From positions 32,001 to 96,000 of the IMG/VR virus record IMGVR_UViG_3300026445_000027: 64,000 nt of DNA. One strand, written 5' to 3'. Made by a program: the position numbers and the translations under genes. This document shows, piece after piece, positions 1-64,000 of this stretch; the first letter of the stretch is position 1; each line of letters begins with the position of its first letter. Source of the stretch: a virus. The notes under the pieces are model-generated. The model had not been told where the DNA came from, did not search any database, and saw only the letters and a list, made by a program, of their open reading frames with translations.

Positions 1-12
1 CGCGTTCGTTCC

Positions 13-519
13 ATGGTTACTTTCTTTGCGGTCTTGATTGGTCTGGGTTTGCTTGCATGGCAGACCTACAGCCCCAAACCCGTGAAGTTAGAAGCCGAGT
101 CATTCAACGCCATCAAAGAAGCAACCGAAGCCATGCGACGGACCGCGCAGTTGTCAGAACAAATCGTTAAAGATAACGAGGTGTTTACTGCCGGTATCAA
201 GGAAATGATGCAAAAGCAAGCTGACTTAAGGGAGGCGAATTATGATTTCCTTATGGGGGAATACGGTACAGGCGATAAGCCGCCTAGTTATGACGGTGGG
301 CCTCCTCCTGACTTTGGGTTGCACAAACAACCCCTCAGTCTCGGAGGGCTCCCAATTTATCCAGATCCAGGCGGACCGGATAGAGTACAACACGTACGCG
401 TCCCAGTTGAAAGCGATTCAGAAACAGCTAACGGAAGTAGCACCGGAGTTTCGGGAGGTAGCTCCCCTCCCCCCTCAGTCCAGGGTGGGCGATCTGACAA
501 GGTGGTTGGAGCAGAATAA
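13..519 (+). CDS. Putative i-spanin (Rz-like); may start upstream of the window
   Basis: N-terminal hydrophobic segment (FFAVLIGLGLLAW), then a helical/coiled-coil region. The Pro/Gly-rich C-terminal half overlaps a lipoprotein ORF in another frame. The frame is open from base 1. Confidence 0.6.
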   Translation: MVTFFAVLIGLGLLAWQTYSPKPVKLEAESFNAIKEATEAMRRTAQLSEQIVKDNEVFTAGIKEMMQKQADLREANYDFLMGEYGTGDKPPSYDGGPPPDFGLHKQPLSLGGLPIYPDPGGPDRVQHVRVPVESDSETANGSSTGVSGGSSPPPSVQGGRSDKVVGAE

Positions 520-724
520 CTGTCTCCTCCCAGGTCTCTCACCTACTGAGCGGGTGTATTGCTACCAAGTGACTCGTGTATACTTGATTCAAACCACGAA
601 AGCACTTGATGCACAAGACACCACCGTGTGGGCTGCTAAGCGGACGATCCAGCAGCTGGTAGGTAATTTGAACAAAGTCATTGAAATGGCACCACAGCCT
701 AACATAGACAAAGTTCCCCCCTGA
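242..724 (+). CDS. Putative o-spanin (Rz1-like lipoprotein)
   Basis: Signal peptide ending in lipobox LTLG-C (Cys27). Overlaps the 13-519 ORF by 278 nt and is followed by a strong hairpin. Confidence 0.65.
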   Translation: MISLWGNTVQAISRLVMTVGLLLTLGCTNNPSVSEGSQFIQIQADRIEYNTYASQLKAIQKQLTEVAPEFREVAPLPPQSRVGDLTRWLEQNNCLLPGLSPTERVYCYQVTRVYLIQTTKALDAQDTTVWAAKRTIQQLVGNLNKVIEMAPQPNIDKVPP

Positions 725-739
725 TGCAGACATAAGTTA

Positions 740-782
740 ATATACCCTCCAGGAGCCCTACAAAGGCTCCTGGAGGGTATAT
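740..782. terminator. Bidirectional terminator hairpin
   Basis: 18-bp perfect stem ATATACCCTCCAGGAGCC/GGCTCCTGGAGGGTATAT between convergent genes. Confidence 0.8.
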
Positions 783-789
783 AGCTGCA

Positions 790-1182
790 TTACTGCCCAT
801 TGGTACTGTTATCACCGTTCTGCTTCTTATCGGTGCTGATAACGTTTGCCAGACGGTTCCGTAACTGATCAGTAAGGCCACTTCCTTGCATGATAGTCGA
901 AATCGTCTTGTTGGCGTTGACCCAAGTCCAAGCACAGATAATCGGACCGATGTTAACAATGACCAGTGTCAGCTCGCTAGGCCATTCACCACCGTCCTTA
1001 ACCGACAGGTGTGTAGTGTACACGTTGAACACCGCAACCACACACATGGTGATAATGGAAAGGATCCCGCCCAGGTTACGCAGGGAGATCGTCCACTTAC
1101 CAAACAGTTCCCGTTCAATACCCCCATTAACAGCAGGGGACTCTTCGGGAGTTACCGGTTGCTCCTCCACTGGTTTATTCAT
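790..1182 (-). CDS. Small two-TM membrane protein, holin candidate
   Basis: 130 aa with two hydrophobic segments (LGGILSIITMCVVAVFNVY; LTLVIVNIGPIICAWTWV) and charged termini, next to the spanin-like genes. Confidence 0.45.
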   Translation of the reverse strand: MNKPVEEQPVTPEESPAVNGGIERELFGKWTISLRNLGGILSIITMCVVAVFNVYTTHLSVKDGGEWPSELTLVIVNIGPIICAWTWVNANKTISTIMQGSGLTDQLRNRLANVISTDKKQNGDNSTNGQ

Positions 1183-1811
1183 GCATAAAACACTCCGTAG
1201 TCTTTAGCGATGATCTCACAACGGTACAGAGCAATAGCCGTGGCGTCTGACGAGTGCTCATCGATTACCTTGAGATCGAACCCTTCGGAGTCTAAGTGCT
1301 CGTATGCCATCACACCGTTGTGGACGTCTTCTTTCTCTGATTTCTTAGCCACTACACCTACCGTCTCTTTTGGAGGGATGGGTGTAACGGTAGACACGTG
1401 GATACCACGCTCAATGAAAGGTGTTTGCAACATAGCCACAGCCTGGATTAGCTGCTTAAAGGTACCAGGGCTACGACCAAGGTAGTTATCCTCGATAATA
1501 GCCGTGACGCACACCTTAACGAACTTACAAGCCTTGTCGATCCAATCGGTAAGGTAGGCGTCAATGATCCCACCCAGTGCACGAGCCAACCCATAGCAGC
1601 GTGCCAATACCCCAGTACCATTAATAGTGTCGTCGTACTGTTCGGGGATGTCGTATAACACCCTGTCCCCTTTAATGGTATTTACGTACACCAACTTGAA
1701 GGGTGTGCGCTTGGACAGATCGACGTCCATGACACACACCCCCATGTTGGTGGTAGAAGGGTCAATTGCAATGACCCTCAATACCTGGGGGACTGTTAAG
1801 TCCTTAACCAT
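1179..1811 (-). CDS. ruvC: RuvC-like Holliday junction resolvase
   Basis: RNase H-fold RuvC motifs: IAIDPSTTNMGV, IIED, and DEHSSDATAIAL. Confidence 0.85.
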   Translation of the reverse strand: MVKDLTVPQVLRVIAIDPSTTNMGVCVMDVDLSKRTPFKLVYVNTIKGDRVLYDIPEQYDDTINGTGVLARCYGLARALGGIIDAYLTDWIDKACKFVKVCVTAIIEDNYLGRSPGTFKQLIQAVAMLQTPFIERGIHVSTVTPIPPKETVGVVAKKSEKEDVHNGVMAYEHLDSEGFDLKVIDEHSSDATAIALYRCEIIAKDYGVFYA

Positions 1812-1823
1812 AGGCAGCTCTTA

Positions 1824-2771
1824 TTAATTGCTCTGGCTACCAGCGCCGGCAGTTGCGTTAGTGTGCAGGAGCATTGGCTCGCTGGCACCGTGGTCGTAAT
1901 CCATGTTGAGCATGGTGTTGTTCAGGGCACTACGGGCGTCACGCTCAGTGATGTAGTGGGCAGCAACAGCGCTACGCACTTCAGTGTAACGTACGACACC
2001 AGCACCGCCGGTAACACCGTCAGTAATAGTATCTACACCCCAGCACTGCATTACCTCGTTGACGGCAGCATAGCTGGCATCGTTGTAGAGGATACGGCAG
2101 GCGTTGGCCATCTCTTGCAGGTCACCTTGGTTCAGCGAGCAACCCAGGATACCCGAGGAGTTGATGTACGTGTTCGACAGCGCCACCGAACCTTCACTGG
2201 TGAAGTCGATTGGTTGTGGGTTGAACAGGTCATCCCGCACCGGTACGTGTGGGGTAGCGGTTTCGTTACCGTTCTCGTCACGCACCACCTTGGCAACCTG
2301 TGGGTTGTAGTTGGTGAAGTCGATCAGTTTCAGGTAGTAGAACACGTAGGAGTTACCGTCGTAACCGTTCTTTACCACACGCATGCGGTACTTGGCACGG
2401 TTGACGTTGTCCAGGTCTTCGTTGATCGGTCGGCAGATGAACGGGATAGCCGTGAACAGGTTCATGTCGGTCGGCTGGTGCTGGTTGATTTTCATGCGGC
2501 TTACGCCCATGTTGTCAGAACCATTGCAGTTCGCACCGCGGATACCGACGCCGAAGTATTTCAACTCGAAGTCTTTGGCCGCTTTAGCACCGATTGATTC
2601 AGCCGCCAGGATGTTGTACAGCTCGTTGAGCGTGGTGTAACGTGGCAGGTTGAAGCTCTGGCGGGTGGCCAGACACTTCATGATGATGTTACCCCAGGCA
2701 GTGTTGGTGGTAGTCTGGGTAGGTACTTCCGACCGGTTCTGGTCTTGTACGTCGGTGTTGGACAAAGCCAT
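1824..2771 (-). CDS. Virion structural protein (phiKZ gp139-like by synteny)
   Basis: 315 aa with strong codon bias; lies between RuvC and the portal block as recalled for phiKZ-like phages. Confidence 0.55.
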   Translation of the reverse strand: MALSNTDVQDQNRSEVPTQTTTNTAWGNIIMKCLATRQSFNLPRYTTLNELYNILAAESIGAKAAKDFELKYFGVGIRGANCNGSDNMGVSRMKINQHQPTDMNLFTAIPFICRPINEDLDNVNRAKYRMRVVKNGYDGNSYVFYYLKLIDFTNYNPQVAKVVRDENGNETATPHVPVRDDLFNPQPIDFTSEGSVALSNTYINSSGILGCSLNQGDLQEMANACRILYNDASYAAVNEVMQCWGVDTITDGVTGGAGVVRYTEVRSAVAAHYITERDARSALNNTMLNMDYDHGASEPMLLHTNATAGAGSQSN

Positions 2772-2783
2772 TGGGTAAATTCC

Positions 2784-3197
2784 TTATAGACGGATGAGCC
2801 TGAAGCTCGTCGGTGTAAAGCGCATAGAATCTGACACCAGGACCACTGTGAGGGTCTCTTTATCAGGCACTAAATAGGCAATGTCCTCATCCAGGACGTG
2901 GTGTCCGGAGTAGCGGGTGACCCAGTTAGCGATCATGGCTTTGTTATGGTTTACATCGTAATCGTTACGATACTGTTTTGGTATGCTTAGGGTTTTGACC
3001 ATGTCCAGGCAACTGAGGTCTACACGCTGGTGCTCGTAATAGACGTTGTCGCCATTAGCCTTAGACACCAAGAACACCGCGTTCCCTTTAGCGTTAGTAG
3101 CCGTGTGGGTAAGCGTGGTGTTCAAAGCCTCGGTGGCATCAAGGATATGGTTGTCTTCCAAATACCGTTGTTTGATAAGTGCTAAGACTTTATTCAT
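2784..3197 (-). CDS. Hypothetical protein, possibly virion
   Basis: 137 aa, translationally coupled (ATGA overlap) to the upstream 702-aa gene. Confidence 0.6.
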   Translation of the reverse strand: MNKVLALIKQRYLEDNHILDATEALNTTLTHTATNAKGNAVFLVSKANGDNVYYEHQRVDLSCLDMVKTLSIPKQYRNDYDVNHNKAMIANWVTRYSGHHVLDEDIAYLVPDKETLTVVLVSDSMRFTPTSFRLIRL

Positions 3198-5302
3198 TCT
3201 TCCACCGGCAACTTGCGGATGTAGGAGTTGTCGATACCACGTACAGCGTAACGACGTGGGTCTTTCTCCAAGTTGACTGACTTGAGCACGCTGCGATCAG
3301 TCAACTTACCGTTAGCAGTGGTGCTGGCTACGATATGTGGCTTAAGCGGTGTGTACAGTCTGGTCAACGAGTCCATGCTGCGGATACCGTCCATGTTGGA
3401 CTGGTAGTTCAACTCTACGCCACTGAAGTCAGCAGTAAGCTTGTTACCAGGACCCATCAGGTCCGAGTTACCTACGAACACCTCGTTAATCAGTTCAGTA
3501 ACCGCTACGTCATCGTCCATCAGCTTAATGACGTGGATGGTGTAGGAACTAAGCTGGGTCATGATATCAATCAGGTCACTCTGTTTGATGCGCATGTTAG
3601 GCTGGATGTTGGTGTCCCAGCCAGTTACCCTTTTGAAGATGTCCCAAGCAAACGCTTTACACTCAGCAGCAGTGTAATCACTAAAGTCGAACTTGTACTC
3701 GTTAAGCAACTCGTCATACCGAGTGAAGTCACCCAGCTTAACGATACCGGACGTATAAACAGTCTTGGTGGCTTGTTTAACCCGCGCACGTTTGTTCAGG
3801 TCGTAGAACTGACTGTACAGTTTCTTGTGTTTCCACATGGTCTCGTACACATCGAATGCGTACTGGATCAAGTAGTCAGGCGCTACGAAATTGGCTACTG
3901 GGAACCACAGCGCTAGGATGTCCTCTGCCAAGTATTTCGGGTAAACGTATTTCTTACCGCCAATTGCCAAGATTTCCTTGACAGTAGGGGGCTTGATCCG
4001 CATCACGTTCTGGTAGTAAACCGGACAGATATGTACAGGGTTGTCACCATTGGAGTAATCAACCAAATACTTCCAGACGTGGTAAGCGTCAGTAACTGGG
4101 AGACGGACCTGTCTACCGGTCTTTGGATCGTTAACGATAACACGCCCCAGGAACTTCTTGTTACCTGCTAGGTAAACCCATTCGTTCTTAACCACCGACA
4201 TTAGTGTGTCTACGTGCCGGTTGGTGTAGTCGCGCATGGCAGACTCTAACGCTTTAGTAGGAAGCTCTGAGTGTAACGAGTTCTCGCCCTTGGCTACTGC
4301 GTCTTCCTGGTAGATAGTGGTGAAGTCGTAGTTGTCCTTAGCGAGTGGTTGTTGCTTCTCGATAAGGGCGGGGGTATCGATGTACGTTGGATCGCGACCG
4401 TAGTCGTCGATCAGGTTAAGGTTAAGGCGACGGTACAGCGGGGTAGGTGTAAGGTCTTCTACCTGGGTGGCGGTACCTTCTACCATGTCATATTTAGCGA
4501 GGGGGATGTTTGCTTCGGTAAGCATATTTTGCAATAGCTTATCAAAGGTAAACGACTGCCCTGGGTTATTACGCAGCCAAGCAATGTTGCGGAACAGCCA
4601 CATGGTCTGTTTACGCGTCAGGCTGTTTTTGTACTTTGAAAACTCGCCGTACGAATCTATATGACTCCAAATAAAGAAGTCGTGACTATGCCGGGTGCGC
4701 ATGTGCTCTAAGCGGATGGTCCCAATCCCTTGCAGGATCGACGCATAAAGCAGCTCCGACATCATCGGCATGAATAGGTCGTCGGTATAGTTGTATTCGT
4801 GACCCATGATCTGGGACACTACCGACTTGATGTATTTCTGCAACTCCGGTATTAACTGGGTTTCATTCCAGAGTACCAATTTGGTATTGTAACGGAGGAT
4901 CTTATAGTCCTCGGCCTCTATGGTCTCGCTATAGGGGATCGGCTGCAGGATACCCCGGATCAGCGTAGGCTGGGCTGGGTATTCAGCGACCAACCGATTA
5001 AACCAGTACGTGCCTTTAGCGTACTCGCGTGCGGTAGCCAAGTGCAGCTTGAGGTTCTCTTTGTTGAAGACGATTTCTTCATCGGTGTCAAGAGACCGGA
5101 TCACCATAGGGACGTCAGTCTCGTGGTAATCGCCGTTAAGGTTCATGTAGTAACGCCACGTGGTCTTGTCTTCACTGATCACATGTCCTACACGTTCCAA
5201 TGCTTGGTTGTACCGCTTCGCCCAGAGTTCGATCTTGACGATCATAGTTCTTGTTAGGGCGAACGTGTCCCTGAAGAACTTGTCCTTATCCGCATTGTTC
5301 AT
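3194..5302 (-). CDS. Virion structural protein, probably baseplate (phiKZ gp128-like by synteny)
   Basis: 702 aa, divergent from the portal gene; size and position fit the conserved core. Confidence 0.55.
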   Translation of the reverse strand: MNNADKDKFFRDTFALTRTMIVKIELWAKRYNQALERVGHVISEDKTTWRYYMNLNGDYHETDVPMVIRSLDTDEEIVFNKENLKLHLATAREYAKGTYWFNRLVAEYPAQPTLIRGILQPIPYSETIEAEDYKILRYNTKLVLWNETQLIPELQKYIKSVVSQIMGHEYNYTDDLFMPMMSELLYASILQGIGTIRLEHMRTRHSHDFFIWSHIDSYGEFSKYKNSLTRKQTMWLFRNIAWLRNNPGQSFTFDKLLQNMLTEANIPLAKYDMVEGTATQVEDLTPTPLYRRLNLNLIDDYGRDPTYIDTPALIEKQQPLAKDNYDFTTIYQEDAVAKGENSLHSELPTKALESAMRDYTNRHVDTLMSVVKNEWVYLAGNKKFLGRVIVNDPKTGRQVRLPVTDAYHVWKYLVDYSNGDNPVHICPVYYQNVMRIKPPTVKEILAIGGKKYVYPKYLAEDILALWFPVANFVAPDYLIQYAFDVYETMWKHKKLYSQFYDLNKRARVKQATKTVYTSGIVKLGDFTRYDELLNEYKFDFSDYTAAECKAFAWDIFKRVTGWDTNIQPNMRIKQSDLIDIMTQLSSYTIHVIKLMDDDVAVTELINEVFVGNSDLMGPGNKLTADFSGVELNYQSNMDGIRSMDSLTRLYTPLKPHIVASTTANGKLTDRSVLKSVNLEKDPRRYAVRGIDNSYIRKLPVEE

Positions 5303-5325
5303 AATTAGTCACCAAAGGGTTCAAT

Positions 5326-8300
5326 ATGTCCTACAGAGTGCGAGCGACGACGATAGGTAACCAGCGCGCTGACTATACTCAAATCAGCAAGAGCTTTACC
5401 AACCTACCGCCAGCTATTCAGTCAACGGTGCGAAACGCTGTACCACAAAACGGTCTCACACCTGAGAAAGGGGATATCGGTGGTACGGATACAGTCAACC
5501 AATATAAGCTGCAAAGGCTTAGTGACGTAATCAGTAACAACATCAATGCCGTAACCGACCTGCGGGCAATTACCCCGTATGTGGACAAAGCGGAGTTGAT
5601 CTGGAACACCATTCTGCTGTACCCCAATGGTAAGCAGGAACGTATCCTCACCTATGACACTCTGCCGTCGCAGTTCAAGAACAACGCGTTGCACTTAGAA
5701 CTGTTGAAGGTGTGGGAAGAATACTTCACCAACGACTATAGGATCGAGGAAGAACTCAGCAAAATTATCAACGATATCCTGTGGAATACTGGGTCTTACG
5801 TGCTCTTTAACTTGAGCCGTCCTGGTCTGGATTACTTGATCAATGGTAGTGAGTTCGATCCAAAGAAAGCCCGTGAAGGTACCGAGGCTTTCATGGAATA
5901 CCGCAACAAATCCCTGGAGGAGTTGCGTCGGGAATTCGTAGAGGTTAATGGTCAAGTCCGCGCCAAGAACATTGGCAAGATGATCCGCGACCCTAATGCA
6001 CCTGAAAAATCCAAGGTGAGTGGTCTTGAAGCTATTCTTAGCGGCGGTACCACTGAGGCTGGGTTGGAATTCAACCTGTTCGGTAGTGATGTGGACCCCG
6101 ATAACGACATGGGGATCACCTTTACTGACAACCCGGCGGTGCTGTACTTCCAGAAACTCAAAGAGAAAGACCGGATCAACCATGCACACAATGTGATGGG
6201 TGCTGAGAACCTCGATTTGATGATCGACCAGTTGCTCACCCAGCCTGAGGCTAAGGATCCGAAAGATCCAATCACCGACAAGGACACCAAGGTAAGGCAG
6301 AAAAAGGCAGAGCCTTCGGAAGCTACCACCAAGAACCTTGACGAGCCCATGATCGCAGCTGCTGCGCGTGAGCTTTACCGTGCACGGAACATCCATCACC
6401 AGTCGATGCAGTTCGTTAAGCCTATTGACACACTGTCGGTAGCGCCTTACGGTCGTGGTCTTACTTGGCACATTCCTAGTGAAGCGGTAATTCCGATCCA
6501 CTACAACGGTCAGAACAAGCGTCAGGGTGATTTCATTTTCCTGATCGATCCTGAGGAGGGTACCTTCCTCAAGAACACTGCTGACCCGGAATACTACCAG
6601 TCGGTCAACAAGACCAAGAACGGCATCGGCAATAAGAACAAGGCTGGTAGTGAGAACAACCTCATTAGCAGTCTGCGGGTGATCCAAGAAGGTAAGGAAT
6701 GCGAATTCGACATGTCCGAATTCGTTGACATTGCCAAGAAGTCGATTATCAAGCAGTTCACTTCGGCTATTCTGAGCGACAAGGCTGAGAACATCAGCAT
6801 CACTATTGACGAAGAGACCAACAAGATTTTCTTGAGTCGTCTGTTCCGTCGTCAAGGTGTGCGTTGCTTGTATGTGCCTGGTGAAGCAGTTACCTACATG
6901 GCCCTGAAATTCAGTCGGCTGGGTACTGGTCAGTCGTTGACTCAGCTGGCTAAGATGCACATTGCTCGTCTGGCTGCATTTGACGTAGCGGATGCTCTGG
7001 CTAACCTGGAGGCTGCTCAGCCTCACACGCTGATGACTCTGACTCACGGTAAGGAAGACGGGGATCCAAACAACACAGTCGCTATTGCGCGGGCTGCGTT
7101 CTACGAACAAAACCCTAAACTCCACTCGATGCTGGCTAGTGCCCAGCTGTCTGTCCCGTCGATTGTAAACTCCCTGAAAGACTCCTCGTTGACCGTTAAG
7201 ATCAATGCTGGAGACAACCCGTTAGTGGCTGCTCCAGAAATCGACATGCAGCAAATGGAGAAAAACTATTTCAAGCCGGTGTCTGATGAGTCTCGTCAGA
7301 AGGTGTTGAATGATATCTCTAACTACTTCTTTACTCCTCGGAGTTGGTTGGACGTTAGTGACGATCAGAACAACTTCAAGATAGAGGCTATTACCGAGCA
7401 CGAGATGGTTACCAACCAGGCTGTTAACTGGCAAGCTGCTCTGGCTGAGTTCATTGTGGACTTCCAGAAGAAACACACCCGTGTTAACGCTCCATTGCTC
7501 ACTAAGCTGATTCAGTGCATCAAGGACAACAAGAAATACTGGAAGCCAGACAACGCCAAGGAAGCAATTGCTGGTGACGACGGCACGGTTATCAAGACCC
7601 TGCTGGCTGACTTCTTTGTAGGTGTTAAGGTTAGCTTCCCTGAACCTACCAGTATGGAAACCACTGACAAACTCAAGAACCAATTGGACTCGATCCAGGC
7701 TCTGGTTGAGAAGTGGATGGAGATGGCCGGTGACGGCATTATCATGGATTCCATTGTTAAGACCTTGGGTCTCAATACGGAAATGGCTACACCGGATGAG
7801 ATCAACAAGCACGTGAAAGCTTACTTCTACGCGGAGGCCTTCAAGAAGTTCAACATCCCAATGCCGTTCGACGAGATCGTCAACGACGGTAAAGGTGGTG
7901 GTATTGCTTCGTTGGTACACGGTATCGTGCATCAGCAGGTCAACATGCAGGAGTTTGTGGTCGCTTACCTCACAGAGAAGCAGAAGGCTACCAAGGACTT
8001 CATTAAGAAGAACCAGACCAAGCTGCAGAAACTGTTTGATGAGCAACCTGAGGTACCAGAAGGTGAGCCACAGCTGGATGAAGATGGTAATCCGATTCCT
8101 GGCACTGGAGGTGCTCCAGGCGACGATGACGCAGAGGGAGGTGGGTACAATCCGTTTGGTGGGGATGCCCAAACAGACGATTCAGTACCTGGTGATGATG
8201 ATACACCTGCAAATGACGATGACACTTCTACGGAAGATGACCAGTCTGCTGGTGATGACACACCTACTGAACCAGATGCTGACGCTGATGCTAGTGGTAA

Positions 8301-8358
8301 GGGTAGCAATGATCCAAGCTCCCCTAACTACGATCCGTTTACTGGCGGCAAGGCGTAA
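5326..8358 (+). CDS. Portal protein (phiKZ gp129-like)
   Basis: 1010 aa at the conserved position. Cluster of G-x-E putative protease sites (GSE, GTE, GLE, GLE, GAE) near aa 170-295 and an acidic disordered C-terminal tail. Confidence 0.7.
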   Translation: MSYRVRATTIGNQRADYTQISKSFTNLPPAIQSTVRNAVPQNGLTPEKGDIGGTDTVNQYKLQRLSDVISNNINAVTDLRAITPYVDKAELIWNTILLYPNGKQERILTYDTLPSQFKNNALHLELLKVWEEYFTNDYRIEEELSKIINDILWNTGSYVLFNLSRPGLDYLINGSEFDPKKAREGTEAFMEYRNKSLEELRREFVEVNGQVRAKNIGKMIRDPNAPEKSKVSGLEAILSGGTTEAGLEFNLFGSDVDPDNDMGITFTDNPAVLYFQKLKEKDRINHAHNVMGAENLDLMIDQLLTQPEAKDPKDPITDKDTKVRQKKAEPSEATTKNLDEPMIAAAARELYRARNIHHQSMQFVKPIDTLSVAPYGRGLTWHIPSEAVIPIHYNGQNKRQGDFIFLIDPEEGTFLKNTADPEYYQSVNKTKNGIGNKNKAGSENNLISSLRVIQEGKECEFDMSEFVDIAKKSIIKQFTSAILSDKAENISITIDEETNKIFLSRLFRRQGVRCLYVPGEAVTYMALKFSRLGTGQSLTQLAKMHIARLAAFDVADALANLEAAQPHTLMTLTHGKEDGDPNNTVAIARAAFYEQNPKLHSMLASAQLSVPSIVNSLKDSSLTVKINAGDNPLVAAPEIDMQQMEKNYFKPVSDESRQKVLNDISNYFFTPRSWLDVSDDQNNFKIEAITEHEMVTNQAVNWQAALAEFIVDFQKKHTRVNAPLLTKLIQCIKDNKKYWKPDNAKEAIAGDDGTVIKTLLADFFVGVKVSFPEPTSMETTDKLKNQLDSIQALVEKWMEMAGDGIIMDSIVKTLGLNTEMATPDEINKHVKAYFYAEAFKKFNIPMPFDEIVNDGKGGGIASLVHGIVHQQVNMQEFVVAYLTEKQKATKDFIKKNQTKLQKLFDEQPEVPEGEPQLDEDGNPIPGTGGAPGDDDAEGGGYNPFGGDAQTDDSVPGDDDTPANDDDTSTEDDQSAGDDTPTEPDADADASGKGSNDPSSPNYDPFTGGKA

Positions 8359-8360
8359 AT

Positions 8361-8420
8361 AGCAAAAAAAGAAGTAACGTCTATAACCCCTACCCAGCCA
8401 ATGGCTGGGTAGGGGTTATA
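8361..8420. terminator. Bidirectional terminator hairpin, with a T-tract on the minus strand
   Basis: Stem TATAACCCCTACCCAGCC/GGCTGGGTAGGGGTTATA (8382-8420) between convergent genes, plus an A7 run at 8364-8370. Confidence 0.85.
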
Positions 8421-8425
8421 TTTGC

Positions 8426-8857
8426 TTAATGCCTACGTCTGACAAAATTCAAGCCAGTAATTCCTTTAACGGAGTCTTCCTTGATAGTTAGGACACGTAC
8501 GTGGGTTCGATCGCAGCCGAGGAAGGCGTCACTCAGGGCATCGATAGCTTCCATGTAGAAATAAACATCATCCCATGGTCCATCTTTGTCATGGCGGTCT
8601 AGAGCTTTCAACAAACAGGTGGTGATGCGATGCTCCAGGTTAGGCATGCGTAGCAGACCTTTAGGCCAATTGCCGGAACGACGAATAGCACGGAACTGCT
8701 TGAATATTGGTTCCGGATTAACCGATGCTGGATAACCAACCTCGATGGACGGTTTGAATACTTCAGTCCCTTTCACCAGTATTGGGAACTTGGTGAACTC
8801 GAACGGTCGCTCTTTACTGTCTTGTTCCAATAGCAGGTTCAATGCAAGTTTGGTCAT
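8426..8857 (-). CDS. Hypothetical accessory protein
   Basis: 143 aa with a GGAG Shine-Dalgarno upstream; packed against the previous gene. Confidence 0.7.
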   Translation of the reverse strand: MTKLALNLLLEQDSKERPFEFTKFPILVKGTEVFKPSIEVGYPASVNPEPIFKQFRAIRRSGNWPKGLLRMPNLEHRITTCLLKALDRHDKDGPWDDVYFYMEAIDALSDAFLGCDRTHVRVLTIKEDSVKGITGLNFVRRRH

Positions 8858-8858
8858 A

Positions 8859-9362
8859 TTAACTTACTCCGTGGATTTGTTCGTAAATTACCCAGTCAAC
8901 ACCACGTACACGGATGTAGCGATGCGGGGCTGGTTCGTAAGGGTCTTCAGTAAAGATGGCAAATAGTCGTCTGCTCATGTGCCCGCCGACCAACAGGTTT
9001 TCTTCCATAAGACCCAACACTATTTCACGTGCCAGCTCTTTAGGTTTACGTCGGATAGCTTTGTCACCATTCAGCACTAATGGGTTCAGTATATCAGCGA
9101 TGGCATTCACCATGCTAACCCCATTAGTATCATTAATGACATTAAGGTCTATCTCGTACCAACTACCTGGTTCCTTGGGAGGTTTCGGTGTGGCCTTATC
9201 CAGCTCCTTAAGCCGCTGTACCAGATATTTCTTGAACTCCGGACCAGATGGTCGGGTGTCTTCACCAGATTTCCTGGTGGTGTCATAGACACTGTAATAA
9301 GACAGGAGCTCGGCGAGTTCAGTGAGTGTGAATTTGTCCAGTTTGTTCTTACACGGGGTCAT
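8859..9362 (-). CDS. Hypothetical accessory protein
   Basis: Start moved to the ATG at 9362 (MTPCK), which has a GAGG SD and a TAATG stop/start overlap with the upstream gene. Confidence 0.7.
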   Translation of the reverse strand: MTPCKNKLDKFTLTELAELLSYYSVYDTTRKSGEDTRPSGPEFKKYLVQRLKELDKATPKPPKEPGSWYEIDLNVINDTNGVSMVNAIADILNPLVLNGDKAIRRKPKELAREIVLGLMEENLLVGGHMSRRLFAIFTEDPYEPAPHRYIRVRGVDWVIYEQIHGVS

Positions 9363-9607
9363 TAAACATCTACCTCGTTTTGGATCTCCAAGCACAGAGC
9401 CCACTTCTCAGAACGGTTAGGGTCTGCTTTGATACCAGCCCCTGGAATAAATGCCAGCGATTCAGACATCATACCAGTTGGCCCGCGCGAGTTAACGCGC
9501 ATCATTACCCCACCAGGTACTTTCATTACAGTTGTAGATTTTACTGGATAACCCGTGCCCTCTGTGACTAGAGGGTACCATTCGCCGCCTGGGAATTTAT
9601 TAGCCAT
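9362..9607 (-). CDS. Small hypothetical protein
   Basis: 81 aa with an AGGAG SD 8 nt before the ATG; beta-rich pattern. Confidence 0.7.
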   Translation of the reverse strand: MANKFPGGEWYPLVTEGTGYPVKSTTVMKVPGGVMMRVNSRGPTGMMSESLAFIPGAGIKADPNRSEKWALCLEIQNEVDV

Positions 9608-9624
9608 GTCATATTCTCCTAGAC

Positions 9625-9653
9625 AAAAAAAAAGAAGGACTCCGAAGAGTCCT
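9625..9653 (-). terminator. Rho-independent terminator with UUCG loop
   Basis: Minus strand AGGACTC-TTCG-GAGTCCT followed by TCTTTTTTTTT. Confidence 0.85.
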
Positions 9654-9845
9654 AAGGGGAAACAGCGCTAGCTGTTTAGGAGGGTCACCTAGGCCCCAAT
9701 TTAAACCAAACTCATTAAACGGCGATACAATCTATTCCTCTTTGCAACTTTCGTTTACAGGGTTTCCCCAAACCAGAGAGTTTATAAACTGCATGCAGCT
9801 TTATGAGTAGGTTGGAACCTAGGCAACCCAAACTCGTTAAAACTG
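9625..9845 (-). ncRNA. Candidate structured non-coding RNA or 3' UTR/attenuator
   Basis: About 220 nt with no ORF of 60 aa or more, at least four hairpins and an internal direct repeat, ending in a terminator. Confidence 0.35.
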
Positions 9846-10679
9846 TTAGAAGTAGCAGACGTTTGTCAGGTTACCGGTTTTGTAGAAGACCTGTTCCTGG
9901 TCGGCGTTGTATTTCTCGATTGCCGCTTCCAGGTTGATGTCAGCACCCACTACCACAGAGCCAGTGGACTCAGTGGACAGATGCACCATACCGGTAGTGT
10001 CATCGATGTAAAGCTTGTTGATGCTGAAGTGACTCCAACGGCCCAGAGCTACAACGTTGTAACCGCGGTGGCCTGCCTGCAGTGCAATGCCAGCCAACTT
10101 CCGTACTTTATTATCGGGAGTGTGGTCGTCAATTACTTCACCACCGTTAGCGCCGAGGATTGCGGCGATGGCATCGTACTCGCTGTACTCTGGTTTTGCT
10201 GCTACACCGATTACCTTGACTTCGCCGTTCAGCACACTTTCCATCATATCCTTACGGGCATTGGAAAGCTCTGCTTCGGTTTGCACTGGTTCGGGCGAAG
10301 TTACTTCCGGCACCAGCTTGCCGTTTACCAGGTAGTGGATCGACTCCAGCGAACCGCAGCTGAACTTTTGACCCACCTGTGCTGCGTTGTAGTTGGTGAC
10401 ACCTTGTTCCAGGGTTATGCCATCAAGGCACTTTACCACACCGCCAACAGACTCACGGGATACGTGAGGAATGCCACGCTCGTCCAGGTACAGACGGTTG
10501 AGCGAGAAATAGATCGAGCGACACAGTACAACTGGAATCCGGGAATCACCTTTAACCAGTTCTGCAATGCCTGCTACAGTCATCCCACCAGCACCGTGGT
10601 GGTCATCCAGGATGCGACCCGAAGTGAAGTTGATGGCGTCAACGATTGCTGCGAAGTTGTTTACGTTGTTCATGGACAT
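9846..10679 (-). CDS. Hypothetical protein with two tandem copies of a ~110-aa domain
   Basis: The two halves align (AI..G.I.DDH; AGIA; FS(L/I)N.LY(L/I)D; H.S.ES.G; LE....YNA). AAGGA SD upstream. Confidence 0.75.
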   Translation of the reverse strand: MSMNNVNNFAAIVDAINFTSGRILDDHHGAGGMTVAGIAELVKGDSRIPVVLCRSIYFSLNRLYLDERGIPHVSRESVGGVVKCLDGITLEQGVTNYNAAQVGQKFSCGSLESIHYLVNGKLVPEVTSPEPVQTEAELSNARKDMMESVLNGEVKVIGVAAKPEYSEYDAIAAILGANGGEVIDDHTPDNKVRKLAGIALQAGHRGYNVVALGRWSHFSINKLYIDDTTGMVHLSTESTGSVVVGADINLEAAIEKYNADQEQVFYKTGNLTNVCYF

Positions 10680-10705
10680 TTCCTTAATATAAGTAAAAGA
10701 GTGTT

Positions 10706-10726
10706 GGTGGTCCCCTATGGACCACC
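10706..10726. other. Intergenic hairpin (mRNA stability or processing)
   Basis: GGTGGTCC-CCTAT-GGACCACC between co-directional paralogs, with no adjacent U-tract. Confidence 0.5.
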
Positions 10727-10741
10727 GTACACGTGTAGCGG

Positions 10742-11224
10742 TTAGAAGCTTACTTGACCGATCTTGGCGCGACGCGCTTCATCGATCTTGAATGCGACTG
10801 CAGTCATCTCAGCCACATCACCTTCTTCAAAGAGTTTGACTGGAACCAGTTGGCCCAGACGCATCTTGTAGAAGTTGGTTAGGAACGCGGTACCGTGTTC
10901 GCTAGTCGCATGAGTAGCGTTGTACTCCACTACCGACTCACGCAGATCAACCGCAACTTGGCCACCCATTACTGGTTTGGAGTCACGGAACATCCTGCTA
11001 CCTACAGCACGGCGAGACAGACGCACTTTACCATCTTTGAGGTAGACCTCATTAAGGGTAAAGCTTTCATCGTCAAACAGTGCGACGGGAGTGACTGTAC
11101 CTTCGCGGTGCAGCAGTGCGACGCCACTCAGCATGGCACGAGTGGTTGGATCGCTGTCGTCACCAATGAAGCCATGAGCTTCGGTGATACCGTTAACGAT
11201 CGCAGCGTAGTCATAGTTAGACAT
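10742..11224 (-). CDS. Hypothetical protein, single-domain paralog of 9846-10679
   Basis: 160 aa with the same motif series (YAAIV..G.I.DD; LSGVA; FTLNEVYL; RLSRRAVGS; LRESVVEYNA). AGGAG SD. Confidence 0.75.
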   Translation of the reverse strand: MSNYDYAAIVNGITEAHGFIGDDSDPTTRAMLSGVALLHREGTVTPVALFDDESFTLNEVYLKDGKVRLSRRAVGSRMFRDSKPVMGGQVAVDLRESVVEYNATHATSEHGTAFLTNFYKMRLGQLVPVKLFEEGDVAEMTAVAFKIDEARRAKIGQVSF

Positions 11225-11278
11225 GGTGAACTCCTTAGAAGATTTAGTAATCCAAATGAATTACTGTTCTTATTCACC

Positions 11279-11297
11279 CTAGTTATATAGACCTGAG
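11279..11297 (-). promoter_or_regulatory. Putative early (virion RNAP) promoter
   Basis: Minus strand CTCAGGTCTATATAACTAG; aligns with 16615-16633 and 60855-60873 and resembles the phiKZ early core TATATTAC. Confidence 0.55.
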
Positions 11298-11328
11298 TTC
11301 CCCTAGAAATTAAAAATGCATAATAGAC

Positions 11329-11356
11329 CCCTACCCACCCGTTAGGGTGGGTAGGG
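11329..11356 (-). terminator. Terminator hairpin
   Basis: CCCTACCCACCC-GTTA-GGGTGGGTAGGG downstream of the 798-aa gene. Confidence 0.75.
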
Positions 11357-11390
11357 ACTACTCTAAACTAATTGCGCAATTAACTCAGTA

Positions 11391-13787
11391 TCAATTAACG
11401 CCCATTACCACGAGTGGCTTATCGGTATCCACATGACGTAACGTGGCCACGTTACGGTCACCACCGACATAGCTGAACAACCAGACGTGACCCGACGCAG
11501 CATAACGCAACAGATGGTCTTTGTGGACTTCTGCAGTCGTTGGTGCTTCCGGATCTTCTACCACGATTTCCATGAGCTTGAACAACTCAGGGAACTTACT
11601 ACGTTTAATGTACAACGGCACATTAAACTCTTCGTGGTACGGGCCTTTGTCGTTGACCAGGTTGGCCATGTAGAACTCACGTACTACATACAGGTCGACG
11701 TCGTCCTTGAGTTTCTCGATGACACCCATCTCTTCAGGTGGGATGCCATGCGGGTTAACTTTGTGGAACATACGCAGGTTACGGGTCAGGTAGTTGGATA
11801 CCGCACCGTCGGTCAGCAGACCGTAAGCCTGATCATCGTTCTTTTGGAGCTCGTTGGCCAGGTCTTCGATGTCAGACACGAAGTTGCCAATCTGCAGTTT
11901 ACCGCCACCGCCTTTTCCGTCCACAGCATTGTAGCCGCAGACGTTTACCAACCATTCATTCACAATGGCGGTCATACGGCTGTTGATAAACCCAGCTACG
12001 TTGTTGTCGATAACGTTTTCGTTGAACAGGCGACGCAGATGCTTACCGGCATTCAGTACCGACGGACGCTCGTTGTCTTTCAACTCGGCATCGCTGAACA
12101 GGTAAGGTGCATCTTGGAACAGGCGAGTTTTGTCTTCTGGCTTGACGCAGCTGAAAACATCCCACTCGACCAGGGTGTCGAACACTACTGCGGCTTTGTT
12201 GTCTTTGAACTTGGAAGTCAGACGATCGGTGATCAGTTTGACGTTCTGCATCAGCGCAGTAGTCTTCTGCTCAACGATTGGTTCGTCTACTACGATAGCC
12301 GGGATACCAGCACCCAGCTCTTTAATACGTTCGACGTCTACTTCCAGCTTTTTCTCGTCTTTTACTACGTCAGCCATCGGAGCGGCAACAACCATATACA
12401 GGTCGCCTTCGTTCTCTGGCTTCTCCAGGAGCGGCAGGAGCACTTCTGGGTTACTGAACACACGTGCCACATCGAGACCCTCAGCTCGCACGGCATGGCT
12501 GAACCAGCCGTCGTTGTTATCGAAATCGATCACGACTACGCGATAGCAATCGCGCAGCAGACCTTCCTCTTGACGCATCTCTGGGTGACGTTTGAAGACC
12601 TTCTGGATTTTGCGCCAGTCGGTTTCCGGGATGAAGTAATGATTGTCACGACCGATCGGTTTGAAGAAGCGACGCAGGTTGTAATCCTGCATGTTCTCCC
12701 GCGTAAGGTTGTCGAAGTCATTACGAGTAGTACCCCAAGTCATACTCACCTCATTATCAAAATTTGGTTGGCTAGCGGCCGGTTTAGGTGCGGGTTCATG
12801 GTAGTATTCCCCACGCCTGGATGCAACATTACGATCCACCATTGCATTAATTGATTCATAATCCGAGTTGGTGTAAGCCTGGTCCCGTTTGGCTTGTGGG
12901 ATATACCCGATGTAATCACCATAACGGTCTGGGTCAAACACCCGTGCATGTTCCACCGGAGTGGAGACTGCATTGGAGAACGACAGTGACGCATAAGGAA
13001 ACGGTACATCAAACATTTCCCACATCTTGGAGAACTCTTCCTTAATAGTCTCCAAGTTGTTCAACTGCAGTTCCAGCTTTTTCGGGAGCCGGTGTGTATA
13101 TGAAACGCCCTTCTTGGTGTTAAACAGCCAGTTGAGGAACTCCAGGAACAGCGCCTGGTAACATGCGATCTCCGATGCGTTGTTGAAGTCTGCTTCGGAC
13201 CATTGTTCCTTACCAGACTTCCGCATGTTCTCGATCAACAGATAACCGAAAATGACACCACCGTTAATTGCTGCTGTTTGGTGGAAAGAAGGAAGTTTAT
13301 TAATGTCATCAATAAACTCTTTCTTGAGCGGGCAGATCTGGCCAGTGTCCTGGTCAACCGTGAACTGCTCCTTCATTTTCTGGTAGTTCTTGTAAAAGAA
13401 CGTAGGTTGACGACGAACCATGTGTTGCATAAACACGGTCATCGGATCTTCTACTTTACCGATGTAATACTCGATGGTATCTTGGGAGATCCCACCGTTC
13501 TCTAGCATCCCTGCTAGAACCTCGTTTTGCTCTAGTCCGCCACCGTGGTGCTTCCAGTTGAAACCACCACCTGCCCCTGTAGTGGCTGCGCTACTAGCAA
13601 CCCCTGCAAGGAAGTTCTTAATAGCTTGACCAGGGATGATTTGCTGGTGGAGTTGCGCGCCTTGCAGCCCTCCCATCCCAGCAGCCTGACGGCCATCTGA
13701 TTGAGGAGGGTCGGCGTTCAAGTTCACCGATCCGGGGCGTGAACCACCAAAGCCACCGAGACCAGTTGGTTTAATCGATCCGACCAT
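11391..13787 (-). CDS. Large hypothetical protein downstream of nvRNAP beta-N
   Basis: 798 aa with a Gly/Gln-rich N-terminus; overlaps the end of the nvRNAP gene. Confidence 0.75.
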   Translation of the reverse strand: MVGSIKPTGLGGFGGSRPGSVNLNADPPQSDGRQAAGMGGLQGAQLHQQIIPGQAIKNFLAGVASSAATTGAGGGFNWKHHGGGLEQNEVLAGMLENGGISQDTIEYYIGKVEDPMTVFMQHMVRRQPTFFYKNYQKMKEQFTVDQDTGQICPLKKEFIDDINKLPSFHQTAAINGGVIFGYLLIENMRKSGKEQWSEADFNNASEIACYQALFLEFLNWLFNTKKGVSYTHRLPKKLELQLNNLETIKEEFSKMWEMFDVPFPYASLSFSNAVSTPVEHARVFDPDRYGDYIGYIPQAKRDQAYTNSDYESINAMVDRNVASRRGEYYHEPAPKPAASQPNFDNEVSMTWGTTRNDFDNLTRENMQDYNLRRFFKPIGRDNHYFIPETDWRKIQKVFKRHPEMRQEEGLLRDCYRVVVIDFDNNDGWFSHAVRAEGLDVARVFSNPEVLLPLLEKPENEGDLYMVVAAPMADVVKDEKKLEVDVERIKELGAGIPAIVVDEPIVEQKTTALMQNVKLITDRLTSKFKDNKAAVVFDTLVEWDVFSCVKPEDKTRLFQDAPYLFSDAELKDNERPSVLNAGKHLRRLFNENVIDNNVAGFINSRMTAIVNEWLVNVCGYNAVDGKGGGGKLQIGNFVSDIEDLANELQKNDDQAYGLLTDGAVSNYLTRNLRMFHKVNPHGIPPEEMGVIEKLKDDVDLYVVREFYMANLVNDKGPYHEEFNVPLYIKRSKFPELFKLMEIVVEDPEAPTTAEVHKDHLLRYAASGHVWLFSYVGGDRNVATLRHVDTDKPLVVMGVN

Positions 13788-15438
13788 TGTTAATTTCTCT
13801 CGTTTTGAGTCGCTTCTCTGCTTTAGCGTAACGCTCCGCGTGCTTAGGGTTCAAGCCGGTAACTTTGCCGTGCAGGAAGATACAAGGTAAAAGATACGCC
13901 CGTCCGTCTGGACATGGTGAGGACACCTTGAGGTGACTGTTCACAAACAGTTGGGAAGCGTGGATATGCGTGGAGGAATCCCCAGCATCGAAATCACCCT
14001 TCTTACGGTTCTTAGACGAACTGGTGAACACCTTATCTTGAGGAATACAACCCAACATGTAGTCAACAAACGGAACGTCTGTCGGAGTGGCTTCCTGGAT
14101 CAGGTTGGTAGTACGGGCATTGTCGATCTCTTTAGCGTGGAACCTGCTATTGAGGAATCGCGATACCTTCTTCTGGCTCAACTCAGAATTGTTCTTGATA
14201 TCGTGCTTGAAGTTGTTCGCTGCTGTGATCAACTTATCCATGGTGAACTCCAGTGACGAGAGTTCTTTGTGGAACATGGACGCACGATCGGTGGTTTGCA
14301 CGATCTCACTACGGTTGGTGATAATGTAGTTGAAGAGATCGAAGATGTCGTTAGCTTCGATATCCTGGTTGCGGAACTTCTTGATGGAGTCCTCATCCAG
14401 GTAATCGTTGATGGAATCAAAGTGGTTATACATCAACCGCATGATAGCTTCGTTGGAATCCCCGCTCTTAACCGAAGTACGTCCGATCAAAAGCTTCCAA
14501 TAGTCCGGGTCATCAATCCGTTCTACATCAAAGTAACTGCCCATACAGTCAATAACGAACTGCAAAGAAGCAGCATACTGCAAACCGAGGTTGTTGAGGG
14601 TCTTACGTGTAGGCGAGACATTGCGCAAAGCAATACCCAGATCCTGCACTACAGTTTCCCCCAGGTACTTGTGGTTATCTGCCTTGGACCGTGTGATAAT
14701 TTCCCAACGGTCTTTTGCACGGCAGTCGCTCAGCAATGCATCTACTGGGCCCAACTCGTACTCACACTCACCATAGCGTCGCATGGCCTCTGTGAAGCCA
14801 ATGTTGGCAAACACGTACCACGCTAGCAACGGGATTGGAACTGTCTTGCTAGTGATCTTCCTGGCGGCTGTAGGGCTATAGAACCGGTTGCACGCCAAGT
14901 TGATACTTGCAGTGGACGTCAATACCTGATGACCATGCTGGAATACGTAATCGTAGTTGAAGTTTTCCGTCCCGATTTTGAACTTGAACCCCAGTACTTT
15001 CACGAACAGCGAGTTCTCCTTAGTAACAGGAAGCCCCCGCTCAGCCAGTACAATTTGCAGACTATAGTGCACACCGCGCAACCAGATATCACCATACTTG
15101 TCACAGTACGGCAACATGGTGTACGCATGCATTCGGATCATCTGACCCGACTTATCCTGGTAGTCGATTGCCAACTTGACAGGATAGATAGTCTCCTTGT
15201 GAATATCGTAGATCTTCGTACTCGAGTTGATCAAGTAGTCGATATACTCACGAGGTGGTACTTTGGTCACTCCCCTGAAAAACACTCCACGTGACTCAAT
15301 GCTCTTAAAGATGATGCGAAGCGCGTTCTCGTAGTAGCGCAAAGCACCCTCAAACTCTTTCTGGTGGAAACCCTCCATAATCGTCTGATTGAACTTTGGA
15401 TACTTTTCTTTGATGCGGTCCGCGAGTACGTGAAACAT
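13771..15438 (-). CDS. Non-virion RNA polymerase beta subunit, N-terminal part (phiKZ gp123-like)
   Basis: RpoB-like segments LPYCDKYGDIWLRG (cf. IPLMT..GTF.ING) and DSSTHIHASQ...SSPCPDG. Start moved to the ATG at 15438, which has a GGGGA SD. Confidence 0.75.
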   Translation of the reverse strand: MFHVLADRIKEKYPKFNQTIMEGFHQKEFEGALRYYENALRIIFKSIESRGVFFRGVTKVPPREYIDYLINSSTKIYDIHKETIYPVKLAIDYQDKSGQMIRMHAYTMLPYCDKYGDIWLRGVHYSLQIVLAERGLPVTKENSLFVKVLGFKFKIGTENFNYDYVFQHGHQVLTSTASINLACNRFYSPTAARKITSKTVPIPLLAWYVFANIGFTEAMRRYGECEYELGPVDALLSDCRAKDRWEIITRSKADNHKYLGETVVQDLGIALRNVSPTRKTLNNLGLQYAASLQFVIDCMGSYFDVERIDDPDYWKLLIGRTSVKSGDSNEAIMRLMYNHFDSINDYLDEDSIKKFRNQDIEANDIFDLFNYIITNRSEIVQTTDRASMFHKELSSLEFTMDKLITAANNFKHDIKNNSELSQKKVSRFLNSRFHAKEIDNARTTNLIQEATPTDVPFVDYMLGCIPQDKVFTSSSKNRKKGDFDAGDSSTHIHASQLFVNSHLKVSSPCPDGRAYLLPCIFLHGKVTGLNPKHAERYAKAEKRLKTREINNGRID

Positions 15439-15457
15439 CCTTTTATCCCCAAATGTG

Positions 15458-16585
15458 TTAAGTCGTAAAGAATCTAATACCCGCAAAAAGCAAACCAGAG
15501 ATAGCAGCCAAACCTTTCAACAAATCTACGCCGAAGGACATCTTGGTTTTCTGCTTCATCTGATCTATTGCATGTTTGTCTCGTGACTCACGACGCTTTG
15601 AATCGTCTTTGAGCCTGAGGATCTCTTCCTTATTACTAAAGTCAACACGTTCTCTTTTATCCTCGGCCGCCTTGAACTCTTGTTTGAGTCTGGCCAGATC
15701 CATTTGATGGGACTGCTTCAGATGTACTAGCTGGAGATCCAGTTTTTCTATCTGACGATTCGCCCCGTCTAAACGGATATTAGTATCGTCCAGTAGTTTA
15801 ATTTTACTATCTAGCGCTTTAGATAGCGAATTAACCTTAGCCTCAGCTTCTTGATACCTTTCGGTATTACCATTTAACATGGCTTCTGCTTTGCTCTGGA
15901 AGATGCCGAGCCCTTCTAACCTGCCTTTCGACAAGTCATCAAAACTATATAATGAAGCCACCGGTGGGTTTGTACCGACCGATACTCCGATGTACAGTCC
16001 TGGCGTGGCTTGTGGATCATCAGCTACTGGCACTTCAGTAGCGCGACCCCCAATGTTTACGTAGAAGGGTTTCTGTGTTTTACGCGGATCGATTACATAT
16101 GCACAGTAACTGATCGAGCATCGCGGATTGCTACGATGCAGTTGGTCCAGGGCCTCAGTAAGACTCGACTCGGGGACGTTGAGTGGAGCCCTATCGATAT
16201 TGCCACGACCACTGTACATGGTGAAGCCAAACATCTCACTGTGGATCGCACCGTGCTCATCAGCCAGGTGTGCTCCCAAGTGTACTACGAAATTAGCAGA
16301 GCTAGGAAAATCTTGATAGAAGTCTACGTTGTCACGCAGGGTCTTCACTTTAGCTGCCATTTCTTCCAACACTGCCCGATCAAACTTGGTCAGTGCTTGT
16401 GAAGGATCTACTTGGATTTCTTTAACCTTGAAGTTTTGGAAGGACACTCGAACGTACTGTTCTTTGTTATATGTCGCTTCTGCGCTCTTTGGGATGATGT
16501 ATCGCAGACCACCTTTGTGGGCTACAACCAAATCGAAAGAAGTACTGTTATTTACGACTTCACGTTCAAGCTTGAAAGTTGCCAT
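15458..16585 (-). CDS. Coiled-coil protein with hydrophobic C-terminus (phiKZ gp122-like by synteny)
   Basis: 375 aa with a long heptad region and a C-terminal segment LLKGLAAISGLLFAGIRFF. Confidence 0.65.
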   Translation of the reverse strand: MATFKLEREVVNNSTSFDLVVAHKGGLRYIIPKSAEATYNKEQYVRVSFQNFKVKEIQVDPSQALTKFDRAVLEEMAAKVKTLRDNVDFYQDFPSSANFVVHLGAHLADEHGAIHSEMFGFTMYSGRGNIDRAPLNVPESSLTEALDQLHRSNPRCSISYCAYVIDPRKTQKPFYVNIGGRATEVPVADDPQATPGLYIGVSVGTNPPVASLYSFDDLSKGRLEGLGIFQSKAEAMLNGNTERYQEAEAKVNSLSKALDSKIKLLDDTNIRLDGANRQIEKLDLQLVHLKQSHQMDLARLKQEFKAAEDKRERVDFSNKEEILRLKDDSKRRESRDKHAIDQMKQKTKMSFGVDLLKGLAAISGLLFAGIRFFTT

Positions 16586-16614
16586 TCCAAACCACCATTA
16601 ATAGTTGCACTGTC

Positions 16615-16633
16615 CTGATAATTTAGGTCTGAA
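16615..16633 (-). promoter_or_regulatory. Putative early promoter for the nvRNAP beta-N operon
   Basis: Minus strand TTCAGACCTAAATTATCAG, 30 nt upstream of the ATG and just after the capsid terminator. Confidence 0.5.
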
Positions 16634-16655
16634 ATATTCCAACAAAAATGAAAAT

Positions 16656-16712
16656 GCAAAAAAAAAGAAGTAATACCACCCCTAGCCCCGCAAAGGGCTA
16701 GGGGTGGTATTA
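16656..16712 (-). terminator. Terminator of the major capsid gene
   Basis: 18-bp stem TAATACCACCCCTAGCCC/GGGCTAGGGGTGGTATTA, then CTTCTTTTTTTTT on the minus strand. Confidence 0.9.
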
Positions 16713-16737
16713 GTGAAGCTTATACCCTAAGGCTACG

Positions 16738-16810
16738 GCCCCATCCTGAACTAGGGAGTCTTATTGCGCGAATGCTTTAAGTACTCCATAGTCCGTGTCC
16801 GGGATGAGGC
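16738..16810 (-). other. Extended RNA stem-loop immediately after the capsid stop codon
   Basis: Nested stems GCCUCAUCC/GGAUGGGGC, GGACUA/UAGUUC, GGAGU/ACUCC and CUUA/UAAG. The G-U pairs work only on the minus strand. Confidence 0.65.
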
Positions 16811-19009
16811 TTAAGGGTTTTTTGCTTCGATCGCCTCAACAACTTTGTCCAGGCCAGCTTCCAGGCCGAGGATCTCGACCTTCTGTTTCGCCAGCTTGGT
16901 CAGCAGACCTTCGTCACCCAGGAACTTGGCAGCGTCGGTGATCTTCAGCGAGCCGATGATCGGGTTCAGCGCCCAGTGCTTGTAGGTAGGCATGGTCATG
17001 ACCACACCGTAGTCTTGCTGCTCACGAGTCACGTTACCTTGAACAACGATGTTCTCTTTCGAGACCACAACGCCGACGCCACCCAGAGGGTTGATGAAGT
17101 CGCTGGTGGAGTTGTTCTTGGTGACGATCAGGATCTCGCCGATCTGGCTGTCGAAGTTGGTTTCGATAGCGGTCATGTTGACCATCGAGCCCAGGGTACG
17201 AGCATCACCAGTCTTCATCAGGAAGCGACGCAGGTTCTGGTGAACGATGATGTTCCACTCAGGAGCAGTGGTGCCACCGTATTCAGCGATCGCAGCGATA
17301 CCGGACTTGGTGACCAGCGCCGAAGTGATGTCGGACAGTTCGTTGGTGAACACGGCCGATACAGCTTCGAAGATGCCGGTGCTGTCTTGAACCGAGACCA
17401 CGTCTTCCAGGGTGATGGTACGGTTGACGGCCGAAGCAGTCACGTAGTGCATACCTGGCAGAACGTTGGAACCCTGGTTGTTCGACACAACTGGGTGACC
17501 GTCGATCGAGGTGATGTACTTCAGGTGTTCGTGAGCCATGTCGAAGGCTTTCTTCGAGCACTGGTTGTTGATCACCACCGACATCTGCTGGATGGCGTAG
17601 TCCAGGGAGTCCTGGTTCACGTCGTCTTTGGAGATCGGGTACTTCACGGAGACCGGCGAACCACGGTGTACCGACAGGTGCTTGTCAGCGTCGAACACTT
17701 CGATGCGGTAGCCGAAGTTACCACGGTTCAGGTTGTTGACGTTGGCCGAGGTCTTGACACCGGTGACCGAACCTTTGGTCAGCAGCTTGAACAGGGCTTT
17801 CTCATCTTCGCTGGCGCGGCCGCGATCGATGACGTTGCCCGAGGCGATGTGGCGCAGAGCGGAGATGGTCAGTTGACCACCGTTCAGGCGCATCACGTTC
17901 TTCTGGCGTTGGAAGTTGCCGTTCATCGACACGTCGAGCAGCGGCTGGTAGCCAGCAGCTTTGATGTCAGCGAACAGGGTCTCGCCGACCAGGTTGCCTT
18001 CTTTGTCCAGCAGGGTGAAACCGTTGTGCTGGTTCAGCAGCATGCCCAGCTGACGGTCATCGGAACCCTGGCCGTTGGTGGTCGGGTTGAAGGTGTTGTT
18101 CGACATTGCTTTGGTGTTCACGAAGAACACTTTCTCAACGCCGCCGATGGTGGCAGTCAGTTGCAGCGCTTCGACGGTGATCGAGTTGGACTCGATTTCG
18201 TCGGTGCTGGTCCAGGCGCGCTGGCCAGGAGCCTGGCAAAGACCCAGGTAGTTCGGGATCACCGAAGGAACCTTGAGGTAGTTGGTCAGGTGGTTTTCGC
18301 GACCGTAGGCGTCGGCTTCCATGTAGGTAGCTGGCCATGGGGTCATGGTGGCTTTGTCGACGAACAGCTCGAGGGTGTCGTCGTCAGCGTCTTCCGGGAA
18401 CACCGGGTGGATGGACAGGACGTCGTCCTTGTACATGTCACCGGTACGCAGCAGACCGAAGATCGGCTTCAGGTCGGAAGCTTGCTGCCAGGCGCTGTTG
18501 CCGTAGGCGTAGGTACCCAGGCCGGCCGCACGGACTTTCAGCAGAGCGCCTTCGTCTTCGTAGCGAACGGTGATGGTGCTGAACAGGGCCTCGGCTGCAG
18601 GGGTCTGCAGGTGGCTCTGGGCGTTCAGGGTCATGTTGGCGGCTTTGATGTCGACTTCCGAACCGCGGAAGTTCTGCATCGAGAAGCCTTCCAGACCACC
18701 TACGGTGCTGTAGTAGTCTTCGGTCTTGGCGACGATGTCGACCAGCTCACCACGTGGGATGGCTTCGGAACGAGCCATGGCGCTTTGGAAAGCGGCATAG
18801 GTCTTGTCGGTCAGCTTGTCTTTCAGCGCGCTTTGCAGGCTGGCGCTTTCGTTGCCCTGCACTTGGGACAGGCCGAAGTTGCTGGAGAAGTCGTTGAAAG
18901 CTTCGTTACCTTGTACCGCTTGGAAACCGTTGGTAGCAACGGCTTGTCGGATCATGTGAAAGAGGTTGCCCTCGTTCTTCAGACCAGTTTTGATCGCTTT
19001 ATAGGCCAT
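16811..19009 (-). CDS. Major capsid protein (phiKZ gp120-like)
   Basis: About 732 aa (start MAYKAIK) with very strong codon bias, a propeptide carrying GNE/GNE/GLE sites, and the conserved position next to DnaB. Confidence 0.85.
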   Translation of the reverse strand: MAYKAIKTGLKNEGNLFHMIRQAVATNGFQAVQGNEAFNDFSSNFGLSQVQGNESASLQSALKDKLTDKTYAAFQSAMARSEAIPRGELVDIVAKTEDYYSTVGGLEGFSMQNFRGSEVDIKAANMTLNAQSHLQTPAAEALFSTITVRYEDEGALLKVRAAGLGTYAYGNSAWQQASDLKPIFGLLRTGDMYKDDVLSIHPVFPEDADDDTLELFVDKATMTPWPATYMEADAYGRENHLTNYLKVPSVIPNYLGLCQAPGQRAWTSTDEIESNSITVEALQLTATIGGVEKVFFVNTKAMSNNTFNPTTNGQGSDDRQLGMLLNQHNGFTLLDKEGNLVGETLFADIKAAGYQPLLDVSMNGNFQRQKNVMRLNGGQLTISALRHIASGNVIDRGRASEDEKALFKLLTKGSVTGVKTSANVNNLNRGNFGYRIEVFDADKHLSVHRGSPVSVKYPISKDDVNQDSLDYAIQQMSVVINNQCSKKAFDMAHEHLKYITSIDGHPVVSNNQGSNVLPGMHYVTASAVNRTITLEDVVSVQDSTGIFEAVSAVFTNELSDITSALVTKSGIAAIAEYGGTTAPEWNIIVHQNLRRFLMKTGDARTLGSMVNMTAIETNFDSQIGEILIVTKNNSTSDFINPLGGVGVVVSKENIVVQGNVTREQQDYGVVMTMPTYKHWALNPIIGSLKITDAAKFLGDEGLLTKLAKQKVEILGLEAGLDKVVEAIEAKNP

Positions 19010-19094
19010 GGAAGGAATTCCTTGCAGACGTAGGACAAACAAACAAATGCATTTGTTGTGTATTTGGTGCTACACATACAATGTATTTATTTAA

Positions 19095-19646
19095 TTAGGG
19101 GTTTTGGATACCAAGTAGCTTGTAAACCACTGCCAGAGAGAACTCTCCGGTGCGCGGTTCTGGGATAGCGCCGAAATGACTTTCCATGTAGCCCTTGCAG
19201 TGGGTAATCATCTCGAGCAAAGCACCAGAGAAACACGTAGCCTCTGCACAGACCCAGCCTGGCAAAGGTTTGTCGTCTTCCTCTGGGTGTAACGCCAACA
19301 CCAGGACGTTCTGCCCAGCATTGATATAAGAGAAACAACGAGTACCGTGGATCACTTCGGATAAGTTACTACCGTCGACACTATTAAATGCCTCGCGTAG
19401 CATACCACCTTCGTAATCCTTGGAGAACAACATATCAGGTTCGAGCATGGGCACACCCATCTCTTGAGCCGCCTGATATTGGAACTTGAAGAACTGGGCA
19501 AGCTCAGGCCACATCAACTTTTGATGATATGTCTCAATTGCTACCAGTTCCCTCAAAGGAATTGACATCCGATCCAGCAGTCGTACGAACTGGCTGGGCA
19601 GATAAAATACATGAACCGAAGGCCCATTAGGGGTCCTGAGAATCAT
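19095..19646 (-). CDS. Hypothetical/virion protein (phiKZ gp119-like by synteny)
   Basis: 183 aa between DnaB and the capsid gene. Confidence 0.6.
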   Translation of the reverse strand: MILRTPNGPSVHVFYLPSQFVRLLDRMSIPLRELVAIETYHQKLMWPELAQFFKFQYQAAQEMGVPMLEPDMLFSKDYEGGMLREAFNSVDGSNLSEVIHGTRCFSYINAGQNVLVLALHPEEDDKPLPGWVCAEATCFSGALLEMITHCKGYMESHFGAIPEPRTGEFSLAVVYKLLGIQNP

Positions 19647-19672
19647 ACTTGCACTCCTAGGAGTTAGTCTGA

Positions 19673-21205
19673 ATGAATGACTTACTGGTGTTGGTCAAAC
19701 TGTTGTCGGCAATTTACCAAGCCAAGAAAATTAAAGATGTCAATTTGCTTAAGGAGCTGGAGGAGTTGATGGACGAACTCCCGCCACCTCCACCAGAAGT
19801 CTTTGTTCAGAACAAAGATATCCGAGAGAGTATCAAAAGCACAATTGCGTGGCTGTTTGACGAGCCAGATGATGAACCGATCATAAAATCAGTATTGTTA
19901 CAACGTGTGCGGATGTTCTCTGGTATTACCGAGGATATCAAGCTCAGTATTGAAGACGGTTTAGAAGACTTTGACGACGAGCAAATGACTCGTAAGGTAA
20001 TCTACAAACAGATTACTGATATACGTCTTAGTTTGGAAGACAAGGGTTTTGCTGAGAAATGGAAGCGCGCTACTAAGCAGTACTTCTTTAAAGACATTAG
20101 CGAGATCACCAAAGAAGACTGGGTTAACCTGTCGGACATCATCAACGACCGGATGGCTACGCTGTATGAGGAGAAGCAGTCAGAGGTTATTTGTGAGGTC
20201 AGTACTGCGGACCCTACTAGCTTCCATGCAACCATCGATCTGGCTAAGAAGGAGAACTCCAACGAGGGTATCCTTAAGTCTGGTATCCAGGCGCTGAACC
20301 TGGCACTCAGTCCTGATGGTGGTTTCCGCCGTAGTAAGTTCTATCTACTCAACGCACTGACCAACCGTGGTAAGTCGTTGACTGTGGCGCACCTTACTGC
20401 ATCGGTAGGTCTGTACAACAAACCACAACTGCGTAATAAGGCTAAGATCCCAACGATCCTCCTGGAGTCGGCAGAAGACACCATGGACCTTATTATCCAG
20501 CGTATGTACAAGCTGGCTATTACCGCCACTACTGACAATGAACCAGATTTCAACATCGCCGAGAACGACGATATCGTTGAAGCCATTTGCAGTTGCTTCA
20601 AGAACAACGGCTGGGTACTGGTCATCAAGGTTATCGATTCGAGCAAAGACACCGCTGCTGCTATGTTCGATCGTGTACGTCGCATGGAGCTCAAAGGCCA
20701 CGAAATCATTTTCTACGCCTACGACTACGCTGCGCTGCAGAACTACGACAAGCTCCCGGGTGAAACCAAGTCGGATAAACTCCAACTGCACTTCCGGAAG
20801 ATTCGTGCGTTCATCATTGCTCGTGGTATTTGCTTCATTACTCCGCACCAGCTTAGCCCCGATGCTAAGAAACGTTTGCAGGAGTCGGATGAAGAGTCTG
20901 AGGTTTACTTCGCCAGAGAAGTTGCGGGTAAGTCTTATACTGAAACATCCACCAAGATTACCAACGAAGTCGATGTGGAGATTACCTTCCATGTGGCCAA
21001 GACTTCGTTCAAAGCTTACTGGACGTTCTCCATCGGTAAGCAGCGCGGCGAAGGTTGTCTTCCCGAGCATCGGTTTGCCATCTACGATATCCATCCCGTC
21101 CATGGGTTGAAGCACGATATCAATGGTAAACCACAGTTCCGCCGTAGCTTGCAGACACGACTAAACGAACTAGGCGAGATTGAAGCCGATATCGACTCTA
21201 TTTGA
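19673..21205 (+). CDS. dnaB: DnaB-like replicative helicase (phiKZ gp118-like)
   Basis: Walker A variant ALTNRGKS, LLESAED, YDY Walker B, TPHQLS, and the KQR arginine finger. AGGAG SD. Confidence 0.85.
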   Translation: MNDLLVLVKLLSAIYQAKKIKDVNLLKELEELMDELPPPPPEVFVQNKDIRESIKSTIAWLFDEPDDEPIIKSVLLQRVRMFSGITEDIKLSIEDGLEDFDDEQMTRKVIYKQITDIRLSLEDKGFAEKWKRATKQYFFKDISEITKEDWVNLSDIINDRMATLYEEKQSEVICEVSTADPTSFHATIDLAKKENSNEGILKSGIQALNLALSPDGGFRRSKFYLLNALTNRGKSLTVAHLTASVGLYNKPQLRNKAKIPTILLESAEDTMDLIIQRMYKLAITATTDNEPDFNIAENDDIVEAICSCFKNNGWVLVIKVIDSSKDTAAAMFDRVRRMELKGHEIIFYAYDYAALQNYDKLPGETKSDKLQLHFRKIRAFIIARGICFITPHQLSPDAKKRLQESDEESEVYFAREVAGKSYTETSTKITNEVDVEITFHVAKTSFKAYWTFSIGKQRGEGCLPEHRFAIYDIHPVHGLKHDINGKPQFRRSLQTRLNELGEIEADIDSI

Positions 21206-21225
21206 GCGCATAAGCAAACATAACC

Positions 21226-21260
21226 CTATACCCCTGGCCCTACTAGGGCCAGGGGTATAG
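21226..21260. terminator. Bidirectional terminator hairpin
   Basis: CTATACCCCTGGCCCT/AGGGCCAGGGGTATAG between convergent genes. Confidence 0.8.
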
Positions 21261-21286
21261 TAAGGCTTATTTCGCAAATTTGGAGC

Positions 21287-21766
21287 TTAGCCCAAATAAC
21301 CTGGCTTGAATGCCGCAGCCCCCAAATACTTAGATGGGTTATCTTTGGCTATCTGCACGACATCAAGGCTACCTAAAGCCGTGGTGTAGTTACCCCAAGA
21401 TTCCGCCATTTGCGCTACCAGAGCTTTTTGTTTGGCGTCAATGGTGTCCATGAGTTCTTCTGTGGTGCCTACACCTCTAACGTAGTGCAAGAGCTCACCG
21501 ATAACGAAGTCTTTCCATCGCGCTGCAGACTCTGGCGCTAGTTTATCAGTAATGCCCAGTAAAGCAATAACACCCCCGTTGATGCCATCAGGATGCTTAT
21601 CCAGTTGACGAACGCCAATTAATTTCTCCATTTCATCACAGAACCCACGACGACGGTCAAGCGCTTCAACAATGCTGTTTGTTGCTGCCGCAAATCCCTT
21701 AGCAAAGAAACCAGGTTGCAGTTGGGTGGCAACACCGTCTTCGATCTTTTCGATATAACCTTTCAT
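21287..21766 (-). CDS. Hypothetical accessory protein
   Basis: 159-aa helical ORF with an AAGGG SD. Confidence 0.65.
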   Translation of the reverse strand: MKGYIEKIEDGVATQLQPGFFAKGFAAATNSIVEALDRRRGFCDEMEKLIGVRQLDKHPDGINGGVIALLGITDKLAPESAARWKDFVIGELLHYVRGVGTTEELMDTIDAKQKALVAQMAESWGNYTTALGSLDVVQIAKDNPSKYLGAAAFKPGYLG

Positions 21767-21796
21767 GTAAATACCCTTTAAATAATGATGTCGTAC

Positions 21797-21818
21797 GTAG
21801 GGTACTATAGTACCCTAC
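21797..21818. repeat. Perfect 22-bp palindrome
   Basis: GTAGGGTACTATAGTACCCTAC equals its own reverse complement. Confidence 0.9.
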
Positions 21819-21910
21819 TACTCCGCTTAGCCTATACTCAAAAATAACCCAACCATCCCCACCCGCTTTCGCAGACAGTTCTCATTAAGTGTATAAACTA
21901 ATACACTCAG

Positions 21911-23251
21911 TTAAGAAACAACGGTTTCCTCTGGGCGGATTAACAGCACCAGGGTAGAGTGTTCCCGGAAGGTTGGTTCTAGTGCTTCGGTATCCATCTG
22001 GTACTCTGTCCGTAGAGCACCGATACTACCCTCCTGGTAGACCAAGTGTTCTGGTCCACTCATGTAGTAGTAGCGCACAGGCATTGCTGGGTCAATCATT
22101 TCCCAGTTCGAGTTATGCCACGGGATAGTCGTGGTGTTGATATCACTCAAGGCGTTGTCGCTTAGGTGCTTACAAAGGTTACCCGTAGGCAGGAACTCTG
22201 TAGGAATCCATTCCTCACCAGACATACGAGCTTTGGTACGGTATTCCGACAAGGAGTCCTGACTGGTAGTTACTGCCACACCCTTGTTGTAATAACGACC
22301 GGTTTCACCCATTGCTGCATCAGATGTGATAATCCGCTTACCCACACCTTTGTTCTGACGTTTAACGTCGGAGTTGTCACTGTTGATCGCTTCACCTGTA
22401 GCAAAGATAGTCACGGACTTATCGTCAGCAATCCAGGTGTTGTGCAACGTAGGGAATACGTTCTGCGGCAAACGGTAGATGTTCAATACCCGTCTAGCTT
22501 TCTCGTAACGACCGTCGCGGTACAGTGGGTAGATGCGCCACAGTCCTTTACGGTAGTACATCCCTAGCCCGGTATTGTAGATGCCGTATTCCTCATGCTG
22601 TTGGAGGAACTGCCCCAGGTCGATCAACCTGGTACCGAAAGGAATGACAATGTGCTTGAACACCCGGTCGTTGTCGATAGGCTGCTCAATGTCCACCCCT
22701 TTCCATGCATCTGGCCCAGTTAAGCCCAGAGACTCACCGGCTTCACACAGCTTGTCATGTAGCGCGTTGTCCAGCGTAGACATCAACAAGATATCTTGTG
22801 CTGGCAGGTTGCGCAGTTTACCCATACCGGTCTCGTACAGCTGGAACGAGATCGTGATAATGTTAGTTTCGTCCTTACCACCCAAGTTAGCCTGGGCAGT
22901 GTGGCTACCTTCCATCTCTGGGTTGTCTGCATCGATCGGTGTTGCACGGAACCGATACATTGTCTGGTTTACGCCTGTGCGCTCGCAGACCTCGATGATC
23001 AGATCCTCTTTATACGGCAGGATATTGTTCTGGTACACACCTGGTTGGATCTGTACACGAATAGTGCAGTCGTCACCCCGTCCCGATACAAAAGAACACA
23101 TCCTTGCGAACCCGTTGGGGATCAGTAATGGAATCTGTTCCACCGGGGTGATAGCCATGGCGGTCATATTGAACTTACGTTCGTTACGCTGAGTAGCCTC
23201 AACGTACTGGACGTACTCAATAAGGTTTTGTAAGGAACGGGGTGCTTCCAT
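21911..23251 (-). CDS. Virion protein, probably baseplate hub (phiKZ gp101-like by synteny)
   Basis: 446 aa, beta-rich, last gene of a conserved four-gene block. Confidence 0.55.
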   Translation of the reverse strand: MEAPRSLQNLIEYVQYVEATQRNERKFNMTAMAITPVEQIPLLIPNGFARMCSFVSGRGDDCTIRVQIQPGVYQNNILPYKEDLIIEVCERTGVNQTMYRFRATPIDADNPEMEGSHTAQANLGGKDETNIITISFQLYETGMGKLRNLPAQDILLMSTLDNALHDKLCEAGESLGLTGPDAWKGVDIEQPIDNDRVFKHIVIPFGTRLIDLGQFLQQHEEYGIYNTGLGMYYRKGLWRIYPLYRDGRYEKARRVLNIYRLPQNVFPTLHNTWIADDKSVTIFATGEAINSDNSDVKRQNKGVGKRIITSDAAMGETGRYYNKGVAVTTSQDSLSEYRTKARMSGEEWIPTEFLPTGNLCKHLSDNALSDINTTTIPWHNSNWEMIDPAMPVRYYYMSGPEHLVYQEGSIGALRTEYQMDTEALEPTFREHSTLVLLIRPEETVVS

Positions 23252-23253
23252 GA

Positions 23254-24036
23254 TTAACCTTCTCTAAATATCCAGTCAGGGTTTGCCACCATTTGGGGCT
23301 GTTGGGCAAACAATGTATCAAACGGCACAACTGGTTGCAGTAGCTGTTGTTGCTGTACGGCCAGCTCTGGGTTGAATGGAGCTGGGTTGTACATTGGGGC
23401 AGCGGGACCTTCGTAGCTGTGGCTACTAGTGCCCATAAGCTCGTCCAGAGGGCTGTAGAAGCTGATGCCATCCTTACTGCCATGGATCACCTGCTCAACC
23501 ATAGAAGACATCCCAAACAGCGCGCGGAAGCCTGCTAGGCCAGCACCTTCCAGTTGGGTGTCCTGTTCGTACTGCTTGCGCTCTTTCTCACGTTTGACAA
23601 ACGGCTTGATGCGTTTGTATACGTTGAACAACAAGTACGCCAGTGACTCGAGTTCCCGTAACTCAGCAAACGTGGGAGCTTTAAAGTCTGGGGCATTCTT
23701 GATGATCTCGCACCACAGTGCGATATACTCAGTCAACCCTTCGTAGACTTCAATCACTGATTTGTTGTAGCGCTCGAACGCGATATCCTCAGCCGACTGG
23801 AAGTTCTCCATGTACATGAGGATCTGCGGGATTTTCATTACCCGCATACCTTTCTCTGAATAGAAGTCGTGGTCGTTAGCAAACCCTTCCTGGGTGTACG
23901 TAGGACGTGTACGGATTTGGTCCAGAGTCATCATTTTCTCTGGAGCGATGTGTACTCGGTAGCCTCGGTGCTGCACAATGTTGTAAAGACTAATCAAACG
24001 CTTCCTTACAAAATCATACCGCGCGTATGTCATCAT
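23254..24036 (-). CDS. Conserved hypothetical protein (phiKZ gp100-like by synteny)
   Basis: 260 aa with a Gln/Pro-rich C-terminus; coupled to its neighbours. Confidence 0.55.
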   Translation of the reverse strand: MMTYARYDFVRKRLISLYNIVQHRGYRVHIAPEKMMTLDQIRTRPTYTQEGFANDHDFYSEKGMRVMKIPQILMYMENFQSAEDIAFERYNKSVIEVYEGLTEYIALWCEIIKNAPDFKAPTFAELRELESLAYLLFNVYKRIKPFVKREKERKQYEQDTQLEGAGLAGFRALFGMSSMVEQVIHGSKDGISFYSPLDELMGTSSHSYEGPAAPMYNPAPFNPELAVQQQQLLQPVVPFDTLFAQQPQMVANPDWIFREG

Positions 24037-25340
24037 GATGGAACTCCGAATTTCCGACTGACTTGGATCAGTAGAATCAAAATAGCACCATGATAGAGTT
24101 GTTCCTTAGGAGTGAGCTTGAAATACTCATCCTTGCAGTACGCCAGCAACTCTTTACGTGGCACGATCTTTTGTTTGAGGATCTTGTAAACCAGCTTTTC
24201 AAACACGGTCTCTGGTTCACCGTTATAGAAAGCTTCCCCGAACACATAGCTACCGATTTTGGATTGAGGGCTAGGACGCAGGATAGGGTAACCATCTATG
24301 TTGTAATAGACCTTGTACTGCTTGTACTCCTCCGGGTCGGTACAGATGAAATACGTGAACTTACTGGAACGCAAGTTACCGTACAGACGGCTGTTAACCA
24401 GGCGGTCTACACCGATCATGGCTGCGCCCTTAGGGCACTGCGACAAAAGGTTGAAATCACCACGCAGGATTACGTCCCAGATGTTGATTGTCCCATGCAT
24501 ACCAAAGTCACGACCACCGTATTGTGTAGACAGTTGTCCAATTACAGGGTACATGACACGCATGTCTGGTTCAATTACCGCGGAGAGGAACTTAACCAAG
24601 TACTGGTCGTAAACGTAACCACCCAGGATTTCAGTGTCCCCACTGGTGTTGTATGCAATGGTCCGTTCCGGGTTCCACCAGAATTTGGTCATGATCCACT
24701 GACCAATGGTAGTCCGCCACTGGAACAGTTGGGCTTCGGTGTCGAAATCATCTTCACTAACCAGACCAACACCGCCACTAAGAGCCGAATCAATCGAGTA
24801 GACCAACTCCTGTTGTACCCGGCGCTCTAACTCATCAGCCCAGTCTTTCTGCAAGATACCAACCATCTGGAAGGTAATGCGGTAGGCTTTGTTAGCAGTG
24901 AAGTTCGGGGGTTCTGGTTGCTCGGTGAGCTGGAACAAACCAGCACGACCATCCATGATCTCAGCAATGAATACGTCGCCACGGATAGGCGGGAGACCAA
25001 AGCTAACCCAACCCGTGTATTTAACATCCGACTCGGCTTTCTGTGGGTCGAAATTAAATGCCCCATCACCTTCAGACTTGACGATCAGTCTACGAATACG
25101 AGTGTACTGGTTATAAGTAGCCGCGTTGAACGGATCGAATGGTTGTGGTTCTTCATCCGGTGCTACACGCTGACGGTAGTACTCCACTACGAACGGAGTA
25201 CCTTGCACCATGGTAATCAGTGCAGTCTCGGGTTGGTAGGTGCCCTCTACGATCGAGTGTCGGTATTGCTCGTTGTAAATCTTGGGGGTTTCTGGTTCTG
25301 GTGGGAGAACCTCACCCAACGGGGTAATATCAAACGACAT
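24033..25340 (-). CDS. Virion protein, probably neck (phiKZ gp99-like by synteny)
   Basis: 435 aa with a GAGG SD. Confidence 0.55.
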   Translation of the reverse strand: MSFDITPLGEVLPPEPETPKIYNEQYRHSIVEGTYQPETALITMVQGTPFVVEYYRQRVAPDEEPQPFDPFNAATYNQYTRIRRLIVKSEGDGAFNFDPQKAESDVKYTGWVSFGLPPIRGDVFIAEIMDGRAGLFQLTEQPEPPNFTANKAYRITFQMVGILQKDWADELERRVQQELVYSIDSALSGGVGLVSEDDFDTEAQLFQWRTTIGQWIMTKFWWNPERTIAYNTSGDTEILGGYVYDQYLVKFLSAVIEPDMRVMYPVIGQLSTQYGGRDFGMHGTINIWDVILRGDFNLLSQCPKGAAMIGVDRLVNSRLYGNLRSSKFTYFICTDPEEYKQYKVYYNIDGYPILRPSPQSKIGSYVFGEAFYNGEPETVFEKLVYKILKQKIVPRKELLAYCKDEYFKLTPKEQLYHGAILILLIQVSRKFGVPS

Positions 25341-26859
25341 CGTTCAATACCTCTAATAAGTGTGCGTTGAGACCCATCTGCATCATGTAGCGGTTAAAGT
25401 CATTAGGCGGTAACCCACGACCTTTGTTGATACCAGCACGGATGATGTGTGGGTAGGCAGCCCAAGGTTTAGGCAAGTTCCACCAGTCAAACCCTTGGAA
25501 CAATGTGGGGAGGATTGCCTCGTCTTCTGGGTTCTGCATCAAGTCATCCCAGAAGCTGGGGAAATAATCACGTACGGCATGGTCGATACAGACTACCAAC
25601 CGGTACTTGTTCTTGAAGTTCACTTGGTCCTTCAAGGTGACGATCCCAGTCTCATCCATAGACAGTCGCACTGGCAACACTTGGAGGTCTTCAGAGAACA
25701 CCCGTACCCAGAATGGCGAATGGAACTGGTCGAACACCGTAGCACGTCTACGCAGGATGTACTGTTTAACACGTTCGTTCCATTTGAACCCAGGGATCTC
25801 AAAGATGTTGCCGAGTACCTGTTCACCCATGGTGTCTTTGACGGTAAGGCGTGCTTGTACTACTGGTTGGATCCAGTCACCACCTGGCATTACCCATGGG
25901 TCGTGTGCAGGCAGTTTAAGGTAGTACGGTGCCTGATACTTGCGTGTGTCAGTAAGAGCTTTACCCAAAGCCATCTCCGGGTTAACTCGGATGTTGAAAC
26001 GCTGGGTGAAGCCTTCTTCTGGCTTAGGAATCCAAACCTGGTCGATCTCATCCTGGTACACGTTAAGTGGGTATTCAAGTTCCCAACCTACAAACTCAGG
26101 GAAGTGGAACTTGTAACCAATCTCGACTTCGTACTTACCGTAAGTGTCGGCATTACGGGTCTGGGAAACCTTAGGTTCCTTAAACTCAATACCGATCTCA
26201 TCCAAACGCACAGGTACTACTAACCGTGGGTTTTTGTTGGCATCGTCAGAGATGTTCATGAACGGTACGCGACGGTACTTGGAGAACCACACACCGAACT
26301 CTGGTGTAGTGGGGTCGTTCTTTACCAGGAGTTTGTGGATAGACAGGAACAATGCAATGATGGAGTTGTTGAACACCATGTGTACCGTTGCACTGAAATT
26401 CATGTCCACTACTTGCTGAGCTTGCGCCCGGTTAATACGGCGACGAAACTGGTCAGCCAACTTGGAACTGTTGAAGTGGGCTACTACAGCTACGTTAACC
26501 ACGCGACCAGCATACGACGGATAAACCATCATTGGCTTGGGGTCGTCGTTCATCCACACTGGGCGTTCGGTCATCTCACGACGTTGGTTAGCAAAGCCAG
26601 AGTTGAATGGAGAGTCCTCGAACTCAGCCACCACAAATAGCTTGTTACGGAACATCCCGTCCGTGTACAAGTCGGTACGCACACGATCGCCATTGTTACT
26701 ACCTACCAACTTGGCGATCTCATTACGGCCATTGTAGAAGATCTCTGCGGTAGACTCCAGGTTGTAGAACCGGAGCATACGACGCAAGGAATCCATAACA
26801 GCTGGTCGAGCAAAGGACCGATAGTCCTCCTCCGACATCATGGTAGTTTTAAGAAGCAT
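25330..26859 (-). CDS. Virion protein (phiKZ gp98-like by synteny)
   Basis: Start moved to the ATG at 26859 (MLLKTT), which has a GAGG SD; 509 aa. Confidence 0.55.
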   Translation of the reverse strand: MLLKTTMMSEEDYRSFARPAVMDSLRRMLRFYNLESTAEIFYNGRNEIAKLVGSNNGDRVRTDLYTDGMFRNKLFVVAEFEDSPFNSGFANQRREMTERPVWMNDDPKPMMVYPSYAGRVVNVAVVAHFNSSKLADQFRRRINRAQAQQVVDMNFSATVHMVFNNSIIALFLSIHKLLVKNDPTTPEFGVWFSKYRRVPFMNISDDANKNPRLVVPVRLDEIGIEFKEPKVSQTRNADTYGKYEVEIGYKFHFPEFVGWELEYPLNVYQDEIDQVWIPKPEEGFTQRFNIRVNPEMALGKALTDTRKYQAPYYLKLPAHDPWVMPGGDWIQPVVQARLTVKDTMGEQVLGNIFEIPGFKWNERVKQYILRRRATVFDQFHSPFWVRVFSEDLQVLPVRLSMDETGIVTLKDQVNFKNKYRLVVCIDHAVRDYFPSFWDDLMQNPEDEAILPTLFQGFDWWNLPKPWAAYPHIIRAGINKGRGLPPNDFNRYMMQMGLNAHLLEVLNDVV

Positions 26860-26877
26860 ATGAACCTCTAATAAATA

Positions 26878-26909
26878 ACTATAACTGGAGGTCCCCCTCC
26901 AGTTATAGT
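26878..26909 (-). other. Intergenic hairpin (terminator or processing site)
   Basis: 14-bp perfect stem ACTATAACTGGAGG/CCTCCAGTTATAGT with a GGGA tetraloop on the minus strand. Confidence 0.65.
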
Positions 26910-26914
26910 AGTCT

Positions 26915-27196
26915 TCAAGACTTCTTACATTTGAAACGGATGGAGAAGTTACCTTTAGGTGTGCCAACACAAGTGTAGAAAATAGTACCGTCGTGCCCCA
27001 TTGGTTGTACCTGACCTACGGCCAGTTCCTCCAAGCTGGTATAACGCAGACCGCCATTACTCTCTACTCGTGTCCTGACGACATCTAGAGCTTCACTGCT
27101 CAGTCGCCCGTTGGTAATGACACTACCCTCCACAGGAAGCTCCCTGTCGAACAACAGATAGACGTCATGCATCATTGGGTTTTCTACTTCCGTCAT
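26915..27196 (-). CDS. Small hypothetical protein
   Basis: 93 aa, ATGA-coupled to the upstream head protein gene. Confidence 0.55.
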   Translation of the reverse strand: MTEVENPMMHDVYLLFDRELPVEGSVITNGRLSSEALDVVRTRVESNGGLRYTSLEELAVGQVQPMGHDGTIFYTCVGTPKGNFSIRFKCKKS

Positions 27197-28665
27197 TTCT
27201 TACCTTTGCCCTTACCCTTGACGGCTGGGGCTGGTGCAGCAGCTGGCTCAGTAGCAGCAGGCTTGTTCTCGTCGGTCTTGACCTCAGCATCTTTGCTGAA
27301 GATTTTCGGACCAATGCCTTTAATGCACTTCTTGATACCAGCGACGTATTTCTTCTGGGCCTGTGCGGCCTTACGGACTTCAGCCACTTTCTCTTTGGCC
27401 TTAGCGATTTTGTCAGATACGTTGGACTTGGCATTAGCTACCACGTCTTTGTTATCTGCCTTAGTGCTAGCGGCTTTGGTGTTAGCGGCTTTCAGTTCAT
27501 CATGGGCGGCTTTAGCAGCGTTGAGTTTCTCACCCAGCTTACCTTCTTTGGTCATCTGCTTGCTCAGCAGTGCCTGCAAGGCATCCAGTACACGACTAGC
27601 GTCAGCAGGGGTATTCAAGGTTTTAACAACCTTACCTACCGCACCAGTGGCATCAATACTGGCAGCCAGGGCGATGATACCCTTCTTAGCAGCATCGTTG
27701 ATCTGGACGTTTTTGTTTTCCATCGACTGGATGGCTTTCTTGTTGTTCTCCGCTACAGTCTCAACTTCCTTAGCGACCTCCTCGGCCTCCTCAGGAGAGA
27801 ACAACTCGAAGAAGCTAGCCAGGGCTTCTTTGATCCACTCGTAGGCTTTGGTACCCATCTCCTTGATGGAGTCGAGCATACCTTCCTCGTTACCCTGGTA
27901 AGCCGCCAGACGAATGTCGTTAGCGAACAGTACCCCGGCAGCATAACGAGCCGCCTCAGTACCCTCACGACCGCTGAGCAGGTCTTCCATGCCTTCTAGG
28001 ACTTTGATGGGGTGGTCCATCACACAACCACACTCACAGCCCTGGTGGCCACTGCACTCAACACCGGTAGTGAAATCCGGTACGTACATTGGGTACACGT
28101 CGTTGTAGTCAGCTGGGGCGTATTCTTCCATCCCAGCCAGCATGCCGTTGTGGGCGGTAACGAACACGTCTACCAGCTGGAGGATCTTGACACAGTACGA
28201 CAGATTACGAGTATAGAGTTCCAAGAAATCGGTCTCGATACCCTCGTCGAACTTTTCACGCATCGCGTCTACGAGTTGCTGTGCTTGTTCGATCCACAGG
28301 TTAACGCCGGCAGTGGAGTCACGCTCAGCTACCTTGTTACCGTAGGCACAGATCAGTGCAGCGATCTGGTGGGTGTCGTCTTTGGAACCGTTGGTGAAGT
28401 TGTAATGCAGTTCTACCAAGTAACGGTCCAACACTTGGTTGACTTCGAGTTCACTGGCATCGAAGTAATCGATCTCACGTTCAGCGCCATTCAAGATGCT
28501 GTGAGCGCGCTCGAGGATGTCTTCGTTGGTCCACTCAGCCCAGTTACCAAAATCGTAACCCAGTTGGTGAAGTGTGCGAATCAACACCGGGTTGGATTCT
28601 TGTGTGGGGCGGTTAGGGGATACCAGCAAAATGCCGAGTAATCCCAGTTCCCTTAATGCGCGCAT
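27193..28665 (-). CDS. Internal head/ejection protein with long propeptide
   Basis: 490 aa with several G-x-E sites ending in YQGNE-EG, then an amphipathic helix and an Ala/Lys-rich region. Confidence 0.65.
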   Translation of the reverse strand: MRALRELGLLGILLVSPNRPTQESNPVLIRTLHQLGYDFGNWAEWTNEDILERAHSILNGAEREIDYFDASELEVNQVLDRYLVELHYNFTNGSKDDTHQIAALICAYGNKVAERDSTAGVNLWIEQAQQLVDAMREKFDEGIETDFLELYTRNLSYCVKILQLVDVFVTAHNGMLAGMEEYAPADYNDVYPMYVPDFTTGVECSGHQGCECGCVMDHPIKVLEGMEDLLSGREGTEAARYAAGVLFANDIRLAAYQGNEEGMLDSIKEMGTKAYEWIKEALASFFELFSPEEAEEVAKEVETVAENNKKAIQSMENKNVQINDAAKKGIIALAASIDATGAVGKVVKTLNTPADASRVLDALQALLSKQMTKEGKLGEKLNAAKAAHDELKAANTKAASTKADNKDVVANAKSNVSDKIAKAKEKVAEVRKAAQAQKKYVAGIKKCIKGIGPKIFSKDAEVKTDENKPAATEPAAAPAPAVKGKGKGKK

Positions 28666-28797
28666 AGCTTATCCTTTGATTAAAGCCCCTAGGAGGGGCC
28701 TTATAAACGTTTTAGTGCGTTATCAGTACCATTTATCAAACTGATAGAGATAACACACCACAAGAGGCTTTACGGGGCTTATAACCCACGCCTGGAG

Positions 28798-29883
28798 TTA
28801 TTTAAGATCCTTGTCCACACTTTGGTTGTACACGACACCAGTGCACCCAATAGTGGCGGCAGCGCGAATGCACTTAGCGATCAGTTCCTGGAGGAAACTC
28901 AAGTTAGCCATAGCGGTGGTAACCATCGACTTAACACCGCTAGCAACGAGTTTAGCACCAGTCGAATCTTTAACGTCTAACGAACTGGCAAACTTGATGG
29001 ACTCGTTCAGACCTTTCACCACATTCGTTTCCATGTCGGTGATTTTCTTGGTAGCGTCACTAGACAACTTGTTACTAGCGCGGGCTGCTTTAAGTACAGC
29101 CAGGTTACCAGCAGCAGTGGGCTGGAACTTAAGGGTAACTCCTTTCTTGGCCTTGGTGATCTTGCCATTGGCACGGCCGATCAGTTTACCGTTATCTGCA
29201 ATATCCAGGACCACACCACCAATGAACGGGCCATCCTTAAACAGCTTGTTGATAGCACTGATATGCTCGGAGCGGGCTTTGTCCATGTCTTCTTTGGCAT
29301 TGGACAACATGCCGTCTTTAACGTTAACGTTAATGTGGTTAACGTCGTCGATGTATTTCTGTACTTCTTTGAGGTAAGGTTCCAGTTGCTTGGTAATCAC
29401 CTCGTTAACTTTAGACAGGGATTTAGTTACCCAGCCAATGTCGCTACCGGGATTACCGGAACCATCCCAAATACGGGTATAGTCTTTAGGGTAGGGAACT
29501 GGATCCTTGTCTACCCCTTTTACTTCAATCGCTTTCTCGGCTTTCTCAGTAGTGCGCTCGATTTGTGCGGAGCTGTTGCCGAAGAAGCTAAAGATCCATT
29601 TGAAAAACTTCTTGATGTTTTCGATGAAGGCATTAAAGCCTTTACCGATAGTCTCGAAGAAACCTTCGTTACCATCTACCCGACGTGGTTGTACACGGGC
29701 TTCCTGGATAATGAAACGATAGAAACTTTCAGTACCAGTTACGTCACCTTTGTCGTCATATTCCTTAGAAAGATCATCTTCATCTTTCTCTGGGAGTTCT
29801 GGTTCTTTAGTCTGGGACTGTTCCCAGACTTCCATTACGGTTGGCGTGTTCACAAAGCGTAACGGGGCTACGTATTCAGACAT
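28798..29883 (-). CDS. Internal head/ejection protein
   Basis: Start moved to the ATG at 29883 (MSEYV; AGGA SD). Acidic propeptide with GTE/GNE, then GFFETIGKGF...FFKWIFSFF. Confidence 0.7.
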   Translation of the reverse strand: MSEYVAPLRFVNTPTVMEVWEQSQTKEPELPEKDEDDLSKEYDDKGDVTGTESFYRFIIQEARVQPRRVDGNEGFFETIGKGFNAFIENIKKFFKWIFSFFGNSSAQIERTTEKAEKAIEVKGVDKDPVPYPKDYTRIWDGSGNPGSDIGWVTKSLSKVNEVITKQLEPYLKEVQKYIDDVNHINVNVKDGMLSNAKEDMDKARSEHISAINKLFKDGPFIGGVVLDIADNGKLIGRANGKITKAKKGVTLKFQPTAAGNLAVLKAARASNKLSSDATKKITDMETNVVKGLNESIKFASSLDVKDSTGAKLVASGVKSMVTTAMANLSFLQELIAKCIRAAATIGCTGVVYNQSVDKDLK

Positions 29884-29936
29884 GTTTGTTATCCTGGTAA
29901 TTGGACGATAGCGACCTATAGCATTTAAGCGAAAAT

Positions 29937-29987
29937 GCAAAAAAAAGAAATATAATAACCTACCAGCCCCGAAGGACTGGTAGGTTA
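29937..29987 (-). terminator. Terminator with UUCG loop
   Basis: Stem TAACCTACCAG.CC/GG.CTGGTAGGTTA, with a T-tract downstream on the minus strand. Confidence 0.8.
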
Positions 29988-30009
29988 CCATTAAGGGTTA
30001 AGCCGAAGC

Positions 30010-31293
30010 TTATTCCTTGCCGAAGCCCAGGTGAGCAGCAACGGCGTCCAGGGTGGCGCCAGCGACGTTGACAGTGTCACGCTCGCCAACAGCGGTCAGC
30101 TTGGCAGCCAGGGCGAAGACGGCCTTAACGATGGCCACTTTACCGTTGACTTCCGAGGACTTGTCGCCGTCAGCAGCTTTGACGTTGTTCAGCTTGCCGA
30201 TGATCTGGTCGCGGGTGGTGTTGGTGAACTGGCCTTTCAGCTTGTTCTCGCGGATCGCGGCGATCTTGGCCTTGACGCTGTCCAGAGCGGAGATCAGGCC
30301 AGACTTGTCAGCCTTGGCAGCAACTTCGCCCGAGGACAGTTTCTTGGCTTCTGGAGCTTTGCCAACAGACAGGGAAACCGAACGGATGGCCGAAGCGGCG
30401 TCGTTAAGGGATTCCATGGTAGGCTCGCTGAAGGAAGCGACCAGACGAACACCGGCCGACTGCGAGACCAGCAGGTCTTTGGAACCTTGCTTCTTGGCGT
30501 TGTACTTGCCGAAGGCAGTGGCGTCGGCTTTCAGGCCGGATACCAGGGTGCCGTAGGCAGACTTCACACCGCCCAGCTCGATGCCATCAACTTTGCCAGC
30601 TTCTGCTACCAGAGCAGCGATACCGGCGTCGGTACCGGCGGTGGTGCCTTTGTTGCGCTTGGAGACGCCACCCAGGCCAGCCGAGGCGTAGTCGATGTAG
30701 ACGTTCCAGCCGCCCAGCTTGATTTTCTTCTTGATGGCAGCGCCATCGTTGATGCGCTTGCGCAGTTGCTCGGCGCGACGCTGCAGACCATCAGCCTTCG
30801 AAACGATGGAGACGAAGAAGTTGATGATGGTGTTGAAGATGTGCTTGATGAAGTTGACGGCTTTGGTACCCCAGTTCTTCAGGGTTTCGCCGATAGCTTC
30901 GATACCAGCACGGGCCATCAGGTTGGCGTTGGCGATGTCGCCCATCGATTCGGCGCCGACACGCTCACCGGTGAACTCGCAACCCAGCTTGGCGGCAGTG
31001 CGCAGAGCACGGTTGTAGGTGTTGGTGAAGCTGATCGAGTTGAAGTTGCCGGAGTTCAGCATCGACTCCATGCCTTCTACAGCTTCTTCCAGCTCTTCAA
31101 CCGCTTCTTCGGTGGCTTCGACGTGGTCGGCCAGCTTTTCGATTTCAGCGGTTTGCTCTTCGATGACCGCGGTCAGTTCGGCGATCTCGGTCGCTACTTG
31201 CGCCTCGGCCACGTCACCGACGACTTCGGAGTGCTGGCCTTCTTCGTTCAGGCCCAGTTCTTCGGCGCCCATGTAATTCAGGAGAGGATCCAT
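30010..31293 (-). CDS. Abundant internal head protein (phiKZ gp93-like family)
   Basis: 427 aa with strong codon bias, a Glu-rich propeptide with GAE/GME/GAE/GIE, then an amphipathic helix. Confidence 0.75.
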   Translation of the reverse strand: MDPLLNYMGAEELGLNEEGQHSEVVGDVAEAQVATEIAELTAVIEEQTAEIEKLADHVEATEEAVEELEEAVEGMESMLNSGNFNSISFTNTYNRALRTAAKLGCEFTGERVGAESMGDIANANLMARAGIEAIGETLKNWGTKAVNFIKHIFNTIINFFVSIVSKADGLQRRAEQLRKRINDGAAIKKKIKLGGWNVYIDYASAGLGGVSKRNKGTTAGTDAGIAALVAEAGKVDGIELGGVKSAYGTLVSGLKADATAFGKYNAKKQGSKDLLVSQSAGVRLVASFSEPTMESLNDAASAIRSVSLSVGKAPEAKKLSSGEVAAKADKSGLISALDSVKAKIAAIRENKLKGQFTNTTRDQIIGKLNNVKAADGDKSSEVNGKVAIVKAVFALAAKLTAVGERDTVNVAGATLDAVAAHLGFGKE

Positions 31294-31341
31294 GTTGTTA
31301 CCCTTTTTCGTTAACGAAGGAAAAGTGTGTTTGGAAACGTT

Positions 31342-32346
31342 TCACACAAAGACACCCAGCACACCATGAATGTACCGGTCAGTATAGCTGATCACCCGAG
31401 GAGTGAATCCGCTATAAAATGCGAGAGCATCTGAATCACCACCTAATAAACGTTCAACGTCTTTCAGGGCGCTCTTACTTACCTTGTCCAAATTACCTAA
31501 GCTAGGCTCTACAGCTTTCACCATGTCGCCCCAGGATTTGATGAAACCCAGATAACTTTCAAAGTTCGCTTTAAAGCGTTTGTGCATACCATTGACTTTA
31601 TCGAGTCTAACGAGCAAAGAGCTCACATCAGATTTCGACATTTCAACAGTCGCTGGTGACCCAGCTGTAGTGTCCCCGTTCATAAGATATTTAGTATTCG
31701 ATTCATCGAACACCATTACCTTACCGCCAGGCAGCTTATCGGAGCTGTACTCACTACCACTATGGTGGCTAAAGTTAAGCACCGGGTACTTCAAGGCGTT
31801 GTGTTTATCTATGATCTCGTACAGGTCTTCGGTGGTATCTGCATTACGCAACCCACGCAGTACACCCATACGTGCATCCAAATGGTCCAGGACTGCCTTG
31901 GCGTGCTTGTCCACTAACTCCAGGGTATGGAGCAGTGTGTCCAGGTCTTTACTGATGTCCTCGTGGTCGCCGCCACTAGTGATAAGGTTGAGCTTATCCT
32001 TAGTGATCTTGACCTCGTGAGCATCAGACCGTGAGAACTGTTGGAGGATCTTGCGGATCAACACATCGTTATCAGCGAAAGCCTTAGACAACAAGTTACC
32101 AGCCCCACCTAGTACGTTGGCAAAGGCACTAACGGTTTTACCGCCTACCCAACCAACAGTAGTAAGTAGACCACCACCCAAACTACCCATGCCATTTACC
32201 AGGGTCCCCAATACTTCTGTCAGAGCCTCATTACCGGTTACTGCTTCGTGGACAGCCACGTGTAGCTTTTGCAGACCGTTATTGAACTCTAGCAGCTCCA
32301 AATGGGTTTCCATGCCCTGGATGTAAAGTTGCTTTAACTCACTCAT
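31342..32346 (-). CDS. Internal head protein
   Basis: 334 aa with GME/GNE sites followed by a Gly-rich hydrophobic helix; GGAGG SD. Confidence 0.65.
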   Translation of the reverse strand: MSELKQLYIQGMETHLELLEFNNGLQKLHVAVHEAVTGNEALTEVLGTLVNGMGSLGGGLLTTVGWVGGKTVSAFANVLGGAGNLLSKAFADNDVLIRKILQQFSRSDAHEVKITKDKLNLITSGGDHEDISKDLDTLLHTLELVDKHAKAVLDHLDARMGVLRGLRNADTTEDLYEIIDKHNALKYPVLNFSHHSGSEYSSDKLPGGKVMVFDESNTKYLMNGDTTAGSPATVEMSKSDVSSLLVRLDKVNGMHKRFKANFESYLGFIKSWGDMVKAVEPSLGNLDKVSKSALKDVERLLGGDSDALAFYSGFTPRVISYTDRYIHGVLGVFV

Positions 32347-32354
32347 GTAACCTC

Positions 32355-33662
32355 CTAGTCGGAAAGGTTAGCGGTGATGGAAGTGTTGCAGATTTCGATG
32401 AGTCCGTTGAACACCAGGACCAGGTAGTTGTTTACCGCCGCACGGTTAGTGAGCAGGTCTACTTGGTTCTTACGTACCAGCGAGGCAAATGCGGTCTGTA
32501 CCTTGTCTTTCATTTCGTCAGACATCGGCGACTCGTAGATACCCCGCATGACGTCGTTGAACTCCGAGTCATCCACTTTGTAGCGGTCGATCAGGTCAGC
32601 AGCTTTACGCCAGCTAACCAAAGTACCGCGCAGGGATTTGACCAGACTGCGAATAGTGTCACTCGACAGGGTCTTGATCTCGGTGCCGATTTTCGGGTAT
32701 TCAACTGGAGAACTGTTGAAGAACTCCACACCATCCAGGTCGATCAATGCATGGACGTAGCCCACCACCTGTTCCACGTTAGTGGGGTTGGTGTTCTTAC
32801 GTTCATTACGCTTGTCCAAGAAGTAAGCACCGCCCATCAACTCGACGGACTGCTTAGCCACCACGTTACCAGTGGTGAACTCCTTATTGGGATACGAGCA
32901 CTCTTTGAAGCGATTCGACGGCACAGCTTTAGGCAGCAAGAGGAAACGCTGCACAGCCTGGTCATCGTTGTCGTCAGCAAAGCCACCGAAATAGCGCACA
33001 GTGTTGTTCAACGCCGTGTTGCTAGCCAGGTAGTAGTTGTTGCTCAGCGCATTGATAGTCGCATTCAGCTTGGTGACACTACCGATCCAGTCCTCGTTTA
33101 CCTTACCGCCAATCTTGAACAGATTGAACAGGCGGGTGCCCAGGAGGATGGTGTCAGTACCAGCCTTAAACGTACCGGCGGACTCGACGTCTTTTTCCAG
33201 CAGGTCCAGCAAAGCATTCAGGGAGTCTACCGACTGAGTAAACAGCAGGTAAGACTCCTGGAAGCCAATACTGATGTGCGCAGTGATTTCCTTAGCCTTA
33301 CGGTAGAAGTCACCCAGGAACGATTCACAGCCCTGCATACGCGTTTTACGGAATACCGCTGGCGACAGACTGCGACCAAGGCATTCGAAGCCCTGGACGT
33401 CTCCCAGATCGTCTGCGGGGATGTCTACATCGGACCGGGTCAGCTGGTTGTCGATTTGCTTGGCCAGGGTAAGGTTAATACCGTGGTCATTCAACGACAC
33501 CAATACCTTCTTGGCTACTGTTACCCGGTCTTTGTCTCCATCCAGCTTTTCTTGCAGCTGCTGGAGTTGGGCAGTGTCCTTGGCTTTCTCTACTAACTCA
33601 GCAGATTTAACCGTGGAGATCACCGCCATTTCAGCAGCTAGTTGCAGATCACTGTTCGACAT
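32355..33662 (-). CDS. Internal head protein (phiKZ gp92-like by synteny)
   Basis: 435 aa with GFE/GCE sites; GGAGG SD. Confidence 0.6.
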   Translation of the reverse strand: MSNSDLQLAAEMAVISTVKSAELVEKAKDTAQLQQLQEKLDGDKDRVTVAKKVLVSLNDHGINLTLAKQIDNQLTRSDVDIPADDLGDVQGFECLGRSLSPAVFRKTRMQGCESFLGDFYRKAKEITAHISIGFQESYLLFTQSVDSLNALLDLLEKDVESAGTFKAGTDTILLGTRLFNLFKIGGKVNEDWIGSVTKLNATINALSNNYYLASNTALNNTVRYFGGFADDNDDQAVQRFLLLPKAVPSNRFKECSYPNKEFTTGNVVAKQSVELMGGAYFLDKRNERKNTNPTNVEQVVGYVHALIDLDGVEFFNSSPVEYPKIGTEIKTLSSDTIRSLVKSLRGTLVSWRKAADLIDRYKVDDSEFNDVMRGIYESPMSDEMKDKVQTAFASLVRKNQVDLLTNRAAVNNYLVLVFNGLIEICNTSITANLSD

Positions 33663-34161
33663 AGTAGGTGCCTCCGCCCAAGAGCAGGAAGATCCTGGCT
33701 ACTTCCAAGGTACCGACACCTGCCATCAAGCGGTAGAGGTCGAAGTGGTACAGTTGCAGGCCTTGCTTGATCAGTGGGTCGATCGAGCTGCTGCCGTGAC
33801 TGGTGGTAACGTAAACAGCGTCGTGGTAATGGTTGGCATTACGCAGCCGTTCTTCGTGCATGGTGATCGCTGTACGCAGAGACATGTGCCCGATCTTACC
33901 GTTGAGGTAGTTCAGGATATCCCGCACCAGGCCAGACAATGGACCTTCAGCGTTAACACGCATCCAGTCAGCAAAGTCATCACCAGTCAGACGACGTACC
34001 GCGCGAATAACTTCGATCGCAGTGTAGCCTTTCAGCAGCACGTTGAAATCGACGTAAGCATCACGACGCAAGGCCACGAAATTACGGAAGAGACCTGTGG
34101 CTTCCGCATCTGTAACCTGGTCGTTGAAGAACCCGTTGGTTCCCATACGGAAGCTGGTCAT
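33649..34161 (-). CDS. Virion head protein (phiKZ gp91-like by synteny)
   Basis: 170 aa, coupled to its neighbours. Confidence 0.55.
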   Translation of the reverse strand: MTSFRMGTNGFFNDQVTDAEATGLFRNFVALRRDAYVDFNVLLKGYTAIEVIRAVRRLTGDDFADWMRVNAEGPLSGLVRDILNYLNGKIGHMSLRTAITMHEERLRNANHYHDAVYVTTSHGSSSIDPLIKQGLQLYHFDLYRLMAGVGTLEVARIFLLLGGGTYYVEQ

Positions 34162-35048
34162 CAGTCGTAACTCCGGATGATTTGCTCGATGGCGTGTTCG
34201 TTCTTGATGATTTTCTCTTGATAGATCTCAATGGTGCGATCGATCTGAGGATCATTGGTGCCATCACGCCGGTTGATAGCCTGGGAGATTTTCATGGCGT
34301 GCTGTTGGTTTTTAGCACGCATGTTGTCGATCCGAGCCAGGTTGATGTTTTTCATACCCAGGCCGATCCAGAACAGTGGGTTCAGGTTGTGGATACCAAA
34401 ACCTTTACCGACCATATCGGTGGCGCTCTTACCGGTGGTGGACTCGAGCACGTCGATCGACACTTCGGAGATCTCTGCGTCTGGAACTTTCTCCAGGGTG
34501 GAGATCATCATCTTGCTGCCTTTCAGGAGCTCGACGGTGAAGTGCTTGTAGAACTCCTGGGTGCCGTTCAACCATTTCTGGTCGTGGCCGCTCAGGTACT
34601 TGGCTGGGTCTACCTTGTTCAGCTGAATGGTCAGCAGGACATCGAGGATCTTGCTGGTGTACTCACCCCAGAAATAGAAGTGTTCTACCAGGTTGAGGAT
34701 GTTAGCCTGCTTGAGGGTAACCAGCTTGCCATCCCACACCTTGGTGTTGTAATGACGAACCATTTTCTCAACCGCCATCACCCCGATCTTGATAGCCGAC
34801 AGACCGAACTCCAGGTTGTGCAGGAACGATGAACCACGGAAACCCTTGTCCTGGGTGTAGCGGTGGATAGCCTTGGTCAGGTACCACTCGTCGGCGATAC
34901 CGTTGATCACGCCATCCATGTTGTTGGCTTTGAGCTGGTCGATGTTGCCGAGCAGATCGTTTACGCTTACGCTGATAGCGGCCAGCAGACCGTACAGTTC
35001 CGACTCGGTGAAGGTTTTCACCTTACCAGTGTAAGACAGAATATCCAT
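34161..35048 (-). CDS. Virion inner-head protein (phiKZ gp90-like by synteny)
   Basis: 295-aa helical ORF with a TAATG overlap. Confidence 0.6.
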   Translation of the reverse strand: MDILSYTGKVKTFTESELYGLLAAISVSVNDLLGNIDQLKANNMDGVINGIADEWYLTKAIHRYTQDKGFRGSSFLHNLEFGLSAIKIGVMAVEKMVRHYNTKVWDGKLVTLKQANILNLVEHFYFWGEYTSKILDVLLTIQLNKVDPAKYLSGHDQKWLNGTQEFYKHFTVELLKGSKMMISTLEKVPDAEISEVSIDVLESTTGKSATDMVGKGFGIHNLNPLFWIGLGMKNINLARIDNMRAKNQQHAMKISQAINRRDGTNDPQIDRTIEIYQEKIIKNEHAIEQIIRSYD

Positions 35049-36157
35049 TACATACCCCCGTTCAGCAGCTTGACGAGATCAGCGAAGCTGCTCGAGCCCA
35101 TATCTTTTTTGCTCTTCAGCGCGATGTCCTTGCGGGTGTAAACCTCAGGACGCGACTGACCGTGCGTGTAGAAAGTGAAAATGCCGCGGTCTTCGTTGCA
35201 CACTACGATGGTGTTGGCTTTGACGGCCTTGAAGATTTCATTACGCGAGTTCGCATCGGAGAACCGGCGACCAATGGACAGTTCCAGTTGGTTGGCAGTG
35301 TCCTGCGAGAAAATGAACGAGTTGGCCAACGAGTTAACCGAGATCACACCGGTACGCACGGCTTCCATACGGTTGCCTGCTTCGTTTTTCATGGCCTCGC
35401 GGTAATACCCGGACATGTCCTCGTTCTTGATCTTGAAGCGCTCTTTGATAATGTCCTTACCAGAGAGCAGATCAGGAATGGTGATCTCCTTGGTTTCTAC
35501 CATGGTGAAGCGACCCCAGAAGGAATCGTCATTTTTGGCAGAGGAGAAAATACGAGTCAGGTCACTGGAGTTCACCGGTACCGGGATCTGACGGAAGGTC
35601 AGTGGGAACTCGATGTCCTTACCACTAGCGGTAGGCAGGGTAGCGATTACCGTACGACCAACAGCCAGCGGAGTGTACTCACTCAGGTCGGGCATGTTCT
35701 TACCGTTGACCGAGATAGTAGGAACGAAGTTTTTCTCTTCCTCTTCCTTCTGCTCTTTGGTCTTGATATTTTTGTCGTACGCTTCAATACCGGCCAATGC
35801 CATGAGACCAGCACGCTTAGGGTTTACCGAACCGATGAGGTTGGAAACCTTGACACCCATGGCTACCGAAGACTCCAGCGACAGGTGGGTCAGGGTAGCG
35901 ACGATGTCGCGCAGGTTAACGATCTGGATGAGATCGTTCATGTATTCTTGGTGGATGCTAGCGGCCTCAATTACCACCATAGGGGCGATAATTGCACGGT
36001 TTGCGCTCTCGTGTACCGAGCGCGTACTTACCACATTGTATGCTTGTCTGGCTTGACCAGTAGCCTCTACTACGGCCCCGATATCTTTGTTGTCGGGGTA
36101 GATTCTGGAAGCCAGGCCCAGAAACATCGATCCCAGGTTCAACGCTGCGGAGATCAT
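35048..36157 (-). CDS. Virion inner-head protein (phiKZ gp89-like by synteny)
   Basis: 369 aa with a GAGG SD and an internal AGIE site followed by a charged linker. Confidence 0.6.
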   Translation of the reverse strand: MISAALNLGSMFLGLASRIYPDNKDIGAVVEATGQARQAYNVVSTRSVHESANRAIIAPMVVIEAASIHQEYMNDLIQIVNLRDIVATLTHLSLESSVAMGVKVSNLIGSVNPKRAGLMALAGIEAYDKNIKTKEQKEEEEKNFVPTISVNGKNMPDLSEYTPLAVGRTVIATLPTASGKDIEFPLTFRQIPVPVNSSDLTRIFSSAKNDDSFWGRFTMVETKEITIPDLLSGKDIIKERFKIKNEDMSGYYREAMKNEAGNRMEAVRTGVISVNSLANSFIFSQDTANQLELSIGRRFSDANSRNEIFKAVKANTIVVCNEDRGIFTFYTHGQSRPEVYTRKDIALKSKKDMGSSSFADLVKLLNGGM

Positions 36158-36189
36158 TGGGTTTACCTCTATTTTTAAGAGAATCGTTT

Positions 36190-37257
36190 ATGGCAGATAA
36201 TCCAACGAGTGGTTGGTTTGACGGAACACCAGGTAACGCAAAACCTGCCAGTAATTTAACTCCACAGTCTTTCGAAGACTACATGGACTTTGCACTGCGA
36301 GAGAACGGAGGGCCTGGTTATCGGTCAGTCCTCGTTAACTTGTTGCGCGGAGCTAGGATTTTGGGCCCTGGGAACCAACAGGCCCCCATCCCCGACGACA
36401 CCATAGGATTAGTCTTCATGAACCGTCCGTGCTTGAATTTATCGGACAGTAACATCGAAGAACACCCGCAATTACTGTCTTATATCAGCCCGCCACAAAA
36501 CAGTCTCAACTCGTACATTAAAGGCTTGTTGGATCCTAACTGGGCTAAGGGCAACAGTGGTCTGGTGGAGTGGCTTGACCCACTTTATCCATGGATCGCT
36601 CCAGTTAGTAATTTGGTTAAAGTGTGCAGTGGCTTCCCAGACGTTAGTCTTAACGTAGCTCGTAGCACGCCAGGTATTCGTAAAGAGGTCTACCAATACG
36701 TCGACGGCATCTTAGCTGTCAACGGTGACTTCGATATGTCGTTGTCGTTCTATCCATTAAAGCATAACCTGCTGGCTACTATCTTCGATGTGTGGAACCA
36801 CTACATTGATGGTGTGTCTACAGGTGACACTGGGATGGAGCCTTACTCGGAAGCACTGATTCAGAACTACCGAGATTACGACTGTACTATCTTTACCGTT
36901 ATCATGAATAAAAACATGCGTAACGTTGAGGGCATTTATAACAACTTCTATTGCTGGCCTAACACTTTCCCGAGTGGGGCATTCAGTGCGGTAGACCGTA
37001 CCCAAGACACCTTGCGTGGTCAGGGGCAGGACGAACTCGAGATCCGGTTCCCTAGTGTTGGGTTCCGGTATAACAACCTTAAAGTAGTGGACCGGTTCAA
37101 CCGTATTACTCTGGCGTTCAATCCTAACATGAGTCCCGACCTGCGGGAGCAGAACTACAAGAAGTTAGATGTGGCCGAGTACTTTGCGGGCGGTTACCAC
37201 GCCTATCCATGGATCAACCCACTGAACATGGAAATGGAATACTGGAGCGCTAAATAA
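36190..37257 (+). CDS. Virion baseplate/tail protein (phiKZ gp88-like by synteny)
   Basis: Start moved to the ATG at 36190 (MADNP); divergent from the head operon. Confidence 0.6.
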   Translation: MADNPTSGWFDGTPGNAKPASNLTPQSFEDYMDFALRENGGPGYRSVLVNLLRGARILGPGNQQAPIPDDTIGLVFMNRPCLNLSDSNIEEHPQLLSYISPPQNSLNSYIKGLLDPNWAKGNSGLVEWLDPLYPWIAPVSNLVKVCSGFPDVSLNVARSTPGIRKEVYQYVDGILAVNGDFDMSLSFYPLKHNLLATIFDVWNHYIDGVSTGDTGMEPYSEALIQNYRDYDCTIFTVIMNKNMRNVEGIYNNFYCWPNTFPSGAFSAVDRTQDTLRGQGQDELEIRFPSVGFRYNNLKVVDRFNRITLAFNPNMSPDLREQNYKKLDVAEYFAGGYHAYPWINPLNMEMEYWSAK

Positions 37258-40193
37258 TGCCGATCACCCAAGACCAGTTAACCGCGTTAGCGGATAACCC
37301 CGAACGTGGTATTGACATCCTGATCAACGATGTCGAGAACAACTTCTTTAACAAGCGTGTCCAGCTGAACAGCAAGACCCACCCGGCTATTCTGGCATAC
37401 GACTTGATCCTCGGTACCACCCACGGTGTGCTGAACCGTATCGACGATTCGATCAGCAAGTCTTTCCCCGACCATGCGCGGAATATCTCCGAGCTGGCCA
37501 AGCACATGGGTGACGAGGAAAAGATTGGTCTGTTTGGTATGCCTAGTAGTTGTACGCTGCTACTGGGTATTCAGATTGATGCCTTTAATAAGCTAGCAAA
37601 AGAAGAAACCGTAACGGTAGGGAAAATCACCAACAAGTACCGTGTGCTGTTGTTCCCAAAAGACACCGAGGTTTACTTCAACGGTATTCCTTTTGCTATC
37701 GAGAACGGTATCGAGATTCGTTTCCGTGACTCGTCAGGCTACCAGGTGGTTTACGACGAGAAGGTCCCTAACCCACAAGCGCCTGTTCAACAGAATATCT
37801 TGCAACGGGATTTCAAGACCGAGAACGGTGTTAACTTCCTGACTATCCAAGTGCCTGCTCGTCAGCTGGCTTGTAACCCAACTGAAGGTCTGACCTCCAA
37901 CGCCTCGTCTGGTTGCCGTGGGCAGATCACCTACTCCGATAACTTGTATAACGTACGTGCGTTTATCCAACGTGCCAACAGTAACGTTAAGCAAGAGATC
38001 AAGGTAGTGTTCGACCAAGACGTGTTCGACCAGAACAGTATCACGCTGGCGTTGAACATTGACACTACTAATAAGACCTTCAACTACGAGATCCCGGACG
38101 TTTACATCCAGGATGGTAGTGGTGTTGGTACTATCAGTATTTACACTTACACCACGCTGGGGGAACTGAACAAAGACTACCGCTCGATCCCATTGAAGGA
38201 AGTCAAGGTTAACTACCAAGACTACCGTTATGGCGCTGGTCGTCTGGGCGAGTACTCGGAAGGTATCCGTAACTCTGGTGCGATTGCCTGGGGTGCAATG
38301 ACTCCTACCCGCGGTGGTACTACACCTCCTCCATTCCTGGAGATCAAGCGTAGTTTCCTGTTGGGTCGCCGCCTGCGTACGTTGCCGATCACCAACAATA
38401 ACCTGGAAGGTACCGTAGAAGCTTCTGGCTATAACTCGGTTAAGGTAATCGACTACCTCACCGGTCGTCAGTACTCGATTACTAAAGAGTTGCCTATCCA
38501 GGAGAACAAAAGTTTCTACAGTGCCATGTCTTGCTTTGTTGGTAGCCACTTGGCTTCGGCTAACCAACTGGTGAACAGTGGTGTGGTACTGGACAACGGT
38601 AAGCGTATCACCATTCCACACAACGTGCTGTTTGACGTGACCGACTACACTACACAGCTGGTAACCAGTGTGGTCAAGAACCGTTACCTGGGTCTTACCA
38701 ACGAGGAACTGGTAGAACTCATTGCTAACCGTACGTTGGTGTACACCCCGTTCTACTACGTGATGGACCTTACCAACAACCAAGCGGTGCTGCGTACTTA
38801 CCACCTGGATGAACCAAAGCTTAACTACCAGACCTTCGTATCTGAGAACGAAGCGTTGGGTATCGAGGTCGGTGTAGGTTCTATTGATATCGAACACCAG
38901 GATGATGGCTACCTCATTACCCTGGTTACTCAGTCCAGTCAGTCGTACAAACAACTGGAGAACGACTCGGTCGGAATCCAGCTGTGCACGAATATCACTG
39001 ACTCGATCTCGTTGGCTAGTGTGCGTGGTACATTCTTCGGGTTGAATGAGAACGACGAACGTATTTGGCAATTCAAGCTGGATACCAACTACGACGTTGA
39101 TGTTAACGACGTAATCTATTTCACCAACCTGTGGATGTTTGGTCAGAAGCAGTACAGTGTAGGTACTCCACTGGATCTGAACATGTCGTTCATTTTCACA
39201 ATGGATGGCGACCCTGCTAGTACTGACACGCCTAGCGACCGAAAAATCGAACAGCCAATGTTTGAAGACCTGCAGCTGGCTATCATTGAGACCTCCTACT
39301 CGGTAACCCTGGGTAAACGTTTGGGTAACCTGTACAGCCGTATCCGGCCACTGGTTGGTGAGGGTCAGTACAAACGCTATGAGACCGATATCCCACAGCG
39401 TTATGAAGTCGATGAGCTTAAGCGCGACCCAGAAACTGGTAACTTGGTGTTTGACTCCCAGGGCAAAGTGATTATCCTGCATCGTGCAGGTGACATCGAA
39501 TACGCTCCTAACGGTCAGCCACGTCTGAAGTACCTGAAGAACGATATCGTCATGGACGAGAACGGTAACCCAGTTCCACTGGCTCCTCGTGATCTCCTAT
39601 ACCACTTCGACTTCATTGGTTTCGATGGTGCTTACTACTTCAGTCGTGATGATTACGATAAGGAGTTCGCCCAAGAGACCAAGGACCACTTCATCAACGT
39701 CATTAACGTCGACATGCAGTATTTCGACACACTGATGTTGGACCGTACCGGCCTGTTCTATCAACCACGTAGCAAGATCGGATCGCAGGAGGTCGTTGTT
39801 AACAGTAACTACCAGATGGCGCTCAAGCAAGACCTTAGCTTCGTGTTGGTGTACTACCTTTCGGAGACTGGCTACAAGAACCAGAACCTCAAAGAGTCCT
39901 TACTGGCTGCAAGCCCGCGCTTGATTAACCAGACACTTGCTGGGGCTACTCAGATCTCGACTGCTGAGCTTACTACTATTCTGTTGGCGGATGCGCCAGA
40001 AGACGTACGTGGTCTCAAACTGTCGGCACTGGCTGGTGACTCCACGATTGACATCATCAGTAACGAAGACGCGCTTACCGGTTTCGGTGTGCGTAAAGTC
40101 TTGCGTCTTACTAGTGACCAGTTGATCTCGGTACAAGAAGCGGTAGATGTAACGTTCATGCCTCACGACGTAAATATGGTAACAATCAAATAG
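37257..40193 (+). CDS. Large virion baseplate protein (phiKZ gp87-like by synteny)
   Basis: 978 aa, beta-rich, with a TAATG overlap. Confidence 0.65.
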   Translation: MPITQDQLTALADNPERGIDILINDVENNFFNKRVQLNSKTHPAILAYDLILGTTHGVLNRIDDSISKSFPDHARNISELAKHMGDEEKIGLFGMPSSCTLLLGIQIDAFNKLAKEETVTVGKITNKYRVLLFPKDTEVYFNGIPFAIENGIEIRFRDSSGYQVVYDEKVPNPQAPVQQNILQRDFKTENGVNFLTIQVPARQLACNPTEGLTSNASSGCRGQITYSDNLYNVRAFIQRANSNVKQEIKVVFDQDVFDQNSITLALNIDTTNKTFNYEIPDVYIQDGSGVGTISIYTYTTLGELNKDYRSIPLKEVKVNYQDYRYGAGRLGEYSEGIRNSGAIAWGAMTPTRGGTTPPPFLEIKRSFLLGRRLRTLPITNNNLEGTVEASGYNSVKVIDYLTGRQYSITKELPIQENKSFYSAMSCFVGSHLASANQLVNSGVVLDNGKRITIPHNVLFDVTDYTTQLVTSVVKNRYLGLTNEELVELIANRTLVYTPFYYVMDLTNNQAVLRTYHLDEPKLNYQTFVSENEALGIEVGVGSIDIEHQDDGYLITLVTQSSQSYKQLENDSVGIQLCTNITDSISLASVRGTFFGLNENDERIWQFKLDTNYDVDVNDVIYFTNLWMFGQKQYSVGTPLDLNMSFIFTMDGDPASTDTPSDRKIEQPMFEDLQLAIIETSYSVTLGKRLGNLYSRIRPLVGEGQYKRYETDIPQRYEVDELKRDPETGNLVFDSQGKVIILHRAGDIEYAPNGQPRLKYLKNDIVMDENGNPVPLAPRDLLYHFDFIGFDGAYYFSRDDYDKEFAQETKDHFINVINVDMQYFDTLMLDRTGLFYQPRSKIGSQEVVVNSNYQMALKQDLSFVLVYYLSETGYKNQNLKESLLAASPRLINQTLAGATQISTAELTTILLADAPEDVRGLKLSALAGDSTIDIISNEDALTGFGVRKVLRLTSDQLISVQEAVDVTFMPHDVNMVTIK

Positions 40194-40202
40194 CAACCCC
40201 TA

Positions 40203-40234
40203 CTACCCCTACTCCCGCAAGGGAGTAGGGGTAG
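40203..40234. terminator. Bidirectional terminator hairpin
   Basis: CTACCCCTACTCCC-GCAA-GGGAGTAGGGGTAG between convergent genes. Confidence 0.85.
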
Positions 40235-40241
40235 GTAAGGA

Positions 40242-40985
40242 TTACATTTCCAACACGATTTCCAGCTTGACTACGAGCTCGTTCAAATACTCAGCAAACA
40301 GCTGGGTAATGTTAAGCTCTGCCAGGTAACGGTCAGCTTCCCACTTCACGCCGTGCAGACTGGTGTAGTCATCGGTGTAATGCACGTCCTTGTTGCGACG
40401 TTCCAGGAAGCGATTATGAGCTGCTTTGAGATCGGTATCGAACTCAGTCAGCATCAGGTAGTCGCCGTCTTCAATACACTGGGAATTGACAATGTAGTCT
40501 TTCCAGGTAGGGGTCTCGGCTACTTCTTCAACACTAAGCTCGAACGAGCAATACTTAACGCCTTCAATGTAAGTGAGTACGTTTTTACGGAACTCATTCA
40601 CAGCATCCAGACCGATTGGGTCATTGATGTCGAATTGGTTAAGCTTGGCCAACACCACGCCTACGGTGCGCTCGATATACTCGTGCGCTTCCAGTACGTA
40701 CTCCACAGCGGGTTTCATATCGCCGAGCAGGTTAGCCACTGCATAAGGCGGCAGCGGTGCGTACATGATGGTGTTGGAGTTCTCGCGGGGGAAGTTAACT
40801 ACCAGGCGCGCCAGTAACTTCTTGGCATCGCTAGACTCGCCCCAGATGGTCTTGATAATGGTGCGAGCAATGGGCATGCTTACACCACGGCCTAACTCTT
40901 CTTTGATCATGCCCATTGATTCTTGAGCTTCACGAATACGAGTGTCGGCAATACCTTTCTTGGTACTCAAGGTATCCCAGATCAT
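40242..40985 (-). CDS. Hypothetical protein
   Basis: Probable start at the ATGA overlap (40985) with a GGAG SD; alternative start at 40997. Confidence 0.65.
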   Translation of the reverse strand: MIWDTLSTKKGIADTRIREAQESMGMIKEELGRGVSMPIARTIIKTIWGESSDAKKLLARLVVNFPRENSNTIMYAPLPPYAVANLLGDMKPAVEYVLEAHEYIERTVGVVLAKLNQFDINDPIGLDAVNEFRKNVLTYIEGVKYCSFELSVEEVAETPTWKDYIVNSQCIEDGDYLMLTEFDTDLKAAHNRFLERRNKDVHYTDDYTSLHGVKWEADRYLAELNITQLFAEYLNELVVKLEIVLEM

Positions 40986-42529
40986 GCTTTTCTCCATCCG
41001 ACCTGACGGGCGAAGTTGTTGTAGGTTTCTTTGAGTTCCTTCAGGTTGGGCTCAATCACTGCATGCAGTGTACCGCTAGCCCGTTCCATGAAGGTTTTAG
41101 CATCCGCATCCTTGATAAACATCAAAGGCTGTGGACGACCCTTCTTATCCAGCAACGGCTTGTGCCCGTGTGCCTTGGCATCAGCAACTGCGGCCATCAT
41201 GATGTCCAGGTCACCGATTACCCCACCCATGTAGTAAGCATAGGTACGGTTGTGCCATTCCACCAGGTTGATGATCTGCTTCTGCACCACGTTCAGCGAC
41301 TGCGACACACTGTAGCAGAACTGGGTAAAGTTCCGCACTTCCATGGTCATACGCTGGTACTCAGCAGTAAGCTGGTGCTGCTTAGGCAGTTTGGTGTAAC
41401 CGTAGAAACTGTTCATGTCTTCGATTTTGTCTGCATCAGACTTGTCGATCAACTCACCCAGTTCTTTCCAATTGATACCGCTGAGGTCCAACTGTTTGTC
41501 GGAGATCTCTTGGTAGCGCTTGTTGAGTGCCTGGATGTTAACGAACAGTTGTGGGATATCCTGCGGAGCCAACTGAATGGTTTGCGTGTGGATATCCTGC
41601 TTGAGCTTAGCACGGACTTTGTCAAACCCTTCGGTCAGTTCTTCATTAGTGAAGCTGACTTTGTAGAGTTCTTCGTAGACCTTACCGACTACGACAGTAA
41701 TAGGCTGGACGTCCAGGCTAGCCTTGACTTCCTCGATGCCTTTAACTACACGCACGGCTTCAGGGGAATCCCCCATGCTCAGTTGCTCACCACGGCTACG
41801 ACGCGCCACAAACTGTTTGTGCTCTTCTTTCAAGGTCTTCTTGAATCGACGAGCAGCCTGGTCGGCTTTGTTGCTAGCCTGATTCAGTTTGGACACGGCA
41901 TCCTTGAGCAAAGGCAGTGCGGTGTGCAGGCCCTTGATCGAGTCCATATCCTTTTCCATTTTGGATTTAAGGATGTGGAGCTGGGTGACCGGAGACTTGC
42001 CTGGAGCCATCTCGCCCAGATAAGCCTCTACGTTGTACGTAGCCGCAGGGAAGCCCAGACCTTTGAGAGTCTCAGCAAACTGTTGTTTCAGATCATCCAA
42101 GGAGTCATCGATCTCCTTATTGATACGCGCAGACTTACGGAAACCGAAGAAGGTCTTGACGATGTCCACTACCCAGTCAATAGCCATACGGATATAACGG
42201 ATAACAGCTGCAACACCTTCCTTGAATTTCTCAGCTACGTAGCCAAAGAACCCTTCTGCACCGGTACGAGCGTTACGCTCCGATGGGAAAGGATCATAGC
42301 GGTTAGCACCATCGAGGTCTAACTGCTTAGCGATATCGCGGGACAACTTACCCATAGACAACTGCTCGAAGCCCTGCATCATTACAGTGCCTTCTTGCTG
42401 GTTGGTCTCTTTGAAGTATTCGTCCAGGTCGACTCGCTGTTTACCCGAACCTGGCTGATATGAATCAGTGGGGCTCGAGTTACCTACCTGCTTGTAGGAA
42501 TCGATTTGTTCCCCAGCTTCATCACTCAT
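40982..42529 (-). CDS. Internal head/ejection protein (phiKZ gp86-like by synteny)
   Basis: 515 aa; propeptide with GFE/GAE, then GFFGYV...WVVDIVKTFFG amphipathic helix. Confidence 0.65.
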   Translation of the reverse strand: MSDEAGEQIDSYKQVGNSSPTDSYQPGSGKQRVDLDEYFKETNQQEGTVMMQGFEQLSMGKLSRDIAKQLDLDGANRYDPFPSERNARTGAEGFFGYVAEKFKEGVAAVIRYIRMAIDWVVDIVKTFFGFRKSARINKEIDDSLDDLKQQFAETLKGLGFPAATYNVEAYLGEMAPGKSPVTQLHILKSKMEKDMDSIKGLHTALPLLKDAVSKLNQASNKADQAARRFKKTLKEEHKQFVARRSRGEQLSMGDSPEAVRVVKGIEEVKASLDVQPITVVVGKVYEELYKVSFTNEELTEGFDKVRAKLKQDIHTQTIQLAPQDIPQLFVNIQALNKRYQEISDKQLDLSGINWKELGELIDKSDADKIEDMNSFYGYTKLPKQHQLTAEYQRMTMEVRNFTQFCYSVSQSLNVVQKQIINLVEWHNRTYAYYMGGVIGDLDIMMAAVADAKAHGHKPLLDKKGRPQPLMFIKDADAKTFMERASGTLHAVIEPNLKELKETYNNFARQVGWRKA

Positions 42530-42932
42530 TGCCGTGCTCCAGTTCTTTGGACAGGTACTGTACCAGTTCGTTGAAACCAGGTGCTTCGGCGACGTTCACT
42601 TCCAAGCCTTCTTCTTGCGGCCAGGTATTGAACTGCTTGGCGCAAGGCAGAGTACCCGAAGTAGCCAGGGCGCCAGCAATCAGGTTGGTACGGCTGAACA
42701 CCGAGTTGTGGATGTAGGGAGCGTTAACTGGCGACACGCGGTTCCAGCATTCCAGCTGCTTCCACAGCTTGGCTTTGAACGCTTCTACGTTATGACCTGG
42801 GTGGCTGTAGTTGACCATCAGCGCTGCGCGGATGTAAGCCTCGTTGAGCAGGTGGGACTGCTCCATTGGGCAGAGCACACCTTTCTCGGTCAGGAAGTTC
42901 TTGATAGGCAATACGTGGACGAGATGCGACAT
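42522..42932 (-). CDS. Small virion/hypothetical protein (phiKZ gp85-like by synteny)
   Basis: 136 aa with an AGGAG SD. Confidence 0.6.
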   Translation of the reverse strand: MSHLVHVLPIKNFLTEKGVLCPMEQSHLLNEAYIRAALMVNYSHPGHNVEAFKAKLWKQLECWNRVSPVNAPYIHNSVFSRTNLIAGALATSGTLPCAKQFNTWPQEEGLEVNVAEAPGFNELVQYLSKELEHGNE

Positions 42933-42944
42933 AGGGTTAACTCC

Positions 42945-44306
42945 TTATGCGAGGGTTTTTAGACGCTCAGCGAAGACCGTCATTTCGTTATTGACAAGTG
43001 CTTGAGTAAAGTGCTCGTGTTCGGACTTCTTGAAATCAGAACCTTTCAGCAACCAGCCAAGCATGCGCTTAAGGGCAGTACCCTCGTACCATGGCTTGAT
43101 GGTCTTGTTGATCTCGAGGAGTTTCTCGATATCTTTGAGCAATTCGGCTTTATCGGCAACTGGCATTTCTACTTCTTTCAGCTTGGCGATCAATTGTCGC
43201 ACAGCGTCTTCGAAGCGACGATGGTTGGAGTTGTACACCCCATGGAAGCCAGGCATGAAATACCCGATAACCGTGGCTACCAGGAAAATAAGCAACCCAC
43301 CTGCTGCCAGTACACTGAGTGGCACACCGGCCAATGCTAAGGTCAGCAGAGACCCGGCAAACAGCATAGCACTGATCAGGGTATAGACAATGCCGAACAT
43401 CATTGCGTTCATCACAGTCATGATGCAACCGTGGTCTACCAATGCGCCGATTGCTGCTACTACAGCCTTACCGCAACCCATACGGATGGCATAGACGTCA
43501 GCGATGACCTCACTAGACATCTCTTCTACACCGAGCGACAATGCCCGGGAGGTATTACGTTGCGCTACCAGCTTGTTGAAGAACAACAGCATAGCAGCGT
43601 CGCTTTCGTCTTGAGCGATCTCCTGGAGTTCTTGCTGCTTAGGTGCAGGTAGCTCCAGGAGCTGCGCTGTGTCTTTCAGCACAGTAATACGTTCTTCACG
43701 AGACTGACCCCCACGATAGTGGTTCAGTGCAGCACGAGCGATAACGTTGTCTGCGGCCATGGTAGCCATCAGCGCACAACCACCGTAGCAGTGACCCATC
43801 TCGTGTGTGATAGCACCGCTCAGTACTTCGTGCATCGGCACTTCGTACTTTTCGATTTTATCACTAGGGAAAGTTAGCTTGAGGTTGACGTTAATTTTCA
43901 TGGTAATAGGCAGGTCCTGGAAACTACCAGTGACCCGACCAGTACGGAAATCAACACCACCTTCAAAGACTTTCTCTTTGTTCTTTACGAACCACTTGTA
44001 AAGAGTGGTTTCCGCAGGCTTTAGGAACTCGTCCAGCCCTTTGGAGTTGAGTACGTGTTTGGGAGAAAAGTAGCCGACGTTGACCGAGAGGTTGCCATCT
44101 TCCACGAGTTCTATCTTGATATTACGAAAACCAATATACTCTTTGATAATGTCTTTGATGCCTTGGTAAGCATCCTTGGACAAAACCAGTTGCCCGTTTA
44201 TCATCTCTGCCAAATGGCTAGATAATTTTCTGTGAAAATCATCGCTTTGAAAATCGATGAATTCCAGACCTCCCCGTTGCATGGTCAGGAACGACATGGA
44301 AAGCAT
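42945..44306 (-). CDS. Head protein with zincin metallopeptidase motif and TM helices (phiKZ gp84-like by synteny)
   Basis: HEMGH (HExxH) plus a downstream EVIAD and a long hydrophobic region. N-terminal GGLE site. Start moved to 44306 (GGGGTGG SD). Confidence 0.65.
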   Translation of the reverse strand: MLSMSFLTMQRGGLEFIDFQSDDFHRKLSSHLAEMINGQLVLSKDAYQGIKDIIKEYIGFRNIKIELVEDGNLSVNVGYFSPKHVLNSKGLDEFLKPAETTLYKWFVKNKEKVFEGGVDFRTGRVTGSFQDLPITMKINVNLKLTFPSDKIEKYEVPMHEVLSGAITHEMGHCYGGCALMATMAADNVIARAALNHYRGGQSREERITVLKDTAQLLELPAPKQQELQEIAQDESDAAMLLFFNKLVAQRNTSRALSLGVEEMSSEVIADVYAIRMGCGKAVVAAIGALVDHGCIMTVMNAMMFGIVYTLISAMLFAGSLLTLALAGVPLSVLAAGGLLIFLVATVIGYFMPGFHGVYNSNHRRFEDAVRQLIAKLKEVEMPVADKAELLKDIEKLLEINKTIKPWYEGTALKRMLGWLLKGSDFKKSEHEHFTQALVNNEMTVFAERLKTLA

Positions 44307-44380
44307 GGCTACCACCCCTATATTTTTAACTGAGTCGCTATGGATATAGCGCAAAATCGGCATAAAATGCAGGCCAAATA

Positions 44381-46183
44381 ATGACCACTACGAATTCACC
44401 AATTGTAGCTAGAGTTTGTAAAAGTGCTGGCTATAGTCTGCATCAAAGCGACCGTAGTCAAGACTTGTTGTGTGCAAAGATCACCAACATCCACGAAGAC
44501 GGTAGCCGTACCAATTCTTTCATTGCAATCAAGAACTACAAACAACCGTTCTGGATTGTAAAAGATGTACACCGTAAGTTCGAGCAACACAAGGATTACA
44601 TCAAAGAAACAATGGTTCGCGAGTACCGGTCACCACGGTGCCGTATCCCGTTTGAGGTCAAGAAACAGCTTTATGGAGCGGCAGACTATAAAGCTAGTAT
44701 GCGTGATGTTAAGTCTGAACAGTTTGTATTTGGTTTAGACCAGACCCCGCCAGTACACTTCAAGCGTCGGTTCTTTGAGAAATACGGGGAGATCCAAGAG
44801 AAAGAACCTTACACCTTAGCAGCGTTCGACGTCGAAGCCGACATGGATAAGCCGGACCAGCCGATTATCTGTGCTTCGGTCACCATGAAGGACAAGGCAT
44901 ATTTCGCTGGGGTGCGTAGCTGGTATAAAGAGGATAGTGATGAGACTATTCTCAGTAAACTTAAAGCGGCTGAAGACAAGTACGTTAAGGAACACGTTGA
45001 GCGTCGTAAGTGCAAGATTGTTTACGAACTGTTCGACACACCTGGTCAAGTAGTAGCGGCTTGTATCGGTAAGTTCCACGAGTGGGAACCAGACTGGGTA
45101 GCTAGCTGGAACGCAGCTTACGATATGGAAGCTTGCGAGAAGGCGCTTATCAAGGAAGGGTACAACCTAGCCGATATCTACTGCGACCCACGTGTACCTA
45201 AAGAGTTCCGCTCGTACGAGTACAACCCTGGTCGTACCCACAAGGTTAAAGAGAACGGTGATCGCACACCACTCGAGCCACAAGAGAAATTCCCAAGTGT
45301 CAGATGTCAGGCTACTTGGAAGTGGGCAGATGCCATGTCGGTATACGCCATTAAACGCTTCCCGTTCGGTAAGTTGGAATCGTACTCACTGGAAGCGATT
45401 GCTACTCGTGAGGAAGTGCCTGGTAAACTGTACACCGAGGAAGGCCGCGGGTGGGGTAACGGATCGCCACAGTGGCACCGGAACATGCAGCGTCAGCAGA
45501 AGTACCTGTACTCGATCTACAACATTGCCGATAACTGGCCGATTGAAGAGATCAACGAGAAGACGTTCGACTTCACACTGTCGTTACCGATGCTGTTAAG
45601 GTACTCTGAGTACTTCAACTTTGTGTCACAACCGACACTGATCTCGGATACCTTGTCGTTCGTGGCTAAAGAGCACGGTTATGTATGGGGTAGTACACCA
45701 CCTCGTCGTGATGACTTCTTTACTTCGCGTCTGCCTACACTGGGTGACTGGATTGCTCTGCTTGACACCGAGAAAAACTCGAGTCAGGGTAGCTTCCTGT
45801 TTGCTGGTCTGGAAGACGTACAGTCTCAAGGTCGTGCTGCTACATCTGACTTGGACGTGGAGGGTGCATACCCAACTGGTACACTGACTGGTAACGTGTC
45901 TAACACTACTACCATGATGGAAGTATATCGTATCCAAGGTGCTGACTCGATGCAGCTGCGTGAGATTGCTGTTAACTACGCAAGTAGTCCAGCGGCTAAC
46001 GCAATCAGTCTGGCTAACAAACTGTATGGCTTCCCACGTATCTCCGAACTCAAAGATGTGTTCGAGCGTTGCCTGGGTGAGCGCGGTATGGAAGCACAGC
46101 TGTACACGCTGCAGAATGCTAAACCGAAACCTGCTCCTGTTGTTGACGAAACCCTTAACCCAGACCTGCCAATGGCAGCATAA
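44381..46183 (+). CDS. Split B-family DNA polymerase, exonuclease-containing subunit (phiKZ gp82-like)
   Basis: ExoI FDVEAD, ExoII SWNAAYD, ExoIII YNIAD, and PolB motif A-like DLDVEGAYP; no motifs B or C. Confidence 0.75.
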   Translation: MTTTNSPIVARVCKSAGYSLHQSDRSQDLLCAKITNIHEDGSRTNSFIAIKNYKQPFWIVKDVHRKFEQHKDYIKETMVREYRSPRCRIPFEVKKQLYGAADYKASMRDVKSEQFVFGLDQTPPVHFKRRFFEKYGEIQEKEPYTLAAFDVEADMDKPDQPIICASVTMKDKAYFAGVRSWYKEDSDETILSKLKAAEDKYVKEHVERRKCKIVYELFDTPGQVVAACIGKFHEWEPDWVASWNAAYDMEACEKALIKEGYNLADIYCDPRVPKEFRSYEYNPGRTHKVKENGDRTPLEPQEKFPSVRCQATWKWADAMSVYAIKRFPFGKLESYSLEAIATREEVPGKLYTEEGRGWGNGSPQWHRNMQRQQKYLYSIYNIADNWPIEEINEKTFDFTLSLPMLLRYSEYFNFVSQPTLISDTLSFVAKEHGYVWGSTPPRRDDFFTSRLPTLGDWIALLDTEKNSSQGSFLFAGLEDVQSQGRAATSDLDVEGAYPTGTLTGNVSNTTTMMEVYRIQGADSMQLREIAVNYASSPAANAISLANKLYGFPRISELKDVFERCLGERGMEAQLYTLQNAKPKPAPVVDETLNPDLPMAA

Positions 46184-46192
46184 CAGACATAA

Positions 46193-46226
46193 CCCTACCC
46201 TAGCCCTTAGCGGGGCTAGGGTAGGG
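46193..46226. terminator. Bidirectional terminator hairpin
   Basis: CCCTACCCTAGCCC/GGGCTAGGGTAGGG between convergent genes. Confidence 0.85.
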
Positions 46227-46239
46227 ACTATGCACGCAA

Positions 46240-47325
46240 TTAGATCGCGTAGATCTTGATCAGTGCCACGTGTGCTGCACGCAGACGCACGTTGGAGATC
46301 TCGATCAGCTTGGCTACTTTGATAGCCTGGTTCATTACCACACGCAGAGTGCCCAACAGCAACTTGAGACGCTCTTTGTCTTTACCTTCTTTGGCTTCCT
46401 TCATTTGCTTCTCAGTATCGTTGAAGATCGACTGCATCTTCGACTTCTTCTGATTGAAGGATTCACCCAGGGTTTTCATCGCATCGACGTTGGCCTGGAT
46501 AGCACGGCCGAAGGCTACTACTTTGCCTACAGTGTCCAGCTCCATTGCTTTATCAAGCATGGGGATGAAGGTGCGGTCTTTGACGATAACCTTGTTTACT
46601 TCAGCTTCGATATCGATCAATACATCCACAGCAGCATGGTTGGATTGCATGAGACGATCGTTGGCTTCAGAGTACTTGCGGTTTTTCTCGTCGGTAACGA
46701 TCTTGTTGAAACCGTTTTTGGCGGTAACAGCAGCTTTGATCGCCTCGGCGGCCTTGAGTTTGGCTTTCTTGTTAAGCTTGTGGATCTTTTTCAGAGCCAC
46801 CTTAACAGCCGCTTTGACTTCCTGAGGTGTGCGCGCAGCACGGAGCTCATCTGCCAGGGCCTGGTCACCGTTTTCCGCTGCGACGCTAGCCATGGCACTG
46901 GCTTGCTTCTTGGCGTCCTCGTCAGACTGGGTCCCGTTCTCGGCAGCAGTAGCGTCCTTGTTCTGCTCGTCGATCTCTTTCTTGGTCTTATCCGCTTCCT
47001 CAGCGTTGTCACGACCAAAGAAGAAACCCCACACCGACTTGAACATGTCGCACAGCCATTTCCAGGCAGCAGCAAAGCCGTTGCCAATGGCAGAGAACAC
47101 ACCACCTTCTTCGTTACCGGCCAGCTGGCTGTGACTGATCACACCGTTGGCGAACAGCACGCCAGCAAAGTAACGCTGGTTAGCAGTAAGGCTGATGGAC
47201 TCACCGCCAGCCACTGCATCCATTTGATCCACGGAGTCTTCCAGGGCATCCAACATTACGTTGACTTCTGGGAGGTCCGGTACAGCTTGTACGTAGTCCG
47301 TACTGTACTCGTCGGTGTTATCCAT
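46240..47325 (-). CDS. Internal head/ejection protein, related to 27193-28665
   Basis: 361 aa; acidic propeptide with GGE and RYFAGVLFAN...GNEEG, then an amphipathic helix and an Ala/Lys-rich body. Confidence 0.65.
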   Translation of the reverse strand: MDNTDEYSTDYVQAVPDLPEVNVMLDALEDSVDQMDAVAGGESISLTANQRYFAGVLFANGVISHSQLAGNEEGGVFSAIGNGFAAAWKWLCDMFKSVWGFFFGRDNAEEADKTKKEIDEQNKDATAAENGTQSDEDAKKQASAMASVAAENGDQALADELRAARTPQEVKAAVKVALKKIHKLNKKAKLKAAEAIKAAVTAKNGFNKIVTDEKNRKYSEANDRLMQSNHAAVDVLIDIEAEVNKVIVKDRTFIPMLDKAMELDTVGKVVAFGRAIQANVDAMKTLGESFNQKKSKMQSIFNDTEKQMKEAKEGKDKERLKLLLGTLRVVMNQAIKVAKLIEISNVRLRAAHVALIKIYAI

Positions 47326-47333
47326 GACGGTCC

Positions 47334-48116
47334 TTAGCGAGCCGCTACCAGTGTGTTGAAATACATGGTAACGTTTTGTTTACCGACTTCACGGAGATCT
47401 GCGATCACGGTAGCGATATCAGTTTGCTGACGCAGCCGCGCGCGGTTGGTCCAGTTCACTGCGATCTTGGTGAGGAAGGTCACGTAATCGGTGTAACGGT
47501 TGATGGACTGCTGGGAGTAGTGCCCCTGCAGGTTCTTGAGGAAGCGCAGCGCTTCGCCGGAACGGAACAGTTCCTTGTTGTCCACAATCATGCGGATCAG
47601 GGCATCTGTAACGATCTTGAATTTCTCGAAGTCCAGGCTGGTGGACTCACCGACGGTTTCGATGAAGCTCACTTGTTCCAGACGCTGTTCTTCGATACTG
47701 GCAAAGCCCACTTCACCTTTCAGGTGGCGCAGGTGCTTCTCGATGCGACGCAGCATGATGTTGGTAACAGCGCTGCCGCCATCTGCTACCATTTCAGGAC
47801 CAGGCACGACGTTTGGTACTTCGTCCAGGCTAGCTTCGCCCTTTTCCACTTCCAGGCTTACGTCGGGACCTGGTGCTGGTTCGGTGGGTTCGGTTGGATC
47901 TGGAGTAACTGGTTGTTCGGTCACTGGGCCTACCTCGTCGATTACTGGGGGAGTCCAGTCCGGTTCTGGTTCTGGTTCGGGCTCAACTGCGTCGATCGGA
48001 GTGATCGGTTCGCCTTTGAGGATTACATCACCTTCTTTTGGAGCTGCGGTTGCTGCTGCCACAGCAGCGGCCACTGCGGTAGTAGTAGCGGTAGGAGTCT
48101 TATCTTCCTTTGCCAT
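47334..48116 (-). CDS. Hypothetical protein with Pro/Glu/Thr-rich N-terminus
   Basis: Start moved to 48116 (MAKEDK; GAGG SD). PEPEPEPD repeat, then a helical C-domain. Confidence 0.65.
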   Translation of the reverse strand: MAKEDKTPTATTTAVAAAVAAATAAPKEGDVILKGEPITPIDAVEPEPEPEPDWTPPVIDEVGPVTEQPVTPDPTEPTEPAPGPDVSLEVEKGEASLDEVPNVVPGPEMVADGGSAVTNIMLRRIEKHLRHLKGEVGFASIEEQRLEQVSFIETVGESTSLDFEKFKIVTDALIRMIVDNKELFRSGEALRFLKNLQGHYSQQSINRYTDYVTFLTKIAVNWTNRARLRQQTDIATVIADLREVGKQNVTMYFNTLVAAR

Positions 48117-48166
48117 GTCACAAACCTCTATTTCGAAATAGAATAAGCTGTTGCTGATCAGCATAA

Positions 48167-48200
48167 AATACCCCCTAGCCCGTTAAGGCTAGGGGGTATT
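48167..48200 (-). terminator. Terminator hairpin
   Basis: AATACCCCCTAGCC/GGCTAGGGGGTATT downstream of the 48206 ORF. Confidence 0.8.
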
Positions 48201-48205
48201 AAACG

Positions 48206-48673
48206 CTAACGGGGTTTTACTAATCGTGGATCAAAGCCAGCTTTACGGAGATCTTCCTGTTGCTCTTTCGGTAACCCTTGTCGCTGTTCTTCTGCTTTAC
48301 GACGGGCTTCTTCAGCCTTATCGCGTTTGTTGAGGCCTTTACTAACAGCCTCTAGAAACTCATCCACTACAGCAGACGGCATTTCCAGGTAGTCCTTAGG
48401 AGTCATTAACTCACCTAGCTTATGGTATCCGAAGTACTCACCTACCTGTTCCGTCGACCATGGGTGGAAGAAAGCGTTCTCAGCAGGGTTGTAGGCGATC
48501 GAGGAGTAAGGTGTACGTGTTTTAGGATCATAGCGCTCGAAGTTGATGTCTACCATCATTTTCTCATTGAGCAGCAAGGTCTCCGGTAGCATCTGTTTGA
48601 CAGACTTGCCCAACAGGCTACGAGTGATACCTTCATGAACCGTATTAAACGTTACCTTACCCCCCGGTCCCAC
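48206..48673 (-). CDS. Hypothetical protein; probable -1 frameshift extension of the upstream gene
   Basis: GTG start with a poorly spaced SD. The frame is open back through the T7 run in the upstream gene. Contains MTPKDYLEMP. Confidence 0.55.
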   Translation of the reverse strand: MGPGGKVTFNTVHEGITRSLLGKSVKQMLPETLLLNEKMMVDINFERYDPKTRTPYSSIAYNPAENAFFHPWSTEQVGEYFGYHKLGELMTPKDYLEMPSAVVDEFLEAVSKGLNKRDKAEEARRKAEEQRQGLPKEQQEDLRKAGFDPRLVKPR

Positions 48674-48678
48674 TTTAC

Positions 48679-50370
48679 CTATTCGGAGAGGGCTTCTGCC
48701 CGTACGTCGTGGTTTTCCGCGGCGCTCTGAATCATCAGCAACTGGATGTGGGTAAAAAAAGCCATGATCGGATCGATCGGGGTGTAGCCCAGCTTACGCA
48801 GCTTGATGTTGTCCGGATCTTCCAGATGACCTTGGTTGGTCTTGCACTTCGGACAGTCGAAGTTCTGCAGGCCGACGAAGGTCTTCGACAGGAACGGTAC
48901 CTTGTTGATGATATCTCGGGTCAGCGCACGGTTGAGCCATGGGCTGTCCTTGATAACCTCCAATAGGCCGCCGTTGAAGTCGTTCATGTCTTTGGCATTC
49001 TGCCGATCCAGGATGTGGTCCTTGTCATCGGAGTCAGGTGCTGCCACAGCCACGAACTTCGAGATCCAGTGGATGTATTCGGTGGCGCCCAGGTCAGTGT
49101 ACAGCATATTGCGCTGGGTGTCGTACTCTTCCGGATCGATGATGCTGGTACGCAGTTCAGCCAGCTTAGGCGAGATCCGACCGGCGTAGTAGTCGAAGGT
49201 CATGAACGCATCGGCCAACGACGGCGAAGCCAGCTCCAGGTACAGCGACTGGTCTTCGTTGTACACCTTGTTGGTGTCCAAGCCGAAGTGTGCGGCATTG
49301 ATCAGCGCCAGGGTTTCTTCGCTGGTGTAGGTGACCTTATGGTTGAAGAGGTTGGCGTAGATAGCAGCCTCTTCATCCGTGGTGTGGTAGTCACGGTGGT
49401 GTACCAGGAGTTCAGGGTCTACCAGCTGGAAGTCCTTCCAATCGCAACCAGGCTTGGAGCAGATCAGTTGCATGCCAACACCTTTGCTGGTGTAAGCGCG
49501 CAGCAGAGCCATGGTCAGTGCATCGATATCCGACCAACGAATGATCGAGGCCAGCTGACGGTAGTCACCGATGTCGCTGATACTGGAATAGGTCAGACGC
49601 TCGGCAATGAAGTTCCAGATAACGCGAGCAGCAGCCACACGGGCCAGTACTACGCTATTGTTGTTCACTTGACGCACGTAGCCTTTGATCGACGCTTTGA
49701 TGTCGTTGATCAGCTGACCCATGTCCATCTTGGACGGACGAGCCATTACCAGCTTGGTGAACGAGTTGCGCAGCTCGATGTCGAACATCAAGCGGCCGTC
49801 TTCGGCCTTCAGGGAACGACGACGCATGATCTCAGAGTCTTTCAGACCCTTACCGCCGTTACCAGGCTTACGACCGGAGATATCTGGAGTTACCAGACCG
49901 CCACGGTCGGAGACGTTGGAGATTCCGAGTTCACGGATCGCATTGGACCGACTACGGACGTCGTCCAGGTATTCGGTGTAGAACGCCACCATGCGCTGTG
50001 CTTTGTCTTCGGCTTCTTCCAGAGTCAGGTCTGGATAGTTGTCTTCGACGAAGCGAGCCCAGTCTTGGTTCTGCTTTTCAGCAGCCAGGGCATAACGTTG
50101 TGGGTCTTCCTGCGCATAGCGCTCGACGGTAAGCTTCTGGATGTACGGAGACATCAGCTTAGCATCGTGGTCACGGCTTTCTTTACTGTTTCCAAGAAAT
50201 ACCGTGATGAAGCCCTGTGCCCGCTCGTCTTCAGTAAGCTGACGGATAAAGCTGTTCTTTGGCTCTACCCGGGTATTCATGGTGGTGTTGCCAGCCTCGT
50301 GCACCTGGCTATAGCTAGCCTTCGGGCGCTCTGGTACTGGTTGTCCTTCGTTCAGTTCGTCATTAGACAT
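48679..50370 (-). CDS. Conserved Cys-motif protein (phiKZ gp77-like by synteny); candidate tail/baseplate assembly chaperone
   Basis: 563 aa with CSKPGC and CPKC pairs and AFF encoded by GCT TTT TTT near the C-terminus. Confidence 0.55.
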   Translation of the reverse strand: MSNDELNEGQPVPERPKASYSQVHEAGNTTMNTRVEPKNSFIRQLTEDERAQGFITVFLGNSKESRDHDAKLMSPYIQKLTVERYAQEDPQRYALAAEKQNQDWARFVEDNYPDLTLEEAEDKAQRMVAFYTEYLDDVRSRSNAIRELGISNVSDRGGLVTPDISGRKPGNGGKGLKDSEIMRRRSLKAEDGRLMFDIELRNSFTKLVMARPSKMDMGQLINDIKASIKGYVRQVNNNSVVLARVAAARVIWNFIAERLTYSSISDIGDYRQLASIIRWSDIDALTMALLRAYTSKGVGMQLICSKPGCDWKDFQLVDPELLVHHRDYHTTDEEAAIYANLFNHKVTYTSEETLALINAAHFGLDTNKVYNEDQSLYLELASPSLADAFMTFDYYAGRISPKLAELRTSIIDPEEYDTQRNMLYTDLGATEYIHWISKFVAVAAPDSDDKDHILDRQNAKDMNDFNGGLLEVIKDSPWLNRALTRDIINKVPFLSKTFVGLQNFDCPKCKTNQGHLEDPDNIKLRKLGYTPIDPIMAFFTHIQLLMIQSAAENHDVRAEALSE

Positions 50371-50381
50371 AAAACAAACCC

Positions 50382-51149
50382 TTAGTTGATATCTTTGATC
50401 ACGCGAGGCTCGTCACCCATCGGGGTGAGTTCAGCCATGGAGATGTCACCAGCTTCGATGAACTCGGCGGGAAGGTCGTCTTCTTCATCGGCAGGCGACT
50501 CAGGTACTTCTACCTGGGCGATAGTACGATACAGGTGTTGAATACGGGCGATACGCTGGTCGTGCAACTCGAACGCGTAGTTCATGTCGGTAGTACCAGG
50601 TTCTTTGTGTTCTTTGGTGTACTCTTCGATCATTGCCTGGTTAGGCTTCAGCAGTTCTTCGAATACCGGACGGGCGTGGAAGTGCATGCACTCGGTCACG
50701 TTGTCGAACAGGTGGACGTAGATCTCGACGAAGTCGTCCATGGTCTGGCCTTCATCCATCAGGATGCGGATCGCAGTCATGTCTTCGGCGATTTGCACGA
50801 TCAGACGGTCGAAGTTGTCTACCAGTTCCTGAATAGCTGGCGTGAACTCGATCTTGCCCTCGTTCTTGAGGATCTCGGCAACTTCCACAGCGGAGTGGAT
50901 AGGTGCGAACATTTCCACGATGCCCAGGATCTGTTTAGTGACCTCCAGGTTATCCGGCAGTTTCTTGCCTTGCTTCTTGTCGACCAGAAGATCCTTGTAC
51001 TTTCCGACGGTAGCCATGATACCCTTGCTGGCCAGTTCGAACTGGAGCTTGGAATTGGAAACCCGACGGACTTCAGTCTTCTTGCCACCTTTACGCTTCT
51101 TAGCGCGTTGTTGACGTTTTGCTGCCATGGCTTGATTTTTAGTGCCCAT
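50382..51149 (-). CDS. Hypothetical protein with basic N-tail and acidic C-tail
   Basis: 255 aa; N-terminal KRQQRAKKRKGGKKTEVRR. Confidence 0.7.
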   Translation of the reverse strand: MGTKNQAMAAKRQQRAKKRKGGKKTEVRRVSNSKLQFELASKGIMATVGKYKDLLVDKKQGKKLPDNLEVTKQILGIVEMFAPIHSAVEVAEILKNEGKIEFTPAIQELVDNFDRLIVQIAEDMTAIRILMDEGQTMDDFVEIYVHLFDNVTECMHFHARPVFEELLKPNQAMIEEYTKEHKEPGTTDMNYAFELHDQRIARIQHLYRTIAQVEVPESPADEEDDLPAEFIEAGDISMAELTPMGDEPRVIKDIN

Positions 51150-51187
51150 GAATGCTATGTTCCCTTTGACCTGGTCGTGGAGTTTAT

Positions 51188-52144
51188 ATGTTAATCAATG
51201 CTGAAGAAGCCATTTTGCTAGCTGACGATGAAGACCTAGCGGCAAATGTCATCGGCGGCCCATGGTTGCTGTTTAAGCAAACCATCCCTGAGGCACAGGC
51301 TAAAATATTGGTCAATGCGTTTAATTTAATTCTGCTGACTGATGGCGCGACCAGTGAACCCGAAGAGATCGATGAAGACTCGATCATGGGACGTACCGGA
51401 TCACTCCTACCAGTCATGGTGCAGAACCTGTTAGTGGATGAGGCGGTGTCCACCCCTAACAAGAAAGCGCATATGTACGAGTTCATGATTGACAATACAA
51501 TGTCTTTATTACAAGGCATTGGTATCACCCTAGATGAGAAGTACACCACAGCAGAAATGCTGCCGTTCATCTGTAAGATAGGGTACTTCTTCTATGAGAT
51601 GCAGGGCTACCAAGACCTGATTGGTTTAGCTTCTTCGTTGGAGTCATATGACGTAGCCCCAGTAGATCGTTTCCTGCTGGTGATGCAACGTTATTTGGGT
51701 GAAGAAACCGACATGACCAACTACGAACTACTGGTGTCGGACGTCTCGGAAGTAACACTCAAAGCTATCAAAGACGGGTTGGAAGGTGACGACCCATCAG
51801 TAGGGCTCCCAGAGTCTCTGATCAAGCGTGTGAAGGCGAACATCCCTTCACTCGAAGGTACGATAGCCTACACGCACATTCGCTCCAATGGGCAGCTTGG
51901 GGGCTCTGTAGAGAGCTTCTTGAACTTCTTCCAACAAGAGCTTCGTCCACTGGTAGATAACCTTACTGGTGACAACGTCTTGCCATACCTCAAAGAACTG
52001 ATTGGTTTCTATCTGATCAGTGAGGTTAATGACCACGCCATCCGTAACCACCTGAACAAGGCAGTGTATGATCTGGTGGATGACATGGTTATTCTTAACA
52101 AGGCAGAAGCACTGATCAATAAGCTGGTACTCGCTAATGACTAA
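51188..52144 (+). CDS. Conserved protein upstream of the vRNAP subunit (phiKZ gp79-like by synteny)
   Basis: 318-aa acidic helical ORF overlapping the next gene by 8 nt. Confidence 0.6.
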   Translation: MLINAEEAILLADDEDLAANVIGGPWLLFKQTIPEAQAKILVNAFNLILLTDGATSEPEEIDEDSIMGRTGSLLPVMVQNLLVDEAVSTPNKKAHMYEFMIDNTMSLLQGIGITLDEKYTTAEMLPFICKIGYFFYEMQGYQDLIGLASSLESYDVAPVDRFLLVMQRYLGEETDMTNYELLVSDVSEVTLKAIKDGLEGDDPSVGLPESLIKRVKANIPSLEGTIAYTHIRSNGQLGGSVESFLNFFQQELRPLVDNLTGDNVLPYLKELIGFYLISEVNDHAIRNHLNKAVYDLVDDMVILNKAEALINKLVLAND

Positions 52145-53432
52145 ATTAGAATTCCTAAAGATCTGGTTAGCTAACCAGGGCTATGCTGAGAAGGCTGCTG
52201 TACAGTCAGTGATCTCGATTCAGTTCGAAGACGAGGACTCTGCTGGTGCTTTCCGTAAAGTCCCTTGGGCTGTCTGGGTTGAAGGCGGTGTGTATAAATG
52301 CCACATTGATGGTTCGGATGTAACCATTGATGGTAAGGTAGATCGTCCGTTGTTTGTTAACGACGATTACATCGATCTGCCTGGCGACTTCCATCCGGTA
52401 CTACGTGGAGCTAAGACCGACACTACCTTCGGTCTGTTGCTGTTCAACATCATCCTGTTCTGGGAAGTGTTCGGTACCAAGGTGCCTTACGTTAACGAGG
52501 AGTTTACTCCTAAGCTTATCCAAGGGTTTTTGTCTGACCTGATGGTAGACAACCCCAAGGAAGGTGAGCAGGTGCCTGAGGGTAAAGCCTCGGTAGATGA
52601 CTGCATGAAGTTTACCCGCCACTGTAACTTCCTGGAAGGTCTGGGTACCTACTTCGTGAGGCCTGGTGGGATTGAGATGCTCACCATCAGTCCTGCTATC
52701 CTCAAGCGTAAAGACGAGCTGATGGCTAAGCTGAAAGCCGACGGCAAAATGAACGACCCAGTAGCTGTAACTAAGGCTATTGATGAGCTCGTCAAAATGG
52801 ACCGTGAGGAGATCATGAACGGTCCTGGGGCTACGTTTATCATTAACGATGGCTTCATCAGTAACGCCCGTAAACGTATGTTCATCGCCTTTGGTATTGA
52901 ACCTAAAGGTGACGGTTGGGTGTTCCTCAACATGTCCCTGGATGAGGGCATGGATCCAGATGAGATCGTGGCGTATATCAACACAGCTATTGCTGGTTCG
53001 TATAGCCGTTCGAAATCTACTGGTGAAGGCGGTGCACAGGTTAAAGAGGTACTGAAACTCGTAGGTCGCCGTAAGGTAGATCTGGCTGACTGCGGCACTA
53101 CTGTTGGTGAGCCAATCCAGATGCATGAACTTACTGCTCAGAAATGGGCTGGTAGCTTCTACATTGTTAATGGTAAGACCGAACAGTTAACCAAAGAGGT
53201 GGCACTGGCTAGCTTCGGCAAACGTCTGGTTATTCGTACCCCTAATGGTTGCCGTAACCCTGAGGGTAACTACTGCGCTACTTGCTGTGGTACTGGCTTG
53301 GGTAAACTGGCCACTCGTCTGTCTGCTGAGGTCGTACGTATCCCTACCAACATGATGCTGGGGCGCATGAAAGCTGCTCACGTGGCTGGTGGTAAGACTA
53401 CTCGGCTAAACCTGGCTACTGCGATCAAATAA
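52137..53432 (+). CDS. Virion RNA polymerase beta' subunit fragment (phiKZ gp80-like)
   Basis: RpoC-like motifs: bridge helix STGEGG, DCGT, zinc site IRTPNGC...YCATCCG, and trigger-loop-like RMKAAH. Confidence 0.8.
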   Translation: MTKLEFLKIWLANQGYAEKAAVQSVISIQFEDEDSAGAFRKVPWAVWVEGGVYKCHIDGSDVTIDGKVDRPLFVNDDYIDLPGDFHPVLRGAKTDTTFGLLLFNIILFWEVFGTKVPYVNEEFTPKLIQGFLSDLMVDNPKEGEQVPEGKASVDDCMKFTRHCNFLEGLGTYFVRPGGIEMLTISPAILKRKDELMAKLKADGKMNDPVAVTKAIDELVKMDREEIMNGPGATFIINDGFISNARKRMFIAFGIEPKGDGWVFLNMSLDEGMDPDEIVAYINTAIAGSYSRSKSTGEGGAQVKEVLKLVGRRKVDLADCGTTVGEPIQMHELTAQKWAGSFYIVNGKTEQLTKEVALASFGKRLVIRTPNGCRNPEGNYCATCCGTGLGKLATRLSAEVVRIPTNMMLGRMKAAHVAGGKTTRLNLATAIK

Positions 53433-53449
53433 CAAAAAATAAACCTTAC

Positions 53450-53481
53450 CTACTCCTAGTCCCTTGCGGGACTAGGAGTAG
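53450..53481. terminator. Bidirectional terminator hairpin
   Basis: CTACTCCTAGTCCC-TTGC-GGGACTAGGAGTAG between convergent genes. Confidence 0.85.
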
Positions 53482-53489
53482 TGCAGGAA

Positions 53490-54092
53490 TTAACTACGCT
53501 GATTGAACAAAGCGTTCTGGAACGACAGCTTGCTCGGGTCAAACAATGCCTTGAGTTCTGCAACTCCAGGATCTTGGTCAAATATCAAATCAGCCAAACT
53601 GACTGGTCTGGTATCTGGGATGTCCTTAGGCATAACACAAAACGCGATACGGTCAGGCAAATGGAGTGCATTAAAACGGAACCCCTTTGCTATCTGTGGA
53701 TCTTGGAATACTTCATCCAGCGAATGAATCTCACCAGGATCGTTAAACTCTTCAATGGAGATAATCGCGATACCTAGTTTGTCTGCGATCTGTTCGTGGG
53801 CGTCGGAGTTGAACCCGTACTCTTTCTCGTCGAGGAAGATCCCACATTCTTCATTGAGTTGCTTATTGATATCCAGCAGATAATCAATGGACAAATCATA
53901 CTGACAGACGTCATCGGGTTGTTCGAGGTCACAATCATCCATGGTCTCGAACGTACCTATTTTGCCTACCCGCAAGACTGACAGTATGGAATAGATCGCC
54001 TCCAACACCAGGAAGCCCATAAAGGACTCACTGGCATCGGAATAGAGCTCGTCCCTAGTCTCTGGATCCAGGCGTATTATGAAGTTGTGCAT
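53490..54092 (-). CDS. Acidic hypothetical protein
   Basis: 200 aa in a tightly packed operon. Confidence 0.65.
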   Translation of the reverse strand: MHNFIIRLDPETRDELYSDASESFMGFLVLEAIYSILSVLRVGKIGTFETMDDCDLEQPDDVCQYDLSIDYLLDINKQLNEECGIFLDEKEYGFNSDAHEQIADKLGIAIISIEEFNDPGEIHSLDEVFQDPQIAKGFRFNALHLPDRIAFCVMPKDIPDTRPVSLADLIFDQDPGVAELKALFDPSKLSFQNALFNQRS

Positions 54093-54095
54093 TCA

Positions 54096-54500
54096 TCATG
54101 ATCCTTCACTCAATGTGATGATCAGTTGCAGACCCATGTTGGTCAGACCATTGATCGTGAACGGTTTACCCTTGTACGGCACCAGGGTGTGCAAAGCTTC
54201 CTGGAACTTAGGGGTCTGTTCATACATGGCAAACGAGTTGTACAACTCTTGGGCTTCCAGCGAGTAGAAGTTGTTGAGCTGGTCAACAGTCTGCATGGTG
54301 ATCGGTGGAGTGATATACTGCTCTACCAGGGTACGTGCGATGTTGTCAAACGGAATCCCGGTCATCATGGAGCGCACACGGTGCTCCAAGAGTTTCTGGA
54401 CGAGGAAATAGTTGCGGAGTTCCTCGATACCTGGAGTGGCAATGAACAGGGTACCGTATTCCGGAATAATGGAGCGGGCGATAGGGCTGGTGGTGGTCAT
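54096..54500 (-). CDS. Hypothetical protein
   Basis: 134 aa with an ATGA overlap and a GAGG SD. Confidence 0.65.
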   Translation of the reverse strand: MTTTSPIARSIIPEYGTLFIATPGIEELRNYFLVQKLLEHRVRSMMTGIPFDNIARTLVEQYITPPITMQTVDQLNNFYSLEAQELYNSFAMYEQTPKFQEALHTLVPYKGKPFTINGLTNMGLQLIITLSEGS

Positions 54501-54967
54501 GCTTGTAATCCTCGGATAGCCACGGCAATGTGGGTTGCGTGTATTTGAACAGTGACACTCTTTATGACAACTGCTTCATATAGAGCGTCGATAGCCTCCC
54601 TGTTTAACGTCACTACTTCCTCAAAGAACGTCCCGATAGCCTCACAGAGTAAAGCTATCGTTCGATCAGGATCGTGTTGGTACCGTTCCAGATCTGCACG
54701 CCCGGCGCTGCCCATAATGAAGGGCATTTGTTCTAGCTCGTAGATGTAATCCTTGAGCTTGGTGTAATACCAGGTATCGTCATTGGCTTCATCCGGATCA
54801 GCGTAAGCTAATATGAACGACTCCAGACTGTCCGTGAGTGTTTGTAATACAAGGTCGCTATAACCGCTTAATCCTTCCGGCGTTGGCAGGATAAGGCTAA
54901 ACGACCCTTCTGGATTTAGTAGACTAGGCATGATCAACCTATTCTTTTTCCATTGTTCGTCGCTCAT
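54497..54967 (-). CDS. Hypothetical protein
   Basis: 156 aa with an AAGG SD. Confidence 0.65.
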   Translation of the reverse strand: MSDEQWKKNRLIMPSLLNPEGSFSLILPTPEGLSGYSDLVLQTLTDSLESFILAYADPDEANDDTWYYTKLKDYIYELEQMPFIMGSAGRADLERYQHDPDRTIALLCEAIGTFFEEVVTLNREAIDALYEAVVIKSVTVQIHATHIAVAIRGLQA

Positions 54968-54997
54968 GACAGAGCCTTAATAAGGTACAACGCGCTA

Positions 54998-56533
54998 CTA
55001 TTGCAGCGCGAGACCCGATGTAATTGTTTTCCACGACTTCTGCTTGGGAGCAAAAGCCAGCTTACGTTTATGGTAGCAATCGCCATGCTTAGCGATATCC
55101 ACACATACGGGGAATATGAAACGTGGAGTGATCCGACCACCGAACTTACCTAACAGGTTACGCAGGCGGCCAATCATTTGTTTGTTACGTTGTATAGAGA
55201 ACACAGTGTGGAAAGATATACAAGTAATAGCACCAGGGATATCTTTACCAGTACCGCAACTACCTGGAGTGGTTACCAGGTTCTCGTGCTCTAAATACTT
55301 CTTAGGTGTTTTCTTGTCCAGGGTACCCAAGAACGTATCAAAGTCTGCACCAGGATACTTTTCCCTGAACTTTTCCTTCATTACTAAGCACATCTCGATC
55401 AGAGTAAAGAAGAAGATACATTTAGTTCCCTCCTCCTTAGCGTCGAGGTAGTAGCGTTGATAAATGTCATCTGCCAACTGGAAGTAGAAGTCTGTTGCCT
55501 CCTTACTTCGCAAGATGGACTTTTCCAATGCAATGTCGTTGTAAGTACCGCCCTGCATTGTCTGGATTTTGTACTTACGTATATCCATTTGGTAGAGATA
55601 CGCAAAGATGTCGATGTAGTTCTCAGGCTCTGCCTCTTTAAGCCTGGTCTCTTTAGGCGCCATCGCCTGATACATTTTGTTGAGGAACGGATCGTCCCCT
55701 TTCATAGTAGCAGACAGCATGAACGTCTTGGCCACGTTGCCGTAGAACATCGACAATGTAACTTCGTGGAACGACTCGTGTGCTTCGTCGATAATACGCA
55801 ACCCAGGGTTGATATTAGCGATGATCTCGTCCAGGCAAGGTAAGTTACCATTCTTGCGACGGGAACGCATATACGTGCTTATACGAGTCGTAGGGAGGAT
55901 AATGATCTTAGGATCGATCTTACCTTCCTTACAGAGCTCACCCAACCTAGGCAGGTCAGTGTACTCCCAAACCAATACATCTTTCGGCGAGATATTGAAC
56001 ATCTCTGCCAAGTCTTTCTGCCAGATGGGAATGTAACGTGGTTGGATAGTAATGATCGTCCGCTTCTGCATCAACATCATGCAGTACAGAGCCATGTACG
56101 TCTTACCTAGACCCGTGGAGGCTTCGTTTACTTTGAGGGCCCCAGGACCCATTTTGTATTCGATCCACTCCTTCTGGTTTTCGCGTGGTGTGTTGTATTT
56201 CTCCTTAATACTAAATTCAGCATGCGCTCCTTCAATGACTGGTTCGTCTTTGACTTGGATACGAGCACGGTTGAAGCCCTGCGACGCAGCTAAGCGTAAC
56301 AGGGGCTCCAATACCGACTTAGGCATGCGGTACTCAGAACGGTCATTGCTAGTGCGGGCAAACACATGTGTGGGCACCCAGCGTTTCTTGCGTGTACCAG
56401 GGATTGGTTCTTGACCGTACTTCGTTAACTCCATTTTGCAGTACTTACGCAGTACTAAGTTCTCGAAACCATCTCCGAAATCAAATATGCGTATGTAGTT
56501 ATTAGCGACGCTTATCGTAGCAACGGAACGCAT
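54998..56533 (-). CDS. Superfamily 2 (DEAH) helicase (phiKZ gp75-like)
   Basis: Walker A ASTGLGKT, IIDEAH, LSAT, GTGKDIP, and QMIGRLR. Confidence 0.9.
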   Translation of the reverse strand: MRSVATISVANNYIRIFDFGDGFENLVLRKYCKMELTKYGQEPIPGTRKKRWVPTHVFARTSNDRSEYRMPKSVLEPLLRLAASQGFNRARIQVKDEPVIEGAHAEFSIKEKYNTPRENQKEWIEYKMGPGALKVNEASTGLGKTYMALYCMMLMQKRTIITIQPRYIPIWQKDLAEMFNISPKDVLVWEYTDLPRLGELCKEGKIDPKIIILPTTRISTYMRSRRKNGNLPCLDEIIANINPGLRIIDEAHESFHEVTLSMFYGNVAKTFMLSATMKGDDPFLNKMYQAMAPKETRLKEAEPENYIDIFAYLYQMDIRKYKIQTMQGGTYNDIALEKSILRSKEATDFYFQLADDIYQRYYLDAKEEGTKCIFFFTLIEMCLVMKEKFREKYPGADFDTFLGTLDKKTPKKYLEHENLVTTPGSCGTGKDIPGAITCISFHTVFSIQRNKQMIGRLRNLLGKFGGRITPRFIFPVCVDIAKHGDCYHKRKLAFAPKQKSWKTITSGLALQ

Positions 56534-56550
56534 CTAATACCTCTAATACG

Positions 56551-56576
56551 GTAGGGGAGGGGTGACCCTCCCTTAC
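56551..56576. other. Intergenic hairpin between nvRNAP beta' and the helicase
   Basis: GTAGGGGAGGG-GTGA-CCCTCCCTTAC. Confidence 0.55.
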
Positions 56577-56589
56577 GGGAGGTACCCTT

Positions 56590-58602
56590 TTACGACACCG
56601 CGTGTTGGAAGTAGGTCTCCAGCGGACTTGGTTGCCTGTCTTTAACCAGGAAGGTTTTGATGTTGGACAATACCCCTTGTTGGCCTTCCGCGATCATCAG
56701 ACCGCCTGCGCCTCGGTTCTTGACACACACCATAAAGTTCTCAAAGTACTTAGGACCACTACCCAAGGCTAACTTATACGACAAGTTAGCAGGGTCTTTA
56801 CACAGCAACGATGCGAGCATAGACTCCGCATGTACGATGTTGATACCCTTGGTTTCTTGGTTGATCAGGGTCCAGAATTCACCGAGTACCTCGCCAAAGA
56901 TCTTCGGTGTAACTGGTTGTGACTTCCAGGCACTGTTACGTTTATTGAACGTCATGAAGTTCTCTACACGCCCACGGTGGGCATCCAGGGATTCACGAGT
57001 AAACGGCAGTACAAAGATTGCGTCTTCCCAGTTCCAGTCTTTGAGGTCCACTGCGATATGCTTCTTGTCCATGATCTCCCAGCCTTTCTCCAAGAGGTAC
57101 TGGAGGAAGCCCAAAGAGAACCTGGATGTACGCGACGCTACCGAGGTTTGCGCCGAGTGCTGCTGAATGGTCTTACCACCGACCATCACGTCTTCGATCT
57201 CATACTGGAAGGTTACGTCAGTCAAGTACGGAAGTTTATCCATACTGACCTCATCCAATACGTCCAGCGACCGTAGGTCAGACAGATCCCGTTGGATCGA
57301 CGACTTCAGGATCAGACGAGTACCGTCAACACACATCTCTGGCTTCAAGAAGATCTCGTTGCCGTTCGAGGTAAAGATCTGACGGTCACGTGCTGCCACA
57401 TCAAAGCGACGGGTTACAGCGTTACGGATAAAGTGCTTGGTCGACAGCATTTTCTGACCAAGCGGGTTACAGATGGTAGTTGCAGCGAACATACCAATGT
57501 TGGCATCACGTCGCATCATTGCGTTGTAAGGGATCGAAGCTTTCATGGCTCCGTAGCACTTACCACACACCATACCGTCTTGACCGGCGTTACAGAATGC
57601 AATACTGCGGAATGCAACTGTCTCACCAGCCTTGATTTTCTTGACGGTCTTGTGGTCGATCAGCTCCAGTGTGCCGTCATCCAACATCCGGTGCTTACCG
57701 AGCAACGCTACAGCCATCTCGGTTGTAGACACACGGATCTCTGCCAGGTCTTGCGACCCACAGTCATACGTGTGCAGGATACCTTGCAGTACCGCTGTTG
57801 CCAGGTGAGTCTTACGGTGGAACCACTCGGAGTCTTTCAGGCCACGACCGTTAGAGATCAACGACATGCCCGAGGACTTACCGTCACCAAGCACGTCTAC
57901 CTGGTTAGTGATGCCTTCCCCGTAGTTGGAGTAGATGACGTTAGGCAGGATGACGTTGGGTAGGTCAAATACCGCACCACGTGCAATCGCCAGCTGATAA
58001 GCCTGGTTGATCGACACCCCACCGGTACGCGCCATCAGCGCCACGATATTTTCTTTCAGCGAGTCGTCGTTCCGTACGTAATGACTGAACAGTTCCTCGC
58101 CTTCGTCCACTGTTACTTCATTCGCGTGGACTTTCCGACGAATCTCACAAATACCTGGGTTAAGCATGAACTCATCAACAGACTCTGCCGTCGCAGAGAT
58201 AATCGACCGTTCCGACATCACGGTGATCATGTTGTTGAGCTTAGCTTGCCACGAGTGGATCAACCGCTTGATTGCATCCATCTCGAGTGGATCATCGATC
58301 AATGGACCGATAATACCCAGGATATGATCCAGAGGGATTTTCAACACCTTGTCATTATAGACAATGTTGCGGTGCTTCTCCTCACGAATCGACGGGATCA
58401 GTTCGTCGACTGTGTAAGGAATCTCTGGATACCGACGGTGGACGTTCATCCCTTGCCACGACAGCATCATTGCATATGCGTCGGACTTTACCGTTTTGCC
58501 ATTGTCATCAGTTACATCGATAGCTTTACGGTGATTCCTGAAACGAAGTACATCCATCTCAGTAAGGTTGGCGAAATCCCGTAGATTAACATGCATTCCC
58601 AT
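56590..58602 (-). CDS. Non-virion RNA polymerase beta' subunit, C-terminal part (phiKZ gp74-like)
   Basis: DCGS, RSIAFC...VCGKCYG, and IGMFAATTICNPLGQKMLSTKH (cf. RpoC [22 protein letters not shown]). Confidence 0.9.
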   Translation of the reverse strand: MGMHVNLRDFANLTEMDVLRFRNHRKAIDVTDDNGKTVKSDAYAMMLSWQGMNVHRRYPEIPYTVDELIPSIREEKHRNIVYNDKVLKIPLDHILGIIGPLIDDPLEMDAIKRLIHSWQAKLNNMITVMSERSIISATAESVDEFMLNPGICEIRRKVHANEVTVDEGEELFSHYVRNDDSLKENIVALMARTGGVSINQAYQLAIARGAVFDLPNVILPNVIYSNYGEGITNQVDVLGDGKSSGMSLISNGRGLKDSEWFHRKTHLATAVLQGILHTYDCGSQDLAEIRVSTTEMAVALLGKHRMLDDGTLELIDHKTVKKIKAGETVAFRSIAFCNAGQDGMVCGKCYGAMKASIPYNAMMRRDANIGMFAATTICNPLGQKMLSTKHFIRNAVTRRFDVAARDRQIFTSNGNEIFLKPEMCVDGTRLILKSSIQRDLSDLRSLDVLDEVSMDKLPYLTDVTFQYEIEDVMVGGKTIQQHSAQTSVASRTSRFSLGFLQYLLEKGWEIMDKKHIAVDLKDWNWEDAIFVLPFTRESLDAHRGRVENFMTFNKRNSAWKSQPVTPKIFGEVLGEFWTLINQETKGINIVHAESMLASLLCKDPANLSYKLALGSGPKYFENFMVCVKNRGAGGLMIAEGQQGVLSNIKTFLVKDRQPSPLETYFQHAVS

Positions 58603-58613
58603 ACGGGGGCTCC

Positions 58614-60821
58614 TTAAGTGTTAGGTTGTTCGTCGGCACGTTGGAGCATTTCTTCCAGTACCTGATCCTTGATCATGTTACTCGCATTAACGTCGAAGAC
58701 ATCCAGCGAACGGTCAGAAGCCAGTTCTTCACGCAGTGCATAACCAGAGTCAGACATCATACTCGCTGACATCTGTACCGCCACGTTCATATCGTACTCA
58801 TCCGGCTTGACGATGTAATCAATGTCAAACGGATCATCTGCCCGCAAGATACGACGGGTAGCACGAGTACGCAACTCCGGAGAGTTTGCCAACGCCAGGT
58901 TCTTGTTGATCTCTTGCGGACCAGACTGGCTGTTGGTCAGACGCGCTTCGGTTTCACCTTTGTTACGGTTCGGCTTGTTCTGCAGGATATCCGAATACTT
59001 GTGCATGTCATTCGGCTTAGTCGGCATACCGTAGATGTTCGACAACGGTAGAGACTGTGCAGACATATCAGTACCAAACTTATCCAGCAACATGAAGTGC
59101 TGGTTGGTAATGAGTACCGGTTGGTCAGACATCACTTCCTCATTGAGTGAGTCTGTAAAGATAATGCGTTCTGGTTTGTAGCTATATACCTCGCGCAATG
59201 CGCGGATGATCGCTACGCCATACAGTTTAGTGTCGGATACTACTTCAACACTGATCTGTGTCTTGCAGACGTGGTCAACGAACTCTTCGATGACCGCCGG
59301 GTCAATGATTGCATCCCGTACCAGGTCCCCGAACTCTGGGAAACCTGTGTCGAAGAACTCTTGCAGCTTGAGGAATGCTTCGCCGTAGTTACCAACTTTA
59401 CGCAGCTTGATGACATCTTGCTGCAGGCGCATGCTGATAAAGTTGACCGACTGCTCCAGCAACATCGAGAAAATCTGACGACGGAATGCTGGGATGTTGT
59501 TTACCACGATGTCGGCAATGGTCCCGTCTGCATAACGAGGCGCCATATGACGTGGGATGATCCGAACGATTACCCCTTTGTCACCGTTCATACCGGTCAT
59601 CTTGAACTTGACACGACCTGGAACCATTTCACGCAAGGTGATGTTGATATTCCAGTCTTTCAGTTTAACGCGCTTGTACCCACGGAACAGTGGGTTGATT
59701 TTACCCATGACACTACGGGTATAGTTGGCAAATGCAAAGCGCACGAAAGTGTCAAGTGTGTTGGACACCGGAATGTCTACACCGGCGTTAGTCGACAGCT
59801 TATTATGGTACCAACGGATTACCGCGTTCCACATGTCGTTCTGACGGCGCTCATACCGATCCAACTGTTTGGTATGAGTCTGCTCGATGTAATCAGTAGA
59901 CCGATTGTTACTACGGTCTTTCATACGCTCACTGATTACTTCTACCGCCATTACTTCCGAGTTAATCGGTGCGCGGAACAGAACGTCGTGGTTAAGGTCT
60001 GGCGTACGCAGTGCCTTCTTGGTCAACGTGGTAAGTGCGGTCTTGCTATTGCGCTTACGGAAGCCCATCACGATGCCGTCAGGACGGATACGCTCACCAG
60101 ACTCTGGCAGCACCTTCGGGTTCTCGTCAGTACCGTTCAACAGCAGCGGTACGTACTCGTCCTCATTATAACTGAAGCCACGAGTGTGCTTGAACATGCA
60201 CTTGAGCTTTTCAGTTGCAGCCCAGTCGGTGATCGCAATACCGTCCTCCTCGTTGTAGTGGAAGCTACCAGCACAAACCTTGAGGTTCATACCGAACATC
60301 CACTCACCGGTCTTACTGACCCGAGGTGACTGACCGAAAATAGTACCCTTGGCAAATCGTGCACCTTTCTCGATCCGTGCCATTACCGCTGGATCGTAAA
60401 CGTACTCGAAGCCGATATAAGTGTTCTGTGTGTTGTACTTAGGCAACTCCAGAATGTCATAAGCGTTAAGCTCATCGTTCTTAAACAGCAACCACATCGA
60501 ACTCCACTTGTCAGTGATCTCCCCACCTGGGTTAGGACTATGTACGTAGAAAACTTCTTCTACGATCATGTTAGATGGCGCTTCAATGCGACGAGCGCCT
60601 TCCGAGTAATTGTACTCAGCCCCCGAAATCAGTGCGCGCTCACTACGACCGTTGGTATCCACCGACTTCGGAATCATGTTACCGACCATGTACATACGAG
60701 TCGGAGAAGATACCCACGGGAACACTACCAGGTTAATACCAACCCCTTGTAACTCGGGGATCATTTCGTTTTCACGCCAAAGGTATTGATACTTAGCCTG
60801 GCTTAGATCTATCTTACCCAT
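58614..60821 (-). CDS. Non-virion RNA polymerase beta subunit, C-terminal part (phiKZ gp71-73-like), uninterrupted
   Basis: RpoB motifs GMNLKV...YNEEDGI, KMTGMNGDKGVI...MPRYADGT.ADIVVN, and KGETE. Confidence 0.9.
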   Translation of the reverse strand: MGKIDLSQAKYQYLWRENEMIPELQGVGINLVVFPWVSSPTRMYMVGNMIPKSVDTNGRSERALISGAEYNYSEGARRIEAPSNMIVEEVFYVHSPNPGGEITDKWSSMWLLFKNDELNAYDILELPKYNTQNTYIGFEYVYDPAVMARIEKGARFAKGTIFGQSPRVSKTGEWMFGMNLKVCAGSFHYNEEDGIAITDWAATEKLKCMFKHTRGFSYNEDEYVPLLLNGTDENPKVLPESGERIRPDGIVMGFRKRNSKTALTTLTKKALRTPDLNHDVLFRAPINSEVMAVEVISERMKDRSNNRSTDYIEQTHTKQLDRYERRQNDMWNAVIRWYHNKLSTNAGVDIPVSNTLDTFVRFAFANYTRSVMGKINPLFRGYKRVKLKDWNINITLREMVPGRVKFKMTGMNGDKGVIVRIIPRHMAPRYADGTIADIVVNNIPAFRRQIFSMLLEQSVNFISMRLQQDVIKLRKVGNYGEAFLKLQEFFDTGFPEFGDLVRDAIIDPAVIEEFVDHVCKTQISVEVVSDTKLYGVAIIRALREVYSYKPERIIFTDSLNEEVMSDQPVLITNQHFMLLDKFGTDMSAQSLPLSNIYGMPTKPNDMHKYSDILQNKPNRNKGETEARLTNSQSGPQEINKNLALANSPELRTRATRRILRADDPFDIDYIVKPDEYDMNVAVQMSASMMSDSGYALREELASDRSLDVFDVNASNMIKDQVLEEMLQRADEQPNT

Positions 60822-60854
60822 CAGTTTACTCCAATTACTATTACCATCTACATT

Positions 60855-60873
60855 CAGATGATATAGGTTCGAG
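60855..60873 (-). promoter_or_regulatory. Putative early promoter for the nvRNAP beta/beta' operon
   Basis: Minus strand CTCGAACCTATATCATCTG, 34 nt upstream of the ATG. Confidence 0.55.
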
Positions 60874-60909
60874 ATTATTTATCACCCCTTCGCACAAGAG
60901 GTATGTTCC

Positions 60910-61239
60910 ATGCCCATTGGTGGTCTTAACGTTAACGCAACCAAGGATATCTTTTACACCGACAGATACAAAATCATGGTGCGTTCCTTGAAAGAAGTCT
61001 TGCTAAAACAAGCACAGGCTTTACCAATCCCCAACCCGAATGATCGTTATGCATATCGGTATGACTTTTATCGACTGCTACGTGAACTCGGGGTTGAATC
61101 CCATCTGCATTGGACCGTCGCGTTCCTAAACGACGTGACCGACCCATTTGCTGATAATAGTAAAAAGATAGAAATACTGAACATCAATGAATCAGTAATT
61201 CTCTCCGCAATATCCCGAAGTAATACGCGTCGAGGTTAA
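60910..61239 (+). CDS. Conserved small protein (phiKZ gp70-like by synteny)
   Basis: 109 aa with a GAGG SD, on the opposite strand to its neighbours. Confidence 0.65.
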   Translation: MPIGGLNVNATKDIFYTDRYKIMVRSLKEVLLKQAQALPIPNPNDRYAYRYDFYRLLRELGVESHLHWTVAFLNDVTDPFADNSKKIEILNINESVILSAISRSNTRRG

Positions 61240-61253
61240 AAAATAACTGTAAG

Positions 61254-61285
61254 CTAGTACCTCCGGCGTTAGCCGGAGGTACTAG
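61254..61285. terminator. Bidirectional terminator hairpin
   Basis: CTAGTACCTCCGGC-GTTA-GCCGGAGGTACTAG between convergent genes. Confidence 0.85.
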
Positions 61286-61298
61286 TATTACGGGGCTT

Positions 61299-62786
61299 TT
61301 ACCAGGTGAAGTTAGCGTTGTTGTTATCTACGACAACGCTCGACTGACCGGCAGTTGTTGCTACAGTTGGAACCTGGATACCAGACATTGCTGCCAGCGC
61401 CGGGTTCATCTGCATCATGGCCAGCATAGCTGGGTTCATCATTGCAGACATCGGGTTACCCAGTGCTGCCAACGCGCCCATGCCTGGAGTAGGCATGCCC
61501 GGAATACCGCCCGGGAAGGCACCTTGGTTTTCCACACGCTGCAAGAACGTACCAGACTTGGTGCAGTAGTAGATCACTGCTGCGTTGGTCAGGGTGTTGA
61601 TTGCATGGTGGATCACTTGGTTGGAACCGAAGTCGATCTCGTATTTCAGCCAACGGTCACCACTCGCCATTGGTGGCGGAGTTACGTTGAATCCAGCGAG
61701 CACAGTACCAGCCATTGGCTGAGCGATCTGCGATTGCTGGATCAGCTGCGCTTGTTGGTTTTGTGGCAGTACCGCTACCTGTTGACCAGCACCAGAAGAG
61801 TTCACCGACAGAATACCACCGAGAGCACCCAGGTTCGAGTTAGCAGCAGACTCGTCTTGGGTGTTGTTGGTGTTGTAATCCATCGCCGGTACTTGTCGAT
61901 AGATGTCAGGCAGCTCTTCCAGTTGTTCGGTCCAGCTGAGATCGATCGCGTAGATGCCGAGCTTGTTGAAGTCCGCGCGGAACAAGTTCTGGATGCGGTT
62001 CATCTGTTCGGCTACTTGCTCGTAGCAACCACAGAAGGCAATCAGACGCGAAGCTACCGAAGTAGTGGACTCGCTGCTGATGCTATCAGGATCTACCACA
62101 CCAGGGATGATCGAACGGAACAGATGCGCCATCAGCTTGAGCGCTGCACGCGAGATCGAACGACCATTGAGCTCTACAGACTGGTTATCGGATTCACCTT
62201 CCGACTGTGCCAGACGCTTGACGATCTCGTTGTAGATCGGGAACGACGGTTTGGCCTTGTAGTACACGCGCTCGCCGCTACCGCTGGACGACCGACCCTG
62301 AGCACGCGACACCTTGATGTGGATGAAACGGTTGTCGTGGCCCTTGTCATCAACTTCCACCTGGAAGCGTTCCATCAGATCCTTGATCTCTTGGATCACG
62401 GTCTTCTTGACACCGCGCAGTGGCTCGATGATATCCAGGGTGTTCTGTTTCCAGCTGGATTTCTCTTTACCAGTACCAGCGACACCCAACAGTACGATCG
62501 GGTATTTCTTGAACAGTTCCAGCAGGTGGATCACTGCCATACGACGAATGATCTTGAAGACTTCAGTCTCCTTGCTGACGATGTTCTCACACGCTGGGTG
62601 GAAGAACACTTTGTCCATGGTGTCCTTGGAGTCCAGGACTTCCGACACCGGCAGGTAAACGGACATGTCATCGATCTTAACGTCGATTTCCTTATCACCC
62701 AGCTTAAGCACAATACGACTGTCAGGCTTGATGACACAGCCCCACGAGCACAGCATTGCTTTATACAGTTTGTTCAGATCGTTCAT
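61299..62786 (-). CDS. Probable phage-nucleus protein import factor PicA/Imp1 (phiKZ gp69-like)
   Basis: 495 aa, positioned between the gp68-like and gp70/gp71-like genes. Assigned by synteny and size only. Confidence 0.6.
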   Translation of the reverse strand: MNDLNKLYKAMLCSWGCVIKPDSRIVLKLGDKEIDVKIDDMSVYLPVSEVLDSKDTMDKVFFHPACENIVSKETEVFKIIRRMAVIHLLELFKKYPIVLLGVAGTGKEKSSWKQNTLDIIEPLRGVKKTVIQEIKDLMERFQVEVDDKGHDNRFIHIKVSRAQGRSSSGSGERVYYKAKPSFPIYNEIVKRLAQSEGESDNQSVELNGRSISRAALKLMAHLFRSIIPGVVDPDSISSESTTSVASRLIAFCGCYEQVAEQMNRIQNLFRADFNKLGIYAIDLSWTEQLEELPDIYRQVPAMDYNTNNTQDESAANSNLGALGGILSVNSSGAGQQVAVLPQNQQAQLIQQSQIAQPMAGTVLAGFNVTPPPMASGDRWLKYEIDFGSNQVIHHAINTLTNAAVIYYCTKSGTFLQRVENQGAFPGGIPGMPTPGMGALAALGNPMSAMMNPAMLAMMQMNPALAAMSGIQVPTVATTAGQSSVVVDNNNANFTW

Positions 62787-62799
62787 ATTGGTCTCTCGC

Positions 62800-64000
62800 T
62801 TACTTCTGCTCGATGAAGTATTCGCGCAGGTTATTCAGGAAATTGACGGACTCGGTTACACCGTTTTCGTTACTGGCGATGTTGGTGCTGGTACGAGCCA
62901 AGTAATACGTAGCATTCACGTAGCGCTCTTTAGCTTCGGTTTCACCATTGAAGTACACTTCGACGGAGGTTTCACCGAACAGCGAGCAGTTAACTACGAT
63001 GTTAACCACGGTGCACAGGTGTGCGTAGGCGTTGTTGTACTTGGTGTAGAACTTGTCTTTGAACAGCTGCTTGAAGCGTTCCAGACGGTTGATAGAGTTC
63101 TGATCTTGGTCGGTGATAGACATCCACTCACCAACTACCATTTCCACACCACCGTTGTCACTGAGCCCGCCGAACTCGTGTACGTTGTTGGATGCTGCAA
63201 ACACGATGTGAGTCAGACCAGTACGGATCAACAGGTCGGTAGTCAGCATAGCGATCTCTTGTGCCGTGGTTTCGACCATATTGGACGCACCATAAGCACT
63301 GGAGTTAGCTATCTCATCACGCATCGGGAACCGCGCTTCGTCCAGCATGCTCAAGTCGAGCACGTCCGGCAGGGCAGGGAACACGTCACAGATCTCACCC
63401 AAGGTATAACCCTGGAAACCATTCCAGCTGTAATGGCCAGCACCAATTGCCATTGCCTTGAAGAACGGGTTCTGCGAGATAATCGTTTCCTTCATGCTGC
63501 TGCTGTACAGGCTACCAGCAACCGAGTCCTGCAACGACATGTTGAAGTCTTGGTCATGCAGCACGTTACCAGCAATTTTCAGCAACTGCTTGGCATGGAA
63601 CGTGGAGTCCAGGTTCTGCGTCTTGGATACCAGGGTATGCTTGCCGAGGCTAGCGCCAACGTTACCGTGGTAGTGATCCTGACGGTTCTCCTGCTCAGTG
63701 GACATGTAACCCAATACTTCGTTGGCCATGTCCTCAGGACGTACGGCGCGGAGCTGACGCTGTTGAGTAGGGTCACCCAACAGGAACTGGTCAGAAGCAC
63801 TTACTGCTTGCTTGACCATCGGCATGCCGTCGTACAGATTGGTGATCGACTCTTTGGCTACAGTGTAGCTACGGATTGGTACCAGCATAGTAGCTGGGTC
63901 AATACCACCATCTTCCATCAGACCGCCGCCTGCGCAGTAGAAGAGTACGGTCAGTTCCTCCTCTTTCAGCGCGTCCATCATTACCGAGAACTTGAGCATC
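62800..64000 (-). CDS. Probable nvRNAP promoter-specificity (sigma-like) subunit (phiKZ gp68-like), 5'-truncated
   Basis: Frame is open to the window edge (at least 399 aa); assigned by synteny. Confidence 0.55.
   Translation of the reverse strand, partial: MLKFSVMMDALKEEELTVLFYCAGGGLMEDGGIDPATMLVPIRSYTVAKESITNLYDGMPMVKQAVSASDQFLLGDPTQQRQLRAVRPEDMANEVLGYMSTEQENRQDHYHGNVGASLGKHTLVSKTQNLDSTFHAKQLLKIAGNVLHDQDFNMSLQDSVAGSLYSSSMKETIISQNPFFKAMAIGAGHYSWNGFQGYTLGEICDVFPALPDVLDLSMLDEARFPMRDEIANSSAYGASNMVETTAQEIAMLTTDLLIRTGLTHIVFAASNNVHEFGGLSDNGGVEMVVGEWMSITDQDQNSINRLERFKQLFKDKFYTKYNNAYAHLCTVVNIVVNCSLFGETSVEVYFNGETEAKERYVNATYYLARTSTNIASNENGVTESVNFLNNLREYFIEQK

Follow-up and report, generated by a model that had tools for sequence, protein, structure and literature searches.

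Tail assembly chaperones of long-tailed phages, such as gpG/gpGT of lambda and gpE/gpE+E' of P2, are reportedly produced by means of a conserved -1 frameshift. A downstream structure or SD-like element is not known to be required at phage tail-chaperone frameshift sites. The locus described here lies in a stretch of 64,000 nucleotides (positions 32,001 to 96,000 of IMG/VR record IMGVR_UViG_3300026445_000027; hereafter the window), and its organization is analogous to that of the lambda and P2 genes. Two predicted products with a common N-terminus would arise when ribosomes slip by -1 close to the 3' end of the first ORF, the extension is encoded by what appears to be a separate small gene, and the slip site is a heptamer of the form X_XXY_YYZ. 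Like the P2 site (T_TTT_TTG), it is also a T run. A stimulatory structure may be dispensable here, and the proteins, as in lambda and P2, appear to be absent from virions. By contrast, the common part of ~100–140 aa in lambda and P2 corresponds to 520–650 aa in the gp77 family (539 aa in the window), and the locus adjoins gp78/gp79/gp80-type genes instead of lying between the tail tube and tape-measure genes.

We propose that the locus constitutes one gene recoded by a programmed -1 frameshift, and not two genes, with predicted products of 563 and 721 aa. On comparative sequence evidence, the probability of this reading is estimated at about 85%. No description of a frameshift at the gp77 locus was found in searchable papers or genome records, in agreement with an earlier reading of the window made from its letters alone (the sequence-only reading), which had called such an event unreported in phiKZ-like phages. 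The mentions of 'gp77' in the literature that were examined follow the numbering of other phages.

Layout of the gp77 locus

Direct inspection of the minus strand gives the reading ATG GCT TTT TTT ACC, in which the T7 run at 48760..48754 falls in phase as T_TTT_TTT. The features of the locus are as follows.

48679..50370, minus strand: 0-frame ORF of 563 aa, the predicted short product; ortholog of phiKZ gp77, EL gp47 and 201phi2-1 gp136 (phrog_4585)
48754..48760, minus strand: slippery heptamer T_TTT_TTT, codons GCT TTT TTT, in X_XXY_YYZ phase, 72 nt 5' of the 0-frame stop
48679..48753, minus strand: dual-coding overlap; in the 0 frame, the 24-aa C-terminal tail of the short form, ending EALSE; in the -1 frame, the start of the linker (YPHPV...RSPL)
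48206..48754, minus strand: -1 frame extension of 182 codons plus stop; its helical domain corresponds to phrog_19747
48673..48206, minus strand: 155-aa GTG ORF from the ORF list, contained in the -1 extension
50382..51149, minus strand: upstream co-oriented gene of 255 aa, at the position of phiKZ gp78 (phrog_28183)
48167..48200, minus strand: 15-bp G+C-rich hairpin followed by a U-rich stretch, directly 3' of the -1 ORF stop (RNA folding)

The sequence-only reading had described the T run as an in-frame U_UUU_UUU near the 3' end of the 563-aa gene, with a -1 frame closed just upstream and then open into the 155-aa ORF, and had predicted the two product sizes; all of this is confirmed. A stop closes the -1 frame 13 codons before the slip point. 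Beyond the slip point the frame reads YPHPVADDSERRGKPRRTGRSPLRIGK and runs into the GTG ORF, which lies in the -1 frame relative to the 563-aa ORF (50370-48673 = 1697 = 2 mod 3). The predicted long product thus consists of 0-frame residues 1–539 joined to 182 extension residues, 721 aa in total. The first ~30 residues of the extension are modelled as a low-confidence linker, and the remainder is predicted to form a helical domain. Its distal segment, MTPKDYLEMPSAVV, may loosely resemble the P2 E' extension, as the sequence-only reading proposed. The 563-aa protein carries two conserved Cys pairs, C304/C309 and C506/C509, and its AF2 model (m755afcc61c55) has a pLDDT of 67.

The 255-aa gene is situated 11 nt upstream of the gp77-like ORF, and the two probably belong to one transcription unit. 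The same order, a gp78-type gene and then a gp77-type gene, occurs in phiKZ, 201phi2-1, EL, Goslar and others. The hairpin at the other end of the locus has a folding energy of -29.6 kcal/mol (z = -6.0), a stability equalled in 0 of 200 shuffles, and is likely an intrinsic terminator that closes the unit. It is absent from the list produced by a simple terminator scan.

Conservation of the slippery site and its phase

The comparison set comprises ~85 distinct related loci, from named isolates and from IMG/VR, and includes phiKZ (gp77/gp76.4), 201phi2-1, EL, Goslar, an SPN3US-like phage, Erwinia, Vibrio and Aeromonas phages, and a Bacillus phage. Without exception, these loci have retained a slippery heptamer in the proper phase (T_TTT_TTT, T_TTT_TTC, T_TTT_TTA or G_GTT_TTT). 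It is followed by a -1 ORF of 150–198 codons wherever the contig extends far enough, two loci ending at the contig edge, and in the 40 loci counted the -1 frame is closed 6–25 codons upstream of the heptamer. What the sequence comparison shows directly is the slip site, the phase in which it lies, the open -1 frame and the fact that each of them is conserved. The earlier proposal of a programmed -1 frameshift fusing two ORFs, for which conservation among orthologs had been named as a check, is strongly supported by this result, as heptamer, phase and downstream -1 ORF recur in every ortholog examined.

The window's clade is represented by 24 IMG/VR loci together with EL, RisingSun, FishSpeaker, ZK_P1 and Miami. 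Here T_TTT_TTT lies in phase 63–81 nt before the stop, and the -1 ORF spans 167–183 codons wherever the contig is long enough. Vibrio, Shewanella, Aeromonas and Kosakonia phages display T_TTT_TTC or T_TTT_TTA with a -1 ORF of 160–174 codons. The same layout is found in phiKZ gp77, 201phi2-1 gp136, Goslar gp81, Special G gp271 and Bacillus phage AgentSmith gp11, and in these five named phages the end of the -1 ORF coincides exactly with the stop of the annotated small downstream gene. JN03, LucasX, FLC6, Yong MS31 and Centimanus share the layout, as do 41 further IMG/VR loci, one of which is cut by the contig end. An HMM of the window's clade gave no match to the phiKZ record, which is a false negative; the distant member P0082 finds gp77 with an E value of 3e-52. 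Megablast of the locus returned no match among phage records, a set from which near relatives may be missing.

The window contains five T7 runs, a number equal to that in shuffles. Of the four that lie elsewhere, three are between genes and one falls within codons 1–17 of an ORF from the program-made list. The feature that exceeds chance is the in-phase conservation across all relatives, and not the T7 runs themselves. Homopolymers are error-prone in some sequencing chemistries, and a miscounted T could in principle have split a single in-frame ORF. Such an error is hardly credible, since the same phase is found in ~85 independent assemblies, which include isolate genomes from many laboratories and have differing heptamers. 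The 0-frame tail 3' of the site is moreover conserved in its own right, with EALS before the stop throughout the window's clade.

A second alternative holds that the locus is two independent genes, as annotated in public records, with a self-starting small ORF and a T run that is the by-product of a conserved Phe-Phe pair. F538 and F539 are indeed invariant in the window's clade, but the choice of codons argues against this explanation. The sequence-only reading had noted that nearby Phe codons are TTC, and TTT in fact accounts for only 11% of the 18 other Phe codons in the window's gene; its share is 0–25% in most gp77-family genes. All loci but two have T as the third base of the codon that precedes the slip, while the amino acid that this codon encodes varies (A, S, N, G, T, L, V and I, among others). 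The two exceptions (L074 and L090) encode V-F with G_GTT_TTT and have G at that third position, and Kc263 and AgentSmith encode F-L with T_TTT_TTA. Because the preceding residue is variable and the V-F and F-L variants are still slippery, it is the slippery pattern that is kept, and not the residues.

The frames could also be fused at the level of transcription, if the phage RNA polymerase stuttered on the T run and added one U in some mRNAs. The resulting protein would be identical to that from a -1 ribosomal slip, so that protein sequence cannot separate the two mechanisms. In most family members the homopolymer counts 7 or 8 T, and these phages carry unusual RNA polymerases of their own. 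Nevertheless, transcriptional slippage is judged improbable on account of the heptamer variants: in ~40% of the second-survey loci the run stops at T6 and is followed by C, Kc263 and AgentSmith have T6 followed by A, and L074 and L090 have only T5. Runs of 5–6 are poor slippage templates, and a strict X_XXY_YYZ phase is needed for the ribosomal mechanism only.

Accepted ribosomal heptamers include U_UUU_UUA in HIV-1, G_GUU_UUU in cardioviruses and PRRSV, and T_TTT_TTG in P2 E/E+E'. The T_TTT_TTA of Kc263 and AgentSmith corresponds letter for letter to the gag-pol site of HIV-1, and the G_GTT_TTT of L074 and L090 to the cardiovirus 2B* and PRRSV nsp2TF sites. The HIV-1, cardiovirus and PRRSV sites belong to eukaryotic viruses and operate with RNA or protein stimulators, whereas no stimulator was found at the gp77 site. 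RNAalifold detected 0 conserved pairs downstream of the heptamer in 19 sequences, and the window's own 90 nt 3' of the site fold with z = -1.4, no better than shuffles.

Coding evidence in the extension and the proposed slip

The position of the first possible start codon wanders among relatives from extension codon 28 to 88, and the -1 ORF of phiKZ runs for 85 codons without any start codon, a stretch that occupies 71685..71939 on the minus strand of the phiKZ record and precedes the gp76.4 ATG. In many genomes, the conserved extension residues F36, L47, G49 and E58 lie upstream of the first ATG, GTG or TTG. The conserved beginning of the -1 ORF can therefore be reached in those genomes only by frameshifting, which lends further weight to the sequence-only proposal. 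Judged by its substitutions, with a third-position excess of 1.42, the segment 3' of the 0-frame stop evolves like -1-frame coding sequence. Within the overlap (48679..48753), substitutions favour no codon position (ratio 0.94), the pattern that two overlapping frames would produce.

These observations weigh against two independent genes as well, since conserved residues precede the start and the stretch annotated as intergenic evolves as coding. The window does have a GTG directly after the 0-frame stop, which would suit a self-starting ORF, but taken together with the codon evidence the two-gene explanation is very improbable. In the window's phage, some independent initiation may occur at this GTG (extension codon 28), which follows so soon after the 0-frame stop.

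The programmed frameshift would proceed as follows. Ribosomes translating a gp77-family mRNA would meet U_UUU_UUU with tRNA-Phe on both UUU codons. The majority would stay in frame and terminate 24 codons further on, which yields the 563-aa form. A fraction would slip back by one base, in a tandem -1 slippage, read Y-P-H-P-V and continue for 182 codons to give the 721-aa form. The slip would thereby add a flexible linker of ~30 residues and a helical domain of ~150 residues, and how often ribosomes slip would determine the ratio of long to short product, just as for lambda G/GT and P2 E/E+E'. The ribosomal nature of the slip, and its efficiency, are inferred.

Candidate function and significance

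The sequence-only reading had assigned the locus to the G/GT-type tail chaperones. Of this assignment, the expression logic stands as an analogy, and the family membership does not: the protein has 563 aa and not ~140, and its surroundings differ. A Pfam search with both ORFs revealed no tail-assembly-chaperone family at E <= 0.1, and a PHROGs search returned only phrog_4585 and phrog_19747, both of unknown function, with no tail-chaperone match. The tail sheath and tube genes are located at ~133–135.5 kb of G000:C1, ~52 kb from the locus, and no tape-measure gene was identified.

The function that we infer as the likeliest, at a little short of even odds, is that of a non-virion morphogenesis factor, possibly an enlarged counterpart of the T4 hub assembly proteins gp26 and gp51. 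The lead comes from predicted structure. A Foldseek search of BFVD with the model of the 563-aa protein retrieved, after jumbo-phage orthologs, 12 models of 225–284 aa named 'baseplate hub', 'baseplate hub assembly' (T4-like) or 'baseplate hub subunit'. Their probabilities are 0.35–1.0 (mostly 0.7–1.0, five at 1.0), with E values of 5e-4 to 0.2 and TM scores of 0.33–0.53 of the target, query and targets both being predicted models. The ESM Atlas, a feature-based search, gave a neighbour cluster with a score of 0.90 in which 24% of members carry PF12322. The predicted-fold neighbours include T4 gp26 (208 aa) and gp51 (249 aa; PF12322, T4_baseplate), both of which share the presence of conserved Cys pairs with the gp77-like protein, and these data suggest a resemblance in fold. 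The gp77-like protein is more than twice the size of either, and the T4 hub proteins come from two separate genes, of which gene 26 also has an internal start, and do not involve frameshifting.

The likeness to T4 gp26/gp51, which the sequence-only reading had seen in the Cys pairs, is supported by predicted fold only, and HMM and profile-profile comparisons add no support. An HMM search for PF12322 found no match in the window protein or in 10 + 6 + 76 other family members, whereas the controls T4 gp26 and gp51 scored 216 and 178 bits, respectively. Profile-profile comparison with the T4 gp26/gp51 family (PF12322) by hhalign, run without secondary-structure information, gave probabilities of <=25%, with the match confined to a CPxC motif or to 71 columns. 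A transitive link to PF12322 through the 76 weak family members was rejected, as none of them carries it. Among solved structures, phmmer found no match for the large protein and chance-level matches only for the small ORF, and Foldseek of the large protein against the PDB gave none at E <= 0.001. The matches from VIA-align wide were confined to helical hairpins and stayed at noise level (Z up to 7.2 over 70 residues).

The extension domain is poorly modelled (AF2, pLDDT 60). No more than two models, both unnamed, emerged from its Foldseek search of BFVD; they are 134 and 136 aa long (E 2e-4 and 2e-3) and probably represent orthologous small-gene products. The ESM Atlas gave no usable match for this domain, and hhalign against T4 gp51 and gp26 gave no match. 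A predicted complex of extension residues 26–182 with the phage's own tail tube protein, probing for a lambda gpT-gpV-like contact, scored 0.00 without controls and speaks neither way.

A non-virion role agrees with the available virion inventories. The phiKZ virion atlas does not name gp77, the Goslar virion paper names neither gp81 nor gp82, and in the 201phi2-1 record gp138 is marked as identified by mass spectrometry while gp135 and gp136 are unmarked. T4 gp51 is required for assembly and absent from the particle (PMC3004832). In the same manner, gp77 seems to be absent from the virion.

The frameshift may, on the other hand, be real and serve a process unrelated to the tail or baseplate, such as head or inner-body assembly, virion RNA polymerase loading or a phage-nucleus process. 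The neighbouring genes, orthologs of phiKZ gp78, gp79 ('structural head protein') and gp80 (a virion RNA polymerase subunit), point in this direction, as do the distance to the tail tube gene, the lack of a profile link to PF12322 and a fold match built on predicted models of middling confidence. Gene order in phiKZ-like phages is, however, not strongly modular, the T4-type baseplate hub assembly proteins are the only recurring named fold neighbours, and the independent feature-based search leads to the same proteins. A common N-terminus obtained through a -1 slip has, in addition, so far been typical of phage tail assembly chaperones. A role outside the tail is given a probability of around one in three.

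Returning to the hub-assembly reading, a more far-reaching form of it would make the gp77 family the long-missing tail or baseplate-hub assembly chaperone of Chimalliviridae, linking the gp26/gp51 and G/GT-type systems. We consider this unlikely as it stands. If true, the gp26/gp51 pair and the frameshifted G/GT would represent two solutions to one need, a core form and a rarer form with an extra docking domain, and the giant phages would make the second form by a family-wide -1 frameshift at U_UUU_UUN. The site would then be among the most widely conserved phage recoding signals outside the classic tail-chaperone genes.

In every public record examined, a core gene of the phiKZ-like family appears to be mis-annotated. 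The small downstream 'gene' (phiKZ gp76.4, EL gp48, Goslar gp82 and others) would form the C-terminal part of a longer product made by frameshifting, and stretches annotated as intergenic, up to 218 nt long, would be coding. Nucleus-forming phages of the phiKZ type serve as a much-studied model and are candidates for phage therapy. The gp77 family provides a case of programmed frameshifting that is directly testable and that has persisted through a very deep phage lineage, with hosts ranging from Pseudomonas to Bacillus; its heptamers vary naturally, and no stimulator is evident. A candidate factor for the assembly of the giant tail and baseplate also emerges, structures that lack a named chaperone.

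Reading frames at the gp77-family locus

Reading of the minus strand and three-frame translation bore out what the sequence-only reading had stated on the heptamer, its phase and the -1 ORF. The locus is organized as follows.

Features of the locus in the window
50370 to 48679, minus strand: 0-frame ORF of 563 aa (sequence reading)
48760..48754, minus strand: T7 run in the phase T_TTT_TTT, a canonical X_XXY_YYZ heptamer (sequence reading)
48673..48206, minus strand: next listed ORF, 155 aa, GTG start, in the -1 frame relative to the 563-aa ORF (ORF listing)
48167-48200, minus strand: 15-bp perfect G+C-rich hairpin, then UAUUUUAU (folding, z = -6)

The sequence ATG GCT TTT TTT ACC lies 25 codons ahead of the stop of the 563-aa ORF. 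The -1 frame has a stop 13 codons 5' of the slip point and is open from there via YPHPVADDSERRGKPRRTGRSPLRIGK into the GTG ORF, so that the predicted product of a -1 slip consists of residues 1-539 and 182 more, 721 aa in total. The 5-nt spacer between the two ORFs contains no terminator-like hairpin and no clear promoter. The hairpin, which a simple terminator scan missed, occupies the gap that separates the -1 ORF's stop (48206) from the next gene's ATG (48164); judged from its folding, it is likely an intrinsic terminator and appears to close the unit.

T7 runs occur at five sites in the window, the same number as in shuffles; the frameshift signal is conservation across relatives and not the T run as such. 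Three of the other four sites are intergenic, and one lies inside a listed ORF. These runs of 7-9 T (8364-8370, 9625-9633, 16658-16666 and 29939-29946, all on the minus strand) may, where they fall between minus-strand genes, be terminator U-tracts. The true start of the listed ORF 28798..29991 may be further downstream, because a T run sits in its first 17 codons.

Conservation of the junction

The large protein belongs to phrog_4585 and the small ORF to phrog_19747, both families of unknown function, and no Pfam family matched either. Searches with tblastn found the pair side by side, the large protein in 69 and the small ORF in 46 phage records, with an offset between the two alignments of 2 mod 3 in every lineage with comparable coordinates. 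Junctions were read in Pseudomonas phage EL (gp47/gp48), Erwinia RisingSun (gp53/gp54), Shewanella FishSpeaker, Raoultella ZK_P1 and Klebsiella Miami, and in 24 IMG/VR loci retrieved with an alignment of close homologs. All share an NNT TTT TTT of identical phase, 63-81 nt 5' of the 0-frame stop, and have a -1 ORF of 167-183 codons wherever the contig is long enough. Despite a protein identity to the named phages of only 33-37%, the -1 peptide retains F-F-Y-P-x-P across the junction and R-S-P-L over the 0-frame stop, and its domain past that point is conserved too. The relatives farther off, Vibrio Aphrodite1 and VP4B, Shewanella SXP01, Aeromonas AerS_266 and Kosakonia Kc263, have T_TTT_TTC or T_TTT_TTA, followed by -1 ORFs of 160-174 codons, each sharing its stop with the downstream gene annotated there.

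When 1.8 billion representative proteins were searched with a profile, 128 relatives came up, the distant ones matching phrog_4585 even more clearly (one of them matches 246 phage records). Orthologs identified in model phages are phiKZ gp77, 201phi2-1 gp136 (its record notes 'similar to phiKZ gp77 and EL gp47'), Goslar gp81, Erwinia Special G gp271 and Bacillus phage AgentSmith gp11. All five have an in-phase heptamer 24-48 nt 5' of the stop and a -1 ORF of 154-165 codons that runs to the stop of the annotated small gene. The phiKZ -1 ORF ends at 71442, the gp76.4 stop, and its first 85 codons, which span what the record leaves as a 218-nt 'intergenic' gap, have no ATG, GTG or TTG among them. 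AgentSmith (vB_BspM_AgentSmith, a 200-kb Bacillus phage, gp11/gp12) has the gene with T_TTT_TTA in phase and a -1 ORF of 164 codons, so that the recoding extends past Gram-negative chimalliviruses. The same layout is present in Salmonella JN03, Xanthomonas LucasX, Burkholderia FLC6, Vibrio Yong MS31, Klebsiella Centimanus and 41 distinct IMG/VR loci on the phiKZ side of the family. Upon inspection, the IMG/VR loci L068, L083 and L091 showed the usual T_TTT_TTT or T_TTT_TTC. Two uncultured relatives, L074 (about 3470-3480) and L090 (about 3210-3220), read TCG GTT TTT ACC/ACG, an in-phase G_GTT_TTT encoding V-F instead of F-F, with -1 ORFs of 169 and 198 codons. The conservation of heptamer and -1 ORF in orthologs, which the sequence-only reading had put forward as a check on its proposal, was found in about 85 distinct loci without exception.

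L091 also has an unrelated +1 frame change at about 2300, in the middle of a conserved region of its gp77-family gene and far from the heptamer, for which an assembly error, a pseudogene and a second recoding event are possible explanations.

Several features distinguish a recoding signal from a by-product. TTT is the minority Phe codon of these genes (0-25% in most, 11% in the window's gene). The codon before the slippery pair encodes varied residues (A, S, N, G, T, L, V, I and others) and ends in T, L074 and L090 being the sole exceptions. Where the residues change (F-L in Kc263 and AgentSmith, V-F in L074 and L090), the sites are again known slippery heptamers, G_GTT_TTT being that of cardioviruses and PRRSV for -1/-2 frameshifting. 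Everywhere, a stop closes the -1 frame within a few codons 5' of the heptamer. The first possible start codon of the -1 ORF ranges among relatives from codon 28 to 88 of the extension, and in many genomes the conserved F36, L47, G49 and E58 precede it. The third-position substitution excess is 1.42 in the stretch from the 0-frame stop to the first conserved Met, 1.80 in the core domain and 0.94 in the dual-coding overlap, with the caveat that the codon alignment was built from the -1 translation. From these comparisons, we put the probability that the frameshift is real at about 0.9.

Comparison with tail and baseplate chaperones

The proposal of a G/GT-type tail chaperone stands with respect to expression logic, a shared N-terminus and a -1 slip, which is that of lambda G/GT and P2 E/E+E'. 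It does not stand with respect to family membership: the shared N-terminal part is about four times too large for the lambda G/GT type, no tail-chaperone family matched the gp77 family, and the gene adjoins gp78-, gp79- and gp80-type genes, with the tube gene about 52 kb away in a 143-kb contig. The term 'tape measure' appears in neither of two virion-structure papers.

AF2 modelled the 563-aa form with middling confidence (pLDDT 67, pTM 0.61), and no counterpart was found among solved structures. The model's best matches among predicted viral structures are jumbo-phage orthologs (Aeromonas PS1, Erwinia Special G and phiEaH2, Ralstonia RSF1 and RP12, and Klebsiella Eowyn), followed by 225-284-aa models bearing the names 'baseplate hub assembly protein, T4-like', 'baseplate hub subunit' and 'baseplate hub assembly chaperone' (probability mostly 0.7-1.0, TM about 0.35-0.53 of target). 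T4 gp26 and gp51 are hub assembly chaperones, and both match PF12322. Separately, a feature-based Atlas search returned a cluster in which 24% of the members carry PF12322. The suggested likeness to gp26/gp51 has support from the predicted fold but not from sequence methods: no gp77-family member scanned matched PF12322, and profile-profile probabilities reached 25% at most. We therefore regard 'gp26/gp51-like' as a fold-level lead. Two Cys pairs are kept in the gp77 family (C304/C309 and C506/C509); T4 gp51 has two as well, but they are not colinear with these.

The extension consists of a low-confidence linker of about 30 residues and a helical domain that has no informative structural or Atlas neighbour. 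Its C-terminal motif, G..h..s-[DE]-[FYW]-[LMI]..P and then a helix, is recognizable by eye in the window's clade and as far afield as phiKZ, LucasX, JN03 and AgentSmith.

The gp77-family products look non-structural: the phiKZ virion atlas (PMC13250141) does not mention gp77 by name, nor does the Goslar virion paper mention gp81 or gp82, and the 201phi2-1 record has a mass-spectrometry mark on gp138 and none on gp135 or gp136. T4 gp51 is missing from the particle (PMC3004832). A tail or baseplate chaperone function is reasonable to suggest, though unproven, and we rate it at slightly below even odds.

Mechanism and public annotation

If real, the frameshift is quite probably ribosomal, as judged from the heptamers, and would proceed by tandem -1 slippage of ribosomes on X_XXY_YYZ. 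RNA-polymerase stuttering on the T run would give the same protein, but it requires a long homopolymer and is indifferent to phase, whereas the X_XXY_YYZ phase is strict here and the signal persists with six or five T (T_TTT_TTC, T_TTT_TTA, G_GTT_TTT); ribosomal slippage is favoured over stuttering for these reasons. No conserved RNA structure was found downstream of the heptamer, and the window's own sequence 3' of it does not exceed shuffles in folding stability. Such a structure is not known to be needed at phage tail-chaperone sites, among them lambda G GGA AAG and P2 T TTT TTG.

A full-text literature search found no description of this frameshift, in agreement with the earlier statement that none was reported in phiKZ-like phages. 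Every public record read annotates two separate genes. The small one is annotated from an internal ATG (phiKZ gp76.4, NC_004629 71442-71905; EL gp48; RisingSun gp54; Goslar gp82), which leaves 90-218 nt of conserved coding sequence as 'intergenic'. Just two records seen point to the baseplate, AgentSmith ('putative baseplate hub assembly protein') and Klebsiella phage KPN8 ('putative baseplate protein'). The latter name conflicts with that of RisingSun gp53, 'putative ZipA-like cell division protein', a label for which the searches made gave no support.

A transitive test for PF12322 through family members was negative. The gene, very probably recoded, belongs to a much-studied phage family, in which the G_GTT_TTT and T_TTT_TTA variants argue for a ribosomal mechanism.
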